Shown: piece by piece, positions 1 to 64,000 of the stretch
Layout of the letters: each line of letters starts with the position of its first letter
Position numbering within the stretch: the stretch's first letter is position 1
Virus record (IMG/VR): IMGVR_UViG_3300036715_002359
Location: 1-64,000 of that record
DNA length: 64,000 nt
Strand: one strand, 5' to 3'
From: a virus
Translations under genes and position numbers: made by a program
The notes under the pieces: generated by a model
The model's database searches: none
What the model was told of the DNA's origin: nothing
Seen by the model: the letters and a program-made list of their open reading frames with translations, nothing else

Positions 1-27
1 GTATCCTTCCTTAATAGATATTGGAGA

Positions 28-159
28 AATAGATGTCCAGTTTCTAAAATAAAAAACAGACAATTGGACATCTGCCTCTGTAGTTATAATAAATACTGAT
101 AGTTTCAAAAATAATAGATGTCCAGTTTTTTGGACAGAATTGGACATCTGTGTCCAAAA
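28..159. repeat. Two tandem inverted-repeat units AGATGTCCA...TGGACATCT
   Basis: AGATGTCCA at 31-39 and 116-124; TGGACATCT at 65-73 and 141-149; extra TTTTGGACA (128-136) / TGTCCAAAA (151-159) pair. Confidence 0.85.
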
Positions 160-183
160 CCTCCGTCAACGAAGTTCAAAACT

Positions 184-193
184 TTGGTATAAG
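184..193 (+). promoter_or_regulatory. TTGGTATAAG putative early promoter of the RT unit
   Basis: Same 10-mer precedes most plus-strand cassettes in the window. Confidence 0.7.
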
Positions 194-260
194 GATTTTG
201 TAGGACAGTCTTATCACTCTTTTAAAATCTCAGACCAGAAATTTTAAAAATAAGAAGAAC

Positions 261-401
261 ATGATTGCACTTTTAAGCTTGATTAAATTGTTTATTGATT
301 TGGGTAATATTGCTTTGGATCTACTCAAAGCAGCATTGAGACTCTATAACCAATACATGAATGATCTAAATACCAACCGCCAAGAATCTCTTTTGGCATA
401 A
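261..401 (+). CDS. Possible 46-aa amphipathic peptide (MIALLSLIKLFIDLGNIALDLLKAALRL...)
   Basis: ATG 261 to TAA 399-401 read by hand; weak RBS; could instead be ncRNA. Confidence 0.35.
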   Translation: MIALLSLIKLFIDLGNIALDLLKAALRLYNQYMNDLNTNRQESLLA

Positions 402-434
402 CGACAGCTAGTTACTGGCTGTCAAGGAAAGAAT

Positions 435-992
435 GTGGATTTACTCATAGAATCATTTGAAACGAATACTACCTCCATAAATTCCCCTAAATTATCAAGT
501 CCCGTGTTTGAACTTAAAAACAATTACTTCGTGGTAACTGATGGTACGATACATAATTATTACACCATCAAAGTACACCCTGATGCAGAAACGGATTCAC
601 TTATCAGGTTTGAAAGAAGTCCCCCAGTAATACTGGAAGGGCTCGCCATTATTAACAAGAGAATTTTTAAAGTCACAGTTGACGACTTGTTACGTAGAAT
701 TATAAGAAAATCCCGAGAAATTAAATTAGAGGTATTGAATGGAACAAGTAGCACAAGTAGCAAGTCCGTTGGTGACATCGGAACCACAGACATCACAATC
801 AGCACAGAAACTAGTTTTACAACTTCTCCCGCAACAACCATTCAAGGTATCGTCCAACAACGAGTTGAGCATAAAACTGAAATGGAAGAACACGCAGCTG
901 CTGACGCTGCTTGGCAGGAACAAATCGGAACACTACTCGGTCTTATATCTAAAGAAGAAGGGGACGAGTGGGAAATTACGGAAGCTACATAA
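435..992 (+). CDS. Hypothetical protein overlapping the RT 5' end by 254 nt
   Basis: 185-codon ORF in AT-rich DNA; GTG start preceded by AAGGA. Confidence 0.5.
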   Translation: MDLLIESFETNTTSINSPKLSSPVFELKNNYFVVTDGTIHNYYTIKVHPDAETDSLIRFERSPPVILEGLAIINKRIFKVTVDDLLRRIIRKSREIKLEVLNGTSSTSSKSVGDIGTTDITISTETSFTTSPATTIQGIVQQRVEHKTEMEEHAAADAAWQEQIGTLLGLISKEEGDEWEITEAT

Positions 993-1890
993 TCCTGATG
1001 GACTAATGAGAGTTGCTCAATACCGTATTCTAAAAGAAATTTTAGAGAAAATTGAAGTACCAGATTATGTTTGCGCTTTTGAAAAAGATCGTAACATTCC
1101 TGATATGGCAGCACTTCATGTTAACAAGAAAATTATTGTTAGTGTAGATCTTAAGGATTTTTTTACTAGCATTAAACAGTTTCATGTTAACCAAATCTTC
1201 GAACACTTGGGATTCGAATCGGCTCCGGCTAGAACCCTATCTGAACTTTGTACCTACGGATCTTTTGTTCCACAAGGTGCTCTGACCAGTCCTAAACTCA
1301 GCAATATTGTTACATCATTAACGTTCGGTCCTATTATAAAAGCGTTCTGTGAAGAACACGGTTATATTTTGACTATTTACGCAGATGACATTACAGTATC
1401 TAGCACAGAGAAAATGGATGGGTTAGAAGGTCGTCTTAAGGCTGGTGAAGTAGTAAACTTTATCAGAAAAACAGTAGGTTCCTACGGGTTCCAACTTAAT
1501 CCTAAGAAGATCAAAATTATGAAAAATCACATGCGTCAATACGTATGTGGTGCAGTTGTAAACTCTAAAGTAAATATGCAATTCTCTGAAAGGAATCGCT
1601 TACGAGCTATTGTTCATAACTGTTTGATGAATGGAATTGTTAAAGAAGCCGAGAAATTCGGTGTTCCCCCTGACAAATTCTCAGCCAAGATTATGGGACG
1701 CTTAAATTGGTTTAGCCAACTTAATCCCGTAGCTGGTGAAAAAGCTAAGACAAAGTTTAAAGAAGTCTGTGCGGATCAAATAATGTGCCCCACAGCCGAG
1801 ACTGAAAGCGTAAAAGATGCAGGATCGCTAGATGGTCTACCTATCACAGAACTACTGTTACCGGAAACGGAAACAAATGTACCATGGTAA
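739..1890 (+). CDS. Retron-type reverse transcriptase
   Basis: KK-G--R-L-NP N-terminus, region-X-like DMAALH, DLKDFF, PQGALTSP, catalytic YADD, region-Y-like VCGAVVN; GAGGT RBS. Confidence 0.93.
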   Translation: MEQVAQVASPLVTSEPQTSQSAQKLVLQLLPQQPFKVSSNNELSIKLKWKNTQLLTLLGRNKSEHYSVLYLKKKGTSGKLRKLHNPDGLMRVAQYRILKEILEKIEVPDYVCAFEKDRNIPDMAALHVNKKIIVSVDLKDFFTSIKQFHVNQIFEHLGFESAPARTLSELCTYGSFVPQGALTSPKLSNIVTSLTFGPIIKAFCEEHGYILTIYADDITVSSTEKMDGLEGRLKAGEVVNFIRKTVGSYGFQLNPKKIKIMKNHMRQYVCGAVVNSKVNMQFSERNRLRAIVHNCLMNGIVKEAEKFGVPPDKFSAKIMGRLNWFSQLNPVAGEKAKTKFKEVCADQIMCPTAETESVKDAGSLDGLPITELLLPETETNVPW

Positions 1891-1901
1891 GTTAAAACGG
1901 A

Positions 1902-1999
1902 AAAAGATTGATAAGAGTAATACGTACGTTGAGGGTAAGTCTGGTCTGAGACTTAACGTATATGAATTAACTGATTGTATAATCCTGGCAATCAGTTAA
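1902..1999 (+). ncRNA. Structured 3' trailer of the RT transcript (candidate msr/msd-like element)
   Basis: Stem 1925-1933/1952-1960; perfect 11-bp stem 1967-1977/1989-1999; two segments complementary to the 5' leader. Confidence 0.45.
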
Positions 2000-2010
2000 C
2001 GAATTCTTCA

Positions 2011-2042
2011 GTGCCCTTATTGTTAGGGCACGTTTTTTTTTT
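2011..2042 (+). terminator. Rho-independent terminator
   Basis: GTGCCCT/AGGGCAC stem followed by a T run. Confidence 0.85.
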
Positions 2043-3177
2043 AGCCTAACGCAACTCCAGAAGAACTAATTTTAACGAAATGACCACTAAAGGTTGAATC
2101 AATACCCCCACTATGCATCTTGATTTCTCCACCACTAAAATCGGCAGTAATACCCGAATCTGTCATATTAATAATAGGCCCTGAACCTTTAGTAAGATTT
2201 ATCTGAGTGTTATTAATTTTTATAACATTTACATCTTTATAAGTTACCTGAACTTCATCTTTATTTAAATTAACTTTAGTAAAATTACTGTTATCCCCGT
2301 TAGATGAGGTAATAGTAACAACACCGTTAGTTTCGTATATACGAGTAATCAAACTAGAATCAGCATTTTTAACAATGATTTCTTGTGAACCATCCAAATG
2401 AATTTCACGTTTCATAAGTTGAGTATCTGATACAGATGATCCAGTAACTATCTCCTCTTTAAAAATTCTATTATCTAAAGTTGGATCATCAGAAACAAAC
2501 TGATCTTGCATTGCCACTTCACCTAGGGACACATCTCCTATAATTTGATTATATTTATAGTTTTCAGTGCGGCTATCAGCAAAAGTTTGGGCATACCCAG
2601 CATAACGATACACACGATTTCTTAAGTTATAGATAACATCAATGCCAACATCAGTAAAATGTTGCCAATTACGAGATACTATTCTAACCAAATCATCCCA
2701 TTTACAAACGTATATTTCAGCTAAACGTGAAGCTCTCATAAGAATAGACCCACCTCGTAATACTCCAAGTAGACCTCCACCAGTACTTGTGGTAAGATTA
2801 TCTCCTAGACTCATATCATTTGGAGAATTCTGATCTAGAATAACTGAAGCTGAGGCAGGGCTAAAGCTACCAGTATTAACTAACTGTTCACCGGTATCGA
2901 TTGATACTGGAAATGCTCCATCCACTGCTTGTAACTTTGGTAAAAAACCAATGATTAATGGGTAACCTAATCCACTATGAAGAATCGCTCTAGATCCTAG
3001 TGCTGGAGAACTTCTAGTCCCAGCCCTAGTTGCACTACCACTATCTCCTAGGTAGGGAACGGCATTGAGATTTTGACCACGCAAAGTCTTAACTCTGCAT
3101 AATCTATTCACAATGTCTACTTCTGTAACAACTCCCTCATCTAAGAGGTAGTCTATTTCTGAGGAATTATTGAACAT
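2041..3177 (-). CDS. Baseplate hub/spike protein (gp5/gpV-like)
   Basis: N-terminal G-V--VD----C-V OB-fold-like pattern; C-terminal short beta-strand repeats ending in a His-containing tip. Confidence 0.6.
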   Translation of the reverse strand: MFNNSSEIDYLLDEGVVTEVDIVNRLCRVKTLRGQNLNAVPYLGDSGSATRAGTRSSPALGSRAILHSGLGYPLIIGFLPKLQAVDGAFPVSIDTGEQLVNTGSFSPASASVILDQNSPNDMSLGDNLTTSTGGGLLGVLRGGSILMRASRLAEIYVCKWDDLVRIVSRNWQHFTDVGIDVIYNLRNRVYRYAGYAQTFADSRTENYKYNQIIGDVSLGEVAMQDQFVSDDPTLDNRIFKEEIVTGSSVSDTQLMKREIHLDGSQEIIVKNADSSLITRIYETNGVVTITSSNGDNSNFTKVNLNKDEVQVTYKDVNVIKINNTQINLTKGSGPIINMTDSGITADFSGGEIKMHSGGIDSTFSGHFVKISSSGVALG

Positions 3178-3189
3178 AAATTAGTATTT

Positions 3190-3199
3190 TTGGTATAAG
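3190..3199 (+). promoter_or_regulatory. TTGGTATAAG putative early promoter
   Basis: Recurrent motif upstream of a plus-strand cassette. Confidence 0.7.
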
Positions 3200-3255
3200 T
3201 ATAGTGTAGGAAATAATAATATGATTTTACACTAACCATTTTCTTAGGAGATGAT

Positions 3256-3405
3256 ATGCGTATTATTCCAGCTCTTATCACTCTAGCCATAAGTCTTAAA
3301 CTGAGTGATAAATTGATAGGTACCAAGTTTTACAATCCTACCTCAAAAAGCCAGCTACGGTATCGTCGGTATCGTGACCAAACCAAAACCCGTAAGTCAA
3401 CTTGA
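3256..3405 (+). CDS. Small basic protein, 49 aa (not in ORF track)
   Basis: TAGGAG RBS; ATG 3256 to TGA 3403-3405. Confidence 0.5.
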   Translation: MRIIPALITLAISLKLSDKLIGTKFYNPTSKSQLRYRRYRDQTKTRKST

Positions 3406-3415
3406 AGGAAACATC

Positions 3416-4108
3416 ATGAAAAAGCTCACACTGCTGTTCGCTATTGCTACAATCGTTTGTGTATCTGCATGTCAACCCATTCAATTGACGTTACCAGCTG
3501 CTGCTCAAAATCAACCACAGCAACCGGTAGTTTACCAGACTCAGCCACAAATGCAACAAACATCGTATCAGCCACAACAACAGCAATACTACCAGCCACA
3601 GCCACAGCAACAGCAACAAATGCAGCCGCAGCAACAACCACAACAGTACTATCAACAACCACAGCAGCAACAGCCAGTACTGTCTTATACTGTCAATCCG
3701 AACCAACCGGTTCAACCGACAATGCAAAACACCAGCTACTCTCCTGCAACCACTGGTGGCCTGCCGATTCAACCAAAAAACGTCGGCAAACTCCAGGGCT
3801 GTGACATCTTCGAAATGAGCCTCGATGTCGGTCCAGTAACTGTTGCTCGTTGCCCTGGTCCTAATGGTCAACCAAGTTTCACACAAATCAGCTCGGCTTC
3901 CACTCAAGTCGGCAAGATCGTGTTTAACGACGATGGCCCTAAACTGACCGGCGAGTCCGAAAAAACTGTTCGTAAAACGATCGAAGACCAAATCTACGCC
4001 AGCGTCAAACACAAAGTTGAAGACAAGTTGATGTCTGACTTTTCCGAAAACTCCGAAGCAAAAGGCGAAACCGACAGTCGCACCGTCGTGGCAGTCAACA
4101 CCAAGTAA
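3416..4108 (+). CDS. Gln/Pro-rich lipoprotein
   Basis: AAGGA RBS before MKKLTLLFAIATIVCVSAC (lipobox-like); poly-Q low-complexity region. Confidence 0.75.
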   Translation: MKKLTLLFAIATIVCVSACQPIQLTLPAAAQNQPQQPVVYQTQPQMQQTSYQPQQQQYYQPQPQQQQQMQPQQQPQQYYQQPQQQQPVLSYTVNPNQPVQPTMQNTSYSPATTGGLPIQPKNVGKLQGCDIFEMSLDVGPVTVARCPGPNGQPSFTQISSASTQVGKIVFNDDGPKLTGESEKTVRKTIEDQIYASVKHKVEDKLMSDFSENSEAKGETDSRTVVAVNTK

Positions 4109-4179
4109 TACAGCCCAACAAGCCGAAAGGCAAGTGGGGAATATCCCTAACCGGATATTCCTTTAGATTAAACATAAAA

Positions 4180-5001
4180 ATGAAAATACAAATTAAATCA
4201 GATTTACACAACGAATTTAGTTGGCATAAAACAAGACCCTATCGGGAAGGTGTAGTTCCGGCAGACCAATACATTAATCCTGACGCAGATGTCATCGTGT
4301 TGGCAGGAGATATTGTTGGACCAACCTGTGAAGATGCTATTCTGGCACATTACGGTAACTGTGGTAAACCTATCGTTTATGTTACTGGTAATCATGAGGC
4401 TTACGGTGATACCCATCAAAAAACTATTGCTAGGCTAAAAGCCAAGTTCGAAGGAACCAACATTCATTTACTTAATCCTGGATATCTAATCATTCAAGGT
4501 GTACTATTCGTTGGTGCAACCATGTGGACTGAATTACCAGATAACGCTATAACGAAGTTAGAACTTTCTCGCTGGTCCGATTGCCAATGGATTAAAGATA
4601 TGACTTTCGAACATTGGAACAAATTGCACGCTACTGATAAAAATGTTATGTATCAAAGTTTATCTTTTGCTCAATTCAAAGAATTACCAAAAGTAATGGT
4701 AACTCACATGCTTCCAAGTAACGAGTCTGTTCCTTTCCAATATAAAGGAGTTGCACAAAATATGTTCTTTGTGGATCCTTCATGTGAAGAGATTATGAAG
4801 GAAGACTACGCTCCTGAATTATGGATTCATGGTCATACTCACACTAGCTGTGATTATCAACTTCACAAAACAAGAGTGGTTTGTAATCCTTATGGATATT
4901 GGCCTAATATGTTAAACAAAGAATTTAAACCTGATCTTTTAGTTGAGATAAATAACAATCCAAAAGCTGATCCCGAACCTATAATCACTCAAGAATGCTA
5001 G
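4180..5001 (+). CDS. Calcineurin-like metallophosphoesterase
   Basis: SDLH, LAGD, GNHE, TH and HGHTH motifs. Confidence 0.92.
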   Translation: MKIQIKSDLHNEFSWHKTRPYREGVVPADQYINPDADVIVLAGDIVGPTCEDAILAHYGNCGKPIVYVTGNHEAYGDTHQKTIARLKAKFEGTNIHLLNPGYLIIQGVLFVGATMWTELPDNAITKLELSRWSDCQWIKDMTFEHWNKLHATDKNVMYQSLSFAQFKELPKVMVTHMLPSNESVPFQYKGVAQNMFFVDPSCEEIMKEDYAPELWIHGHTHTSCDYQLHKTRVVCNPYGYWPNMLNKEFKPDLLVEINNNPKADPEPIITQEC

Positions 5002-5099
5002 ACGAAAAAAAGCCCAGCGAACCGGGCTTGCCTGAATCTAGAATGGGTGTAATAGCATTACAGGACTTTCAAAGGTAGTTTAACACGGAAGGAAACGAA

Positions 5100-5333
5100 A
5101 TGTCAATTCTTAACAAAATTTTTTATGTCTTTTTCATCTTAAACATAGTCGTTATTTTTATAGCTATATTTTTCGGATGGACTCCTTACCGTGTAGATGC
5201 TGTTTCTGGACGAGCAATAATTATCGTAATTATTCATGGCCTCTACACTTTTATTGGTTTAGTAAAGTTATTTGCCAAGGAGGATGCTAAATTGATCAAT
5301 CAACTTTACGCTCAAAAACAACGGGTAAAATAG
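5100..5333 (+). CDS. Small membrane protein
   Basis: Two hydrophobic segments; GGAAGG RBS. Confidence 0.65.
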   Translation: MSILNKIFYVFFILNIVVIFIAIFFGWTPYRVDAVSGRAIIIVIIHGLYTFIGLVKLFAKEDAKLINQLYAQKQRVK

Positions 5334-5438
5334 GAAGCTAAACAAAATGTCAGAAACTATTAAACAATTAACGCCGGTAAGAATTACGGTGCTGAATTAT
5401 CCGCTGGTAAAACGCTGCACTAACTGATAGGAGTAGTT

Positions 5439-5951
5439 ATGAACGAGGAACAAGCAAAAAGCATCTTTATTTCAGCCGGGTTCGAAGTTTTAAAACTCTA
5501 CGAACTCACTAATCAATACTGGGGGAAAAATGATGTTGTCGGGCCTTGGTGGTTGGTTAAAACACCAATCGGTTTTATTCGTATTGGCTGGCGAAAACGT
5601 GTTATTGAAATCGATTGGTCAGACACCGGTATTCGGAAAATCATTACCGAAAGCGATGTCACCAAAGACGAAACGATGGTACATGCTTACACCGTTCCTT
5701 TGGCTGTTGAGTATCTCCAATTATTGTGTATGGAGTTTAACACCCACAACGCTCACCATCATAAATCATCCCATATCAGTAATTCACAATTAACGTATGC
5801 AACGTACGTTGTTGGTTCTTTACCCAACTATCTGGTTGAAGAATTATTTAACCAGTATTGTCATAGCTGTTATCATCTCAAGTCAAAATGTGCTTGTCCT
5901 ACCCCAATCACAACTTTTCTTGAAAGTGGTAACATCTGTGTTGCGCATTAA
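5439..5951 (+). CDS. Hypothetical protein, Cys/His-rich C-terminus
   Basis: AGGAG RBS; followed by a hairpin plus T run (~5956-5983). Confidence 0.7.
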   Translation: MNEEQAKSIFISAGFEVLKLYELTNQYWGKNDVVGPWWLVKTPIGFIRIGWRKRVIEIDWSDTGIRKIITESDVTKDETMVHAYTVPLAVEYLQLLCMEFNTHNAHHHKSSHISNSQLTYATYVVGSLPNYLVEELFNQYCHSCYHLKSKCACPTPITTFLESGNICVAH

Positions 5952-6001
5952 ACTAAGGCCCTGTTTATTCAGGGCTTTTTTTTACATTAATAAAGTGTAA
6001 A

Positions 6002-6011
6002 TTGGTATAAG
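6002..6011 (+). promoter_or_regulatory. TTGGTATAAG putative early promoter
   Basis: Recurrent motif. Confidence 0.7.
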
Positions 6012-6075
6012 TATAGTACGGGCAGACAATAATACATACTCCCGTATCCCAATAACTCCCCACAGGAGATTTACC

Positions 6076-7020
6076 ATGATTGTAGATACTCGTCGTAAAA
6101 CGTTACGGTGGAAAGATGACCAATGGATGTCGGTAGCTGAATGGCTTTTGAACAACCGTGCTTCCAAATGTGAAGTGTCCGGTCTGTTTGCCATTAAAGC
6201 TAAAGATATCATGGACGCTCAAGAAGCAATACTGACGTCAGAATACCATCGGACTGGAACTCCGATAATGGTGGACTTGCGTAAAAAACTGCAAGAATAC
6301 TTGGCAATACTGATTGAAATACGTGTTTCTGAACAATCGAAATTGACCGATCCGGTACAAGTTATCATTGACCAGGCGAAAGCTAATGATATTACTGCTC
6401 AGTTATTATCCCAGGTTTCGTCTGGGCAGCTGATGGATAAGCTGATCGATGTATTGGTCGATCGTCTGGTGGAACGTCTTGGTACCAAAATCAGTGACGA
6501 AGTCATTGATAGTTTGGCCATGATGAAAATGGGCGATCTTCCCACTCATTCACTTCCTTCAGTCATCCAGGGTTTGCCTAAAGACGAAGACGAAGACGAA
6601 GGTAACTCACTCTTCTTCGACTCTCGGCAGCCAGCATTGACTAATCATACTATTCCAAAAAGTACGGTTAGTTCAAAGTTGAAACACAACCCAGAAGTAG
6701 TTTCAGCTCCAAAAGTATTGAAGCCACGTATTGCGTTAATTGGCTTTACTCACAACGACTGGAATATTCTTCGCATCGAGTTTCCAATGTTCGAACTCCA
6801 ATACTTTAATGAAACTAGCAAGAATCTCCGTGCTTCGTTGAAGACGTTTGATTTCGGCCTGGGTGCCATCGGTCGTATGAATGGTGGTCTGCATCCTATC
6901 GCCAAAGATACTCTTGGCAAAAAGTACTTCCCTGCTGATGGTGCCGCATACACAATGCGTAACCAACTGAAATCTTGGGCTAAAGCCTTCGCAGAAGATC
7001 CAAGTTTCTTTCAAAAGTAA
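6076..7020 (+). CDS. Hypothetical protein
   Basis: 314-aa ORF; CCCACAGGAGAT RBS; terminator at ~7036-7066. Confidence 0.8.
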   Translation: MIVDTRRKTLRWKDDQWMSVAEWLLNNRASKCEVSGLFAIKAKDIMDAQEAILTSEYHRTGTPIMVDLRKKLQEYLAILIEIRVSEQSKLTDPVQVIIDQAKANDITAQLLSQVSSGQLMDKLIDVLVDRLVERLGTKISDEVIDSLAMMKMGDLPTHSLPSVIQGLPKDEDEDEGNSLFFDSRQPALTNHTIPKSTVSSKLKHNPEVVSAPKVLKPRIALIGFTHNDWNILRIEFPMFELQYFNETSKNLRASLKTFDFGLGAIGRMNGGLHPIAKDTLGKKYFPADGAAYTMRNQLKSWAKAFAEDPSFFQK

Positions 7021-7143
7021 TTGTGCGCCGTTCTTCAACCCCGTCTGTACGAGGGGTTGTTTTTTTAGATTAGTGAGGTTGAAATTAGTATAAGAGAAGT
7101 ACTAACAATTACTGTGTAAATAATCAGGATTAAAATTTTTAAA

Positions 7144-7269
7144 ATGGCGTTACCTCTTTCTAATAATTTAGGAAGAGCTATTCAGATTTTAATATCTGAA
7201 GATTTAAAAAATTATAAATTATGGGTTGATAATGACTTACTCGAACAACTAACAGGGGCTACTACATAA
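7144..7269 (+). CDS. Possible 41-aa protein or gene relic
   Basis: Between variant promoter TTAGTATAAG (7085-7094) and a terminator; weak RBS. Confidence 0.3.
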   Translation: MALPLSNNLGRAIQILISEDLKNYKLWVDNDLLEQLTGATT

Positions 7270-7303
7270 TAAAAAAGCCCCGCTTAGGCAGGGCTTTCTT
7301 TTT
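7270..7303. terminator. Bidirectional terminator
   Basis: A-run, GCCC...GGGC stem, T-run between convergent units. Confidence 0.75.
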
Positions 7304-7306
7304 GGA

Positions 7307-7972
7307 TTAACCAAATGAAACTGGTACACAACGGTCATATTGAATTTGGATATTTTCAGCAATGACTGGTTGTTGACTAGCAACTTGGAATGAGTAACCT
7401 TCAAACATGCAATACTCAAGATATGTTGCAACAAGAGTTTTACCGTATCCGTCAGCACCGCCTCCACGTGACTTCATAATCAGCATCAGTCCAAACGGAA
7501 CTGCAAAGTATTCTGAGTCCAAGTTCATCATGATGTTGGAGCCATCAGCTCCAGGTGAACGTTGACCATTCGTAGCCATCAGAGGACGATAAGCAGCTTG
7601 GCTTAACGCAGCTAGGATATTTTTTTGGTCAGCTAAAACCTTACTCATACTAATCGTTGGTGCTGTTTTACCACGAGTAAAGAATGAACGGTTAGAACCA
7701 ATTTCGAATAAACGCATTAATTGTGCGTTTTGTTGATGAGCAATGTTATCTACTAATCCGATTGGAATCAGATCAGCAGCACCGCCAGATAAACCTGTGT
7801 AGCGAGCTGGACCGGCTAAAAGAATAGTCGAGTCTGGGCTTGCAGAATATTGTGAAAAACGCTCGTAGCCTTCTTCATCTAATTTCGAAATATAACTACC
7901 CTTCCAGTCAAAACTGGTAGAAAAGCCTGATTCCGTTACAGCGCTTAAACGATCATTTAAAGCGTCAGCCAT
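7307..7972 (-). CDS. Putative tail tube protein
   Basis: PIG...Q...FEIGS pattern and C-terminal E---I-YDR typical of myovirus tubes; near sheath gene. Confidence 0.65.
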   Translation of the reverse strand: MADALNDRLSAVTESGFSTSFDWKGSYISKLDEEGYERFSQYSASPDSTILLAGPARYTGLSGGAADLIPIGLVDNIAHQQNAQLMRLFEIGSNRSFFTRGKTAPTISMSKVLADQKNILAALSQAAYRPLMATNGQRSPGADGSNIMMNLDSEYFAVPFGLMLIMKSRGGGADGYGKTLVATYLEYCMFEGYSFQVASQQPVIAENIQIQYDRCVPVSFG

Positions 7973-8149
7973 TTTAAGTCCCTTAATATATAGTGTTAGT
8001 TTAGCTCGGTTTCATTCCAAGCTAAGAAAAAATTCGGTGAAGGTTAAACCTTCTTCAGCCCTTATTTTAATCATAAATTTCAAATACGAATTAAGGAATT
8101 TGGTATAGGTATTATGTACACAACTAAAACCTTTTTAAAGGAACCTATC

Positions 8150-8440
8150 ATGCACAAAGATATAGCACTTCGTGATTGTGTGGCTCACGCTAAAAAATAT
8201 CCAACAACTTTTGAAATACCAACCGTCGCTGAAGTAGCATCTTTAAAAGTTGGCGATACAGTAAAATTACATTTCGTTCATCGAAACTATTGGATGGAAC
8301 GTATGTGGGTTGAAATACAAGAAATAATCGATGGAAAATTTAAAGGTAAACTTCTGAATATTCCTCAACTCATTCTTTCTGATAAACTCCAGCACAATGA
8401 GGAAATAGAATTTCAGGGTCATAATATCTCAATGAGGTAA
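8150..8440 (+). CDS. Hypothetical protein (DUF2314-like)
   Basis: ERMWVEI...G-L-N-P pattern; AAGGA RBS before ATG 8150; promoter variant TTGGTATAGG 8100-8109. Confidence 0.6.
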   Translation: MHKDIALRDCVAHAKKYPTTFEIPTVAEVASLKVGDTVKLHFVHRNYWMERMWVEIQEIIDGKFKGKLLNIPQLILSDKLQHNEEIEFQGHNISMR

Positions 8441-8472
8441 CAAATTTTCTTTTCAATTACGACCGTTGAATT

Positions 8473-8482
8473 TTGGTATAAG
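8473..8482 (+). promoter_or_regulatory. TTGGTATAAG putative early promoter
   Basis: Recurrent motif. Confidence 0.7.
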
Positions 8483-8532
8483 AGAATTGGTATCAAATAA
8501 ATCTATAACCTACCTCCCCACAGGATAACATC

Positions 8533-9036
8533 ATGTCATTCTTTCGTGCTAGCCCTTTTAATTCTTCCAGACTACCAATGGGCCTTATGGCTGACGTGGT
8601 TTTGAAGAGTATTTTCAATTCCGACAAAAATGAAACTCTCTATACCAAAATGGTTTCTGAAGATGTAGTGTTTGCCATAATATTCCAAAATCTTTGTGAC
8701 CGTTATGGTTTTGAATGGGAATCATTGTTTCATCCTCTTCAATTACGTATGCAGTTTCTATACTCCCAGGCGGCTGGGGATGAAACTCACCTGATGCCAG
8801 TAAGTCCAGAACTGATTCGGATTCTTCTGAAAGAAATGAATCTGACTGAATTGGATTTGGTTAAAAACTGGGTAGCTTTTTCCAAAATTTTGAAATCGGA
8901 AGGTATCTCTATCGGTACCCCTCCAGATCAAAGTCCAAGAAATTTGCAACGCCTGAGTTTCAAAGACCTAAAAAGTGTCTATGATGAACGCAGGACAATA
9001 GTAGTTCAACCACAGGAGATTCACGCTCATGACTGA
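8533..9036 (+). CDS. Hypothetical protein
   Basis: CCCACAGGA RBS; first of three linked genes. Confidence 0.7.
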   Translation: MSFFRASPFNSSRLPMGLMADVVLKSIFNSDKNETLYTKMVSEDVVFAIIFQNLCDRYGFEWESLFHPLQLRMQFLYSQAAGDETHLMPVSPELIRILLKEMNLTELDLVKNWVAFSKILKSEGISIGTPPDQSPRNLQRLSFKDLKSVYDERRTIVVQPQEIHAHD

Positions 9037-9388
9037 AATTTTCGCTTCCGCTGACCACATCCTCGTAACTGCAATCAAACAGACTCGCCGCAGTTTGAAC
9101 TTCACAATCCTCGGCTTGTCACACGCAACAAAAATACCAGAATCGACATTGGCTGTTATCGAAGCTGGTGAAACCCGTAACTTTGATCCAGTTAAACTAG
9201 AACGTATTTCCCTTGCGTTCAACATGGAAACTAAGGCATTATTGGGCAAATCAATTGCATTCACCAAATACCTAGAAGAACTGGGTGTCCACATCGGTGT
9301 CGCAAAAGATCCAAAATGTGTTCAACTTGATGTCAATGATCTGGTGATGCTACACGAAAAGTACGCTGCTCACTCTCAACCGGCATAA
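9029..9388 (+). CDS. XRE-family helix-turn-helix protein
   Basis: IK--R------T---LS--T-I--S-L--IE-G pattern. Confidence 0.75.
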   Translation: MTEIFASADHILVTAIKQTRRSLNFTILGLSHATKIPESTLAVIEAGETRNFDPVKLERISLAFNMETKALLGKSIAFTKYLEELGVHIGVAKDPKCVQLDVNDLVMLHEKYAAHSQPA

Positions 9389-9442
9389 TAATAACGACCC
9401 GCTTTCATAGGGGTCGGATTCACTCACAGGAGATTTCTTAGT

Positions 9443-9865
9443 ATGGAAAACAAAAAAGTAATGCTGGACAACATCATTGGCACTGTTGTTCGGAAGATTC
9501 GTCAAAACAAAAATATGACTCATGAAGAATTATCCGAGAAAAGTAAATTGGCTATTGTGTTCATTCCGATGATAGAAGAAGGTCGCTTTGCAATGGATCG
9601 GGTTTCCTCTATCAAAGTAGCAGAAGGTCTCGGGCTGAGCTATCTCCAGTTTACCAATATTGTCGAACAATTCTCCATCTACTTTCAAGAAGAGGGTTTT
9701 GAAATTTTGCGACAACACTTGGTTCGTAATCCGATCACAGCTGAAACTGTGCATATGCATTTTTTCACTTTTCTACGGCATCTGTCAACTCGGGACACGT
9801 ATCCAGGTCTTTTGGCATTGAAAGCCATAGGCAAGATGGAAGAAGGATTTGCTTTAGCAGCATAA
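9443..9865 (+). CDS. XRE-family helix-turn-helix protein
   Basis: IG--VRKIR----MT-EELSEKS------I--IE-G pattern. Confidence 0.8.
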   Translation: MENKKVMLDNIIGTVVRKIRQNKNMTHEELSEKSKLAIVFIPMIEEGRFAMDRVSSIKVAEGLGLSYLQFTNIVEQFSIYFQEEGFEILRQHLVRNPITAETVHMHFFTFLRHLSTRDTYPGLLALKAIGKMEEGFALAA

Positions 9866-9897
9866 AAAAAGCCCCGTATTTCAGGGGCTTTATTTTT
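9864..9897. terminator. Bidirectional terminator
   Basis: AAAAAAAGCCCC...GGGGCTTTATTTTT. Confidence 0.8.
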
Positions 9898-12535
9898 AGA
9901 TTACTAAGTACACATCTAAGTAGTTCAGAATCTTCGGTTGTAATGTTTGGATACGTAATGTAACACGATCTTTATTTACTGGATTTTGTTCCAGAGTATC
10001 GATTGTGTAACCCAACAGAGGAGCACCAATACGTGGTAATTTCTTACTCATCAACAACAGAGCACTTGCGTCAACTGTTTGATGAATAACTCCAAGTGTT
10101 TCTGGAGTGATGTTCCACTTACCAATAAATGGTGAAAGTTTATCACGGAAGTAGTATGACAAGAAATCCCAGTTTTTAACAGCTTGAAGTTCACGGTATT
10201 CGTAAACACTCATATCTGTGGTCAACTCATGACGGACGTAAGGAATACCACCGCTTGTCTCTTGAACAAACAACAGAGTTCCTGCTTCAGCTATAGTATC
10301 TAACTGAGCACGAGTAAAGTAGAAATTAGAATCTTTCAGATCACTAATTCCAGCAATACCAATATTTGTAAATCCTTGTTGTGCAGGGAATCCAGCAGTT
10401 AAACCTGCCAAGGCTGCACAGAGGTAATAACCTGGTTGAACCACATTACGACCACCTATGTTTACAACAACCAAATCAGGCTGCACGTGGCAGATACGGT
10501 TTGATCCAAGTGTGTTACTAGTAGCAGCTACCGCAGCAGCTTTTTGAGTTTTGCTCAATGTACGACTAACGTAGAAGTTAACACCAGTAGCAACTCCAAG
10601 AGCTTGAACAACGATTTGTTGATTCGAAACAATGCTCAGAATTTGCATGCTACCAATTGGACTTGGTGAACCCGAACCTGCTGTTACTACCAATGTATCT
10701 CCGGCTACAACACCATCAGAAATGAATGTCGAATTTGAAGAAGTAAGAACATAACTACCAGTATTTAAAGCAATGGTGTTATTTCCGCTATTGGAGTTAA
10801 CTAGAGTAGCGTTCCATGAACCGATAGCAACTGTCGATGGGATAGCTGTATTAACGTAACCTACACGCCATGATGCATTAGCAGGGGTAGACAACCCATT
10901 TACATGGATATTAATAGCTTGAGCAACTGACACACTTTGTGTCAAAGGGGCTAAAGCATACAGACGTTCACCTTCAGCTAAAGCCAAAGCAGCAAAATAT
11001 CCAGTATCGTCATTAGACGAAACGGCAATTGCACGAACACGAGTTGTTGTATTTGCCAAAGCAATTTCAACACCTAGAGCCAGTGGATTCATTTCTGAAA
11101 CATCACCGAAAGTTCCCAGATTATCAGCTTGGTCTGTAATAGCCATAACTGTTCCGCTCAGATCTGTACGTAAAGCACGATATCCGATGTAGATAGATCC
11201 GGAGATCAACTTACCGTAGATAATTTCTGGTCCTGCATTCAGAGTAATTGTTCCATCAATAGCCGTATTTGTAGTTACGTAGTTAGTTCCACCAGAGATT
11301 GGTTTAGTAACTGGAATCAATTGGTTATTAAACAGTTTACGTGTTTTAAAAGCTACGGTTGCACGTTTTTGAATAGCCACAGGTCCGGTAACAGTAGTAA
11401 CAGTAGCTGGGCTTAAACCAGTAACAACTGCACCTGTTAAAGTACCAATAACAGCTTCGTGATCAGCACCACCAACACCAGCACCTTTGATAAGGATAGT
11501 GTCACCAGTTGCAAAACCTGTTGCCGAAGTAAAGGTGAATCCTACAGCACCAGCAGTAATGCTAGCGGTAGAAGTAGACGCAACTTGAACACCAACTGGA
11601 AGAACGTCAGCCAAAGTGATATTTGTAACGTTTCCAGTTGCTGAATTAATACCAATCACTGTAGTGTTAAAACTATGAGCAACAGCACCAGTATCTGTGT
11701 AGTTAACACAAACTTGATCACCTGCTTCAATCAACAGAGTTGAAGTAGTACTGGAAACATTGTTTAACGAAATCTTAGACATAACTGCACCAACGATAGC
11801 TATCGTAGCAGCTGTATCCAAAGTGAAAGTTGTTCCACTGATGTTTGTGATTCTAGCTACCAAATTAGCAGCAGCAACACCAGCACCAGTAATGGATACT
11901 ATATCCCCTTGCACATACAGATTAGCATTAGTAACGTTGATTATCACCGCTGAACTAACACTAGTGGTACATACCCCTGAGGCAGCTGAATAAGTTAATG
12001 CATTCGAACCAACATAACCGTTGAAACCAGCCGAAACTGTTTCTACTTTTGCATTGTTAGCATAAACTTTGATTGAACTTGAATCAATGACTTGACCAGG
12101 AACTTGACCTGGTAAATTGTAAACATTGTTAACTAATGGATTAGTAAGAATACCTTGTTTACTAACAACGGAACTAGTTACAGTGATTCCAGCTGGAGTG
12201 TCTAAAGTTAAAACACTACCAAGGGCTCCTGTGACAGTAGCTGTTAATGCACCACCACTAACATCAGCACCGGCGATCAAAATTTTATCACCGACGACGA
12301 AAGGGGGAATTGTATCAAAAGTTAAAGTATAACTACCAATAGCTATTGAACCATTGGCTGAAGCTGCACTAGTGGCTGCAGTTTTAATCAAAGCAGCTGT
12401 ATTACCAGCAACGTACGTCAATACGTTATATGCTGGTCCGATAATGCAAGCTTCCAGATCTGGAGTAGTATCCGCAACTCCGCCTGCATTTTCCAGTTCC
12501 TGGTACACTTGTACACTTGGGACTATATATGACAT
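9896..12535 (-). CDS. Tail sheath protein
   Basis: P-V-VYQE N-terminus; C-terminal CAALAGL-AG, RHELTT and Y-EL--VKNWDF sheath motifs; large insertion domains. Confidence 0.85.
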   Translation of the reverse strand: MSYIVPSVQVYQELENAGGVADTTPDLEACIIGPAYNVLTYVAGNTAALIKTAATSAASANGSIAIGSYTLTFDTIPPFVVGDKILIAGADVSGGALTATVTGALGSVLTLDTPAGITVTSSVVSKQGILTNPLVNNVYNLPGQVPGQVIDSSSIKVYANNAKVETVSAGFNGYVGSNALTYSAASGVCTTSVSSAVIINVTNANLYVQGDIVSITGAGVAAANLVARITNISGTTFTLDTAATIAIVGAVMSKISLNNVSSTTSTLLIEAGDQVCVNYTDTGAVAHSFNTTVIGINSATGNVTNITLADVLPVGVQVASTSTASITAGAVGFTFTSATGFATGDTILIKGAGVGGADHEAVIGTLTGAVVTGLSPATVTTVTGPVAIQKRATVAFKTRKLFNNQLIPVTKPISGGTNYVTTNTAIDGTITLNAGPEIIYGKLISGSIYIGYRALRTDLSGTVMAITDQADNLGTFGDVSEMNPLALGVEIALANTTTRVRAIAVSSNDDTGYFAALALAEGERLYALAPLTQSVSVAQAINIHVNGLSTPANASWRVGYVNTAIPSTVAIGSWNATLVNSNSGNNTIALNTGSYVLTSSNSTFISDGVVAGDTLVVTAGSGSPSPIGSMQILSIVSNQQIVVQALGVATGVNFYVSRTLSKTQKAAAVAATSNTLGSNRICHVQPDLVVVNIGGRNVVQPGYYLCAALAGLTAGFPAQQGFTNIGIAGISDLKDSNFYFTRAQLDTIAEAGTLLFVQETSGGIPYVRHELTTDMSVYEYRELQAVKNWDFLSYYFRDKLSPFIGKWNITPETLGVIHQTVDASALLLMSKKLPRIGAPLLGYTIDTLEQNPVNKDRVTLRIQTLQPKILNYLDVYLVI

Positions 12536-12745
12536 TTATTAATGCTCCTAATTTTATGAATCTTAATTTTTATTTGCCTCTCGCTATTTGCGCTAGGTCG
12601 AATTTGATACCGATAGATAAATCTATCATAAGCTTATTTTAACAGCCAAACAGAAATTTAAGTTGAATTCATAGGATTATATTATTTTGGTATAATAAAG
12701 GTATATAAGCAGTTAATACTGATATTAATTTACCTTGGAGAAATC

Positions 12746-13171
12746 ATGTTGGAATTCTTATTTTTTATACTCACATTCGGTGGTGGGGGTTATGCAGGTT
12801 ATTTGTATTCACATAAAATAGCTCCTTTAAGAGAAAATTCAAAGAGGAGTTTGGAAAATATAGACTTAAACTCTTGGCTAAAAAATGCAATGGATAATAT
12901 TGTTCCAACGATCAGGGAAGGAGATATTCCTAATTTTGGTAAAAGTATGATATCTCTAGAAATGTTACCTATTTTTGGATACTATCTTTTCAATGTCTTT
13001 ATAGTTTATCTGTGTGCTTGGTTTGGAGCGACTTTTACGGCCATTATGGTTTTAGCAGCAGGTACTTGGTTAATGAATTTGGAATTGAACGAATACCAAA
13101 GAAGGCATAAGATCTTCTGGGATGCACTAGCAGATGCAGCCCGAAGAGTAGTTGAAAAATCAACTAATTGA
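12746..13171 (+). CDS. Membrane protein
   Basis: Hydrophobic segments; GGAG RBS; promoter variant TTGGTATAAT 12687-12696. Confidence 0.7.
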   Translation: MLEFLFFILTFGGGGYAGYLYSHKIAPLRENSKRSLENIDLNSWLKNAMDNIVPTIREGDIPNFGKSMISLEMLPIFGYYLFNVFIVYLCAWFGATFTAIMVLAAGTWLMNLELNEYQRRHKIFWDALADAARRVVEKSTN

Positions 13172-13248
13172 CCTCGTTTTTGGTATAAGTATAGTATACA
13201 AGAAAAGGGTATAATCCATTTGTATTATAAATAACCTACGAGGGAATC

Positions 13249-13671
13249 ATGAACACAAGCATAGTTTTGAACTCAGTAAACGTTTTGGAATTAGTTGGTT
13301 TGTACCAAACGGTCTTTAATAAACTCCCAGACGCAGAGGGCCTGCAGTATTGGGCCGGCCGTATGGACCAAGGTATGACTCTTCCGCAAGTTGCCCAGAG
13401 CTTTCTAGACAATCCAGTTTGGGTCGCCGCACATCCAACTCCTGCAACACAACCAACCATGTTGACCGATATTCTGGCTCAACAAAATGCATTCACCAAT
13501 GAATTCCTTGGTAATGCATTCCATGGCACCATTACAGTGAACCCACAATTCGTGGATCACTGGACAATTATGTACTTGGACACAGTACCAAAAGCTGAAG
13601 CGGCAGCGTCAATTGCAATTCAGCTGGTAGGTGTCCCCCATAAATTCGCATCTTGGGAAATACATATCTAA
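13249..13671 (+). CDS. DUF4214-like (S-layer-associated) domain protein
   Basis: LYQ-VF---PD-EGL-YW-------TL-QVAQSF pattern; promoter 13180-13189. Confidence 0.7.
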   Translation: MNTSIVLNSVNVLELVGLYQTVFNKLPDAEGLQYWAGRMDQGMTLPQVAQSFLDNPVWVAAHPTPATQPTMLTDILAQQNAFTNEFLGNAFHGTITVNPQFVDHWTIMYLDTVPKAEAAASIAIQLVGVPHKFASWEIHI

Positions 13672-13706
13672 AAAGAAAAGCCCAGTAGTTCTGGGCTTTT
13701 TTTAGA

Positions 13707-14282
13707 TTAATTAACTGTAAGAAAGAAATCTTTTAATTTCATTGAGTCTTGTCTAACTACCCAATCTTCTTCCATCATATAAGGAATACTAATCACAATT
13801 TTAAACTTCTCAACGTTTTCTTTATCAGGCTGACATTCACTTACTTCCATAGGAATACCAAATTCTTTAAAGTTTTGACTACTACATAGGAAAGGGACAG
13901 ACCAAATCAAAAAATGAGATACCATATCAGCTATTAATTCACAAGTACCTTCTTTAGCAGCTTCAATAGTTATTCTAGCTTGACCGGTAATAAATACTAA
14001 ATTGGTTCTATTCGACTGACCTTTGTTAGCGTAAATACCGTTACTTTCAGCAAGGTTATCTGATATACCAGTTTTGCCGATTCTAAAGCTACCTCTATTT
14101 ATTAGTATACGTGGGTTTGTTTCTGTACTAATAGTGTTATAGTTATTTTCTGAATCTATTTCTATGGTGCGAATCTTTTCATCTTCGTCCCATACAAGTC
14201 CACTTTCTTTAGCGTAGTTCTCAAAGAAATAACGTAAAGGCTCAATAATTAATGAGCTTACAAGTAATGGGGAAAATCTCAT
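13707..14282 (-). CDS. Putative tail completion/terminator protein
   Basis: Size, PRILI-RG motif and position downstream of neck genes. Confidence 0.45.
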   Translation of the reverse strand: MRFSPLLVSSLIIEPLRYFFENYAKESGLVWDEDEKIRTIEIDSENNYNTISTETNPRILINRGSFRIGKTGISDNLAESNGIYANKGQSNRTNLVFITGQARITIEAAKEGTCELIADMVSHFLIWSVPFLCSSQNFKEFGIPMEVSECQPDKENVEKFKIVISIPYMMEEDWVVRQDSMKLKDFFLTVN

Positions 14283-14461
14283 TATTTTCTACCTTTTTGT
14301 TTGTGTTGTTTAGAATTGTATTGACGATTAAAACTACGAACAGTTTCTACATGTCCGCTGATATCAGCGACTGTTCCTACTAAATCATCCCCCTGGGTAG
14401 ACACAACTCTATGAGCCATTCTGATCTTTCTATATGCTACTTTTTCTAAGTATTTGTTCAT
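14282..14461 (-). CDS. 59-aa protein starting MNKYLEKVA (not in ORF track)
   Basis: Coupled by ATGA and TAATG overlaps to both neighbours; carries the shared head-protein motif. Confidence 0.75.
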   Translation of the reverse strand: MNKYLEKVAYRKIRMAHRVVSTQGDDLVGTVADISGHVETVRSFNRQYNSKQHKQKGRK

Positions 14462-15360
14462 AGATACTGTATCGGGAAATCTGGTAAATTTTTTGTTACT
14501 AATTGGTTTTCTATATCGTTCTTACTTAGTTGTGTTAATTTTAAAACCTGTCTAACAGTATTTGTTTGAAGAACAGTAGGGGTCATACCCTCAACTCTAT
14601 ACACATCCCAAGTACCAGTTTGAACAACTATATCATCTGGACGAATCTCTGGCAATGAAATAGTCCAACCGGTTATTTGACTAGGTTCAAATACTCCAAA
14701 ATAGGTCTTTAGATTTGAGTTAGGGTTAGTATCATAATTGATGAAACAAGGTGCTCCATCAAAATACCCACCTTTAAATCCAGTACCTATGCAAGTAGAA
14801 CAATGATCTTTCATTATCTTCTCTAAACGATTATCCCAGCATTCCGGACATCTTTGTCCATAAGTTTTACGACGAAATATGTAAGATCTAGTTCCATTAA
14901 ATTTACTCAAGAGCACATATTCTCGACGTTGAATTTCTATACTACGTAACTCCACAAATCTATGTTGATCAGAAGACCAACTGGTTACTTTAGACTTGAT
15001 GGAGACATTACCTTTATCCAGTAAGATGGCTTCAATTACATAAAAGCCCCTATTGAACTTACGATATTCTTGAGTACCAGTATCTATTAAAAAAGTACCT
15101 GTTACTGGTTGTGAAGTTAATTTTTGGAAATCACCATCTTCTACCTGAGAGAAGTAAACATTAAATTCACAGTTTCCCCAATCAGCTGGAATAGCCCATT
15201 CGACAGATACCTGTTTATACCAACGGGGATAAATCTTAACCTGTATATTTTCTGAGAAATTATTAGTCGCCAAAAAGGCTGACGAACGATTTTCATCAGA
15301 GTGGTTGTACACAGAATTCTGTGACAGGAAACCAAAGTTAAGGGCGAAGTTAAATGACAT
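14458..15360 (-). CDS. Putative neck/head-closure protein with Zn-finger
   Basis: FN3-like N-terminus; C-P-E-C...C-S-T-C-GTG; C-terminal D-IV...Y-V pattern. Confidence 0.55.
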   Translation of the reverse strand: MSFNFALNFGFLSQNSVYNHSDENRSSAFLATNNFSENIQVKIYPRWYKQVSVEWAIPADWGNCEFNVYFSQVEDGDFQKLTSQPVTGTFLIDTGTQEYRKFNRGFYVIEAILLDKGNVSIKSKVTSWSSDQHRFVELRSIEIQRREYVLLSKFNGTRSYIFRRKTYGQRCPECWDNRLEKIMKDHCSTCIGTGFKGGYFDGAPCFINYDTNPNSNLKTYFGVFEPSQITGWTISLPEIRPDDIVVQTGTWDVYRVEGMTPTVLQTNTVRQVLKLTQLSKNDIENQLVTKNLPDFPIQYL

Positions 15361-15428
15361 GCTTTATTTTAGTGGTAATAAAAAATCCAGGACAAGCCTG
15401 GATTGAAGTTAAAGAAGAGTGGCTGATT

Positions 15429-15438
15429 TTGGTATAAG
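15429..15438 (+). promoter_or_regulatory. TTGGTATAAG promoter with no convincing downstream ORF
   Basis: Perfect motif followed by structured sequence and a terminator. Confidence 0.7.
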
Positions 15439-15444
15439 TATAGT

Positions 15445-15634
15445 ACTAAAGCACATAACAATTAACTTTACCAGGTCACCCCTGCTCACATTCGGTTTTC
15501 CCCTAGGTACAAAGTAGTCATTCATATTGTTTGTTGAAGTCCCAATCTTCAACAGACATCTCCTGTGGGAATGGCTAGTAATCTTTGTACTTTTCGACCG
15601 AGTGAGTGTGTGTTCCTCCTCGGTCTTTTTTTTT
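15445..15634 (+). ncRNA. Candidate phage small regulatory RNA (~190 nt)
   Basis: Own promoter; nested stems 15507-14/15583-90, 15515-23/15569-77, 15528-39/15547-58; terminator 15596-602/15619-25 plus T9. Confidence 0.7.
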
Positions 15635-15638
15635 GTAA

Positions 15639-16073
15639 TTACCAAATAGGAAAGTAAGCTGCATCTCCACCAAGCCCGCCCCAACCAGATTCCATATTCG
15701 TTTGAATTTTTAAAGCACGAGCTTGGGAATCAAAGTTAGCATGATACCCAGCGGCTAAATTTTTATATAACTCAAAGCGTTCTTCAATAGGAATTTGAAG
15801 GCCACCATCAGAATAGTTCATGGTATTACGAGCTAGAAGAGCTGCCTTGCCTTCATACATCTGCCATAAAGTACCCCATAATAAAATACTCTTAGAAGGA
15901 AAGTTATCAGGACTTAATCTCGAAACTGGGGTCATGTTATTGTAAACGTCAACTCCAAGTCCGATACACATTTTGATAAAAGTGTTAGTCATCTCCTCAC
16001 CATCGATGAGGTAATTGTTCGGAGTATAATCGCTTATGAATTCACGAACTTCGTCAACAGTGAGGATTGCCAT
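15639..16073 (-). CDS. Putative head-tail adaptor (neck) protein
   Basis: Helical adaptor-like pattern ending in YSDGGL; structural context. Confidence 0.5.
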   Translation of the reverse strand: MAILTVDEVREFISDYTPNNYLIDGEEMTNTFIKMCIGLGVDVYNNMTPVSRLSPDNFPSKSILLWGTLWQMYEGKAALLARNTMNYSDGGLQIPIEERFELYKNLAAGYHANFDSQARALKIQTNMESGWGGLGGDAAYFPIW

Positions 16074-16075
16074 AA

Positions 16076-16474
16076 TTATTTAGCTTTTTTAGATTTTGTT
16101 GCTGATGCTTCTGGGTCTTCTACGACTGGGGTTGAGTTAACACCTTGTTCACCTTGACCAAGAGCAGTACTAGTAGCTCCTGAACTTGGACTTACTTCGG
16201 GCTCAATCAATTTAGAAGCTTGTAGTTCATCAGCAGACATACCGGAGTAAGGAGTGGTTACTTCAATTTCTACTTCTGGAACAATTGTAGGAACACCCTC
16301 AGGTTTGATGTCAGTGATACGAGCCCAGTTTCGGCCAAGAGCCCATTCAATTGTTTGTTCGGTTTTATCATTTTCACTGATAGGAGCAAATCCTCCAGCT
16401 GGGATATCCATATATCCTGTTTTCAGTACTAGGTTAGTAGCTGTAAGATTTACGATGTAATTTTGAGTTGTCAT
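16076..16474 (-). CDS. Hypothetical virion-associated protein
   Basis: ORF in late operon. Confidence 0.65.
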   Translation of the reverse strand: MTTQNYIVNLTATNLVLKTGYMDIPAGGFAPISENDKTEQTIEWALGRNWARITDIKPEGVPTIVPEVEIEVTTPYSGMSADELQASKLIEPEVSPSSGATSTALGQGEQGVNSTPVVEDPEASATKSKKAK

Positions 16475-16518
16475 TTTATATTAAGGTTAGGTTAGATCCC
16501 AATTGGGAATACCTGAGT

Positions 16519-16848
16519 TTACTTCTTTTCGTATTGTTTGTCAATTCTAGCTAGGATTTTATTATCTTTATGTTGATGATACTTATGTAGTCCCAGGAAT
16601 CCAGCTGTGGTAGCTGTAGCAACGCCTAGACCTGTTTTAACTCTAGTTTGAGTTGAACGACCTCTAGCTACATTAGCAAGGCGATCAGTCTTAGTGAGAG
16701 CTCTTTGTTCAATACCTTTGACTCTCATTTCTTTAGCCAGGTGAACGCCATCAGTCATACTTTTTAATTTACGAGCAGAATGACCTATGAGTCTATCCCC
16801 ATATTTTTCAACTTTGGATAGAATTTGGTTAGAGGTAAAGATTGGCAT
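16519..16848 (-). CDS. Basic protein with Gly/Ala hydrophobic segment (internal head protein-like)
   Basis: Composition resembles the 23867-25500 proteins. Confidence 0.6.
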   Translation of the reverse strand: MPIFTSNQILSKVEKYGDRLIGHSARKLKSMTDGVHLAKEMRVKGIEQRALTKTDRLANVARGRSTQTRVKTGLGVATATTAGFLGLHKYHQHKDNKILARIDKQYEKK

Positions 16849-16898
16849 AGTTTATGTCTTTTCGTTAGATAATACCTATTTTAACAAATCACAAAAAC

Positions 16899-16908
16899 TT
16901 GGTATAAG
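16899..16908 (+). promoter_or_regulatory. TTGGTATAAG putative early promoter
   Basis: Heads the 16947-20820 operon. Confidence 0.7.
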
Positions 16909-16946
16909 GAATGGTAGCACAATCTTATCTAATTTAGGAGAAAAGA

Positions 16947-17198
16947 ATGCCAGGACCAACTAAACCAAAATGGCCGTACAAAGAAAATATGGTTTCAGTA
17001 GAAATCACCACCAGTAGAGGATTAACGTTTACTGGGTATTTGCATCGTGGTAACCATAACACGTTAATCATGGGTTGGCTCAAAGGTCATGCAGTTCTTC
17101 CACTGCTAAATTTTGACGAGTCACCTGCTTACTTTTTAGGTATAGATCTCGGTACCACCGCTGCAGTTCGTTTATTTAACTTGGTGAAACCATCATGA
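16947..17198 (+). CDS. Hypothetical protein
   Basis: AGGAG RBS; ATGA overlap with next gene. Confidence 0.7.
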   Translation: MPGPTKPKWPYKENMVSVEITTSRGLTFTGYLHRGNHNTLIMGWLKGHAVLPLLNFDESPAYFLGIDLGTTAAVRLFNLVKPS

Positions 17199-17734
17199 TT
17201 GTTACCAAAGTAGAAAGTGATTTACTCACCTTGGAAAAAGGTATTCTTGTACATGGCTGTAACTGTATGGGTATAATGGGTGGTGGCATTGCTTGGAGCA
17301 TTCGTGAAAAGTGGCCTGGTGTTTTTGCTGCTTACTCCAATCATGAAGCTGCAGTAGGTCTGCATCTTGGCGACATAGTTGCTGTTTCCAAACATGGTGT
17401 TGTTACTCAAACTGATTCAGAAGGTAAAATTTTCACCGCTGATACTGAATATAGAGATAACAATCTACCTCCAGAGTTAATCGTAGTAAATGCAATGACT
17501 CAATTTAATTTTGGGGGAAATACGGACGTTATCTACGTAGACTACGATGCTATCTCTGCCTGCTTTGCAAGGGTCAAAATTTTAGCCAGACAAAGTGGCT
17601 TAGCAGTACACTTCCCTCTCATTGGCTGCGGCTTAGCGAATGGAGATTGGGAAGAAGTTTCAAACCGGATAGAACAAGCATTAGGTCCGGATATCAAAAC
17701 CCAATTGTGGTTATTACCTCCAACCTCGAAATAA
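17195..17734 (+). CDS. Macrodomain protein (ADP-ribose processing)
   Basis: HGCNCMGIMGGGIA, NAMTQ and FPLIGCGLANGDW motifs. Confidence 0.9.
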   Translation: MIVTKVESDLLTLEKGILVHGCNCMGIMGGGIAWSIREKWPGVFAAYSNHEAAVGLHLGDIVAVSKHGVVTQTDSEGKIFTADTEYRDNNLPPELIVVNAMTQFNFGGNTDVIYVDYDAISACFARVKILARQSGLAVHFPLIGCGLANGDWEEVSNRIEQALGPDIKTQLWLLPPTSK

Positions 17735-17745
17735 GAAAGTATTAA

Positions 17746-18246
17746 ATGAATCACAAACAAGTCACTAACATCATTTCCGCCCATGGTTTTCTTTTGCCTA
17801 ATGGCCAGTTTCAACTGCATAAACCAATGAAGGTTTTTAAGAAGGTTTATTCCACCGACCATAATAATCGAGTAACTGCTAAGGCTATTGCAAATCTTAT
17901 CCTTCCGGTAGGAGCGATTATTAATCCTCCACAAGGTAATAGTAATAAATGCCGTGCTAGTGAAGCATTCTGTTGGTCTATTGTTGAAATTAAAAAGCAT
18001 ACCCAATTGACAATGGCATCTTCTGGTCATACTGCTAATTTTAAATATCGTTCTGCCAGAGCTTTGGGTATGGATATTAAAACGTTGTTTACTGTTAATC
18101 CTCGAACAATTAATGCATATCCAATCCATATTGCTAGTATGTTACATCAAGTAATGTGCAAACCTGATGCCTTTAGCTATCATCGTCGTGAATGTGATCC
18201 TGGCATTCATTTCTTTGTTGAACACACTGATGCAATTGCCTGGTAA
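17746..18246 (+). CDS. Hypothetical protein (DUF5758-like)
   Basis: FKK...IA-L--P--A...KCRAS-A...C-PGIHFF. Confidence 0.7.
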   Translation: MNHKQVTNIISAHGFLLPNGQFQLHKPMKVFKKVYSTDHNNRVTAKAIANLILPVGAIINPPQGNSNKCRASEAFCWSIVEIKKHTQLTMASSGHTANFKYRSARALGMDIKTLFTVNPRTINAYPIHIASMLHQVMCKPDAFSYHRRECDPGIHFFVEHTDAIAW

Positions 18247-18252
18247 TTAAAT

Positions 18253-18543
18253 ATGGACCCCCATAAAATTAAAAGCTATGTTTTACAGCACGAGTATAAA
18301 CTACCTAATGATCAAGTCCAACTTACAAAGCCTATGAAGGTTTTTAAAAAGGTTCTGGTTTTAAAAGATTTGTTTCTGTATAACGCTAATAATATTAAAG
18401 CATATAATCATACAGAAGCAGGTAGACGTCTTCGTAGATCATTAGCTAAACCGACAGGCGGATTTTGTTTTGATTGGACTACATGTGAAGCAGGTATTCA
18501 TTTCTTTGTGGATGTAGGATCTGCAATACACTATCGTGGCTAA
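18253..18543 (+). CDS. Shorter paralog of 17746-18246
   Basis: Shares LPN-Q-QL-KPMKVFKKV and C--GIHFFV. Confidence 0.65.
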   Translation: MDPHKIKSYVLQHEYKLPNDQVQLTKPMKVFKKVLVLKDLFLYNANNIKAYNHTEAGRRLRRSLAKPTGGFCFDWTTCEAGIHFFVDVGSAIHYRG

Positions 18544-19066
18544 ATGGGTTCTAGTTGATGTAGAATCTGATGGTCCTTGTCCAGGCATAGATATGTACTC
18601 AATGGTTTGTTTTGGAGCTGTTGTTCTAGGAGATAAACTAGACAACAGTTTTTATGGACAAACATCACCGATCAGTGAAAAGTACATTCCCGATGCCTTG
18701 GCAATATCAGGATTCACAAGAACCCAACACGAAAAGTTTGATGATCCGAAACTAACTATGGATAAATTTGCTGAATGGCTAAAAAGTATTAACGAACCCA
18801 TAGTTTTAGTTTCTGATAATCCAGCTTTTGATTGGCAATTCGTTAATTATTATCTCCATAAGTACACTGGCAATAATCCTTTTGGATTTTCAGCTCGTCG
18901 TATAGGGGATATGTACGCAGGTATTATGCGTAATTCAGGTGCAGCAAATAACTGGAAGAAGTATCGTAAGACCAAACACACTCATAACCCTGTTGACGAT
19001 GCTAAAGGCAATGCTGAAGCATTGTTGGTGTTTAGGGATAAATATAATTTTAAGGTACCAACATGA
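18536..19066 (+). CDS. DEDDh 3'-5' exonuclease (DnaQ/RNase AS-like)
   Basis: DVESDG, FDW and H-P-DDA motifs. Confidence 0.88.
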   Translation: MAKWVLVDVESDGPCPGIDMYSMVCFGAVVLGDKLDNSFYGQTSPISEKYIPDALAISGFTRTQHEKFDDPKLTMDKFAEWLKSINEPIVLVSDNPAFDWQFVNYYLHKYTGNNPFGFSARRIGDMYAGIMRNSGAANNWKKYRKTKHTHNPVDDAKGNAEALLVFRDKYNFKVPT

Positions 19067-19446
19067 ACCAAACAAAAATAGATTTACTAAAAACTCAAAT
19101 AGCTAACCAAAATTCGCTTATTAGAGCACAAGAGAATACCCTCATGGCTATCGAAGTTTTATGTCGCAGCCAAGCAGGGCTTCCAGCTCCAACTGATTAC
19201 AACAAATATGTAACTAATAAGCATGCGGCAAATTCGACTTTAAATGAATACAAAAATAAGTTGACTGATCTTAAAACTGCCCTTAAAGCAGCTGAAACTC
19301 CTCCTATGCTTCAACGCATTAATCACACACCTACAGCTAGTGTTTACGCATCTCAAACAAATGTAGCTCCGGCTTGGCCTTACCCAACTCCACCAGCATT
19401 ACAACCTATTCCTAAGGCTGTACGAACTGAGGTTCGATTCGGATAA
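19063..19446 (+). CDS. Hypothetical coiled-coil protein
   Basis: Coupled ORF in operon. Confidence 0.65.
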   Translation: MNQTKIDLLKTQIANQNSLIRAQENTLMAIEVLCRSQAGLPAPTDYNKYVTNKHAANSTLNEYKNKLTDLKTALKAAETPPMLQRINHTPTASVYASQTNVAPAWPYPTPPALQPIPKAVRTEVRFG

Positions 19447-20621
19447 TGTCTGATTATAAGAGGAATATACAGCCAGGTATACCTACCTCAGTACCTAGAG
19501 TAGGTAACATACTACAACCAGATGTTTTTGATAGAGTAGTGGACACTATCCTTAAGGCCCGTCGTTCCAGAAAAGCTAAACATAATGTAACACTTACAGA
19601 AGGAAAAAATTTGAGTACTGAACTTGATCCCTCCGAAACCGAAGTACTTTACTCAGCAAGTGATTTTGCTGAGTATTTACTTCATTCTTTTCTTAAACGT
19701 AATCTGTTACAGAAGGTAGATGTCCGTAGACATCAAAAGAAATCCATCTGGGTACGAGCAGAAAATGCTTCAGAGATGTTGGATCTCCTGGCTAAAAAAT
19801 ACTCGTTAAACATCACTCAAGATAGTTCCAAAACGTTCCTGATAAACGATGTAGTATTCATTTGTTTGAATGCTACTAAAGGTGAATTTATCGGCATTAG
19901 AATCTATTCAGTTAGTAAAGAACTTTCTGAAGAGATTATCAAAGATGTGGACTCTTTTTCATGCACAGCTAATCAATTGTCCTTTGAATGGATTTATTCT
20001 CCAGAAGGTCATAGCATGACTATTACTGAAGAATGGGATGAAACTGTGGATGCCAGTTTGTATCCTAATATTCAAGACTTTGATACATTCACAAAACGAT
20101 TCATTGAGTCGAAAAGTAATATACTTATTCTTCAAGGTCCACCAGGTACAGGTAAGACGACTTTGATTAAGCATTTAATGTTAGCCATGAACAACAAGGC
20201 TTATGTTACTTATGACTCCAGAGTTTTAAGTAATGATGGCTCATTTGCTCGTTACATGGAAGATAGTAGTGCGGGTGCTTTCATCATTGAAGATGCTGAT
20301 ACTTTTCTTAAATCTCGTGCTGAGGGTAACGAAATGGTTTCTCGTTTCCTTAACGTTGGCGATGGTTTGATTAAGTTGAAGAACAAGAAGTTGATCTTCT
20401 CCACTAACTTACCAAATCTTAATGATATCGATTCTGCCTTGATTCGCCCAGGTCGTTGTTTTGGTATTATTAACTTCAGAGCGTTGACTCGTGATGAAGC
20501 TCAAGTAGTGGCTGATAAACGTGGCTTTACTTTGGAAGCTGATAAAAAGACTTTTACTGTAGCTGAAATTTTCAATTCTCCAGTTCTTAAAAAGGAAGAA
20601 GCCAAGTTCGGTTTTTGTTAG
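19446..20621 (+). CDS. AAA+ ATPase
   Basis: Walker A GPPGTGKT, Walker B IIEDAD, STN, D-ALIRPGR. Confidence 0.92.
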   Translation: MSDYKRNIQPGIPTSVPRVGNILQPDVFDRVVDTILKARRSRKAKHNVTLTEGKNLSTELDPSETEVLYSASDFAEYLLHSFLKRNLLQKVDVRRHQKKSIWVRAENASEMLDLLAKKYSLNITQDSSKTFLINDVVFICLNATKGEFIGIRIYSVSKELSEEIIKDVDSFSCTANQLSFEWIYSPEGHSMTITEEWDETVDASLYPNIQDFDTFTKRFIESKSNILILQGPPGTGKTTLIKHLMLAMNNKAYVTYDSRVLSNDGSFARYMEDSSAGAFIIEDADTFLKSRAEGNEMVSRFLNVGDGLIKLKNKKLIFSTNLPNLNDIDSALIRPGRCFGIINFRALTRDEAQVVADKRGFTLEADKKTFTVAEIFNSPVLKKEEAKFGFC

Positions 20622-20622
20622 T

Positions 20623-20820
20623 ATGAAAAGAGAAGACGCTCTCAAAATTGCTCGATCTCCTGAAGGTGGAGCATGGGCTGCTTGTGATCCAGATAAGGTA
20701 ACCAGATTACTTATGCTGATTAACGAAGTTGAGAAAACTACTTGGGGCAAGGCTAATGAAACTATCCAAAAATTAACCAAAGGGTATGATCCTCGTTTAG
20801 AAGATATGCCTCCGAGTTAA
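20623..20820 (+). CDS. Hypothetical protein
   Basis: Abuts ATPase gene. Confidence 0.55.
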   Translation: MKREDALKIARSPEGGAWAACDPDKVTRLLMLINEVEKTTWGKANETIQKLTKGYDPRLEDMPPS

Positions 20821-20887
20821 ATCTCGATGCCTCTTCTTGGTATAAGAAAAATGTAGTAAATATTAACTTAACTTTTGAAAGAAGATC

Positions 20888-21280
20888 ATGAAGACGAATT
20901 CACGTTTACTCGGTACCATCGGTGCCATTATCATTATGGTTGTGCTCGTTTTTACATTCAAAGACGCAAGGGCTGATTGCTACTCGGACGGTGTTAGAAA
21001 AGGAGAAATACAAAAGTTCTCAGCCAAGGGTCTGATCAATAAAAGCTGGGAAGGTGAAATGGTTCAAGACGGTGTTCGTGGTAAGCAAGTGGGTCAGTCA
21101 GCCGCTGTCACTAACATCTGGAAATTTTCTGTTACCGACCCTGCTGTAGCAAAGAAAGTTGAAGCAGCAATGTTTGAAGGTGGTCGAGTAGCAGTTAAGT
21201 ATTGCCAATCTGCCTTTACCAATTCTTTGATGCAGAACACTTCCTACACCGTTACTGACGTCAAGGTTATACCAAAATGA
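20888..21280 (+). CDS. Membrane-anchored/exported protein
   Basis: N-terminal hydrophobic helix; YS-G-R-G---KFS-KG---KSWEGE; promoter 20837-20846. Confidence 0.75.
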   Translation: MKTNSRLLGTIGAIIIMVVLVFTFKDARADCYSDGVRKGEIQKFSAKGLINKSWEGEMVQDGVRGKQVGQSAAVTNIWKFSVTDPAVAKKVEAAMFEGGRVAVKYCQSAFTNSLMQNTSYTVTDVKVIPK

Positions 21281-21510
21281 AATCTTGGTTAATAATCTTT
21301 TTGGTCACGATTCTTTTAATTGCGTGTGCTCCAAAAGACTTCGTAACTACTGGCGGCAAAGCTGTACCTCTAGCTTACGCTGCATCAGAATTTTGTTATG
21401 ACGGGGTAGTATATGTGGAATTTGGTACTGGTAATTCTGCTACTGGTAGTGTCAAATTTACTCCAGACGATAAAGTTGTTACTTGTACGTATTCCCCTCA
21501 AAAGAAATAA
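21277..21510 (+). CDS. Small lipoprotein
   Basis: Signal peptide with LIAC lipobox. Confidence 0.7.
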   Translation: MKSWLIIFLVTILLIACAPKDFVTTGGKAVPLAYAASEFCYDGVVYVEFGTGNSATGSVKFTPDDKVVTCTYSPQKK

Positions 21511-21588
21511 ACTAAAGCCGGACTAACACCCGGCTTTTTTTAGCTGATTTAAGACGTTTTTAAATTAGCAAGTCCCACCCTATTAAAA

Positions 21589-21846
21589 ATGTTTAAACGT
21601 GGCTCCAAGAGCCTATACGAAAGAAATAGAATGACACGAGAACTAATCATAGATGGTGTTGTACGAGGTTTGATTATTGAGAATCAACCTGATGGTGTTT
21701 GCACTGATTGTGGTGCTATTGAAGAAACTAGACCATATGGTAAATATGGAGCTGAAATTTGTTTTACTTGTGGTATGAAAGATAAAGATCAAACTAATGC
21801 TATGTTTGAAAAACGTTTAGAAGCCATGGGAAGTAAAGTTCACTAA
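21589..21846 (+). CDS. Small Zn-finger protein
   Basis: CTDC...ETRPYG...CFTC; true start may be 21631. Confidence 0.65.
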   Translation: MFKRGSKSLYERNRMTRELIIDGVVRGLIIENQPDGVCTDCGAIEETRPYGKYGAEICFTCGMKDKDQTNAMFEKRLEAMGSKVH

Positions 21847-21892
21847 GCCAATTTGGTATAAGTAGAGTGGATAATAACTAAAGGAATTTTCC

Positions 21893-22102
21893 ATGAATAC
21901 CTTAAATATTAACACTGAACTTGTAATTGGTTTCTTTGTCGTGCTCTTTACTGGATATTTGGCACAAGTAGCATTTGTTGATGCTCCAGTAAAAGAGTTG
22001 GAACGTAATTCGTTTCGACTTGGTTGCATTCAAGTGGGTATCGATCCCCACGATGTATGTGACAAAAAAGCAATTGAATATATACGCAGTAAGCACAAAT
22101 AA
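21893..22102 (+). CDS. Small membrane protein
   Basis: AAGGA RBS; one TM segment; promoter 21853-21862. Confidence 0.65.
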   Translation: MNTLNINTELVIGFFVVLFTGYLAQVAFVDAPVKELERNSFRLGCIQVGIDPHDVCDKKAIEYIRSKHK

Positions 22103-22344
22103 AGGGTAGGATCATTCCAATTTACCAGGAACGATACGTCAGAGATATCGATGCTCAAAAAGGTCGAAACAGGCATTACCAACGAATCGATAAGTTGATC
22201 AAGAAAAAGTATAATCTCTCTGATGACATGATTTTGGAAATCAATGGGGTAAAGTATGTAATGGATGCCGAAATAGAAGTAGTCAATCCTATGGCATCTG
22301 ATCAGTCTGCCTACAAGTCTATGAAGTTGAATTTGATGTTGTAA
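22093..22344 (+). pseudogene. Open frame without a canonical 5' start (gene relic?)
   Basis: 83 stop-free codons (…IIPIYQERYVRDID…LNLML*) before terminator ~22354-22382. Confidence 0.35.
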
Positions 22345-22400
22345 CAGACAAAGAAAAAGCCCAGATAAACTGGGCTTTTTTTAGCTTTGCTAAGTTTAGA

Positions 22401-23294
22401 TTAGAAATCGCAGACGATTGCGCCGTCAACGTTACCAATACCAGAACCGATTGCTTCGTATGTTTCGAATTCGATCATATCAGCTTCAGTCTTCAAGAAC
22501 ACAGTAGCGTCTTGCAAGCTGTAGAATTGACCAAGGTACTCTTGCGGAGCAAAAACGATACAACGGTTAGTAGGCAGAATATCTGATTTGTTAGTTGTAA
22601 TGATTTTGTAACCGAAGAAGTTATCCAACGATGCTTGACCACGGAACAGTTCTGAAGCAGCAGGAGAACCGATATCTGTAGCAGCGAAAGTTAACAGATC
22701 AGCATACATAGCCTGAGTCATCAGGATACAACCGACTGGTAATTTTTTAGCTAACAGTTTCTTCACAGCAGCCATCAGGTTCACTTTAGTAAATCCACCA
22801 GAGATGGTAGAAATGTTCGAGTTCGCAGTTGCGATAGAAACGATGTTGTTGTAGAAGTTTACGTCTTCTTGTGCTTGCAAATCTTTGACCGAGTTTTCTT
22901 GCAGAATCGTACGGATGTCTGTACGGTATGTAGCAAGTTCAAACTTCGATTTTTTGAAACGATTCGAAGTGATCTTTTGGAAAGTCACTGGGTAACGTGT
23001 ACCTTTGAAGTAACGAATCTCTGCACGGCCAAGGAAAGGCATGTTTGCAGCAACGCTGTCAGGCTCTTTCTCAACGATAACAGTTGGTTCTTCAGTCAGT
23101 TGACGATCCAACTCGCTAACAGTGATCTGAACTGGGTTCAGAATCTTACGAGTAAAACCATCTTCACGCAGTTTTTGACGGACGAATGCGGACATTGCTG
23201 CACCGGCTTCTTTTTCCATCCCGCCGTCGATCTTGTCTAAGAACGACTTGTTCAAAAATTGAACATTAATTGTTTCTGTATTATATCCGCTCAT
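22401..23294 (-). CDS. Major capsid protein (HK97/encapsulin-like fold)
   Basis: 297 aa; strongly biased codon usage; follows protease, scaffold and decoration genes; REDGFTRKIL and QED--F patterns. Confidence 0.85.
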   Translation of the reverse strand: MSGYNTETINVQFLNKSFLDKIDGGMEKEAGAAMSAFVRQKLREDGFTRKILNPVQITVSELDRQLTEEPTVIVEKEPDSVAANMPFLGRAEIRYFKGTRYPVTFQKITSNRFKKSKFELATYRTDIRTILQENSVKDLQAQEDVNFYNNIVSIATANSNISTISGGFTKVNLMAAVKKLLAKKLPVGCILMTQAMYADLLTFAATDIGSPAASELFRGQASLDNFFGYKIITTNKSDILPTNRCIVFAPQEYLGQFYSLQDATVFLKTEADMIEFETYEAIGSGIGNVDGAIVCDF

Positions 23295-23305
23295 TATTTT
23301 CTCTC

Positions 23306-23749
23306 TTATTTCACAAGAACAGTTAAGTGGGCGGTTTCGGTTGTGCTAACAGCTATCACATCCAGAACAACTGCCACGATTGGATCAGTACCTTGAACAC
23401 CAAGAGTTAACACTCCAGGGTTTGCGGTTTTGATTGTCAGTGGGCTACCAGGTGCATATGTGGGCACAGCGTCATAGTTAGAAACGTCAACAATGAAACC
23501 ACTCCACAGTACAACTGCTTTGTTAGTATTCAGAGATGATGCTGAATCACCATTACCTACCATTACTAGACCAGCTGGGGCACCAGCGGACAGATTGACT
23601 GTCAGAGTTTTCGCTACAGTACCATCGGTCTGCTTTGAAACCCAGTCACCATTTACTAAGGTAGTCGAGGCTTTGATGAGTTCTGCACGCTCTACAGCGC
23701 CATCATTCGGCCAACCACGACGGACCATTGCTACGGCTTCCATCTTCAT
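23306..23749 (-). CDS. Capsid decoration/cement protein
   Basis: Small beta-rich protein directly upstream of the capsid gene. Confidence 0.6.
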   Translation of the reverse strand: MKMEAVAMVRRGWPNDGAVERAELIKASTTLVNGDWVSKQTDGTVAKTLTVNLSAGAPAGLVMVGNGDSASSLNTNKAVVLWSGFIVDVSNYDAVPTYAPGSPLTIKTANPGVLTLGVQGTDPIVAVVLDVIAVSTTETAHLTVLVK

Positions 23750-23866
23750 TTTATAATTCCTTATGTTTGTTTTTACTTACCCCAGCCAAGGCTGAAGCTA
23801 TTATCTTTTCGTTACATTGCTGTAACTAATTCTTATTTTAATGCCTAAATCAAATTACGTCGGAAT

Positions 23867-24331
23867 TTAGTATCCGTTGTTATCATCTTGTCTGTTACTT
23901 TTTAAAGCCATTCCTGCACCAAGTCCCACAGCACCAGCAGCTACAGCACCTTTACCAACTTGAGCTTGAGCACGGCGCATATTTAATTCTGCGTTATTAG
24001 CTTTACCTTGAAGGTCTTTAATTTTTCCACCTAAGCGGTTAACTGCTTTATTATGAGCATCAACGTGAGGTTTAGCACTCATAGCTCCGCCAATTTCATT
24101 GACTCTAGCAGCAGCACTACCTTGGACCATGCCAGGAGTTCTATTACCAATAGATCCGATAGCAGCAGCTCTTGCACTATGTTCGGCTTGTAGACCACTA
24201 AGTTTTTGAGCACGGGCTACTAAAGGTTTGTAATCCTTACCCATAGCAGTACTAACGGTCCTAACACCAGTTTTGATGGCGTTACCAATACCGCTTAATC
24301 CTGCAATTTTTTCTAAGTATTTGTTTGTCAT
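23867..24331 (-). CDS. Internal head protein with NKYLEKIA motif
   Basis: MTNKYLEKIA start; Ala/Gly/Lys-rich. Confidence 0.7.
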   Translation of the reverse strand: MTNKYLEKIAGLSGIGNAIKTGVRTVSTAMGKDYKPLVARAQKLSGLQAEHSARAAAIGSIGNRTPGMVQGSAAARVNEIGGAMSAKPHVDAHNKAVNRLGGKIKDLQGKANNAELNMRRAQAQVGKGAVAAGAVGLGAGMALKSNRQDDNNGY

Positions 24332-24334
24332 GGC

Positions 24335-24916
24335 TTAGCTCAGCATGAACTCAAGCAAAGCGTCAGTCTGTGGTCTAGCAAATCCATCTCCACGGCCCAT
24401 TTCCCAAGGCTCATCCATTACAGACGCAACTTTAGTCAGCAATGCTGGATCCATAGTTTTTAATTGTTCTAAATCTTCGAAAGTAAAAGCACCTGATCCA
24501 GCCATTTTAGTAAATTGTTCTGGTAATTTGATTTCTTCTACTTGAGTAAAATTAGCAGCTTTTTCCAGAGTTTCTGTAGCTTCGTCTAATTTTGTTTCTA
24601 GCTCATCGATATAAGCAGCAGCTTTTTGTAGAAGACCCACGGTTGGATCCACATCAGCTTCTGGTGCAAAAGAAACTAAATCTTTCAAATTTACCTTAGC
24701 AGCTTTAACTAGAGCAACAGCTTGGTCAAGATCAATACCACTCATAGCCATAAGCTCTTGAGCAGCCACTTTTTCCATAGTATGTTGAGCAACTGTTAAA
24801 CGAGCATCTTTATCAGAATACCCAGCTTGTTTTAAAAGACCAATTGCTACTTCTTCAGGCGAACCCAAACGAAGTTCTTCAGCATGGTTTAATAGAGTTT
24901 GTGAAATTTGAGCCAT
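24335..24916 (-). CDS. Head/scaffold-associated protein
   Basis: Multiple K-x-A sites; G-D-D-AV-LVK repeat shared with 25618-26937. Confidence 0.65.
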   Translation of the reverse strand: MAQISQTLLNHAEELRLGSPEEVAIGLLKQAGYSDKDARLTVAQHTMEKVAAQELMAMSGIDLDQAVALVKAAKVNLKDLVSFAPEADVDPTVGLLQKAAAYIDELETKLDEATETLEKAANFTQVEEIKLPEQFTKMAGSGAFTFEDLEQLKTMDPALLTKVASVMDEPWEMGRGDGFARPQTDALLEFMLS

Positions 24917-25500
24917 TATTTGTAATCTTCCTTGAGTAAATCTAATATGTACGGATGAGCTACGTTTATTGATTCTAATGCATTGTCCCTAGCTGCGATA
25001 CGACCTGTATGTGCTCCTACACCTAATCCAGCAATAGCTCCTAATGCTCCTATTTGTAATGCTTTACCAGTAAAAGGTAATCCCCATAGTGCTCCTAGTG
25101 CTCCCCCAGCTAAAGCTCCACCACTCATGTATTTAAGTTGAGTGCTAAAACCTTTATTTTCAATATGGTTAGCATATTCATGATATTGAGGGCGTTCTAA
25201 AGTTACTTGACCAGTTGCAAGATTTTTATTTCCCCAACCAGAATGTCCTGGTATTTGGTAATTTTCAGCAATCTTTTCTAAATATATATTATTCATGGCT
25301 TCTTTATCTAAATGTTTATTAAGTTTAACCGCAGCGTAATCAGTAGCTAAGGCTGTACCTGTACCTAAGGCTGTCATCTTCTTGACACTAGTAGACCAAC
25401 CAAGTTTTTTACCTAGCACATTAGCCCCTAATGTACCTAGAGCACCAGCACCAAAAATAGTGGCTGTGTGTTTAATGTCTTTTTTAGATTGGTCGTTCAT
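24916..25500 (-). CDS. Internal head protein with Gly-zipper segments
   Basis: NIYLEKIA motif; GALAGGALG helices. Confidence 0.65.
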   Translation of the reverse strand: MNDQSKKDIKHTATIFGAGALGTLGANVLGKKLGWSTSVKKMTALGTGTALATDYAAVKLNKHLDKEAMNNIYLEKIAENYQIPGHSGWGNKNLATGQVTLERPQYHEYANHIENKGFSTQLKYMSGGALAGGALGALWGLPFTGKALQIGALGAIAGLGVGAHTGRIAARDNALESINVAHPYILDLLKEDYK

Positions 25501-25617
25501 TTGAACCTTTAATTTTGTTATATAAACTAGGTGATAAAGTCCGCTCTGTTTGCCGGTATATTAGAGCCAATTTATATAAAAAAATGGCCGAGCCGAAGCT
25601 CAGCCAAATTTGTAAGA

Positions 25618-26937
25618 TTAATAACCGTACAGTTCGTCAGCTTTTGCGTTAACCAGATTAACTGCAGTGTCAAAATCAACACCAGCATCAATCAAGCCAT
25701 CAACAGCAGCTTTTTTCTCACGGCCTAAAGCGTAACCAGCAGCACCTCCAAGGCCAGTAGCGCCCACACCGGCAGCAATACCGAATGTTTTAGGATTGGA
25801 CTTAACGATTCTAGCAGCGTTAGAACCAGTAGCTTTAGCCATTTCTTTAGCAGCAGTACCGTATGCATGGGCAGTACCATAAGCATCACCAGCTTTACGA
25901 GCGATGTTAGAACCAGTAGCTTTAGCCATTTCTTTAGCAGCAGTACCGTATGCATGGGCAGTACCAACAGCATCACCAGCTTTACGAGCGATGTTAGAAC
26001 CAGTAGCTTTAGCCATTTCTTTAGCAGCAGTACCGTATGCATGGGCAGTACCATAAGCTTTACCTACAGCAGCTTTAGCAGCTTGCATTTTGCTTGCTGA
26101 TTTGATCAGAGCAACGGCAAAGTCAAAATCAACACCCGAATCCAACAGTTCGTTGAATGCAGCTTGCTTAACTTGTTCTTCGTGTTCTTCTTCCAATTCA
26201 TCAGAAGCTTGCTTAACCAGATTAACAGCTTCATCAAAATCCAGACCAGAATTAACCAGAGCTATAACAGCTGCAGTTTTCTCTTGGTCTGTGCCGTTCA
26301 GACCAGCAGGACCAACGATACCAACTTGAGCTGGAACTTGGTCATTAATAGCACCTTCAGCATGAGCAGTATTACCAGTTTCTTGTTCGTCTTTAGCACT
26401 TGTTGAAGCCATAGCGTCAGAAACGATAGCATCGAAGATTTGGTTAATGGTACCACCATTGCCTAGACCATCAGTTCCAGGAGTTGCTTGGAACGACATG
26501 TCGTGTTCAGCACGTTGTTGAGCCAGATCAACTTGAGTCTTGTTTGGCACAACCCCAGCAGGGATACCATTTGAAGTGCTCTCGTCGCCTACACCGGCTT
26601 GTTTCAGTAATGCTTGAGCTAGTGCTTTACCAGCGTAAGAAGCTTGTTTGTTCATTTCTTCACCTTTGTTAGTTTGTTCAGTTGTTTTGGAAGCAGCTAC
26701 TTTTTCCATGATTTCTTTTGCAAGATCTGATCCAGCTTTGAAAGCCGCTGATGCAGTTTTTTCTTGATCTTTCTTACCGGCCAAAGTTACGCTTTTGTCG
26801 CCGTCTTCTTCTTCTTCATCTTTAGCAGTAACTTTAGCAGCAGCTGCAGCTTTGTCTTCCGCTTCTTTATCGGAGGCATCGCTAGCAGATTTTTCTAAGT
26901 CTTGCAAAAGACTATCAAGAGTATATAATTGGTTCAT
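25618..26937 (-). CDS. Putative scaffold/internal head protein
   Basis: Acidic, Ala-rich; about 10 K-x-A-[SAG] sites; directly downstream of the protease. Confidence 0.65.
   Translation of the reverse strand: MNQLYTLDSLLQDLEKSASDASDKEAEDKAAAAAKVTAKDEEEEDGDKSVTLAGKKDQEKTASAAFKAGSDLAKEIMEKVAASKTTEQTNKGEEMNKQASYAGKALAQALLKQAGVGDESTSNGIPAGVVPNKTQVDLAQQRAEHDMSFQATPGTDGLGNGGTINQIFDAIVSDAMASTSAKDEQETGNTAHAEGAINDQVPAQVGIVGPAGLNGTDQEKTAAVIALVNSGLDFDEAVNLVKQASDELEEEHEEQVKQAAFNELLDSGVDFDFAVALIKSASKMQAAKAAVGKAYGTAHAYGTAAKEMAKATGSNIARKAGDAVGTAHAYGTAAKEMAKATGSNIARKAGDAYGTAHAYGTAAKEMAKATGSNAARIVKSNPKTFGIAAGVGATGLGGAAGYALGREKKAAVDGLIDAGVDFDTAVNLVNAKADELYGY
25819..26058 (-). repeat. 87-nt in-frame tandem repeat, about 2.75 copies
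   Basis: Units start at 25819, 25906 and 25993; nearly identical DNA; encodes GTAHAYGTAAKEMAKATGSNIARKAGDA[VY]. Confidence 0.95.
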
Positions 26938-27010
26938 TTTTGATTAGTCCTTTTAACTATATTTTTAAGGTAGCTTAATTCTACCTAGTTGGGTGTTCCT
27001 TGTCAAATCT

Positions 27011-28477
27011 TTATTGATTCTTTATAATCTTAACCATAGCCGCTTTAGCCAGTTGGTATGTAAGTTTATAATCAGATGCTGACTTAACTAGAATTATTTT
27101 AACCGGTGAATTACCGTTAGTGTTTACAGATTCTTTCATTCTTGCTTCGATGGCACGAGTGATGTACCATTTTGCTGCAACTGCTGCACTACCTATTGAT
27201 AGTATAGTGTGGATTATTCTAATCAAACCTTCTTTACCTTCTGGTTGAAGGTTGACTGCTTTGAATCTTTCATAATTAGTTGGTTCGATATGAGGGCCGT
27301 TACCAATGTATCCAACGTTACTATATTCAGATGCTCTTTTTTCTACAAATTCTGGGAGTAAAGAACATTCAGGAATAGATGATTTTAAAGTTGTTGCAAT
27401 ATCAAAACTAGGATCATGTGAGGTATACTCTTCTTCAGAGAAGGTCATGTTTTTAGCACCGGTTTCGTGTACCACTGAGGCAACGAGCGAACCAATTCCT
27501 TCTGCACTTGGTCCCATAGTTTTACGGGCTATAAGTTCTGATAAAAAAGTAATAGAAGGACTAATTCCTAAATCTGCCATAGTGGCAAAGATTTCAGGTA
27601 ATTTGAAGTGTTGTAACATACCAATAACTTTTAAATCAGGATCTTTAACCTTATTTAACATAGGTTCAAGACTCTCTGAGTAATCAGCTATGTCTCCATC
27701 CACTTCTTTGATAAATTCTGATAATTTTTTAAACGCAGCTCGTTTTTCTCCATCAACGATTTCGTCTGCTGATGCAGCATCGACTGATCCAATGATTCTA
27801 CCGTTTTCACTTGCTACTTTTTGTAGCACTGAACTGGTAACATCAGCGGGACGAATGACAATACTCATATCGAAGAACTTAAGAGGAGCAACATTTAATG
27901 CCATAACCTTACGTCCATCAGGATAAACTTTACCTAAATTTTCACTTAGATGCTCACAATACTCTTGACGAGTATGAGCTTTGTTTCCACAGATCGAACA
28001 TACGTCATATGGTGTGCGGCAGGCCATCGAAGTAGCTGGAAAGTCTCCAGTTTCTATACGAGCAACAACGTCACTACCTTTGTCTTTATCAATCCATGCT
28101 ATGATTTCCACACGATGCATACGTTCGTTATAAATAGCGAAGATAACCTGACCAATAGCAATAGCTGGATTTTTGTTTATATGGTTACGGAATATATGAG
28201 CAGGACTAGTTTCAAAAGTTTTGTAACAATCAATTAGATTATGCTCTGGAAAATAATCGGCGTTACGATTAGCTCCATACCATTCACCAGCACCCATAGC
28301 CAAGATGTGTACATATACCTTGTTTGGTTCTGGTTTAATTTGTGATGTGAAATCACGAATGCGAATATCTGCAGACGCTTGTTTTAAAAGGCCTCTTGAG
28401 CTATTAAAATCCAAGATAGTAACTTGTGGTTCATCTTTGAAAATAGATGAATTATCTATAAGTTTAGTTAAGGCCAT
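27011..28477 (-). CDS. Putative prohead maturation protease
   Basis: N-N-D-F, F-NH, TSMAC (serine) and FFDMSIV-PAD pattern of HK97/herpes-type proteases; CxxC...CEH insert. Confidence 0.7.
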   Translation of the reverse strand: MALTKLIDNSSIFKDEPQVTILDFNSSRGLLKQASADIRIRDFTSQIKPEPNKVYVHILAMGAGEWYGANRNADYFPEHNLIDCYKTFETSPAHIFRNHINKNPAIAIGQVIFAIYNERMHRVEIIAWIDKDKGSDVVARIETGDFPATSMACRTPYDVCSICGNKAHTRQEYCEHLSENLGKVYPDGRKVMALNVAPLKFFDMSIVIRPADVTSSVLQKVASENGRIIGSVDAASADEIVDGEKRAAFKKLSEFIKEVDGDIADYSESLEPMLNKVKDPDLKVIGMLQHFKLPEIFATMADLGISPSITFLSELIARKTMGPSAEGIGSLVASVVHETGAKNMTFSEEEYTSHDPSFDIATTLKSSIPECSLLPEFVEKRASEYSNVGYIGNGPHIEPTNYERFKAVNLQPEGKEGLIRIIHTILSIGSAAVAAKWYITRAIEARMKESVNTNGNSPVKIILVKSASDYKLTYQLAKAAMVKIIKNQ

Positions 28478-28905
28478 TATCTTGTAGGGTTATTAAACTT
28501 TGGTCTAGTAACAGCCACAGGAGAAGGGGCCAGAGTAGAAGTACTCAAAGTTTTATTGATGTTGTTTAATGCAGTTAAGGACTTACGTTCTATATTAGAT
28601 TTATCTTCAGTAATTTTAGTAGCAGCTCTAGAATTATGATAATTAGCTAAGCCAAGGCCCAAACTAACTGAAGAGATCCCCACTCCTAGCTTTCCTGTTC
28701 TATCAAGATTCTTGCTCATAGCAATTTTCTCTAGGTATCTATTCACGCTTGCCCCTTTACTCATTTCTTGATACGGTCCGTCATCGCTTTGATTATATTT
28801 AAACTGTGAGTTTAAATTACCAGTAACGTCTGCGTTCGAACGAATTTCTTCAGCGTAAGAACCTAACGCTAATTTAGTAGAAGTTTCTGGTAGTTCTGTT
28901 TTCAT
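28477..28905 (-). CDS. Internal head protein with NRYLEKIA motif
   Basis: Shared motif plus a hydrophobic segment. Confidence 0.65.
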   Translation of the reverse strand: MKTELPETSTKLALGSYAEEIRSNADVTGNLNSQFKYNQSDDGPYQEMSKGASVNRYLEKIAMSKNLDRTGKLGVGISSVSLGLGLANYHNSRAATKITEDKSNIERKSLTALNNINKTLSTSTLAPSPVAVTRPKFNNPTR

Positions 28906-28919
28906 CTGTCAATTATATA

Positions 28920-29450
28920 TTATGTATACGATTTTGGCGAGAACGTTGTGTTATCTTTGTAACGACCTTCTAACTCAGTAAGAGTTTTGATAGTCATTGG
29001 GTCAATACTTTCCCCCTGAATAGCATTAGCTAAAACTGAACTTAACAAATTAGGATCAGTTGCAACGTTAGGAGCAAATTTGAACATTGTTTCGGCGTAT
29101 TCACGAACTTTGTTTTTATTAGCTTCTTTAACAATACGGTTAGTGGCTATAACTTTTTCTAGTGAAATTAAGAATTTAGTGTGTAGATTATTGTTGTTAA
29201 CAATTCCAGCCAAGCTCCCAACACTTTGAATACCTGCAGCCATAAGAATACCACCAACTCCCTCACCCAGAGCTTTACCAAAACCTACTTGTAAAGAAGT
29301 CCCTATAGTGCGAGTACCTCCACCTGTAGGAGTAGAATTTCTAGCTCTTGTAGTCATAGCGGCCTTAACAAAGCCTACTACAAAATCTGCTTGAGCTTGG
29401 GCATCATCAACATATTTCTCTGCTGCGACTGCGTGTAATTTTTCTAACAT
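28920..29450 (-). CDS. Hypothetical virion protein
   Basis: AAAGG RBS before MLEKL; FAP-VA-DPN motif. Confidence 0.7.
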   Translation of the reverse strand: MLEKLHAVAAEKYVDDAQAQADFVVGFVKAAMTTRARNSTPTGGGTRTIGTSLQVGFGKALGEGVGGILMAAGIQSVGSLAGIVNNNNLHTKFLISLEKVIATNRIVKEANKNKVREYAETMFKFAPNVATDPNLLSSVLANAIQGESIDPMTIKTLTELEGRYKDNTTFSPKSYT

Positions 29451-29461
29451 TATTTTACCTT

Positions 29462-30535
29462 TTAGTTTTGACGTTGTAGAGTGTCCCAAGCATCTCTGCT
29501 TCCACCCGTGTCTTTATTTTTTCCTGGAGAATAAACGGCAGCATCAGTAGCAGCCAAAAGTCCAGTTCCTAGAACAGCACCTACACCAACTTTTTTAGCA
29601 GTTGGGGATAAAGGAATTTTACCTAATCCTTCTCGAATTTTGTTAGTAGTAGGCAAGACTTTGTTAACCATATTGCTACTGGTATTTTTAATGGCTTGGC
29701 CCATTGTTTTAGCTACAGCACTCACAGGAGTACTTATAGTTTTACCTATGCCAGTGCCAAACATTTGAACACCTTTACCAATGATACTAGCAATACCTGC
29801 TTGCTTAACTAAATTGGCTCGGGTTTGTAATTCTTCTTTTTCTTTGATACCTGCTGAAACTTCTTGAGCTTCTTTAACCAGTGCTTGAACTTTCTTTACA
29901 GATTGTAATTCAGCTTCTTTAAAGATACCAGTATTAGATTGATTAATAACTTCGCCATAAACCAATTTGGTCAGTAAAGCTAAATCACGACCCTCAAATG
30001 CAGCAGCTAATTTTTCTAATCCTTGAGGATCAGCTTTAATAACACCAGCAGCTTTAAATAGTTCAGGAACAATAGTAATACTACGATCTTTTAGCTGCTC
30101 TAACTGCAGGGCATTTTCAGAAGCCATTTTCAAAAAGTAAACTTGTTGTTCAGCAGCGACTAAATCTTTTGCCATCTTACAAGCTTCTTCTTGGGAATTA
30201 AGAGGCAATCTACCATCTTCTTGTAGAGGTGCAGCGATTCTAGCAGCTGTGGCAATTTTACTCATACTGAAATCTTCAGGAAGTGCTACTGCTCTCATGA
30301 CCTCAGCATATTTACACAATGGAAATTCCACTGTACGATCAGCTGACATTTCTAATACTTTTAAATATGCAATAGAGTTAGTTGCCTCTACTGCACGATG
30401 AATTTGTTCTGAGTTCATTTCGTAAGCAGCAGCTTGTTTAGCAAGACCTTGGCTTAATGGAATTTTGTCATTTAGAAATGACTCAACGCTTTTAACGGAG
30501 ATATCTCTAATTTGATCGCTTGAAATTAATGGCAT
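29462..30535 (-). CDS. Hypothetical virion protein with many K-x-A sites
   Basis: Long ORF in head cluster. Confidence 0.75.
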   Translation of the reverse strand: MPLISSDQIRDISVKSVESFLNDKIPLSQGLAKQAAAYEMNSEQIHRAVEATNSIAYLKVLEMSADRTVEFPLCKYAEVMRAVALPEDFSMSKIATAARIAAPLQEDGRLPLNSQEEACKMAKDLVAAEQQVYFLKMASENALQLEQLKDRSITIVPELFKAAGVIKADPQGLEKLAAAFEGRDLALLTKLVYGEVINQSNTGIFKEAELQSVKKVQALVKEAQEVSAGIKEKEELQTRANLVKQAGIASIIGKGVQMFGTGIGKTISTPVSAVAKTMGQAIKNTSSNMVNKVLPTTNKIREGLGKIPLSPTAKKVGVGAVLGTGLLAATDAAVYSPGKNKDTGGSRDAWDTLQRQN

Positions 30536-30543
30536 GTCTAATC

Positions 30544-30747
30544 CTATTTATAATTCTTATGATTTATTTTAGCCGTGAATTTACGCAGTTTAGGCTTCTT
30601 GATCCGTTTAGGACGATGAACCGATCTTTCACTTCTTGGAGATTCCGGTGGACGTAACAACATACAAACTTTAGTTAAATATCTGTTTTCCGTTGGTTCA
30701 TCCAATTCTTCTCTTAGTTCCGAAATTTTCTCTAATAATTTACTCAT
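30544..30747 (-). CDS. Small basic protein (NRYLTKV variant motif)
   Basis: ORF in head cluster. Confidence 0.55.
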   Translation of the reverse strand: MSKLLEKISELREELDEPTENRYLTKVCMLLRPPESPRSERSVHRPKRIKKPKLRKFTAKINHKNYK

Positions 30748-30752
30748 AATAT

Positions 30753-31100
30753 TCAGGTAGGTATTATATGGTCATTATGTACTTCTTCATTTAATTCTAA
30801 AGATAATTTATAACAAAATTCATAACTTTGTTTTATCTTTATTAAATCTGCCCATAATGGTGTTCTTTGTTTTATGTAATCAGTTCTTAATTTATATTTA
30901 TGATGATAATAGGGTTTATTATTAAGGTAATGATTTCTAAATAATATTTTTGCTTTTTCAGTATTTTCTTTATGTTTATTTTTAGATCTAAGATTTACAC
31001 ATTGTATACCTGATATACCACTAAGGTATCTTTCACAAATATGACCATTGGGGCAAGGTGTTCCTGTGAAATATTTTTTATTCCTTTGGTTTTAGCTTCT
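30753..31100 (-). pseudogene. Degraded HNH endonuclease
   Basis: Fragments in different frames: EAKTKG / KYFTGTPCPNGH-CERY / KQRTPLWAD / HNDHIIP*. Confidence 0.75.
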
Positions 31101-31103
31101 TCT

Positions 31104-31742
31104 TTAGTTATTAACATCTAGACTATCTAACCCCTCAAAATCAGGAACTACTTCACTAAGAGCGATTTCTAAATCCTTACGAGCAGCTGCATTATCTAGA
31201 ACCCAAAGTTTAAGAAGACGAGCGATGTCAAGTGATAACTTAACCCATTTAGTGCTTTCTTTACTAGCTTCTGAAACATTGCCATTAAACATAGCTTCTT
31301 TGGCTTTATAATGACAAGTAGTAAATAGGTTTTGTAATCCGTCAATAGGAGAAATGTTTACTTCTTTTCCTAAACGCCAGGCAATAAAATCTAAGCCTTG
31401 AGACAAAGCCCATAGCTTTAGTAAACCTTCATTTTTATCGTGACAGTTTAACAACTCCATTTTAGAAAGCTTATCTAATCCAGTTACTTCGTAGAATACA
31501 TCTCTGTACATCGTTAGGACATCCAGAGGTATTTCTATAAGATCAGATATTTTCTGTAGGTCACCAGAAGTCAAAAGGGAACTTTCAACGTAACCCTTTT
31601 TCAGTGGACTTTCATTTATCTTCTTCGCTGCTGCATAGAGGATAGCCTCGGCACAGGTCTCATCTTTTAGAATTTTATCTACTAGTGGATCCTGGCCAAG
31701 GGTCTTTTTACGTAAAAGAATTCCTCTAGCATTTACAGGCAT
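31104..31742 (-). CDS. Hypothetical protein
   Basis: 212-aa ORF in late cluster. Confidence 0.75.
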   Translation of the reverse strand: MPVNARGILLRKKTLGQDPLVDKILKDETCAEAILYAAAKKINESPLKKGYVESSLLTSGDLQKISDLIEIPLDVLTMYRDVFYEVTGLDKLSKMELLNCHDKNEGLLKLWALSQGLDFIAWRLGKEVNISPIDGLQNLFTTCHYKAKEAMFNGNVSEASKESTKWVKLSLDIARLLKLWVLDNAAARKDLEIALSEVVPDFEGLDSLDVNN

Positions 31743-31751
31743 TTCGTTCTA

Positions 31752-33620
31752 TTATTTCTTTTCTGGTTTAATAGCTAACATTTCTTGTAATTTTAAGAAG
31801 TTGTCACCTAGCATACGATACACTGCTTTCAACGAAGCCAAGAATGCGAACACTCCGTCTGCATCATTATTTTCAGCAAGTTCACTTATATTAACACGAG
31901 CTAAGAAAAGAGTACGACCTAGTTTATCCATACATTCTTCGATATCTGGTAGGTATTCTTCTATCAACTCGTACATGTCTGGTGTTTGTAACAATTCAGA
32001 AATGATAGTGACTTCAGCCGTTTGTGCATCACCAAGTTTTAAAGCATTGGTAACGTTAGGCATGAAAGAACCATTTAATCCAACCTTAGGAGCAGGATTC
32101 ATTTCTTGGCCATACTTAGGAATTTCTGCTGGTTTAAAGCTAGTATCTCCTGCACGTTTAGTTAGGTAAATTTTTGTGTATCCACGTTCAGCTGCTTGTT
32201 TAATAAACGTTTTAGCCAGACTAGGATCAATACCTTCTTCTGCTGCGAGTTTGTTCATCATAGCATGTTCACCACCAATTGGTAATCCATTAACAGAATA
32301 TTCGATACCATCAAATCCGATATCAAGTTGTTCACCAAGTATACCGGCTTCAGTAATTTCACGAGTTTTAGCAGCTGAGTTTACTGAACGTTCCAGCAGA
32401 CCTGTTATAGAATCTTTAAGTTTTAACACTAAAGATGAGTACGGCATGTAAATTGTTTTACCCTGAGCTTGAGGACGTAATCCATAATTACGATATGCTA
32501 ATAGTGTGTAAGAACCATAAGGAATACCTCCACGAGCTGAGGCTTGGATTTCAATGCCTAAATTAGTGATAGTAACTCTATGTGCATTGAAAACGCCCAA
32601 TAGTTCAGCGTCACCACTAATAACAGCAAAAGTGTCACCAACGCTTACATCTGCTGGAAGTACTGGAGGTAGATTACCAAAGATACTTTCTAGCACTTCT
32701 GTGCGATCGAGTTTGGCACCTACAGTTACAAATGAATCAGAAATAGCGTAATCACCATTAGCGAATAGAGCAACACTATCACGCTTAGCAGCACCATTAA
32801 CCCCAACATCCATAGCTTTTGGAATAAATGCTTCACGGCTAGAACCATTTGAAAACATAACTTCATGATCACTATTACCGTCAATTTCAGTTACAGAAGT
32901 AAATTTATTGTCATCATACGATTGTGACGATATGGCAATACGACGAGTAGGCTGAGTTCCAGAAACGTGGAAACCATCGTTTAGAATAGACGAAATTTGT
33001 TCTGCTGATAGATTAGTAGCGGCACCAGTAACAATAGAGATCGGTGAGGCGTTAGTAACTGCAGCTAAAGATTGTACTTTAGGAGTTAGGGCTGCAAAAA
33101 TATCTTGAAGTGAAAATAGTTTGTGTAATTTTTCATACACTGATTTTTCTTCAGCAATTTTTTCAAGAGTAAATGTTTTCAGATAATTAGGCATTGATTC
33201 CAAAAAATCACCTAAACGAGAAGCCGAAGCGTACACGAATTTACCTGTACGTGGCGGATTAATCATCTTAGTTACATCAGGGTTTTGATTAACTATTGCT
33301 GGAATTTTACTTGGCTTACCTTGAGTTAACTTACTAGACGTGATAATCATGTCTGTAGTTTTTTTAGTAATAGGGAAGAATTTGCCCTTTGAAGCAAAGA
33401 AAATAGAATCTACTGGATAGACATTATCCATTTTAGAAATCACAGGAACATAAAAAATTTCGTTGCCGACACGTAGCACGAAAACTCCGACTTTAATATC
33501 AGATTCATTTTTCAAATCTTCTGTAACATCTTTGAAAGTTACGATAGAGCTACCTAGTTCAGGCACGGTCTGAAGTAGTTTTGCCAGTGCTACTGAATAG
33601 AAATCGAATTCTTGTTCCAC
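31752..33620 (-). CDS. Hypothetical virion protein
   Basis: 622-aa ORF; AAGGA RBS; K-x-A sites. Confidence 0.8.
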   Translation of the reverse strand: MEQEFDFYSVALAKLLQTVPELGSSIVTFKDVTEDLKNESDIKVGVFVLRVGNEIFYVPVISKMDNVYPVDSIFFASKGKFFPITKKTTDMIITSSKLTQGKPSKIPAIVNQNPDVTKMINPPRTGKFVYASASRLGDFLESMPNYLKTFTLEKIAEEKSVYEKLHKLFSLQDIFAALTPKVQSLAAVTNASPISIVTGAATNLSAEQISSILNDGFHVSGTQPTRRIAISSQSYDDNKFTSVTEIDGNSDHEVMFSNGSSREAFIPKAMDVGVNGAAKRDSVALFANGDYAISDSFVTVGAKLDRTEVLESIFGNLPPVLPADVSVGDTFAVISGDAELLGVFNAHRVTITNLGIEIQASARGGIPYGSYTLLAYRNYGLRPQAQGKTIYMPYSSLVLKLKDSITGLLERSVNSAAKTREITEAGILGEQLDIGFDGIEYSVNGLPIGGEHAMMNKLAAEEGIDPSLAKTFIKQAAERGYTKIYLTKRAGDTSFKPAEIPKYGQEMNPAPKVGLNGSFMPNVTNALKLGDAQTAEVTIISELLQTPDMYELIEEYLPDIEECMDKLGRTLFLARVNISELAENNDADGVFAFLASLKAVYRMLGDNFLKLQEMLAIKPEKK

Positions 33621-33700
33621 GTAAATTAATCCTTAAAGTATAGAAGTATTTTAATCTCCGTATCGAAGATTACTTATTTTACTATATAAACTGAAAACTA

Positions 33701-34501
33701 TCAACAACCAGCTATTGATAAGTTATTTCCGCTTGCTATAGTTTGTGCCGGTCCTGTTGGAGAAGCGTTATTAGCTACAGCCTGTCCACTGCTTTCTGTT
33801 ACTGGTAATCCTGTGGGTCCTTGCCCGTTATTAGCTATTTTATACGCCTCTCCTCTAATTATAGAATTAGCGTAAGCCTCTGGAGTAGTACCAGGTTTAT
33901 CAGATGCTCCTAATCCTAAGTAGGCAGCAACAGCAGCGGTTAATTTATTAGAGTATGTTCCAGTTTTTACTAAACCAGGAGCAAGTTCTTTATATTTGCC
34001 TTCTAACACCACTAAAGCACATTTAATTTGTTTCTCGTACGTGTCATCCCCTAGTAGAATTGTTTCTACAGACTCTCCTGGATTCACTAAACAATCAGAA
34101 GTTATATCAGGACGTAATCGTTCCATCTCAGATTTACCACTAGGCCCAGCACCTTTTATAACATACCAACCAGTAACTTGGCCAAGCCCAAAAGCAGCGT
34201 TAGCATTAACTATATTGGTTTTTTCTAAAGCCGTTCCAGAATTATATTTGCTAGATATGGCAGAAAGTTTTAATAGTTTTTTTAAAGCGTCATCTGAGTA
34301 GCTAATTCCTCGCTTAGAAACAAAAGAACTTTCCCTGTAAATCATAGCCATCACAACATTAACTATATCTGGAGCTTGGCCTAAAGTATTAGCAAAGTTT
34401 GCTTTTAGTTGGTCAACCACTAGTTGTCTAATTATCTGCCTATTAGCAGGAGATGACACAACTTGTTTAGCCATACCATTAGAGGTATTAGTACTTACCA
34501 T
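33701..34501 (-). CDS. Lytic transglycosylase (SLT/lysozyme-like) domain protein
   Basis: AMIYRESS catalytic Glu, A-GLGQV, AAY--G motifs. Confidence 0.7.
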   Translation of the reverse strand: MVSTNTSNGMAKQVVSSPANRQIIRQLVVDQLKANFANTLGQAPDIVNVVMAMIYRESSFVSKRGISYSDDALKKLLKLSAISSKYNSGTALEKTNIVNANAAFGLGQVTGWYVIKGAGPSGKSEMERLRPDITSDCLVNPGESVETILLGDDTYEKQIKCALVVLEGKYKELAPGLVKTGTYSNKLTAAVAAYLGLGASDKPGTTPEAYANSIIRGEAYKIANNGQGPTGLPVTESSGQAVANNASPTGPAQTIASGNNLSIAGC

Positions 34502-36314
34502 CTGTAGGATCTCCGAATTCTGTACCCATCATATAAGAAGCAATAGGATCAGTTGAATGAATTGCACTCTCTTCGTTATAAGCGGCGGCATTTTCAATCG
34601 TGTCTTTAAGTTTATTAAATGACAGTTTAGATACCCAATTTTTATCTAGTAACTTAGCAGTTTGTAAACCAGGAACAATAGGAGTTACTCTAAGTTTAGA
34701 TGAGGATACATCTACTTTAGTAATACCTTTTTCTTTTAATTCCTGAACGTGGTTATAGTCTAATAGAGTACCTGGAGTTAAATCCAATACTCCTTTAGCT
34801 AAAACTTTGCCTTCAGCATCGTCAATATCGACTACCTTTTGATGCCCAATAAGATATTTAGCAATAACATCCACATTAAGTTTATCGCCTGGTAGAAATC
34901 CAGTTTCACCCGGATCTATCACTTGTACGTATTTGATAAGGTTACGTGCAATCAATTCAAAGTGACGAGGGTCTAATCCTCCACCATAAATGTGACGCAG
35001 TTCGTCAGCCATGTATTTACGGCCAGCACCCATACCACGTAGATGTACTAGTTTACGAGGATTTATAACTCCAGTAGATATGCGATCACCTTGTTTAACA
35101 TGGTCACCAGCTTTAACTACCAATTCTTGATTAATGGGAACGAAGTGTTTTTGTCCTTCGATGTATACGTTATGATCACCTAGAGGGGTTTTAACAATTG
35201 ACTCAACAAGGCCATTAACATTAGAAATAGTAGCTTCATCTTTAAAATTCTCAGATGGATTCATAAGAATATTAGAAGCTTGTTCGTAAGCATTACCCTT
35301 ACGTTCACCAACTGTGGCTCTGTGTTTGGTTGATAACATAGCCTGTGTCAAAACTTCAGTTACATATTGAGCGGCTATGACCCCAACGTTTTCACCAATA
35401 TTAGGCATTTTACCATTAGCCATTAGTCCGAAACATTTTTTACAAACTCCGTCTGGAGCTTCACAAGTCATAGAACTACGGACTTTAACTTCTTTCTTTC
35501 CAGAGTTTGCAAGTTCAGCTTGATAGTCTTGTGTAATTTCTCTATTAGTTCCAGCCTCAAATCTTCCTGTAACAGATTTTTTATCTGAAACATCTTTCAT
35601 GATACCGTTCTTAGTTCCACAATCATCTATTGTAATGGTTTCGTGAAATACGGTTGGAGATAACTTCTTGAACAAGGCACCAGGAAGGGCTGTGGAGAGC
35701 TGTGCTAACACTGTTGAGGCCCTACCCATGTAACTCATGGCAAGATGCTCAGCGGGGCTCATACCCTCTGCAAATGAATGTTTGATAACAATAGGGAGTA
35801 ACTCACCTTTAATGTTTGAAGACATCAATGGAGTTGAAGTACCAACGGCTAATTGTTTAGGATTACCACGAGCACCAGTGTTAGCCATCATAGCTGCAAC
35901 TGATCCTTTACCTAATAAATAGTCCAGATTTTGTTTTTCAATCATACCATTATACTTACCGGTAAGATTTGTCAAAGCATTATTAAGTTCAACTTTATTT
36001 TTTGTTTTTTCTTTTAAGTCTTTAACTTTATAGTCGAATTCTTTAATGATAGCTTGACGTTCATCAGAGTCATTCATGTAATCCGAAAGAGGGGTACTCG
36101 CTCCAATTTCGGTAGCTTTATTAAAGAATTGCTGGCCAAGATTATTAATATGTTCGTGAGCTTCGTCTCCCCCATGCTCTAACAACATATTGACGAGGTT
36201 GGACATTCCACCTTTATCTAAACGACGATGGATATCAAATCGGTTTTTCGATTCTTCGGTAGGCATTCCATGCTTTAAAAGCAATGCACCGGCAGTAGTT
36301 AGTTTTTCGCTCAT
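34488..36314 (-). CDS. rpoC: Phage RNA polymerase beta' subunit, C-terminal part
   Basis: GARG, SF-EG-S--E, DCGT, VRS--TC----GVC--C-G, GENVGVIAAQ---E--TQ (trigger loop). Confidence 0.92.
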   Translation of the reverse strand: MSEKLTTAGALLLKHGMPTEESKNRFDIHRRLDKGGMSNLVNMLLEHGGDEAHEHINNLGQQFFNKATEIGASTPLSDYMNDSDERQAIIKEFDYKVKDLKEKTKNKVELNNALTNLTGKYNGMIEKQNLDYLLGKGSVAAMMANTGARGNPKQLAVGTSTPLMSSNIKGELLPIVIKHSFAEGMSPAEHLAMSYMGRASTVLAQLSTALPGALFKKLSPTVFHETITIDDCGTKNGIMKDVSDKKSVTGRFEAGTNREITQDYQAELANSGKKEVKVRSSMTCEAPDGVCKKCFGLMANGKMPNIGENVGVIAAQYVTEVLTQAMLSTKHRATVGERKGNAYEQASNILMNPSENFKDEATISNVNGLVESIVKTPLGDHNVYIEGQKHFVPINQELVVKAGDHVKQGDRISTGVINPRKLVHLRGMGAGRKYMADELRHIYGGGLDPRHFELIARNLIKYVQVIDPGETGFLPGDKLNVDVIAKYLIGHQKVVDIDDAEGKVLAKGVLDLTPGTLLDYNHVQELKEKGITKVDVSSSKLRVTPIVPGLQTAKLLDKNWVSKLSFNKLKDTIENAAAYNEESAIHSTDPIASYMMGTEFGDPTDGKY

Positions 36315-36318
36315 GTTA

Positions 36319-36770
36319 CTATTTTAGAAGTTGTTGTTTGGAATTTCTTGGCTTACCCATTTTTGGTATAGATACTTTTCTTTTATGTTCCTCTGAATGT
36401 TTTCTACCTTTATTACCATTTTCTTTTTTAGGTCCTATAATTTTTTCTTTTTTGAGGTATACTCTTCCAGATTTTAGTAAAGATTCAGAAATTTTTAGCT
36501 TTTGTTCCTCTGACTATTATTATATGCTTTATTTCCTCCGGACATAACTGTAGCAGCAAAAATTATTCCTAAATGACTAGGATATAATTTTATTAATAAT
36601 TGATGTGCCACGTAATGTTCTTCAGTAGTTAATGAAACTAAATTTTCTAAATCATTAGACCCTCTTAGGCATTTAGGAATGGTATGATATTTTTCAGTGT
36701 CAACTTCTTTTGACAAATTTCTATTTTTTGCTTTAACTATTAATCTGTCGTATATAATTTTATAATTCAT
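36319..36770 (-). pseudogene. Frameshifted HNH endonuclease with NUMOD3 repeats
   Basis: H-IPKC--GS---NLV-LT-EEH--AH in 36495-36770; SEEQKLKIS and GRKHSEEHKRKVS continue in another frame. Confidence 0.8.
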
Positions 36771-36862
36771 ATTTCAATTTTACACTATCGTAGACGTTTA
36801 TGGTATAAGTAAAGTGGGAGAAAACGTTGTATCCCGATTTTACAATCCACAGGAGAAGTAAC

Positions 36863-37018
36863 ATGACGGTAGATGAATTTAACAATCAGCCCAGGCCAAC
36901 TTTTGATCAACGAGTAAAATTTCCTATAAAACAGGAGATGATTCGTTCATCCAATGTTAAGCCTCGTCCATTTGTCCCGCAACTTATGACATTACTCGGT
37001 AATGCTCGAAGGGGATAA
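36863..37018 (+). CDS. Small hypothetical protein
   Basis: CCACAGGAGA RBS before ATG 36863; promoter variant 36800-36809. Confidence 0.6.
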   Translation: MTVDEFNNQPRPTFDQRVKFPIKQEMIRSSNVKPRPFVPQLMTLLGNARRG

Positions 37019-37020
37019 AA

Positions 37021-37302
37021 ATGAGCCACTCCAATCAATCAGCATCAGAATTAAAGACTTTTGCTTTCAGATGTGAGTGGATTGACAAATCCAATAATCC
37101 TGACGGATTTACCTATGCAATAACAGGTAAGGATTTGGAGGAAGAAATAATTCGTCGTCAGAACCGATGCGGCGGTAAAGCTATTAAAAGAAAAGTAGTT
37201 CTGGTGCGATATCCATTCTGGGAAATGATAAAGTCCAGGAAAGTACCGGTATATTCCACAGTCGAGGGTAAACACCCCGACGATGTAGAAAAGTTCATTT
37301 AA
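37021..37302 (+). CDS. Hypothetical protein
   Basis: GGGGA RBS. Confidence 0.65.
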   Translation: MSHSNQSASELKTFAFRCEWIDKSNNPDGFTYAITGKDLEEEIIRRQNRCGGKAIKRKVVLVRYPFWEMIKSRKVPVYSTVEGKHPDDVEKFI

Positions 37303-37330
37303 TAACCTGTAATATAACTTGGAGTAAAGT

Positions 37331-37918
37331 ATGACTAACAAAACCAAACCTTTGCAAAGCATTCGTGCTCGTATCTTTCTCGTACTTTCCTCTCAGCCAT
37401 TGAAAGAATGGGGAATTTCCGAAATTAAAACGGTGCTGGCCGCAGAAGGTTATAACCCATCTTCTGTAAAACCAGCAATCATGAAGATGTACAACGAAAA
37501 CCTCGTCACTATCGCTTCTGGCGGTGGCCGTGGTAATCCGTACTTGTTCAAACCAGTACATGGTGCCCCGGTTCCTATCGATGACAAAGGTTACAAACCA
37601 CGTGCTAATCGCAAGACCAAGCACATCACCAAGGTCAGCAAAATGGCTCGTAAGGTTAAGGCTGAAGTTGCCAAAACCAACAAAACAATCCGTGAAGGCA
37701 AGGCACCAGTGCTGACACCTATTATAAAGTCTGTACCAATTGATAAAAAAGTGCATTCTCAAATAATTGGTATCTTGGCTGATGGTGTGGTTTCGGTGAA
37801 GGACATTAACCCTAACGTCCCGTACCTGTTGTACCATGGCAAAATAATGCCGTTGGCCGAAGTCAAAGAAATCCTCAAACAATGGGAAGTTCTGACCGAG
37901 GCATTGAAAGGCTTGTAA
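37331..37918 (+). CDS. Basic DNA-binding protein (winged-helix-like)
   Basis: I---L...SEI...SSVK-A--KM----LV----G; Lys-rich linker. Confidence 0.6.
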   Translation: MTNKTKPLQSIRARIFLVLSSQPLKEWGISEIKTVLAAEGYNPSSVKPAIMKMYNENLVTIASGGGRGNPYLFKPVHGAPVPIDDKGYKPRANRKTKHITKVSKMARKVKAEVAKTNKTIREGKAPVLTPIIKSVPIDKKVHSQIIGILADGVVSVKDINPNVPYLLYHGKIMPLAEVKEILKQWEVLTEALKGL

Positions 37919-37933
37919 CTTAACGAGGTAATC

Positions 37934-38122
37934 ATGGCCAAAAAAGACATTCGGTATCAACTTGGTGAAGTATGTAAGTGGTCAAGAGACCACCAGGTAG
38001 TGTTCCGCTATGTGGACATTTATCAGTCTAACCAAACAACTTCTAGTTTGAGTCATCAGACTATTTCCCTTCCAGAAGAAGAGGCTCGTAAGTTAGTTAA
38101 TTACATGGCCAATTCTCGTTGA
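37934..38122 (+). CDS. Hypothetical protein
   Basis: GAGG RBS; terminator at ~38125-38155. Confidence 0.6.
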   Translation: MAKKDIRYQLGEVCKWSRDHQVVFRYVDIYQSNQTTSSLSHQTISLPEEEARKLVNYMANSR

Positions 38123-38216
38123 ATTAAAACGGCGCTCTTATAGGCCGTTTTTTTAGTTTCATTAAATCGTTTGTATTTGGTAAAAGATTGATAGATACAA
38201 CCTATTTAGGAAAAAC

Positions 38217-38483
38217 ATGGAAGATGAAATCACAGAAATAACCGAAGAGTCTTCGGTGTTTATGAAACTTATGCCAGTCATTGATATATCTTTTTTAGAT
38301 ACTAATGTCGTGGGTAACGCTTTATTTTACTCAGGATATGATGAAGACGATGATTTATTATCCGATCAGTACTTTGAATGGCACATGGGTTGGAATGGAA
38401 ATGAATTCGCAAAAGCATTGAACATAGCTTTATTGGCTAAACAGGTTCCAGAAAATTCTGTTATCCTGCTGAAAATGTATTAA
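38217..38483 (+). CDS. Acidic hypothetical protein
   Basis: AGGA RBS; promoter variant TTGGTAAAAG 38177-38186. Confidence 0.65.
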   Translation: MEDEITEITEESSVFMKLMPVIDISFLDTNVVGNALFYSGYDEDDDLLSDQYFEWHMGWNGNEFAKALNIALLAKQVPENSVILLKMY

Positions 38484-38499
38484 TTATTAAGGAATATTT

Positions 38500-39888
38500 A
38501 TGGGCGGAAAAGCTCTGTTAGAAAAACATCCGGGCATTAAACGCTTGACCCGTGATGAATTTGCTATGATATCAAACGAACTTGTTCAGAAGTTTCGTGG
38601 GTTATTCAGAAATTACAATACTGAAATTCGAGTCCTTCCCACTTATTCAGATAAGACGAGTTTTGGAGATGTAGACTTTATTGTAGATGCTAGTAGACTA
38701 CCTCAAGGTATAGATGGTGATAATTGGAAACAGATGATTATCCAGCATTTCAAACCTAAAGCTGTTGTAGAAAATGGAAATATATTCTCGTTTGAATATA
38801 AAAATCATCAGATAGATATTATCTCCGTGATTTCTAATAACTACGCATTTTCATTTCAGTATTATTCATATAATGGAATGGGTAGTTTGATGGGTAATGT
38901 GGCTAAGGCCATGGGGTTGAAACTAACTGAAACTGGATTGTATCTTCCAGTTTACCAAGGTCAACAAAAAATTGAAGATATCCTAATCACTAATGATTGG
39001 GGTCAAATGTCCAGCGTTTTAGGTTACGGTAGTAACCGATATGGGTACTCTTTTGATCGTCTTTCTTCAATCCTTTCTTATTTATCTTCGTGTGTCTACT
39101 TCTCTCAGGAGTTATACAACGTAGAAACTATGAATGCTGATGAAAGAGGGTCTTACGGTAATCTACCTATATACAAAGATTTTGTAGAGTACATAACGGC
39201 ACACAAAGCTACTTTGAAAAACTATAATTTTGAGTCCAGTCCTAAGCCTTGGATGTCTTTGATTAAAACAAGTTTTCCACAAGTGGTTGATCGTAGTAAA
39301 GAACTGATGGAAATTCTAGCTAAAGAAAGAATTTTTAAGCAGAAATTCAACGGTGAAGTTATTATGGCTGCTACCGGTATTACAGAAGGTAAAGGTCTTG
39401 GTAAATTCATCGAAGCTTTTAAGAAATCCTTTCCCGGACCTTTAGAGTTTGATATTTTTATTATGAGCTCTTTGCCTTCCACAATTGAAGAAAAACTGAA
39501 GGCTTTTCAGGAAGAATATGTTAAGACTTTGAAAGTGGAAACCAGTATTGGTAAATTAACTGCTGTTAAAGATTTATCTAAAGAACCGAGATTAGATAAA
39601 AACCCTAATTTTAGAATTGATTCCAATCCCGTATCTGAAAGTGATCATATTCGAGAAATACTCCTTGAACAAATAACTCTAGAGTACGAAGATGAACGAG
39701 CATCTACTTTACAAGCTCGGCAGTTAGTTGAAGTAGTTACAGAACTACCATCCTCTCCTCCTCCACCTTTGGCTGCTATTCCACGAGCCCCTAGACCTCC
39801 ACGGCCTATGGTAGCTTTAGAAGCTATTGATGTTCCTAGCCAAGAAGAAGCTGAAGAAATAGTTCGAGAACTACAGTCTCGATCGTAG
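38500..39888 (+). CDS. Nucleotidyltransferase (Pol beta superfamily) with Pro/Glu-rich tail
   Basis: MGG start, K-SFGDVD, QID third Asp; late G-GLG-F---FK motif. Confidence 0.7.
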   Translation: MGGKALLEKHPGIKRLTRDEFAMISNELVQKFRGLFRNYNTEIRVLPTYSDKTSFGDVDFIVDASRLPQGIDGDNWKQMIIQHFKPKAVVENGNIFSFEYKNHQIDIISVISNNYAFSFQYYSYNGMGSLMGNVAKAMGLKLTETGLYLPVYQGQQKIEDILITNDWGQMSSVLGYGSNRYGYSFDRLSSILSYLSSCVYFSQELYNVETMNADERGSYGNLPIYKDFVEYITAHKATLKNYNFESSPKPWMSLIKTSFPQVVDRSKELMEILAKERIFKQKFNGEVIMAATGITEGKGLGKFIEAFKKSFPGPLEFDIFIMSSLPSTIEEKLKAFQEEYVKTLKVETSIGKLTAVKDLSKEPRLDKNPNFRIDSNPVSESDHIREILLEQITLEYEDERASTLQARQLVEVVTELPSSPPPPLAAIPRAPRPPRPMVALEAIDVPSQEEAEEIVRELQSRS

Positions 39889-39951
39889 TATAATAGACGG
39901 TGCTGTATGGCCGTCTTTTTTAGCCTTAACAAGTCTTAAAATAGAAATACC

Positions 39952-40653
39952 ATGTTCAAAGATAATACTCCAATTTTACTCACTCGACAACTACACTTAG
40001 CTGATAGAGCAGGTAGACACTATGACATTCGTTTAGTGTTGGGAGACAAAGCTTATTCCTGGGCTACTCGTAAGGATATGCCAGCAGTGGGAGAAGCTAT
40101 AGCTTTGTACGAACAGCCAGTTCACACTGCAGAATATGCCATGCGTAGACGTATAGTTATCCCTAGAGGAAACTATGGTAGTGGAATAACCACTTTAGAT
40201 TTTGTTAGAAAAGCATTAGCCACTAACAGTGATGGTGGTAAAGATAAGTTTGTACTTACGGTTCCAGAATCTGGTGAACGTTATTTGTTTAAGAAATTTG
40301 GTGGACAGAACGGGAATACTTGGATGTTAAAGAACCTAGGTGAAAGAAAAATAGAAGAGACTCCAGTGACTAATAAATACTTAGAAAAAATAGCGTCATT
40401 TAGACCAAAAAAGAATAATGAACCTAACGGTAAATTTGAAGACCGAGCAGGGTTTAAGAGTCGCTTTGCTGAAATGTTTGATGCTTCAGTTAAAAGTCGT
40501 AAGATGAACAAAGATAAAGTAAAGAATTATAAGTGGGGTAAAGCTGTCGGGATTGCCAACAAGGATGGACATTTGGTGAAATTAATGGTACCATCTAAGA
40601 CTGAGCCTGGTAAACATTTCACTCTTAAACATCCTGATTATAAAGGTAAATAA
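39952..40653 (+). CDS. LigD-type 3'-phosphoesterase domain protein with NKYLEKIA motif
   Basis: Q-H-A-RAG-HYD-RL-----SWA...H--EY...G-YG-G. Confidence 0.8.
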   Translation: MFKDNTPILLTRQLHLADRAGRHYDIRLVLGDKAYSWATRKDMPAVGEAIALYEQPVHTAEYAMRRRIVIPRGNYGSGITTLDFVRKALATNSDGGKDKFVLTVPESGERYLFKKFGGQNGNTWMLKNLGERKIEETPVTNKYLEKIASFRPKKNNEPNGKFEDRAGFKSRFAEMFDASVKSRKMNKDKVKNYKWGKAVGIANKDGHLVKLMVPSKTEPGKHFTLKHPDYKGK

Positions 40654-40692
40654 TAAATAGGTATCTTGAGAAAATAGAAAGCAAGTAAGTGC

Positions 40693-40887
40693 TTGACTCC
40701 TAATGCCATTTATCAATTATCTGTTAACCCTATCGAAAATAGTATTGGAGTTAAAGTTTTGCTTCCAAAACATATAATCATCCCTTCTGAGCATAATTCT
40801 AAATTAAAAATGGAAATGCATGATTCGCTAGAATCGATATTAGCCAAGTATTTTATAAAAACAAAATTAAATGTACCCACGTCATAA
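40693..40887 (+). CDS. Possible small hypothetical protein
   Basis: TTG start, fills the gap between PE and ligase genes. Confidence 0.35.
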   Translation: MTPNAIYQLSVNPIENSIGVKVLLPKHIIIPSEHNSKLKMEMHDSLESILAKYFIKTKLNVPTS

Positions 40888-41758
40888 ATATGTAGAACCT
40901 AATAAATTAGCTTGGCAGGATGTTAAAAATCCTCATGCTACACTTAAGTATGATGGCGGGCACTACTATTTATGTGTAACTTCAGATGGAACTCTCAAAT
41001 ACTACTCACGTCGAGAATCTGTAAAAGGGGGATATCCAGAACGCTCTGAGAAAATTCCACATCTCGCAGATAAAAAAATGCCTGAATACGCAGGGCAAAC
41101 CTTTGCTGTGGAATTGATCCATAGTGGCTTTAAAAAAGGTGCTAAAGAATCTCACTCTGCTGCTGGAGGTATTATTAACTCATTAGCTCCTAGGGCTATT
41201 CAAACTCAAAAAGACACTGGACCAATCCGTGCTGTACTTTTGGATGTTATTAACCCCCCTTTAAAAACGTATGGTGCCAAGGTTGCACATATGGAGAAAT
41301 TCGAAAAAGACTTCGGTAAGTCCGATGTTCTATGGGTTCCTCCAGCAGCTAGAACTAAGGAAGAAATCGTTAAACTTATTAATACAAGTAAATTAGAAAA
41401 TCGTGAAGGAGTTGTAATCACAAGTGCTACAGATCCTGAAGAGAATAATCCTCGTATTAAAATTAAGCACTACGATACGTATAATCTTCGTCCAGTAAAA
41501 ATGTACGAAGAAGTTGATATTCGTGGCAAACCTAAAGGTGCAATGGGAGCCGTGGATATGGTTGACGGTTCTGGTCGTGTTGTAGCTACAGTTGGTAGTG
41601 GTTGGAATAGAGAACAACGAAATGCTGCTTGGAAGAATTTTTCTGAGTGGAGTAAAGATCTGCAACAAGTTAAGACTATGGGCTGGGGCTCTGTTGATGG
41701 TAAGTTACGTCAACCGGTGTATAACGGTCCTGCTGATGGTGAGTTAGATACAATTTAG
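40871..41758 (+). CDS. ATP-dependent DNA ligase (minimal)
   Basis: KYDG adenylation motif, ELI, EGVVI, KIK, OB domain VGSG...LRQP. Confidence 0.88.
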   Translation: MYPRHKYVEPNKLAWQDVKNPHATLKYDGGHYYLCVTSDGTLKYYSRRESVKGGYPERSEKIPHLADKKMPEYAGQTFAVELIHSGFKKGAKESHSAAGGIINSLAPRAIQTQKDTGPIRAVLLDVINPPLKTYGAKVAHMEKFEKDFGKSDVLWVPPAARTKEEIVKLINTSKLENREGVVITSATDPEENNPRIKIKHYDTYNLRPVKMYEEVDIRGKPKGAMGAVDMVDGSGRVVATVGSGWNREQRNAAWKNFSEWSKDLQQVKTMGWGSVDGKLRQPVYNGPADGELDTI

Positions 41759-41768
41759 AGTTAAAAAT

Positions 41769-41778
41769 TTGGTATAAG
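41769..41778 (+). promoter_or_regulatory. TTGGTATAAG putative early promoter
   Basis: Recurrent motif. Confidence 0.7.
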
Positions 41779-41845
41779 TAAGATGTGAGGATAATAAAAC
41801 AAACCCACAAATCCAACTCAATAATTCCACCACAGGAGTTTACAC

Positions 41846-42244
41846 ATGGAACTTACAGCATCCAATGTTCATACCGTTTTAGTCGATTGCTTGCGTCCAG
41901 GATTGACCAATGAAACAACTACCGTCGAAGGCATTATTAACAGCTTTCGATTTTCAGTTGACAAATTGAAGTACTATTCCAAAAGCATTAACAAAATGCT
42001 CGATCAACTCCCGTTTGAATTCCGTGAAGACAAAGGCGGTGGATGGTCATTTCTGCAAGCTGGCATTACAAACAAAGGTATTCAATGGGGAGACCAACGT
42101 GAGATGGAAATTCTCTTCGCTCTCGGCCTTGCCATTGGATCAGTCATCACTACTGTTCCAAGAAAAGAATGGAAAACCCTTCCTGGCGGCATGCCTTATT
42201 ATGCTGTTCTGAATGAAGAACACCGTCATCCAATTCCCGATTAA
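41846..42244 (+). CDS. Phage hypothetical protein
   Basis: EGI---F-F...GGGWSFL...QWG...LPGGMPY; CCACAGGAG RBS. Confidence 0.8.
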   Translation: MELTASNVHTVLVDCLRPGLTNETTTVEGIINSFRFSVDKLKYYSKSINKMLDQLPFEFREDKGGGWSFLQAGITNKGIQWGDQREMEILFALGLAIGSVITTVPRKEWKTLPGGMPYYAVLNEEHRHPIPD

Positions 42245-42257
42245 CGAGGAGAACAAT

Positions 42258-42641
42258 ATGTACGCTTATCCAATACTCAACATCGTATTTACCTGGTTGC
42301 TTGCCGGGTATTTACAATATCTGTTTACTGTTAACAAAACAAATGATTTCAACCGAAAAGTACTTCAAGTTTTGGAGATAGGTGCAAATATGTATCTATT
42401 GACTTTACTTGACATGCGTACTCGTAAACTTCATATTTACGGCAAAATAACAGTTGTTCTAGTAGTATTGCAATACGCTGGTATAGCGTATTGGCAAACA
42501 ACAGAAGTTTACAAATACTTAAATTCCTGGTGGTGTGTGTTTGCGTACGTCCTCGGCTGTATAGTATTGTTCAGTGCGGCTAAACATTTATACACCAATA
42601 CGTACTTATCGATACGGGATGACAAACCAATTCCAATGTAA
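42258..42641 (+). CDS. Multi-pass membrane protein
   Basis: GAGGAG RBS before ATG 42258; four hydrophobic segments. Confidence 0.7.
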   Translation: MYAYPILNIVFTWLLAGYLQYLFTVNKTNDFNRKVLQVLEIGANMYLLTLLDMRTRKLHIYGKITVVLVVLQYAGIAYWQTTEVYKYLNSWWCVFAYVLGCIVLFSAAKHLYTNTYLSIRDDKPIPM

Positions 42642-42684
42642 CAAAAAGCCCCGGTTTTACTCGGGGCTTTCTTTTTTAGCTTAA

Positions 42685-43206
42685 CTAAAAATTAGTTAAA
42701 TACAACGAAACTAAGAGAAGAGTGGTCAAACCACCGTTAACAGATTCTAACGAAACTAGCACAGTGCTTGAAGCAGTTACTAAATTATTAGTAACAACAA
42801 CAGACGATGCACCAACAGCAATAGCTACACGGCCACGAACGGCATGGATAGTTGCAGCACCAGGGGTACCACTTGTATCAACTACGCCGTTACTATTTTT
42901 TGCCAATTAGCCATGATTAGTTCCCCGATGAGCGCCTAGCGGAAGACCTTTTGGAGCTGTGTAATCAGCAGATGAACTATACAGAGTTACAAATGGAGCA
43001 TCAGGCGTAGCTTGAGCTTGGATCGAAAACGCTGTCAGAGCAGCTGAAGTACCACTGGAAACAACTTGAACGAAAGTTTTAAGTGTACCTGCAGTTTTAA
43101 ATTGGATGACTACTGTTGGTGTTGATCCAACTAAAGTAGTAGCGTCCCCGCTTTGTTATTTAAACGCACCTGGTACTACCGAGGTGACTGTTGCTGGATT
43201 TGCCAT
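42685..43206 (-). pseudogene. Decayed tail-associated gene(s)
   Basis: AAGGA-ATG at 43206; in-frame TAA after 16 codons and again at 42907-42909; beta-rich fragments. Confidence 0.6.
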
Positions 43207-43293
43207 TATTTATTTCCTTTTAAAAGTATTTAATTACAAACTTCACGGGTGTAGTATTACCCGTGAATGATATCAGTTAATATTTCAACTTAC

Positions 43294-46200
43294 TTAAAAA
43301 CCCTTAATCAAGGTGTACCCTGCTGTAACACCGGTACCAGCAGTAGATACACGGCCTCTTAGAAACTGAGTGTTAACATTGGTTACTTGTAACTGGACAG
43401 TACTTGACGCTACTGCTGTTAAAGGTGAACCGATGCTATACCAAGTAGTACCAAAATCGTCCGAACCTTCTAATTGAATAGCATTAGCAGTAGTAGAAAT
43501 AGCTCCACTATTAACAATTACTTGAACGTTACGGCAAGACTGAACAGTCAAACTAGGAGTTACTGAGTTCAAAGTATTAGGTAAAATTGTACGATCGATA
43601 ATTTGACGAGTAGCAATTACACTATCACTACTTTGTAATCTATTAATAGCACGAGTAAATGACGGAGTTGTACCAGATACAGTTTGTACATAACGAATAC
43701 GATTACCAGTCAATGGAAGCTTGGGACTACGATACATACCAGTAGCAATGATACGGGGAAAATCATACACCCGGAACCAGTTAGTACCAGTATCATCAGA
43801 TTCTTCAATACCAACGTCTAAAGTAGGAGTTGTACCAGAAACAACAGTTACTGGAATATTAACTTCATAACTTGTCCCAAAAGTAGGGGCAGGCGCAGCA
43901 GTAGTTGTAGTTGTTGTTAACGCAGCAGAAGCTATATCAGCTATAGTACCTGGAATACCTAAGTTACCAGAAGTAACTGCACCTACAGTTGTAACAGTAC
44001 CAGAACCTATAACTACTGTACCAATACTATTAGCTCCGGTAGGGAGTGCAGCTGCAACTGTAACAGGTAAAGAAGCTTGAGCTGTTTGAGACTTAACAGA
44101 AGTAACAGCAACTGTCTGTGGAGAATAATTATCTACAGCCACAAAACCTACTGTCCAAGTTGTAGTAGAGGCAGGAGCTGTAGAACCATTTAACGAACGA
44201 ATTTGTAAGAATAGTGGGTAAGTAGAATCAGCAACGTTAGATACACGAGAAGCTCTTACCACAGCTTGTTGAGTTGTAGAAGAAGCAATCAATTGATCTA
44301 ATAGGGAAACAGTATCATCTTCAACTGATAGTAATCCCATATGGCCGGGTGATGCTGTAGTGTTGATAGTGGCAGCAGTAAAACCAGAGTTCCAACCACG
44401 ACGTTGACAATCAAAGTTTAAGTTGGTAGCAGTAGCTCCTGTGTATTGAATTTGATGATAATTCCAACCAAATAAAGACACGGTTCCGGTACCTGAAGCT
44501 GGCCAACCAGCAACAGTAAATGTAATGTTATTTCCAGATACTGATGCGATGGTGTAACGACCAGGTATAGCACCTGCAACACTGGTAATACCACCAACAT
44601 ATATAGACTGACCAACGTTCGCCGCTGTGAAAGAGCTACTTGGAACTGTAACTGTAATGGAAGTAGCAGAATTAACTGTTAAAGTTAAAGCATCTCCGAT
44701 GACGTCAACCATCTCAATAAATAAGTTGGCATTAACAATACGTTGAGAAGCAATGACTTGCCATTTAACAAGCATAGAATCTTTAAAACTAACTAATGAT
44801 CTAACAATTGTTTCTGAGTTGGTAGTAGTACCAGTAGTCATTACTAAGTTACCACCAGTTTGTAAGATAGTTTGACCAGATCCAGTAAACATGGTATTAA
44901 AAAATGTGGAATCAGCAGCAGCAGCTACAGCAGCAGCAAAAGTTACTCTCCATTTTTGTGCTGGTAATGTACGAACAGGTATGAAAGTATCAGTACCTAA
45001 AGGAACTGCAGTATTACCATTACTAGGAGTTATCTTAGTTAAAAAAGAAAACCAGTTGGTTAGACCACGTTTAATAGCAGAAATTATAGAATAGTTACCA
45101 GTACCATCAGCACCAGCAATAGTGTCTGTTATGGCTCCTTGGCTTGTATCCATATTACCTAGACTAGCATTAGTCACCGCAACAGTACCACTAATTGGAA
45201 CTGTAGAGGCTCTCAATTGAGTATCAGTTAAAGGCTGTGATAAACCAGTATTGGCAGTAACTGTTCCAGAAATAGGAACAACAGCTGCACGTAATTGAGT
45301 ATCAGTTAAAGGTTGAGTTAAACCTGTATCTGCTGTGACTGTTCCAGAGATAGGAACTGGTGACGCACGAAGTTGAGCATCAGACAAATCACCCGTAGTA
45401 ACACTACCACTAATAGGAATAGTTGAAGCTCTTAATTGAGCATCAGTTAATCCACCAGTAGTTACGCTACCACTAATAGGTACGGGAGTTGCACGTAATT
45501 GGGTATCAGTTAATCCATTAGTAGAAACCGTTCCACTAATAGGAATAGGGGTAGCACGCATTTGTGCATCAGTAGCTGGTTGAGTTAAACCTGTATTAGC
45601 AGTAACTGTCCCAGAAACAGGTACAGGAGTTGCTCTTAGTTGAGTATCAGTTAATGGTTGAGATAAACCAGTACTTATAGTACCACTAACTGGTAACGGA
45701 GTAGCACGAATCTGAGTATCAGTAATTCCACCGGTGGATACTGTACCACTAATAGGAATTGGGGTAGCACGCATTTGTGCGTCTGTAGCGGCTTGAGCTA
45801 ATCCAGTATTAGCAGTAACAGTTCCTGAAATAGGTACAGGAGTTGCACGTAACTGAGTATCTGTTAGCCCACCAGTAACAACAGTACCACTAATAGGTAA
45901 TGCAGATGCACGTAATTGAGTATCAGTTAAAGGTTGTGACAGACCGGTGTTAGCAGTAACTGTTCCAGAGATAGGAACTGGTGATGCACGAAGTTGAGCA
46001 TCTGTTAAATTAGTAGAACCTAAAAGTTCTAGATTATTAAAAGAAGGAGCAGTTCCAAAGTCAGCACCAGTAGTAGTATTGTGCCAAATATATACTAAAG
46101 TGGTAGGAGAATCAGTAACGTCTAGTACTTGAGTATAACTGATAATATCATTGACACTAGCCCCTGAAAACGCAGTTTTACAACGATACATAGTCGTGAT

Positions 46201-46443
46201 TAATTCACGATCATATAAAGCTCCGCCACCGCCGCTTCCACCTCCGCCAGTTATCGTAGGGAGAGTAGAATCTACCCAACCACTGACAGTTAATTTACCA
46301 GCAGACACTGCCGGTTCAAAAGCATCGTAGTATAAATCTTTATTAGAGATAGTAACTGAATCTCCTGGGTTTAAATCCCAGGCTTTTCCCTGACGGTCTA
46401 TAACCGTTACTATGTTGCTATCTATGTTTGTAATTAACGCCAT
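43294..46443 (-). CDS. Large tail fibre/virion appendage protein
   Basis: 1049 aa, Thr/Ser/Val-rich, repeat stalk and beta-sandwich-like C-terminal domains. Confidence 0.75.
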   Translation of the reverse strand: MALITNIDSNIVTVIDRQGKAWDLNPGDSVTISNKDLYYDAFEPAVSAGKLTVSGWVDSTLPTITGGGGSGGGGALYDRELITTMYRCKTAFSGASVNDIISYTQVLDVTDSPTTLVYIWHNTTTGADFGTAPSFNNLELLGSTNLTDAQLRASPVPISGTVTANTGLSQPLTDTQLRASALPISGTVVTGGLTDTQLRATPVPISGTVTANTGLAQAATDAQMRATPIPISGTVSTGGITDTQIRATPLPVSGTISTGLSQPLTDTQLRATPVPVSGTVTANTGLTQPATDAQMRATPIPISGTVSTNGLTDTQLRATPVPISGSVTTGGLTDAQLRASTIPISGSVTTGDLSDAQLRASPVPISGTVTADTGLTQPLTDTQLRAAVVPISGTVTANTGLSQPLTDTQLRASTVPISGTVAVTNASLGNMDTSQGAITDTIAGADGTGNYSIISAIKRGLTNWFSFLTKITPSNGNTAVPLGTDTFIPVRTLPAQKWRVTFAAAVAAAADSTFFNTMFTGSGQTILQTGGNLVMTTGTTTNSETIVRSLVSFKDSMLVKWQVIASQRIVNANLFIEMVDVIGDALTLTVNSATSITVTVPSSSFTAANVGQSIYVGGITSVAGAIPGRYTIASVSGNNITFTVAGWPASGTGTVSLFGWNYHQIQYTGATATNLNFDCQRRGWNSGFTAATINTTASPGHMGLLSVEDDTVSLLDQLIASSTTQQAVVRASRVSNVADSTYPLFLQIRSLNGSTAPASTTTWTVGFVAVDNYSPQTVAVTSVKSQTAQASLPVTVAAALPTGANSIGTVVIGSGTVTTVGAVTSGNLGIPGTIADIASAALTTTTTTAAPAPTFGTSYEVNIPVTVVSGTTPTLDVGIEESDDTGTNWFRVYDFPRIIATGMYRSPKLPLTGNRIRYVQTVSGTTPSFTRAINRLQSSDSVIATRQIIDRTILPNTLNSVTPSLTVQSCRNVQVIVNSGAISTTANAIQLEGSDDFGTTWYSIGSPLTAVASSTVQLQVTNVNTQFLRGRVSTAGTGVTAGYTLIKGF
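45180..46010 (-). repeat. 12 degenerate LTDxQLRAxPVPISGTV repeats
   Basis: Counted in translation; linkers are long (TANTGLSQP-like) or short (xTGG-like). Confidence 0.9.
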
Positions 46444-46488
46444 CTTTATCCTTGAGTAAAAAGTGTTAATTAATAATTGACACTATAA

Positions 46489-47658
46489 TTATTTTAGAAT
46501 GCGGAGAGGTGTATTTTCTTTAATAGTTCCAGCCTTCAACGCAGCTAATGCTTGTTCCTCTGTACCAAATTGGACGGTTTTTTGGGTCTCATCGGGTTCA
46601 GTCATATGCACACTACCAATAATAGCTTCATGTCCAGGAGCTACCATTGAGTTACCAACTCCACGACGATAATCATGAATGTGATGCTCTGGTAATAATT
46701 TTTGTCTAGCTTCAACTATAGCTTCCGGGGTCATGGGAACCTGAATAGTTAAAGCATCTCCATCATAATCACCTGCGTATAGTGGAAGGTGTAACGGATT
46801 TAATCCTATAGTTTTACCCTTAATAGGAACAGGGTAATGCGCAGTAATATTTGTACGCATTAATGTTGGGGCACGATTTAACAATACTGGTATTTGTTTA
46901 ATCAGTTTATTAAATGATGCTTGTGCAGCAGGGTTACGTGCTTCTATTGCTTTTTTAGCTGATACGAAGTCAAAACCTTGCTTAACTAAATCACGAAGAA
47001 TATGGAAATTATAAGTAGTCCAGATCATATCTTCTGGAATAGCAGCTTCGTTAAATCCAAGATTAGGCTCGGCGTAAATAGTTCCACGACCAGAAAAGTC
47101 TAATTTCTTACTTAGTATTTTAGAATGGAACAATCCGTACTTAGGCCCATTAGTACCACTAATTTGACGAACGTAGCCTTTAAGAGTTTTACCACGTGAA
47201 GCACCAGTGATAGCATCCCCTAAACCAAAAATAGCTTTGGCACCGCCGTAGAAATCTTTACGTGCTCCTACCAATTGATCATTAGGTAACAAATCTTTAA
47301 CATCCCTGAAAGTATTGTTAGCCAACATGTGATCTTTATATAAATCGTTAACGTCAGCATATTCAATCTTGTTGTTACCCATAACCATAACAGGTCTAAC
47401 AACTGGAGGAGCTACTGGAATATTACGCAATAGATAGGCGTGTTGAGGCTTAAGCTCAGCTCTACGTAATCCTTCAAGATACTTCAATTTTTTAACTAAA
47501 CTATCTTTCTTGCTTGGACTTTTAGTTGTTTGAATTTCTTGTTTGATACCGTTGAACTGCTTATCTACGTCTACTTTGCTTAGTAGCATTTCGAATGCTG
47601 GACCACCGACAACTAGGTCATCGGTGTCCACATCTTCTCTTTGTTTTTCTTTAGCCAT
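46489..47658 (-). CDS. rpoC: Phage RNA polymerase beta' subunit, catalytic middle part
   Basis: PV-PP--RP, D-NDLY, K--DFSGR, LLNRAPTL, catalytic AGDYDGD. Confidence 0.92.
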   Translation of the reverse strand: MAKEKQREDVDTDDLVVGGPAFEMLLSKVDVDKQFNGIKQEIQTTKSPSKKDSLVKKLKYLEGLRRAELKPQHAYLLRNIPVAPPVVRPVMVMGNNKIEYADVNDLYKDHMLANNTFRDVKDLLPNDQLVGARKDFYGGAKAIFGLGDAITGASRGKTLKGYVRQISGTNGPKYGLFHSKILSKKLDFSGRGTIYAEPNLGFNEAAIPEDMIWTTYNFHILRDLVKQGFDFVSAKKAIEARNPAAQASFNKLIKQIPVLLNRAPTLMRTNITAHYPVPIKGKTIGLNPLHLPLYAGDYDGDALTIQVPMTPEAIVEARQKLLPEHHIHDYRRGVGNSMVAPGHEAIIGSVHMTEPDETQKTVQFGTEEQALAALKAGTIKENTPLRILK

Positions 47659-47679
47659 GGTTATATTATACGTTATTTC

Positions 47680-48810
47680 TTATGCAAAGATAACTAATAA
47701 TATTAGACCAATAATTAATGCTACTATCCCAATAGTTTTATAGGTAGTACTTTCTGGCACAACTGGTACGACCGGAGTCGGTACTGGAGGAACAGGAGTA
47801 GGTGGAACTACTGGAACAGGGTCAGGAATAGGTGGAACAGGAGTTGGATCTACTGGTGGCACAGGTACTGGAACCGGATCAGGTACAGGTGTTGGAGTAG
47901 GAGGAACCACTGGAACTACTACGGGTGCATGTAGAATAAAATCGGGATTGATAGTGTTTTTAATTTCGGCAAATTCTCTAATAGCAAAGAAATCAAAACC
48001 ATTATCAAGAATGACTGAAGTACGAATAGCAGCGTAGCCTTTATCACCCCAATTTGGTCCCCAGGAATTTTCAATAATAATATAATCATTTTCTTCATCG
48101 TATCCAACCATAAAAATAGCATGACGGCCAACAACCCCAGGACTGTTATCTAATAACTGCCCAGGATTATACTGAGCACGATGAGTACTCAATGGACCTG
48201 AAATTTTAAAGAAGTCTTCATGCAAAATCATCCCAAAGTTAACTGGAATATTAGAAGCCAAAGCTACTTTGATATCTGTTAGTTTATCACGATCTACGAA
48301 TGATCCACCAATATAGGCCTGCATTCCTAGAGTTTCATAACGACCAACTAAACGAGTCTTTCCATCAGTATACGCTGCATCAGAGGGCTTGTCATTAACT
48401 GGTTGATCGTATGACCATAAATCTTCAGTACATACTCCATTCTTAGTCATTTCTCCTAAAGCTAAAAAGATAGAAGTTCCTGAATCAGTAACTGGATCTG
48501 TGGATTGACGAACAGCTAAAACACGAGCACGAGCATTGTAATAGACATACAAACGAGAAAGGCTAAGACTGATATTATTCAGTTTTAAATTCATTTCCCC
48601 AGCAGCTACTAAAGAATTACCAACACAAGAACCGTAGTTCAGTTGGTTTTCCATTTCTAGAGTGTCCGCTCTCATATCTGCAGACTTGGGAATTTTTGAA
48701 GTATCCCAAGTATACATTGTTGTGTTATCAGGAGCTATAGATCCAAAGACATAGTTACGTACGTCCTGTGGAGTTTGCTGTACTGTTGTTAGTAAGGTTG
48801 AATAATCCAT
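47680..48810 (-). CDS. Papain-like (C1A) cysteine peptidase with Pro-rich stalk and C-terminal TM anchor
   Basis: Q---GSC, HA---VGY, ENSWG--WG-KGY. Confidence 0.88.
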   Translation of the reverse strand: MDYSTLLTTVQQTPQDVRNYVFGSIAPDNTTMYTWDTSKIPKSADMRADTLEMENQLNYGSCVGNSLVAAGEMNLKLNNISLSLSRLYVYYNARARVLAVRQSTDPVTDSGTSIFLALGEMTKNGVCTEDLWSYDQPVNDKPSDAAYTDGKTRLVGRYETLGMQAYIGGSFVDRDKLTDIKVALASNIPVNFGMILHEDFFKISGPLSTHRAQYNPGQLLDNSPGVVGRHAIFMVGYDEENDYIIIENSWGPNWGDKGYAAIRTSVILDNGFDFFAIREFAEIKNTINPDFILHAPVVVPVVPPTPTPVPDPVPVPVPPVDPTPVPPIPDPVPVVPPTPVPPVPTPVVPVVPESTTYKTIGIVALIIGLILLVIFA

Positions 48811-48811
48811 T

Positions 48812-51800
48812 TTATGCTGCCTTAATGTAAGTTGTAAGACCTGTACGAAGTGCTGTTACGGAAGGTAAAGTAACTGAAGCATAGCCATTTGTTATATCAC
48901 TGTTTAATACGACTGCTGTTGCACCAGAATCAGTACCACCGAAATAAACTCCTGGAGTACCAACGTAGAAAAGTTTAGCTGCTGTTGAGCCCAATTCATT
49001 AGAAGCTTTCCATGTTACAGCTGAATCACTCGTAGTGAAATATGTAGAACCAGTACCAGCAGAAACCATAACTGATGAAGATGAAGCTGCAGCAATTTCA
49101 GCAGCTATACCTGGGTAATTAGTTGATAATGGTAATAATCTACGAGTCCAAGTAGAACCATCTGTTGAAGTAATTACTTCACCTTGATTACTAAAGATGT
49201 ACATACGAGTTGCATCAGAAAGAACCGAAGTGACTACCCCGGTAAGACCAGTAAGAGTGTATACTGCGAAAGTAACTCCATCATCTGTTGAACGATATAA
49301 TCTTCCACCTGTTTGTACTGCAAGAATGACAGAGCTGAAATATGCTGCACAAGTAATAGGTACACTAGTAGAATTAGCTACAATGGTTTTATCTACTGTA
49401 ACGTAATGATAAGATTTTAAATTATCAGTAGATACAATTACTCCACCTATTAAATTATTATATAAAACAGATTTTTGAATAGTATTTCCATTTTGACGAC
49501 GAATTAGTGAGAAAGAGGCTATGTCTGTACCAGTAATATTCAAAGCACTCCAACTATATCCATCACAGCGAGACATAATTGCTCCGGTCATTATCGAAAA
49601 ATATCCATTTACGTATTTAGGCCAGCTGGAGCCAGCAATTAAAGTACCAGGAAGCAAATTATTTAAGTTTTTAATAGTTGCTCCATTATCATAAGACATT
49701 TGGCTTACTCCTATCATCACTTGGCCACCAGACCCTGCAACTATTTGTCCTGTGTTGTATCCTGAGTAGTTAGTGTTGGTAGCAAAAGTTATACCATCAG
49801 CACTAGTTTTTGGGTTACTAGCATTAGTGTTATCAAAAGCCCAAAATAATCCGTTATAAAAAGCAACATATATCATACCAGCACCTGACCCCGTACAGTT
49901 AGTCCAAGTTGTTCCGTTAGAAGAATACGCTAATGTACTAGCAGTATAAGGAATAACGTATTTACCAGCACCGAAAGCTATAGATTGTCCTTTAGAATCT
50001 CCTGGTGTTTGTGAACCAGGATAAGTTCCAGAATTCCAAGTAATACCATCAGAAGATGAATACATCTGAGTCGAGGAGTTTGTAGATATAAAAAATAAAG
50101 TTCCCCCTGGAGCAAAATCTAAACGGTTAACTGTTGTAGAAGGTATTGTTCTGTTAGTCCAAGTTATTCCATCAGAAGACGTCATAACAAGAGTAGAAGT
50201 TACAGTAGTAGCAGCAACAAATAATGTACCTGAAGATGTTATTAACTTAGGTTCTATACCCTGTACGTTATAAGTACGAATTGTCCAATTTACAGAATCA
50301 GTAGAAGTGGCATAGGTATTACCATATATTAATGCTACATAAATACCATTAGCATAAGCATATTGATCATTAATGCTAAGAGGAGCAGCAAAATTATCAG
50401 TAGGAGCAACCGCCGTGGTATTAGTCCAAGCTGTACCATTAGAGGAAGTTGACATTTGAAAGCCACTATAATTAGATGGTAGTATGGCAAAACTACTACT
50501 AGCGGTATTATAAGGATACGCAGCAAACAAAGTTGGTGTCGCTACTATAATAACTGTAGCAGCAGTAGAACCAGTAAAGGTTCTGTTAGTCCAAGTAACT
50601 CCATCTGGAGATGTATACATAGAACCTCCAGATACTGCAGCAAATAATCCTGGGGTTGAAGCATACGTTAAAGATCGGGCTGTATTAGTTACCCCACTAT
50701 GAGTGCGAGTAGTCCATCCGTTAGTTGTAGCAGTATAGTAATTAGCACCAGCACTAAGAACAACGAAAGTTGTACCAGATACTGCAAATGCTGGATAAGA
50801 TGATGGAGCAGAAGGCGTAGTTGGGAGAGCCGTATCCACATTCCAAGTTTTACCATCAGCTGAATAATGACAGGTAGTAGTGTTGCCACTTACAGTTTTG
50901 AAATATCCTGATCCAGGATTAAATAAAATTTGACCCAAAGTAATTCCAGCTCCACCTGGTTGGCCGACTCCAACTGTCCAATTAATTCCATCCGGAGAAT
51001 TGAAGTATACATTAGAAGTACCATTATAAGTGCTAGCTACGAATAAACCATTTCCAAACGCAATATAATTTTGCTGGTTAGCGCCTAGGGATATTGAATT
51101 ATTATAAGTTTGAACACCTAAAACCTGTTTAGATTTCCAATTAATACCATCAACAGAATAAGAAATCATCCAAGTAGTACCATACCATAAGTTAGTTACA
51201 TATAGACCATTACCATAGGCTATGTGGTATATTCCTGAAGCTCCCACAACGGGATAGGTATTCCAGTTAACTCCATCAGTGGAAATAGAAATAGCGTAAC
51301 CACCTAGGGCAGAACCCCCAAAAGCAAAAAATTTACCGTTAGCAGTATAAGACATGATTTGTCCGACATTAGCCACTCCTATACCACGTGCTGCGTTAGG
51401 GTTACTCCAGGTAATTCCTCCGTCAGTAGAATTGCGAGTATAGATTACATTAGCGATAGTGTCTCTTAAAACAACCGAAGTTGAAGTAGAATTTACATTT
51501 ATAGATGTAACATTAATACGCCAGTATCCAGCTCCACTAGCAGATCCTGCTCCACCAAAAAAAGTAGATTCACAAGGAGTCCAAGTTATACCGTCCGAAG
51601 AAGAAGACGCAGATTGTCCGTAAGAAGTCGCAGTACCAACGTTAGATGCTAAAGTATCAGGAGCAAAAGATTCATTTTCTCCTCCAAATGCAATCCAACG
51701 AGCCCCCATCCAAACAACTCCGCAAGTAGCAGTAGTGTCACGAATAGCTCCATTTGATACTGCACTATTTTTACGGTATATAGTGCTTGCACCAGTATTA

Positions 51801-52336
51801 CCGTCAGTAATTTTAAGTTTAGGAAAATTAGTAAGAGCCTGGTATGTCCAAATACGACCGTCAGTTGATACCATGCAAGAATCTAACAATGAAACGACTG
51901 AAGCTCCACTAGAATAAAATGCACGAAACTTCGTACCATCCCAACAAGGAGAAGTTACATATTGTGAAGCAACAGGAAAAATACCTTGAAGAACAGAAGT
52001 TCCACTGGAATCCATAACTGTAATACCAGCAACAGTTCCGCCCGTGAACAGCATAACTGTTACAGTGCCAGCTGTATTGGTAGCAGCACTACCAACATAG
52101 TTACTAGCAGAGCCTAATGGATTACTAGAAGTTGTAGGTAAAGTATTACCTCCAGCTTGCAAACTATTTGCAAACGAGTTAAATGTACCTTGAGCTGGAA
52201 ATTGAGTAGCCAGAATTTTAGTTCCTGTCTGAGCCCAAGTTCCATTACTATTTGATATTACTGGTGAGATTGCAACGATGTCAATGATATCGCCAAAACC
52301 ATATTTTGATCCACTACTAGATGTCGAACGACCCAT
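48812..52336 (-). CDS. Tail fibre/receptor-binding protein with Asp-box (S-DG--W) repeats
   Basis: Many S-DG-TWT repeats; ends YIKAA. Confidence 0.8.
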   Translation of the reverse strand: MGRSTSSSGSKYGFGDIIDIVAISPVISNSNGTWAQTGTKILATQFPAQGTFNSFANSLQAGGNTLPTTSSNPLGSASNYVGSAATNTAGTVTVMLFTGGTVAGITVMDSSGTSVLQGIFPVASQYVTSPCWDGTKFRAFYSSGASVVSLLDSCMVSTDGRIWTYQALTNFPKLKITDGNTGASTIYRKNSAVSNGAIRDTTATCGVVWMGARWIAFGGENESFAPDTLASNVGTATSYGQSASSSSDGITWTPCESTFFGGAGSASGAGYWRINVTSINVNSTSTSVVLRDTIANVIYTRNSTDGGITWSNPNAARGIGVANVGQIMSYTANGKFFAFGGSALGGYAISISTDGVNWNTYPVVGASGIYHIAYGNGLYVTNLWYGTTWMISYSVDGINWKSKQVLGVQTYNNSISLGANQQNYIAFGNGLFVASTYNGTSNVYFNSPDGINWTVGVGQPGGAGITLGQILFNPGSGYFKTVSGNTTTCHYSADGKTWNVDTALPTTPSAPSSYPAFAVSGTTFVVLSAGANYYTATTNGWTTRTHSGVTNTARSLTYASTPGLFAAVSGGSMYTSPDGVTWTNRTFTGSTAATVIIVATPTLFAAYPYNTASSSFAILPSNYSGFQMSTSSNGTAWTNTTAVAPTDNFAAPLSINDQYAYANGIYVALIYGNTYATSTDSVNWTIRTYNVQGIEPKLITSSGTLFVAATTVTSTLVMTSSDGITWTNRTIPSTTVNRLDFAPGGTLFFISTNSSTQMYSSSDGITWNSGTYPGSQTPGDSKGQSIAFGAGKYVIPYTASTLAYSSNGTTWTNCTGSGAGMIYVAFYNGLFWAFDNTNASNPKTSADGITFATNTNYSGYNTGQIVAGSGGQVMIGVSQMSYDNGATIKNLNNLLPGTLIAGSSWPKYVNGYFSIMTGAIMSRCDGYSWSALNITGTDIASFSLIRRQNGNTIQKSVLYNNLIGGVIVSTDNLKSYHYVTVDKTIVANSTSVPITCAAYFSSVILAVQTGGRLYRSTDDGVTFAVYTLTGLTGVVTSVLSDATRMYIFSNQGEVITSTDGSTWTRRLLPLSTNYPGIAAEIAAASSSSVMVSAGTGSTYFTTSDSAVTWKASNELGSTAAKLFYVGTPGVYFGGTDSGATAVVLNSDITNGYASVTLPSVTALRTGLTTYIKAA

Positions 52337-52338
52337 TA

Positions 52339-52650
52339 TTATTCCTCGTAACCGTAAACATTAACTGATACACCAGTCGAGTTTGAGTAAGCAACAATGT
52401 TATGTGTCGCTGCTATCACTAAACCAGAATCCTCTATAATTCCATTTCCATCTACTAATACATCGTACTCAATCCATTCGGAGAGCGCTGGTGTACCAGT
52501 CACAGACAATGCTAAACGCACAGTTACTGCTGAACTATTTCTATTTGTTATTCTAACAGTACACGATGTGGTTTTACCAAAAGGTACAGTATACACTGTA
52601 GTATTGGTAAGTGCTGCAAGATCAGCAGTGCCTAATTTTCCGTTTGCCAT
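52339..52650 (-). CDS. Small tail-fibre-associated protein
   Basis: T-VYTVP...N...V---GYEE pattern. Confidence 0.7.
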   Translation of the reverse strand: MANGKLGTADLAALTNTTVYTVPFGKTTSCTVRITNRNSSAVTVRLALSVTGTPALSEWIEYDVLVDGNGIIEDSGLVIAATHNIVAYSNSTGVSVNVYGYEE

Positions 52651-52659
52651 ATTTGTTCC

Positions 52660-53076
52660 TTAAGAGTTAATGCCGAAGAGTAAACGACCTCTAGAGACAC
52701 CATCTGTAATTCCGTATCCTGCTGTAGTTGTTGGAGTATTTAGTATCTTTGCCCAAGCAACTGAAACCATTTTTGCATCGGTAATTGTACCATCTGAGGG
52801 TATACCGATAGTCATAACGTCTCCTAATAGTACCACAAAACAAGATTGGGAAATAGTAGGAGCGGTGGTAAAAATAATAGTATTTAAAGAGACGGTATAA
52901 TCCACACCTGGATTTTGCCATACACCAGCTAAAGATACTAAAAGATTTTGAGCTGAACCTGGAGTTACTGCTGTTCCTCCAACTTGGCAGGTAAAAGTCG
53001 TTGTCACTCCGTTAAACGTGAATGCGTCTAACTTTGAATAGCTTCCGTATTGAGGTTGTTTACCAATATATGACAT
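52660..53076 (-). CDS. Tail fibre fragment/adaptor
   Basis: MSYIGKQP, GV-Q-PG-DY, F-TAP, PTT-AGYGITD motifs. Confidence 0.7.
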   Translation of the reverse strand: MSYIGKQPQYGSYSKLDAFTFNGVTTTFTCQVGGTAVTPGSAQNLLVSLAGVWQNPGVDYTVSLNTIIFTTAPTISQSCFVVLLGDVMTIGIPSDGTITDAKMVSVAWAKILNTPTTTAGYGITDGVSRGRLLFGINS

Positions 53077-53104
53077 GACTTATTTTACCTTAATGGTTCT
53101 GTTT

Positions 53105-53335
53105 TTACGCAAACGCTGTAATGATTTCACCAGCTTTTGCTAGCGCCCCAAGGCTAGTCAGTGCTCCACCAGCAGTAGCGGCATTAGTACCACCTTGTGT
53201 AACACCGACTTGTCCAGTTAGTACAGAAGCAGGGACAGGTATAGCAATAGTTCCAGTTAATTTGGAAGCATCTACCGATACAATATCCGTGTTTTGTAGT
53301 GGTACAGCAGTGGGTTTATTACCTACATAACTCAT
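53105..53335 (-). CDS. Truncated tail-fibre N-terminal module
   Basis: MSYVGNKP; GGT-A-TA--A---LGAL-KAG followed by an abrupt end. Confidence 0.55.
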   Translation of the reverse strand: MSYVGNKPTAVPLQNTDIVSVDASKLTGTIAIPVPASVLTGQVGVTQGGTNAATAGGALTSLGALAKAGEIITAFA

Positions 53336-53336
53336 A

Positions 53337-53672
53337 TTAGCTCAGCTCTAAAATACTAATTATAACATCAGCAGAAGATGCGACAGTAGAAATAACTTGA
53401 ATATAATCGGTTGTTTCTAATACGACTTTTTGTTCGCCACCAACTATAACTAAAGAACCCCCTACGGGTATAGGAGCGTTTTTTATTAAATAGACTGTCT
53501 TGGTTCCTGAAACGTCAGTAGCAGTTACATCAACGTTAATTTGAGTAGATGGCAAACGATTGGAAACCGATAGTCCGATGATCGTACTTGTTGTTGCGGC
53601 AGGAGTTGTGTACGCTGTTGTAAGCGAAGTACCTACAGCCACTGTAAAACTATTTTTAAATGTATTTGCCAT
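53337..53672 (-). CDS. Small tail-fibre-associated protein
   Basis: MANTFKN...YT-PA...K-VLE--D...S-LE pattern. Confidence 0.75.
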   Translation of the reverse strand: MANTFKNSFTVAVGTSLTTAYTTPAATTSTIIGLSVSNRLPSTQINVDVTATDVSGTKTVYLIKNAPIPVGGSLVIVGGEQKVVLETTDYIQVISTVASSADVIISILELS

Positions 53673-53690
53673 CGTAGTTCCTTTTAATTA

Positions 53691-53937
53691 TTACCAGTAT
53701 TCTATTCTTATTCCACCAGCGCCGCCATTACCTCCACTACCGGCACCGGCTGCACCTCCATTAGAACTTGAAGGGTATGTACTATCTCCGCCACTATTCC
53801 ACCAAATAGTTTGAGTAAGCTGATGCAATGTTAGCACCATGAGAGGCATTAAGAACTCCCGTACCATCAGATAACAAACCTGAAGTAGCGATAGTTGATA
53901 ACCCTGTTACTACTGTTGCTGGAACTTTAGTAGTCAT
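53691..53937 (-). pseudogene. Collapsed tail-fibre gene (N- and C-termini out of frame)
   Basis: MTTKVPATVV...* followed in another frame by GGAAGAGSGGNGGAGGIRIEYW*. Confidence 0.65.
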
Positions 53938-53940
53938 TTA

Positions 53941-54240
53941 TTACCCCAGTGCGATAGCTAAAGCTAAAGCATTACTATTAGCGACTGATACACTATGTGC
54001 AGTAGCAGCTTGTGTTGTTGATGACGAAACTCCAGTATCTTCAAGTTGAACAATACCTGGCACCGAGGTAGTAGCAGAAGGTACTGAAACTCCAGCCCAT
54101 TTAGTACCATCCCAAGACAAAGTAGAGTTAGTGGTAGTTGACCAAATTAAAGAACCTTGACCATCAGCAGGAGTAGGCGTAGTAGCGTTTAACGCTACAG
54201 CCATGTTGGAGAGCGTTAAATAATCAAGCTCTTTTGACAT
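53941..54240 (-). CDS. Short tail-fibre module
   Basis: WDGTKW, AT----GIVQL...AAT--SV, ALAIALG terminus. Confidence 0.7.
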   Translation of the reverse strand: MSKELDYLTLSNMAVALNATTPTPADGQGSLIWSTTTNSTLSWDGTKWAGVSVPSATTSVPGIVQLEDTGVSSSTTQAATAHSVSVANSNALALAIALG

Positions 54241-55367
54241 TATGCTACCCAGTCTACTGTGTAGTTTGTGCTGGTTGGGGGTGCAACATTAAATATAACT
54301 TTAAAAGTATTAACAGTATCATACTGAATACTTGGACGAACCAAAGCAAAAGGTGAGCCTTGTTGCGTAACAAAGACTGGGAATCCTTTTTTGTTCTGAT
54401 TATGAGTAACAGTAAACACAGTAGTTGTACTATCACCAACAATAGTAGTTGCTGTAGCTGTACGAGCAACTGTACCGTCAACTGAAACACCACCTGGAGC
54501 AACGGAGACACCCCCACCAGAAGCTGGGTTAATAATAACTTGATTTCCGGTAATAGTAATACCGTTACCAGCAGTGTAAATAGACGATGCTGAGAATTGA
54601 TTAAACACCAAGACTGTAGTACCAACCACAATTGGATTAACTGTAGCAAGAATCCAGGAAGTTGTTTGAGCAGTTGTACCTTCTTCAATAACGCAGAACA
54701 TACCAGTGGTTACATTGCTACCTGAATTGGCATCACTACGACGAGCCCAAGCCCCAGCAGCTGCGACCCAAATACCATTCTGTGAACCAGTAGTCTGATT
54801 CTTAACCAAAATAGCATCCCCGGAAGTCAGAGTACCTGGCCAATCTCCACCTGTCTGATAGGTTAAACCCGTTAAGTTTACGTTACCAATAGTAGTGTAA
54901 CGAACCGAAGGTTTAGCATCAATACCTGCTGCTGATTGTTGTACTTGGCTGATAACCCATTGACGAGTAGCTGCATCGGAGTTAGAAACTGGATCAGCAA
55001 CGTTAGTGAGTAATTGATTGCCCATACTTACTGAAGCGGTAGGAGCAGTTAATTGATCCAATCTATTAGTACGAACTTGGGTATCAAAGTTGCTAATAGT
55101 ACTAGCAGTTTGAGTACCTGTATGATTACTACGATTAAGTGGATCTACTGCTAAAGCACTAAGAGGAATACCCGAAGCTTTAACAGGGTCCATCGTAATC
55201 CAAACTGTATTAGCTTGGTTACGCATACGAGGAGCGTCAAGTGTAGTATCATAGTACATTTGACGTGGTAATGGTGATCCTGGTGCTGAAGCTAGTGCCT
55301 CCAGTGACGCTCTGATTAGCGAGTTACCCGCTAAGTCAATATCTACTAAGATTAATTCATTTGACAC
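54240..55367 (-). CDS. Tail fibre/collar-associated protein
   Basis: R-NHTGTQ, DAAT, GD-ILVKNQT---NGI---W-R--D motifs. Confidence 0.75.
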   Translation of the reverse strand: MSNELILVDIDLAGNSLIRASLEALASAPGSPLPRQMYYDTTLDAPRMRNQANTVWITMDPVKASGIPLSALAVDPLNRSNHTGTQTASTISNFDTQVRTNRLDQLTAPTASVSMGNQLLTNVADPVSNSDAATRQWVISQVQQSAAGIDAKPSVRYTTIGNVNLTGLTYQTGGDWPGTLTSGDAILVKNQTTGSQNGIWVAAAGAWARRSDANSGSNVTTGMFCVIEEGTTAQTTSWILATVNPIVVGTTVLVFNQFSASSIYTAGNGITITGNQVIINPASGGGVSVAPGGVSVDGTVARTATATTIVGDSTTTVFTVTHNQNKKGFPVFVTQQGSPFALVRPSIQYDTVNTFKVIFNVAPPTSTNYTVDWVA

Positions 55368-55379
55368 TTTGTTTGTCCT

Positions 55380-55736
55380 TTAATTTAAATATGCTGTCCC
55401 AGCAAACGCTGCTGAGAATGTTAATATGATTTGATTTGCATTAGTATAACTAACTGCACTTCTAACTTTACGACCAGTAGAATCAATTACTGAAACACTT
55501 GGAAATTTTCCTAAGCTATGGTCAATAACCCACAAAGTTGAAGCAACAGGTTGAGAAAATGGATAAGTAGCTCCTTGAGAACCAGGAATTCCTTGATCTC
55601 CTTTAGTGCCAGGAACTCCTTGATCCCCTTTAGGGCCGGGATCTCCGGGCAAGCCTTTAACACCGATATCCTCGTTTGTGTTAACGATTTGACCGGGTTG
55701 ATTATTAGCGAATCTGGCAGGATCTCTTGAGCCCAT
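55380..55736 (-). CDS. Collagen-repeat virion protein
   Basis: G-X-Y triplets; W-I-H-LG-FPSV-V-D...F-G-AYLN. Confidence 0.75.
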   Translation of the reverse strand: MGSRDPARFANNQPGQIVNTNEDIGVKGLPGDPGPKGDQGVPGTKGDQGIPGSQGATYPFSQPVASTLWVIDHSLGKFPSVSVIDSTGRKVRSAVSYTNANQIILTFSAAFAGTAYLN

Positions 55737-55774
55737 GTTTTACCTTTGTTAATTATTTTAAGTCAGTGTCTTTA

Positions 55775-58700
55775 TTAATTGATCAAATCATCATCTTCAA
55801 TTTCTTCTGGCTCTTGTTCTTCTTCTACTAAGTTAGAAGCGTGAGTATTAATGGTTTTTAGATATTTACCAGTTGAAGTGTCATGCACATGGAAGATACC
55901 ATCTTTCTCATGAACAAGACCCATAGTGCCAGTAGCTAAAGCATCAAACTCAGAACTTTTTAAACCTAACAAAGATTTTACAGGACGTTCAAATACAGGA
56001 TTAACAATTGATTCAGCTAACTTATAGTGAGTCCACTTTGTGCCTTTAACACCACCAGTTAAAGCTGCATCAAATAGACCACCTTTTTCTGGCTCCAGAT
56101 TTTTAGCCGATAAACGTAATGGTTCTTTTAAAGCACCATTAGACTGAGCAAGAATATCTGCATCAGTCATAGGACTAGCCGTAATAATACCATTATCAAT
56201 TGAAGTTTTAACTCCAGATGCATTCAGGTAATTAAGGAATTTTTCTGTAGCAAAGGTTTGACGTGGCTTAGGCAATGGCTGACCAGTAACGAACTTTCTC
56301 CAGTAATCAGAATTTTCTTGACTCTTAAGCGTTGCAATTTCTTTCAAATTTTTACGGGCATCAGATCCCATTAGGCCCAACATTTCCATATACCCAACGG
56401 ACTTAGAACCTTCTTCACCACCTTTAGTTGGCTGAAGGTTATTATCGTATCCACCAACGTTACGAGCTGAATAGTTTTGATCAGAGGTTTTGTACAGTTT
56501 AGTAAAGTACTGTGGCCCTGTTAATACTTTGCCGAGATCTTTACCAGTCTTTGGATCAACAAACATTTCACTATCGGGAATACCATGCTTTTGTAATTCA
56601 GCATGTAACTCACCAATGTTAGAAGTCTTCGAGAAATTATGGATAAGATAAGGCTTACCTGTTTTCAAAGCAATTTTACCTGCAACAGTTTCCATCAACT
56701 GACCAAGATTAATACGTGAAGTAACAGAGGCTGGGTTCAAAACGATATCAGCTGGCTTACCTGTTTCTTTGTTGTAAGGCATTTCATTATCATTTAGAAT
56801 TAACGACACAATACCTTTGTTACCGTGAAAACCAGTCAGTTTATCCCCAACTTCTAAATCTTTGACGGAACGCATAAGAATACGAATAGCCTTACCAGCT
56901 GTATGCGCATCGACTACTTCACCTGGTTCATCGTGTGACCAAATTTCAGATACTGGACGATATGGTAAAACCAAGGTCTTATGTAAACGACCAAGCATTT
57001 TATCTTCTGGTGTTGGCTCACGTTTTTCTAAGACAATATATACTGGATCACCTTTTTTGAATATGGCTCCGATGTTAGGAAAGCCACGATCATCTAGCTT
57101 ATCCAATTGTTCTCTTGTCCACTTACCAGGAAAATAACGTGGTAATAGAGATTTTTTTAATACAGTAGATGCTTGAATATCGTAATCAACTTTATAAGCA
57201 TGATGACTTGCCAGGCTATCGGCGCAAGTCTTACTGATGACTAATCCATCTTCGTGATTGTAGCCCTTGTAAGGCATGTAAGCGACGTTTAAATTCTTTC
57301 CTAATGCCAGCCCACCATCCTTGGTGTAATTGTTATCTACAAGTACTTGGAAGCGTTTAACAGTGTCTCCAACTTTGACCAAAGGAGCGTCATCGTCATA
57401 AAAACCCTTCATGTTAAAAGGAAGATTTTTAACCAATGTTATAGTATGGTTTTTACCGTCGTCCGTTCCTTTGATAACTATTTTTTCTTTGGAAATAGAA
57501 ACAACAACTCCGTCAACTGGAGAAGCTGTAGCGGAAATAGTTTTAGCCAATTGCATAATAAATGGAACCCCATTAGAATCAACTGTTTGAACCAATGGTT
57601 GTTCACGATTCACTAAAGACAATGCTTGAGGAATAGCTTTACCTGCCATAGTTAAACGGCCAGGATGATTAGAATTTAAGAAAGGCACAAGGTTAGTTGT
57701 AACAGTGTACATGTCAGTAGTATCGGCAAGCCAATAGTCAATGTCCTTAACGTCACAATCCCCAAGTACACCTTTGACTTGAGCTTGAACTATTTTCTTA
57801 CCTTTTTGATGAGGAAATCCAATAGTAGAAGTCATCATTTCGTGTACCGATAGGAAATGTTCTTTACCTGCTTTATCTAATACTCGGCAATAGGTATTAC
57901 CTTCTTTGTCACGACGAGCAGAGATAGTGAAACGTTGATCAATACCGGCATGGCCTGATTCTGGAGTACGACTAGGGTCAATGATACCTAAATGAGACGG
58001 ATCAATATCACGGGCACTCATAGGAACGCCACGCTCATTACCAATACCACCTTCAAGTCCACCGAGAATAGTTACTTTACCAACGTTCTCTAAAGATTCG
58101 ATTGGATTAGTTTCACTCGGAGTAGTAACCAAGTTAGATTCAAGTATATATGATGAGAATAGTTTATTAAAAGGCTTTGATACAACTGTGTTTTTAATCT
58201 TAATTGGTTCACCGGTTTTTTCAGCACGATCCAAAGAATACGCAATACGACTCTTCAAAGTACCAGTCAGAAGTTTTTCCTTTTTGAAACGAGTCTCTAG
58301 AAAGTCAGGTAAGTTCTGAACGCTTTTAAATTGTAAAGAGTCACGATTATCTTCTGGCTTTTTACCAGCATGAACTTCAACCAGATTACGTAAACTAAGC
58401 AGCAAGGCTTCATGAGTAACCGAAGCTATAGGTTTACCCAAAGTAACTTTAGTAGTAGCAACCGAAAGTTGGGAATTCTCTAAAGCTAAACGTAATGCAA
58501 GGATCTTATCTTCTTCACTAGCAGAAGGATCTTTTTTAAATACTAGTTTTTGGTAAAGATCATTGATGATCTTACCTTCTTTACCAGCAGAAGCCGTTAG
58601 ATTTTCATGCCATACTTCACCGGGAACGTACGCCATAATTTCTTTAGGGCCAACATTAAATACTCTACTTAACAACGGAGCTAAAAGAATACGTGAACTT

Positions 58701-59197
58701 TTAACTTCTAAGTAGAACAACATAGACTGAGGATCAAGTGTAAGCGAAAAAGAACTACCACTACCAGTATTGTAGTGAGCCTCTAACTCTCCAGTTTCTC
58801 TTGAACGAGTATATACTCCTGGACGTAATTGTAATTGATTGGCAATAGCGTAGTTATTACCACGGTAAAGCATAGTGTGCTTACCAGTAATATGAAATGC
58901 GTCCATAAGATTGAAATCTTTTTGAACGTCTACTACCTTACCAGTTTGATTTTCAGTTAAAGTCAATGTTCCACGAATAGGATACACCAAACTCTTACTA
59001 GTTAAAATGGCTTCTTTCTCATCTGCGGCTGTAAAATGCTTAGGCTCAGGTCTAATATCAGAAACACTCAGAGTATAATTCTTAGTAACGATAGGGAATT
59101 GGGAAGTCACACCCGCAACTAGAGCAGCGTCAACATTGTGACTAATTTCTTCTGGAGATGAGAATATGCGTTGTAGGTCTTGGGCTTGTTTAGGCAT
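55775..59197 (-). CDS. rpoB: Phage RNA polymerase beta subunit fused to the beta' N-terminal segment
   Basis: TPESG, GYN-EDG, GDKL-G-HGNKG, NP-SV-SR-NLGQ, G-ME; then GGLFD...H-KLAE---NPVF. Confidence 0.93.
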   Translation of the reverse strand: MPKQAQDLQRIFSSPEEISHNVDAALVAGVTSQFPIVTKNYTLSVSDIRPEPKHFTAADEKEAILTSKSLVYPIRGTLTLTENQTGKVVDVQKDFNLMDAFHITGKHTMLYRGNNYAIANQLQLRPGVYTRSRETGELEAHYNTGSGSSFSLTLDPQSMLFYLEVKSSRILLAPLLSRVFNVGPKEIMAYVPGEVWHENLTASAGKEGKIINDLYQKLVFKKDPSASEEDKILALRLALENSQLSVATTKVTLGKPIASVTHEALLLSLRNLVEVHAGKKPEDNRDSLQFKSVQNLPDFLETRFKKEKLLTGTLKSRIAYSLDRAEKTGEPIKIKNTVVSKPFNKLFSSYILESNLVTTPSETNPIESLENVGKVTILGGLEGGIGNERGVPMSARDIDPSHLGIIDPSRTPESGHAGIDQRFTISARRDKEGNTYCRVLDKAGKEHFLSVHEMMTSTIGFPHQKGKKIVQAQVKGVLGDCDVKDIDYWLADTTDMYTVTTNLVPFLNSNHPGRLTMAGKAIPQALSLVNREQPLVQTVDSNGVPFIMQLAKTISATASPVDGVVVSISKEKIVIKGTDDGKNHTITLVKNLPFNMKGFYDDDAPLVKVGDTVKRFQVLVDNNYTKDGGLALGKNLNVAYMPYKGYNHEDGLVISKTCADSLASHHAYKVDYDIQASTVLKKSLLPRYFPGKWTREQLDKLDDRGFPNIGAIFKKGDPVYIVLEKREPTPEDKMLGRLHKTLVLPYRPVSEIWSHDEPGEVVDAHTAGKAIRILMRSVKDLEVGDKLTGFHGNKGIVSLILNDNEMPYNKETGKPADIVLNPASVTSRINLGQLMETVAGKIALKTGKPYLIHNFSKTSNIGELHAELQKHGIPDSEMFVDPKTGKDLGKVLTGPQYFTKLYKTSDQNYSARNVGGYDNNLQPTKGGEEGSKSVGYMEMLGLMGSDARKNLKEIATLKSQENSDYWRKFVTGQPLPKPRQTFATEKFLNYLNASGVKTSIDNGIITASPMTDADILAQSNGALKEPLRLSAKNLEPEKGGLFDAALTGGVKGTKWTHYKLAESIVNPVFERPVKSLLGLKSSEFDALATGTMGLVHEKDGIFHVHDTSTGKYLKTINTHASNLVEEEQEPEEIEDDDLIN

Positions 59198-59223
59198 TTT
59201 ATTATTCGGTTAGATTACTAATT

Positions 59224-59520
59224 TTAAACAGTTTGGACTAATTCTAGATAAGTTACTACTAAAAAGAATTGTTGCATAAACGTAAATTTTTCTTTTTGTA
59301 GCACAACTATCTCTTTTCCTTGAAGCCCAGCAGTCTCTAATAGTTCAAGCTCTGCTACGGCTCCGCTATCATCTAAATCATATTTTCCGTAGCGTACTCT
59401 ATACTTTGTTAGATCGAATTTATTTGTGTTTTGACCACCAAATCCAGGCATAGAAATATTTTCTACCTTCATTGGTTGGGATGCTAACATTGCTGCGCTA
59501 TTGTTTCCTGACTCTGCCAT
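59224..59520 (-). CDS. Hypothetical protein
   Basis: Between portal and RNAP genes. Confidence 0.7.
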   Translation of the reverse strand: MAESGNNSAAMLASQPMKVENISMPGFGGQNTNKFDLTKYRVRYGKYDLDDSGAVAELELLETAGLQGKEIVVLQKEKFTFMQQFFLVVTYLELVQTV

Positions 59521-59522
59521 TT

Positions 59523-61355
59523 TTAATCTTCTTTTTTAGGTGTTGGTTTTTTATCTGGAGTTGGTTTGCTGGAAGATTTAGAATCTCCACCTTTATTATC
59601 AGCTCCACTACCACCTGGTTTCCCAGGTTGAGGCTGTTCATCATTCATACCTGGTTCTGCTGCTGTTTGTTGACTTGCTTGAAATTCTTCTAAAAGTCTA
59701 GATACTAGAATAAACATTGGGAAATCAGTAACTTGTAAGTTATTAAGAATTTGAACGACTTCCATTTCATCGCCTTGGTACAATTGCTGAGCAATTGCTT
59801 GTGCCTTAGTCAAACTAGAACGGTAATCGTTATCTTTATCAAACTTATCCACAATCTCTTTGGATGCTAAGAATACTGCTTGATCAACAACAAACTTAGT
59901 TTCCACATCTTTAATAGATTGAGTAATTGTATCACGTTGTTTAGCTTCCAGTTCTTTTTCGAAGTCCATACCAAATGCTTCAAATAAAGTAGATGGTGCT
60001 CCTTGTCCTTCTTTAACCATTTCTAATAGCATATTACGTAATGCATCGTCATCAGTAAGTTTGAAAGGAATGAAATCAACTCTGCAAGTCTCAATACCTA
60101 AATACTTACTAACGTGTAACATAACCCAGTTAACTAAATCCACAATTTGGGAAGTGTAAGTCAACATGGTATTCTCTAACAAACGTAATCCAGTAGTAGA
60201 ACTTTGCCAATTAGTGACACCAGATAATAGTTCTTTGGAAACACCTAAAGCTAATAGAATTGATTCTTCAGCTTGAGCAATTTCCTGTGATACCAATAGG
60301 TTTTTGCCTTCTCCACTAATAGCTTGATACCCAATAGGTACTGGAGCAATAAGAATATGGTTCTTATCTTTACGATGTTGTGACAATGCCGCCGTCATGT
60401 TACCTACAAAGTTCTTCATAGAAATAGACACTACAGGATCTGACTGGCCAGTTTGAGCAGTAGGGTAAACAACTCTCAACGGATTCATAAAGTCGGTAGA
60501 AATCGATTCATTAGCCTTGCGTAGTGTGGCTTGGTAATATACTAATGGGAACAACGAAATCAGCGGTGGAATAGCAATACCATTAATGGAATGACCAGCA
60601 CTAACATTCTTTAAATGGAAGATATGATTGTCATCGAATTTGAAATCTTGATTATTCTTAATAGCTTCAATTAGACCCCAAGGTACTGAGTTAACAAAAA
60701 GCTTGTCACCTTGTTGTACACGTTTCTTAATTTCATTAGGAATTTTATAATAGAACTCTGACTCTCCAGTGATGGGGTTGTGGTTCATAGCTATATGTGT
60801 TGGATCCCATTTAATTAGATTCATATCGGGGACGTGAACACTCTTAGCGTCCATACGCTTGAATTCTCCAACAAATTTACAAGCAGGGCAAGTACCATGC
60901 CATCCAAATTTCTTGAAAGTAGTAAAGATAGCTTTCTTAGCGTTGTACACTGTGGCACATCCTGGACATACCAATGAACGCTGAATAGGAAAATACACGG
61001 AAACGAAAACGTTACCAACTGTGTAGTATTCAAAGCCAATATCATGTAATAGGGGCTTTAGTTTAAAACTAGTAAAGACTTCTTTATACTTCTCTTTTAC
61101 TCGTTCACTTTTAGAGTCAACGACAAAATCAGTAATAGGATAGGTAGATAGTTTACGAATAACCTCAGTAGTAACTGGGCTTTGCATAGTAATGTATCTC
61201 GACCATCTGATAACGTCATGTAAATTACGAGGTAGGAACTGATTCGCTACTGTAAAGAATGGACTCGTTGCTGCAGCATAGTTACCCTGTGTAGAGCTTA
61301 GGCCAGATGCACCGTTTGTGCCTGGGATTATAGGTGGTTGAAAGTTGCTATCCAT
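59523..61355 (-). CDS. Portal protein
   Basis: Y---GN-F-S, I-HLK, G--IPPL, I---LGV--ELL-G patterns; Zn-finger insert; 610 aa. Confidence 0.75.
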   Translation of the reverse strand: MDSNFQPPIIPGTNGASGLSSTQGNYAAATSPFFTVANQFLPRNLHDVIRWSRYITMQSPVTTEVIRKLSTYPITDFVVDSKSERVKEKYKEVFTSFKLKPLLHDIGFEYYTVGNVFVSVYFPIQRSLVCPGCATVYNAKKAIFTTFKKFGWHGTCPACKFVGEFKRMDAKSVHVPDMNLIKWDPTHIAMNHNPITGESEFYYKIPNEIKKRVQQGDKLFVNSVPWGLIEAIKNNQDFKFDDNHIFHLKNVSAGHSINGIAIPPLISLFPLVYYQATLRKANESISTDFMNPLRVVYPTAQTGQSDPVVSISMKNFVGNMTAALSQHRKDKNHILIAPVPIGYQAISGEGKNLLVSQEIAQAEESILLALGVSKELLSGVTNWQSSTTGLRLLENTMLTYTSQIVDLVNWVMLHVSKYLGIETCRVDFIPFKLTDDDALRNMLLEMVKEGQGAPSTLFEAFGMDFEKELEAKQRDTITQSIKDVETKFVVDQAVFLASKEIVDKFDKDNDYRSSLTKAQAIAQQLYQGDEMEVVQILNNLQVTDFPMFILVSRLLEEFQASQQTAAEPGMNDEQPQPGKPGGSGADNKGGDSKSSSKPTPDKKPTPKKED

Positions 61356-61492
61356 ATGGAAGTTAGAGTCTTTATTAAAATAATTACTTTCCTATTTTAA
61401 AGGAAATATATTCATAAGTCAATTCACCAAGTAAGTATTTGGTATAAGTAAAATATCGTGAGCAATTATGCTTACGTACCACAGGAGAAATC

Positions 61493-61756
61493 ATGTTCGA
61501 ACACAATGTCTTTATTAATCCCCCTGATGTAAAACAAAGAGTCAGAAAACACGATCTGGCAGTATTTAACAAGCGTATGGAAAAGCGAGCACTGCGGAAT
61601 AGCAAACATGCTCGTCGGGCTTGTCGCACTATGATGACTCGAATCCATATGGGTATTGCTCGTGAAGATTTATTCGCACATGACACTGGGGTGGTGGAAA
61701 AAATTCAGTCAGCAGCAAAAATACTCTGGTTAAATATCAAGGCAATATTTCAATAA
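61493..61756 (+). CDS. Hypothetical protein
   Basis: Promoter 61439-61448; CCACAGGAGA RBS. Confidence 0.7.
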   Translation: MFEHNVFINPPDVKQRVRKHDLAVFNKRMEKRALRNSKHARRACRTMMTRIHMGIAREDLFAHDTGVVEKIQSAAKILWLNIKAIFQ

Positions 61757-61852
61757 TATGGGTATGTATTTGGTATAAGTATAGTGTAGAGGAAATAACC
61801 GTATCAACAATATATCTTCTACACACCTCAATATCACCACATGGAGAAAACG

Positions 61853-62131
61853 ATGTCGAATACTCATAACAAAGTTAGCAAAGAAAATACCGAAGTCGGA
61901 ACCAATAACGAAAGTACGTTGGCCGCATTGTTGGGCATTATGCAGGCACAGCTGGACCAGAAAGATGCAGACCTGGCAGCAATACGTGCAACAGCGGCAA
62001 CAAAAACTGAAATCAAATCGACCTGGGTTGATCACGTTGTTTCCGGTATCTCGATCCTCGGTATCGCCGGTGGTCTGGCAGCTGGCGGCACAATGTTGTA
62101 CAGTCTGTTCAGTTCGAGCGACCAGAACTAA
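61853..62131 (+). CDS. Coiled-coil protein with C-terminal TM
   Basis: Promoter 61770-61779; CCACATGGAGA RBS before ATG 61853. Confidence 0.7.
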   Translation: MSNTHNKVSKENTEVGTNNESTLAALLGIMQAQLDQKDADLAAIRATAATKTEIKSTWVDHVVSGISILGIAGGLAAGGTMLYSLFSSSDQN

Positions 62132-62219
62132 CGGTCAGGTAATAGTGTAGGAGAAGGAGGGCGGAACACACGCCCTTCTTCTTATGTTTTTCAATCCTAA
62201 ACTTTACCTTGAAAGAATC

Positions 62220-62642
62220 ATGAGCAAATCAATACAAGAGCAATTAGCTCTAATTATGGAGCAGCTGCCAGCACCGGGAAATAAGAAATCGAGAGAGGTC
62301 ATAAACCTACAAGATTTTTCTGTTGAACACCAGGCACAAACAGCACGAGACAAGGGGCACGATAAATCATCCCCTAATTACCTAAACAATGTAACTAAAT
62401 TTGAAAAGAAAGACCCACAGGTTTCGACATGTATCGAGAATCCTACTCTCTCAGATATACTTCATCTGTTACCTAACGCCAAAGTAGAAGAGATTTACAA
62501 GTTGATTTACGAGATCGAACGAGCCAGATTGGCTGCAATAAAGAGTGAAGAATTAAATAGTCGGATTTTCACAGTGTCTATCTGTGTTACTCTGCTGGCT
62601 GGTGTAATAAGTATAGGGGTTCTTATTTTACGTAGCTTTTAG
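62220..62642 (+). CDS. Protein with C-terminal TM
   Basis: ORF ending in a hydrophobic helix; start may be 62184. Confidence 0.65.
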   Translation: MSKSIQEQLALIMEQLPAPGNKKSREVINLQDFSVEHQAQTARDKGHDKSSPNYLNNVTKFEKKDPQVSTCIENPTLSDILHLLPNAKVEEIYKLIYEIERARLAAIKSEELNSRIFTVSICVTLLAGVISIGVLILRSF

Positions 62643-62742
62643 GGGTAATAACTAAATGAAGGCTGTAAAATAAGCGCTAAGATAGACAAGCAACAAGACC
62701 TCAGTTATACTGGGGTTTTGTTTTTTAGCTTAAGGAAGCCAA

Positions 62743-63060
62743 ATGAATTTTACTTTTGAAAATACTTTGATTAAAAACTACTTTGAAGGTAGTGATGAGT
62801 ACATTCCAGTTTCAGAATTGATATATCTGCACGAACACCCCCTTATCAAGGATTCGTTCTTAATAGAAATTGAAAGATTAATAAACGTTACAACTGAGTT
62901 GATGATTGCTAAAAAAATGCAAGGTGTTATTGTTCAAAAATTTGTTGATGTCACAATGAAACTTGGGGCAGAATTACCAAGTATCACTCAGCAAAACGCC
63001 CCAATAATTTTAGAACACTTACGAACTATTTATAAACTTTGTAATTCTTTATTGAACTAA
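62743..63060 (+). CDS. Hypothetical protein
   Basis: TAAGGA RBS. Confidence 0.65.
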   Translation: MNFTFENTLIKNYFEGSDEYIPVSELIYLHEHPLIKDSFLIEIERLINVTTELMIAKKMQGVIVQKFVDVTMKLGAELPSITQQNAPIILEHLRTIYKLCNSLLN

Positions 63061-64000
63061 GAAAGTATTAATTAATACTAAGCTTCCAGTGTTAGTATCA
63101 GAAGCATCTGCTCCAATACGTTCTAGAATAACATTTAGTTTTTCTTTATTCAAAGTCCAAACTCCTCCAACAAATCCAGCAAATTGTGTGTTAGGAACAA
63201 TTGCAGTTGCAGTGATGTTTGTTTGAATAGCATTAGCTGCACCTGTTACAGTGATAGTTTCATTGCTTGTAGTTATTGTAGTTGCACTAGTCAAATCTCC
63301 TACTGCGAATCCTTTATGACGTAAGCGAACAACAAAGTTACCGCTAGAAGCAGTAGAAGCAAATGTCATTTTTACACGAATAGCTTTAAAAGGATTAGTA
63401 GTTAATGCTGATCCAGCTAGTTGTAGAATTACTCCGCTCGTAGCTGCATCTGCAAAAGTTGCACTAGGAATCTCATTAGTAACGCCAATTGTTGCACCAC
63501 CCGAAGTTAATGCAATAGGAGTAACGTGTTGGTAAATACCTTTTAAATAAGGAGCACTAGCGTGTAAGGCAACTACTGGATTAGTAGTACCTTGAATATA
63601 AGTGATGTTAAATAATGGAAATTTACCAGAAGTAGTAGAGGCAGGAACTTCAGTACCTGTGGTTGCGGCTGTACCAGCTACTGTGCTTAACACTAATTCA
63701 CCATGAGTAAGCGTTGATGGTAAATAAAGATTAGCTGAATCAAGATTAGGTAAAGTAGAAGTAGAAATGTTACTAGTAGTTAACTCATTAAAGGTACCTT
63801 CAATAGTATATACAATTGATGTACCAGCAGTTACTGGAGGAGTAAATGTGAAATCAGTGGTTTTAGTAATTAAAGCTTGCTTCATAATTACGTCTGTAAT
63901 TGAAGTGCTTACAGCACGAGCTTCATACACTACACCTGGAGCAACTCTAATAACGTTAGTACTTGGAGTTGAAATTCCCAATCCCGCCATGGAACGAACT
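63049..64000 (-). CDS. Baseplate/tail structural protein (5' end beyond window)
   Basis: Frame stays open to the window edge; V-PG--Y and G-AA-TG---P patterns. Confidence 0.6.
   Translation of the reverse strand, partial: VRSMAGLGISTPSTNVIRVAPGVVYEARAVSTSITDVIMKQALITKTTDFTFTPPVTAGTSIVYTIEGTFNELTTSNISTSTLPNLDSANLYLPSTLTHGELVLSTVAGTAATTGTEVPASTTSGKFPLFNITYIQGTTNPVVALHASAPYLKGIYQHVTPIALTSGGATIGVTNEIPSATFADAATSGVILQLAGSALTTNPFKAIRVKMTFASTASSGNFVVRLRHKGFAVGDLTSATTITTSNETITVTGAANAIQTNITATAIVPNTQFAGFVGGVWTLNKEKLNVILERIGADASDTNTGSLVLINTFLVQ

What the first reader, a model, noticed from the sequence alone, without database searches (positions are those of the whole stretch)
15429..15634. Structured phage sRNA carrying the antisense of an early-gene RBS motif
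Seen: a perfect early promoter, no convincing ORF, a rod of three nested stems (15507-15590) and a terminator with T9. ATCTCCTGTGGG (15558-15569) is the exact reverse complement of CCCACAGGAGAT and matches 9-12 nt of the RBS of at least seven plus-strand genes. Its TCTCC core lies in the bulge between two stems, like an exposed seed. CTCAC..TCGGTT (15485-97) can also pair with GACCGAGTGAG (15596-606), competing with the terminator. Inference: a trans-acting multi-target translational repressor that times early-gene shut-off, i.e. a phage-encoded sRNA regulon. Alternatives are a 6S-like RNAP decoy or a trans template for the RT.
Basis: partly seen in the sequence, partly recalled or inferred. 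Interest (0 to 1): 0.85.

Follow-up and report, generated by a model that had tools for sequence, protein, structure and literature searches.

The report
Phage sRNA mirroring early-gene ribosome sites
A large uncultured phage carries a short gene for a non-coding RNA whose exposed stretch is the exact mirror of a private tag on the ribosome-binding sites of several of its own early genes, so one RNA probably damps translation of that gene set, though no transcript has been seen.

Summary
At 15429-15634 (+) a full-consensus early promoter, a rod hairpin and a hairpin+T9 terminator sit between two minus-strand structural genes, with no credible ORF. The 12-mer at 15558-15569 is the exact complement of the tag CCCACAGGAGAT, and 9-12 nt of that tag precede seven plus-strand starts.

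The same promoter-RNA-terminator cassette lies at the same site in four related phage records (G001, G002, G003, G008). Distant relatives have the two genes adjacent.

In three of four independent lineages the RNA carries the complement of that phage's own tag:
- G000: CCCACAGGAG tag, CUCCUGUGGG in the RNA.
- G001/G002: CCACCCAGG tag, CCUGGGUGG in the RNA.
- G008: CCUACCAAGG tag, CCCUGGUAGG in the RNA.

Cognate pairs score 4-5 kcal/mol better than swapped ones. G003 shows no such match. Support in G001 and G008 is statistically modest.

Best reading (about 0.55): a trans-acting anti-RBS sRNA with a regulon of early genes. Repression and timing are inferred, and no RNA data exist. The 6S-like and RT-template readings are not supported.

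The scan's notes list similar candidates in at least eight other phage genomes; I did not check them. In print, the closest are P1/P7 c4 RNA and the start-associated sequences of Cluster K mycobacteriophages.

The parts
15429..15445 (+). Early-class promoter motif TTGGTATAAGTATAGTA. Presumed start near 15445.
   Evidence: Matches 16 of 16 conserved positions of the 19-copy consensus. All 8 exact 12-mer copies are on the + strand. The motif is strand-specific in relatives too: G001 1 forward/29 reverse, G003 14/0, G004 0/31, G006 16/0, G008 11/1.
15445..15634 (+). Predicted non-coding RNA of about 190 nt.
   Evidence: Fold z = -4.75. No credible ORF. No Rfam family. Syntenic cassettes in G001, G002, G003 and G008.
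15470..15482 (+). Conserved 5' element ACCAGGTCACCCC, role unknown.
   Evidence: G001/G002 have ACCAGGTCATCCCC and G003 has TCCAGGCAAACCC. There is no complementary site elsewhere in the window.
15485..15497 (+). 5' arm of the alternative (anti-terminator) helix. It pairs with 15596-15606.
   Evidence: The full-length MFE uses it: -55.9 against -53.9 kcal/mol with the terminator forced. Not seen in the MFE folds of G001-G003 or G008.
15505..15592 (+). Rod hairpin in three helical segments. Apical loop UCCCAAU at 15540-15546.
15558..15569 (+). Seed AUCUCCUGUGGG, the exact complement of the RBS tag. UCUCCU (15559-15564) is a 6-nt internal loop.
   Evidence: exact match. (unpaired probability about 0.9). 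(opening cost 0.12 kcal/mol for the 6-mer, 1.35 for 9 nt, 7.4 for 12 nt). The best duplexes of 6 early TIRs all centre on RNA positions 110-130.
15596..15634 (+). Intrinsic terminator: stem GACCGAG...CUCGGUC with a CU-rich 3' arm (UUCCUCCUC), then T9.
   Evidence: -15.9 kcal/mol when folded alone. Equivalent terminators with T6-T8 are present in all relatives with the cassette.
15384..15404 (-). Minus-strand terminator-like hairpin plus T6. It ends the upstream late operon after it has read through the antisense of the RNA gene. TAAAATA and the ATG of the 300-aa gene follow.
   Evidence: The same layout is seen in G001/G002.
14458..15360 (-). Flanking 300-aa gene, a homologue of Salmonella phage Arash gp234 'structural protein'.
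15639..16073 (-). Flanking 144-aa gene, a homologue of Arash gp233 'structural protein'.
6059..6070 (+). RBS tag, 12 of 12 nt, before the ATG at 6076 (314 aa, unknown function).
   Evidence: -23.9 kcal/mol.
8517..8528 (+). RBS tag, 9 contiguous nt, before the ATG at 8533 (167 aa).
   Evidence: -19.1 kcal/mol.
9009..9020 (+). RBS tag, 11 contiguous nt, before the ATG at 9029 (119-aa HTH protein).
   Evidence: -22.2 kcal/mol.
9423..9434 (+). RBS tag, 10 contiguous nt, before the ATG at 9443 (140 aa; HTH_19 hit of 24.3 bits, below the curated cut-off of 30.2).
   Evidence: -23.1 kcal/mol.
36846..36857 (+). RBS tag, 10 contiguous nt, before the ATG at 36863 (51 aa).
41829..41840 (+). RBS tag, 9 contiguous nt, before the ATG at 41846 (132 aa, phrog_26039).
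   Evidence: -18.4 kcal/mol.
61478..61489 (+). RBS tag, 10 contiguous nt, before the ATG at 61493 (87 aa).
   Evidence: -23.2 kcal/mol.

Best explanation
A phage gene for a trans-acting small RNA of about 190 nt. It is transcribed from a full-consensus early promoter and ended by an intrinsic terminator. The gene was inserted, on the opposite strand, between two virion structural genes.

The RNA's internal loop UCUCCU, extended by GUGGG, is proposed to pair with a private tag (CCCAC fused to the Shine-Dalgarno AGGAGAU) on the ribosome-binding sites of at least seven early genes. Pairing would cover the SD and lower their translation.

Shown here: the anatomy, the synteny, the lack of coding capacity, the complementarity, its restriction to plus-strand genes, and lineage-specific co-variation of RNA and tag.

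Inferred: that the RNA is made, that it pairs in vivo, that the effect is repression, and any role in timing.
For: 1. Anatomy and statistics of the unit.

2. Synteny. The same promoter-RNA-terminator cassette, on the strand opposite to homologues of the 144-aa and 300-aa genes, is in G001, G002 and G003. In G008 it lies upstream of the 300-aa homologue. L009 shows only the terminator tail. In more distant relatives (L010, L014, L016, L019, L021 and phage Arash; likewise L012, L027 and L033, with only a terminator-like hairpin between) the two genes are adjacent.

3. Non-coding. G001's RNA has no ATG. Among the five RNAs, every ORF longer than 23 codons runs past the terminator, and none is conserved. 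Minus-strand ORFs fall in different frames in G000 and G001 (read).

4. One site, many targets.
- The six best of 15 promoter-proximal TIRs all pair at RNA positions 110-130.
- The top-5 mean duplex energy is -25.4 kcal/mol against -18.5 for dinucleotide shuffles (0 of 200 as good). Against natural genome segments the null is -17.6 (2 of 250 as good).
- Against the five tag-bearing TIRs, 0 of 600 natural segments do as well.

5. Strand specificity. The seed region reaches -15 kcal/mol or better on 7 of 45 plus-strand gene TIRs and 0 of 43 minus-strand ones (Mann-Whitney P = 0.0013). SD-like 4-mers precede 26 of 45 plus-strand and 12 of 43 minus-strand genes.

6. Co-variation.
- G001/G002 tag (TAA)CCACCCAGG(AG) against RNA CCCUGGGUGGGUU. 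All five tag TIRs pair at RNA positions 67-83, and 8 of 600 natural segments do as well.
- G008 tag CCUACCAAGG against a hairpin GUCCCUGGUAGGAC with loop CUGGUA. The three best of 7 TIRs all pair there (P = 0.032 for the top 3, 0.024 for the mean, 500 segments). This test was run after the hypothesis was fixed.
- Swap test: cognate -19.5 and -18.3 kcal/mol against non-cognate -14.6 and -13.7.

7. Co-occurrence. The CCAC/CACCC+SD composite is present in 5 of 15 (G000), 5 of 27 (G001) and 2 of 8 (G002) early TIRs. It is present in 0 of 12 (G003) and 0 of 30 (G004, a complete genome without the cassette at this site).

8. The CCCAC part of the tag has no pairing partner in the usual 16S anti-SD tail (recalled knowledge). 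The RNA offers one.
Against: - No RNA evidence of any kind. No RNA run is listed and no contig covers the RNA body.
- G003 has the cassette but no complementarity: top-5 mean -18.8 against -18.4 for shuffles, with 65 of 200 shuffles as good. Its early genes use a different tag, TTAGGAGAT.
- G001 support is modest. All-TIR test against natural segments: P = 0.068. Perfect-k-mer counts are not significant: k = 8 gives 3 of 27, P = 0.32. For G000 the same test gives P = 0.048 at k = 8 and P = 0.007 at k = 9.
- G001's seed sits inside a hairpin and costs 7.8-8.1 kcal/mol to open.
- I wrote the regular expression that defines 'tag-bearing' TIRs after seeing the data.
- MAFFT did not align the seeds of G000 and G001 with each other. 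Their positional homology is my inference.
- Tag-bearing genes of G000 have no detectable homologues downstream of the tag-bearing promoters of G001: 0 hits for 8 proteins at E <= 1e-3.
- The RNA shares its promoter class with its targets, which does not by itself give a delay.
- Only four independent lineages are available.
Confidence: 0.55

Rival explanations
1. The RNA is made, but its main job is in cis. It is perfectly complementary to the 3' untranslated tail of the late minus-strand operon that ends at the 15384-15404 terminator. In this phage it can also read through its own terminator into the antisense of three structural genes (15639-16848). It would therefore silence or process late messages early in infection, or be mopped up by them late.
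For: The gene lies between the stop of the 144-aa gene and the minus-strand terminator in G000 and G001/G002. The anti-terminator fold is slightly favoured in G000. Virulent phages are reported to make antisense RNAs with defined starts, some over structural genes (PMC10914365, passages read).
Against: This does not explain the exact complement of a tag used by distant plus-strand genes, or its co-variation in three lineages. The anti-terminator is not seen in the MFE folds of G001-G003 or G008. G003 and G008 show no minus-strand terminator hairpin between the cassette and the 300-aa gene (read by eye). In G008 the 144-aa gene is elsewhere. The RNA body diverges fast, which a pure antisense role would allow but does not predict.
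Confidence: 0.15
2. A decayed or neutral early cassette. The site is a hotspot where early promoter-terminator modules land. This one lost its ORF, and the anti-tag is a leftover (for example an inverted piece of an early leader) without function.
For: The same site holds an early protein-coding gene in G009 and a small minus-strand gene in L004-L007/L011. G008's RNA begins with an early-leader-like AAGGAGTTTTAA but has no properly spaced start. G003's RNA has an SD-like GGGAG plus ATG with an ORF that runs past the terminator.
Against: Promoter and terminator are kept at full strength in lineages whose flanking proteins are only 56-75% identical. The RNAs fold better than shuffles: z = -4.75, -5.21 and -2.17. 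A relic would not track lineage-specific tag changes.
Confidence: 0.12
3. It is a trans-acting sRNA, but its main targets are host messages, reached through the conserved 5' element ACCAGGUCAYCCC or the C-rich loops. Pairing with phage leaders would be secondary.
For: The 5' element is the only body sequence shared by G000, G001/G002 and (loosely) G003. It has no complementary site in the window. Conserved 5' seeds are typical of bacterial sRNAs (recalled).
Against: The host is unknown, so no target can be named. G008's RNA lacks the element. This reading does not explain the tag co-variation.
Confidence: 0.1
4. The motif on the minus strand is a genuine RBS for a small minus-strand peptide: TTG at 15552 giving 47 codons, or ATG at 15559 giving 13 codons. 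The plus-strand RNA might then be its antisense partner, as in type I toxin-antitoxin pairs.
For: The tag is followed 7 nt later by an in-frame TTG.
Against: G001 has no start codon after the motif (read). G008's motif is followed by an unrelated 14-codon frame (read). The reading frames across the conserved stretches differ between G000 and G001. In the ATG-started gene set, 0 of 43 minus-strand TIRs reach -15 kcal/mol.
Confidence: 0.05
5. A 6S-like RNA polymerase decoy, or a template/primer RNA for the phage reverse transcriptase.
For: The full-length G000 fold is a long rod with internal loops. An RT gene lies at 739-1890. RT and cassette co-occur in G000-G003.
Against: No Rfam 6S or retron-type match at E <= 10. 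G001's RNA is three to four separate hairpins, not a rod. The RT is 12-14 kb away and is also present in 5 of 5 relatives without the cassette at this site.
Confidence: 0.03

Closest known systems
c4 antisense RNA of phages P1 and P7 (review PMC12197685, passages read)
   Same: A phage-encoded structured RNA. Per the review, its complementary sequences are likely positioned in loops, and they pair with complementary stretches around a ribosome-binding site on phage mRNA to block translation. Specificity differs between related phages (heteroimmunity).
   Different: c4 acts on one operon (ant). From recall, it is processed from the same transcript as its target. Here the unit has its own promoter and terminator, lies in the structural region, and matches at least seven dispersed early genes. 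No Rfam C4 match. The phage here shows no sign of being temperate in what I examined.
C-rich anti-Shine-Dalgarno sRNAs of Staphylococcus aureus, e.g. RsaA (PMC3961350, abstract seen)
   Same: A stand-alone sRNA with a C/U-rich unpaired motif that forms an imperfect duplex with the SD of target mRNAs and represses translation. Several targets per RNA.
   Different: These are bacterial, not phage, and there is no private tag beyond the SD. Here the seed extends into a phage-specific CCCAC element and co-varies with it.
Start-associated sequences (SAS/ESAS) of Cluster K mycobacteriophages (PMC3203893, section 15 passages read)
   Same: A 13-bp asymmetric tag containing AGGAG sits 3-7 bp upstream of the starts of a subset of non-structural genes. 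It occurs in one orientation, is often attached to genes of different families, and four genomes have a single copy on the opposite strand. The authors left open whether an RNA or a protein binds it.
   Different: Different sequence (GGGATAGGAGCCC) and a different phage group. No partner RNA was proposed for the opposite-strand copy in the passages I read. Here the opposite-strand copy lies inside a promoter-terminator RNA unit.
Non-coding and antisense RNAs of virulent Pseudomonas phages (PAK_P3, phiKZ and others; PMC10914365, passages read)
   Same: Virulent and giant phages make small RNAs and antisense RNAs with defined starts, some opposite structural genes.
   Different: Those are experimentally detected transcripts whose regulatory roles the authors leave to further functional study. 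This one is a predicted transcript with a specific predicted target set.

Membership tests
Rfam C4 (P1/P7 c4 antisense RNA) | Match to the curated covariance model | tested here: not met
   No family reached gathering score in the whole window. Over 15380-15660 at E <= 10 there were only three chance-level hits (mir-BART16, MIR398, U4).
Rfam C4 (P1/P7 c4 antisense RNA) | Unpaired segments complementary to sequences around the RBS of phage mRNA | tested here: met
   The loop UCUCCU plus GUGGG is complementary to 9-12 nt of seven RBS tags. This is computational only.
Rfam C4 (P1/P7 c4 antisense RNA) | Encoded in, and processed from, the same operon as its single target (recalled, not from a call) | tested here: not met
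   The unit has its own promoter and terminator. Its targets are dispersed over 6-61 kb of the window.
Trans-acting base-pairing sRNA (general class) | Stand-alone unit: promoter, no ORF, intrinsic terminator | tested here: met
   The start site is assumed.
Trans-acting base-pairing sRNA (general class) | Accessible seed with several complementary mRNA targets at translation start regions | tested here: met
   Opening cost is 0.12 kcal/mol for the 6-nt loop. 7 of 45 plus-strand TIRs reach -15 kcal/mol or better, against 0 of 43 minus-strand TIRs.
Trans-acting base-pairing sRNA (general class) | Seed and targets conserved or co-varying in relatives | tested here: inconclusive
   Positive in G001/G002 (8 of 600) and G008 (P = 0.03), and in the swap test. 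Negative in G003.
Trans-acting base-pairing sRNA (general class) | Transcript detected; regulation shown with compensatory mutations | not testable with these tools
   No RNA run is listed.
6S RNA | Match to the Rfam 6S models; conserved rod with a central bubble | tested here: not met
   No 6S hit at E <= 10. G001's homologue folds into separate hairpins.
Retron msr-msd / RT-associated template RNA | Lies next to its RT; flanking inverted repeats conserved | tested here: not met
   The RT is at 739-1890, 14 kb away. The flanking pairing 15485-97 x 15596-606 is seen only in G000. The RT is present in 5 of 5 relatives lacking the cassette at this site.
Type I toxin-antitoxin | Conserved small (often hydrophobic) ORF opposite the antisense RNA | tested here: not met
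   The minus-strand frames differ between G000, G001 and G008, and there is no start after the motif in G001 (read).
Start-associated sequences (Cluster K mycobacteriophages) | Asymmetric SD-containing tag just upstream of the starts of a subset of non-structural genes, one orientation | tested here: met
   This is an analogue only: the SAS consensus sequence itself is absent.

The most novel reading that the evidence does not exclude
The RNA and the RBS tag form a private, co-evolving translational address code of this phage clade. One early RNA gates a whole class of leaders. Because each lineage's RNA fits its own tag 4-5 kcal/mol better than a relative's, the pair may also act as a specificity determinant between co-infecting relatives, in the manner of P1/P7 heteroimmunity. 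The near-isoenergetic terminator/anti-terminator of G000 could additionally couple target pairing to read-through antisense transcription over structural genes.
Probability: 0.15. Interest if true: 0.8.

Novelty: new variant of a known kind. Interest (0 to 1): 0.62.

Why it matters
Conserved tags at the translation starts of phage non-structural genes have been known since 2011 without a known partner (PMC3203893). Virulent phages also make many small RNAs of unknown role (PMC10914365). A stand-alone phage RNA that mirrors such a tag and changes with it would link the two observations. It would also give a simple RNA-based way for a large phage to control a whole gene class, independent of host factors. 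The idea is directly testable with reporters carrying compensatory mutations. In my literature searches (and the passages of the review PMC12197685) I found no multi-target anti-RBS sRNA of a virulent phage acting on its own early genes.

Tried and rejected
Searches that found nothing useful
- DNA searches of the phage collection with the region and with 8 kb around it: no match.
- Rfam at gathering score and at E <= 10: nothing meaningful.
- ARAGORN on the window: 0 genes.
- Sequencing runs: no RNA holder is listed. Three DNA holders were found (shares 0.35, 0.07, 0.06). Laying their contigs gave no piece over 15111-15591 and no useful variant. I draw nothing from this on expression or habitat.
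- Genome-contig scan: one distant hit at 49% identity.
- Metagenome scan: 14 loci. The closest (L009, 85%) ends inside the terminator.
- Pattern scan for promoter plus 5' element: only G001-G003 plus one chance hit inside a coding region of an unrelated contig (L091).
- Search of our own findings by sequence: nothing.

Tests that were too noisy or negative
- Longest-perfect-complement counts over 112-nt leaders were too noisy because of AT-rich 8-mers. With natural-segment nulls they were non-significant for G001.
- Orthology of targets between G000 and G001: none found. One of the nine queries was a mis-set frame with stops and counts for nothing.

Rows dropped before the counts
- Promoters without a detectable start were dropped: G001 L037 and L082, G003 L039; G004 L119; G008 L136:13137 and L138.
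- Two identical G008 TIR windows were collapsed, 8 to 7.
- The G000 TIR set holds only the 15 promoter-proximal genes behind TTGGTATA[AG][GT]. It therefore omits the tag-bearing genes at 9029, 9443 and 36863, which is conservative.
- The gene sets use ATG starts and ORFs of 60 aa or more only.

Readings rejected (reasons under rivals): 6S-like decoy, RT template, type I toxin-antitoxin, minus-strand peptide, CsrA-sponge (the RNA carries the antisense, not the GGA sense motif).
Full report
CONTEXT. The window is the first 64 kb of a 73.5-kb virus record (G000; CheckV completeness 42%). Related records are 145-185 kb. The nearest cultured relatives found are Salmonella phage Arash and three Vibrio phages, at about 45% identity for the 144-aa protein. 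The finding lies in a 278-nt gap between two minus-strand genes, 15639-16073 (144 aa) and 14458-15360 (300 aa). Their Arash homologues, gp233 and gp234, are annotated 'structural protein' and lie 3 nt apart.

THE OBSERVATION.
- Promoter. TTGGTATAAGTA at 15429 is one of 8 exact copies in the window, all on the + strand. With up to 2 mismatches there are 26 matches against 11.2 expected. Across the 19 genome copies, the copy at 15430 matches 16 of 16 well-conserved positions, as do only 3 others. Every other copy is followed by an SD and a start codon.
- Fold. The + strand folds far better than shuffles: -56.4 kcal/mol, z = -4.75, reached by 0 of 200 shuffles. The minus strand gives z = -2.87. 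The rod spans 15505-15592.
- Terminator. It is 15596-15625 plus T9.
- Anti-tag. AUCUCCUGUGGG (15558-15569) is the exact complement of CCCACAGGAGAT. Seven plus-strand genes carry 9-12 contiguous nt of that tag 4-8 nt before their ATG. UCUCCU is a 6-nt internal loop that costs 0.12 kcal/mol to open; the full 12-mer costs 7.4.
- Alternative helix. The pairing 15485-97 x 15596-606 competes with the terminator and is slightly favoured: -55.9 against -53.9 kcal/mol.
- Other checks. No ORF is credible. No Rfam family matches.

RELATIVES. Searching with the flanking proteins found the same arrangement in G003 (L002), G001 (L025, a complete 184,920-nt genome) and G002 (L036, whose RNA is nearly identical to G001's). 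In each, a promoter TTGGTATAAG(T/A)A(T/A)AGTA, a structured body of 154-186 nt and a terminator with T7-T8 lie on the strand opposite the two structural genes. L009 (85% identical protein) ends inside the terminator. The bodies are barely alignable. Only a 5' element, ACCAGGTCAYCCC, and the terminator region are shared.

In more distant relatives the two genes are adjacent, in some with only a terminator-like hairpin between them, or a small minus-strand gene sits between them. In G009 an early protein-coding gene occupies the site. The site is therefore an insertion hotspot, and the cassette is a lineage-specific insertion. G008 has a further promoter, 138-nt RNA and terminator directly upstream of its 300-aa homologue.

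CODING CAPACITY. G001's RNA has no ATG, and its longest frame is a 17-codon GTG ORF. In G000, G003 and G008 every ORF longer than 15 codons runs past the terminator, and no two ORFs are related. The conserved stretches fall in different minus-strand frames in G000 and G001 (read). The unit is best read as a non-coding RNA gene.

DOES THE RNA MATCH THE EARLY LEADERS MORE THAN CHANCE? For G000:
- The six best duplexes among 15 promoter-proximal TIRs all use RNA positions 110-130.
- The top-5 mean energy beats 200 of 200 dinucleotide shuffles and 248 of 250 natural 190-nt segments of the genome.
- Against the five tag-bearing TIRs, no natural segment of 600 does as well.
- Perfect-k-mer counts are weaker: k = 9 gives 4 of 15, P = 0.007; k = 8 gives P = 0.048.
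- The seed region reaches -15 kcal/mol or better on 7 of 45 plus-strand and 0 of 43 minus-strand gene TIRs (P = 0.0013). This fits the lower SD usage of minus-strand genes, 12 of 43 against 26 of 45.

CO-VARIATION. G001's early leaders carry a different composite, (TAA)CCACCCAGG(AG), in 5 of 27 TIRs. Its RNA contains CCCUGGGUGGGUU, and all five tag TIRs pair at RNA positions 67-83.
- The motif-restricted test gives 8 of 600 natural segments as good.
- The unrestricted test gives P = 0.068, and 1 of 200 against shuffles.
- k-mer counts are not significant.

G008 was examined after the hypothesis was fixed. Its leaders carry CCTACCAAGGAG or CTGCCAGGAA, and its RNA has a hairpin GUCCCUGGUAGGAC with loop CUGGUA. 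The three best of 7 unique TIRs all pair there (P = 0.032 and 0.024 against 500 natural segments).

In the swap test, cognate pairs score -19.5 and -18.3 kcal/mol and non-cognate pairs -14.6 and -13.7.

Read side by side, the seeds are CCUG-UGGG, CCUGGGUGGG and CCUGGUAGG, against tags CCCA-CAGG, CCCACCCAGG and CCUACCA(A)GG. The changes are matched on both sides. This reading is mine; MAFFT did not align these positions.

The composite tag is absent from G003 (0 of 12) and from the complete genome G004 (0 of 30), which has no cassette at this site.

RESULTS AGAINST THE READING.
- G003 keeps the cassette, but its RNA matches neither its own leaders (65 of 200 shuffles as good) nor the tags of G000 or G001 (-9.8 and -11.5 kcal/mol).
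- G001's seed is buried in a hairpin, costing 7.8-8.1 kcal/mol to open. Its CUCC tetraloop and ACCUCCC terminator loop are open, at 3.2 and 0.0 kcal/mol.
- Tagged genes are not homologous between G000 and G001.
- No RNA data exist.
- The RNA uses the same promoter class as its targets.

OTHER READINGS. The RT (739-1890) occurs in all eight relatives tested, including 5 of 5 without the cassette at this site. It is therefore a clade-wide gene with no specific link to the RNA. A 6S-like role lacks any model match and any conserved rod. A cis-antisense role remains possible, because in G000 and G001/G002 the RNA gene lies inside the 3' tail of the late operon upstream of a minus-strand terminator, but this does not explain the tag. 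A decayed cassette does not explain retention of a full-strength promoter and terminator, or the co-variation.

COMPARISON WITH WHAT IS KNOWN. By mechanism the closest is c4 RNA of P1/P7, whose complementary sequences (likely in loops) pair around an RBS (review PMC12197685, passages). Next are the C-rich anti-SD sRNAs such as RsaA (PMC3961350, abstract). For the tag, the closest is the SAS of Cluster K mycobacteriophages: an SD-containing 13-mer before non-structural genes, with a single opposite-strand copy in four genomes and no known partner (PMC3203893, section 15 passages). The RNA is a member of none of these families by sequence.

The scan's own notes list the same kind of candidate in at least eight other phage genomes. 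I did not check those and do not count them as evidence.

VERDICT. A non-coding RNA gene is very likely. A trans-acting anti-RBS role over a set of early genes is the best-supported mechanism (about 0.55), with repression and timing unproven. It is a new variant of a known kind.

Noticed in passing
L133 (G008), reverse strand, about 950-1100 of the locus: A second, sequence-unrelated promoter, 138-nt RNA and terminator sit upstream of the 300-aa homologue. The RNA begins with an early-leader-like AAGGAGTTTTAA but has no properly spaced start. Its hairpin loop CUGGUA matches G008's own leader tag.
   Followed up: yes
L132 (G009), upstream of the 300-aa homologue: The same intergenic site holds an early promoter driving a protein-coding gene. 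In L004-L007/L011 it holds a small minus-strand gene. The site is an insertion hotspot.
   Followed up: partly
L124 (G004:C1:172248-172479, reverse strand): An early promoter is followed by about 130 nt without an ORF and a terminator (CCGGGG...CCCCGG plus T8). The stretch contains CUUGGUAG, the complement of the G008-type tag core. An ATG follows 14 nt later. It could be a leader/attenuator or another small RNA.
   Followed up: no
L039 (G003:C1:253 onward): A full early promoter with no start codon opening a frame within 110 nt. Possibly another non-coding unit.
   Followed up: no
L122 (G004), L082 and L037 (G001), L119 (G004): Early promoters also precede tRNA-like sequence. ARAGORN calls a tRNA-Leu(taa) in L122 only (1 of 4). 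L082 carries a GGTTCGAATCC T-arm-like motif (L119 a looser GGTTCGATTC) but is not called.
   Followed up: partly
window 739-1890 and relatives G001-G008: A reverse transcriptase (RVT_1) is present in all 9 records examined, including the window's own. It is a clade-wide gene, about 12-14 kb from the RNA cassette where both are present.
   Followed up: partly
whole G000 record: SD-like 4-mers precede 26 of 45 plus-strand genes but only 12 of 43 minus-strand genes. Many minus-strand genes are instead preceded by A-rich TAAAATA-like sequence just upstream of the ATG.
   Followed up: partly
window 28514-28525 (+): A 10-nt tag copy (CCACAGGAGA) lies on the + strand inside the minus-strand ORF 28477-28905, with no nearby start. 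It may be chance or part of an unannotated antisense transcript.
   Followed up: no
window 9029-9388 and 9443-9865: Two adjacent tag-bearing genes give HTH_19 hits: 30.6 bits (above the 30.2 cut-off) and 24.3 bits (below it). They are candidate early regulators that would fall under the RNA's control.
   Followed up: partly
window 15384-15404 (-) and 15367-15373: A minus-strand terminator hairpin is followed by TAAAATA and the ATG of the 300-aa gene. In L012, L027 and L033, which lack the cassette, the same terminator-plus-TAAAATA arrangement directly follows the 144-aa gene.
   Followed up: partly
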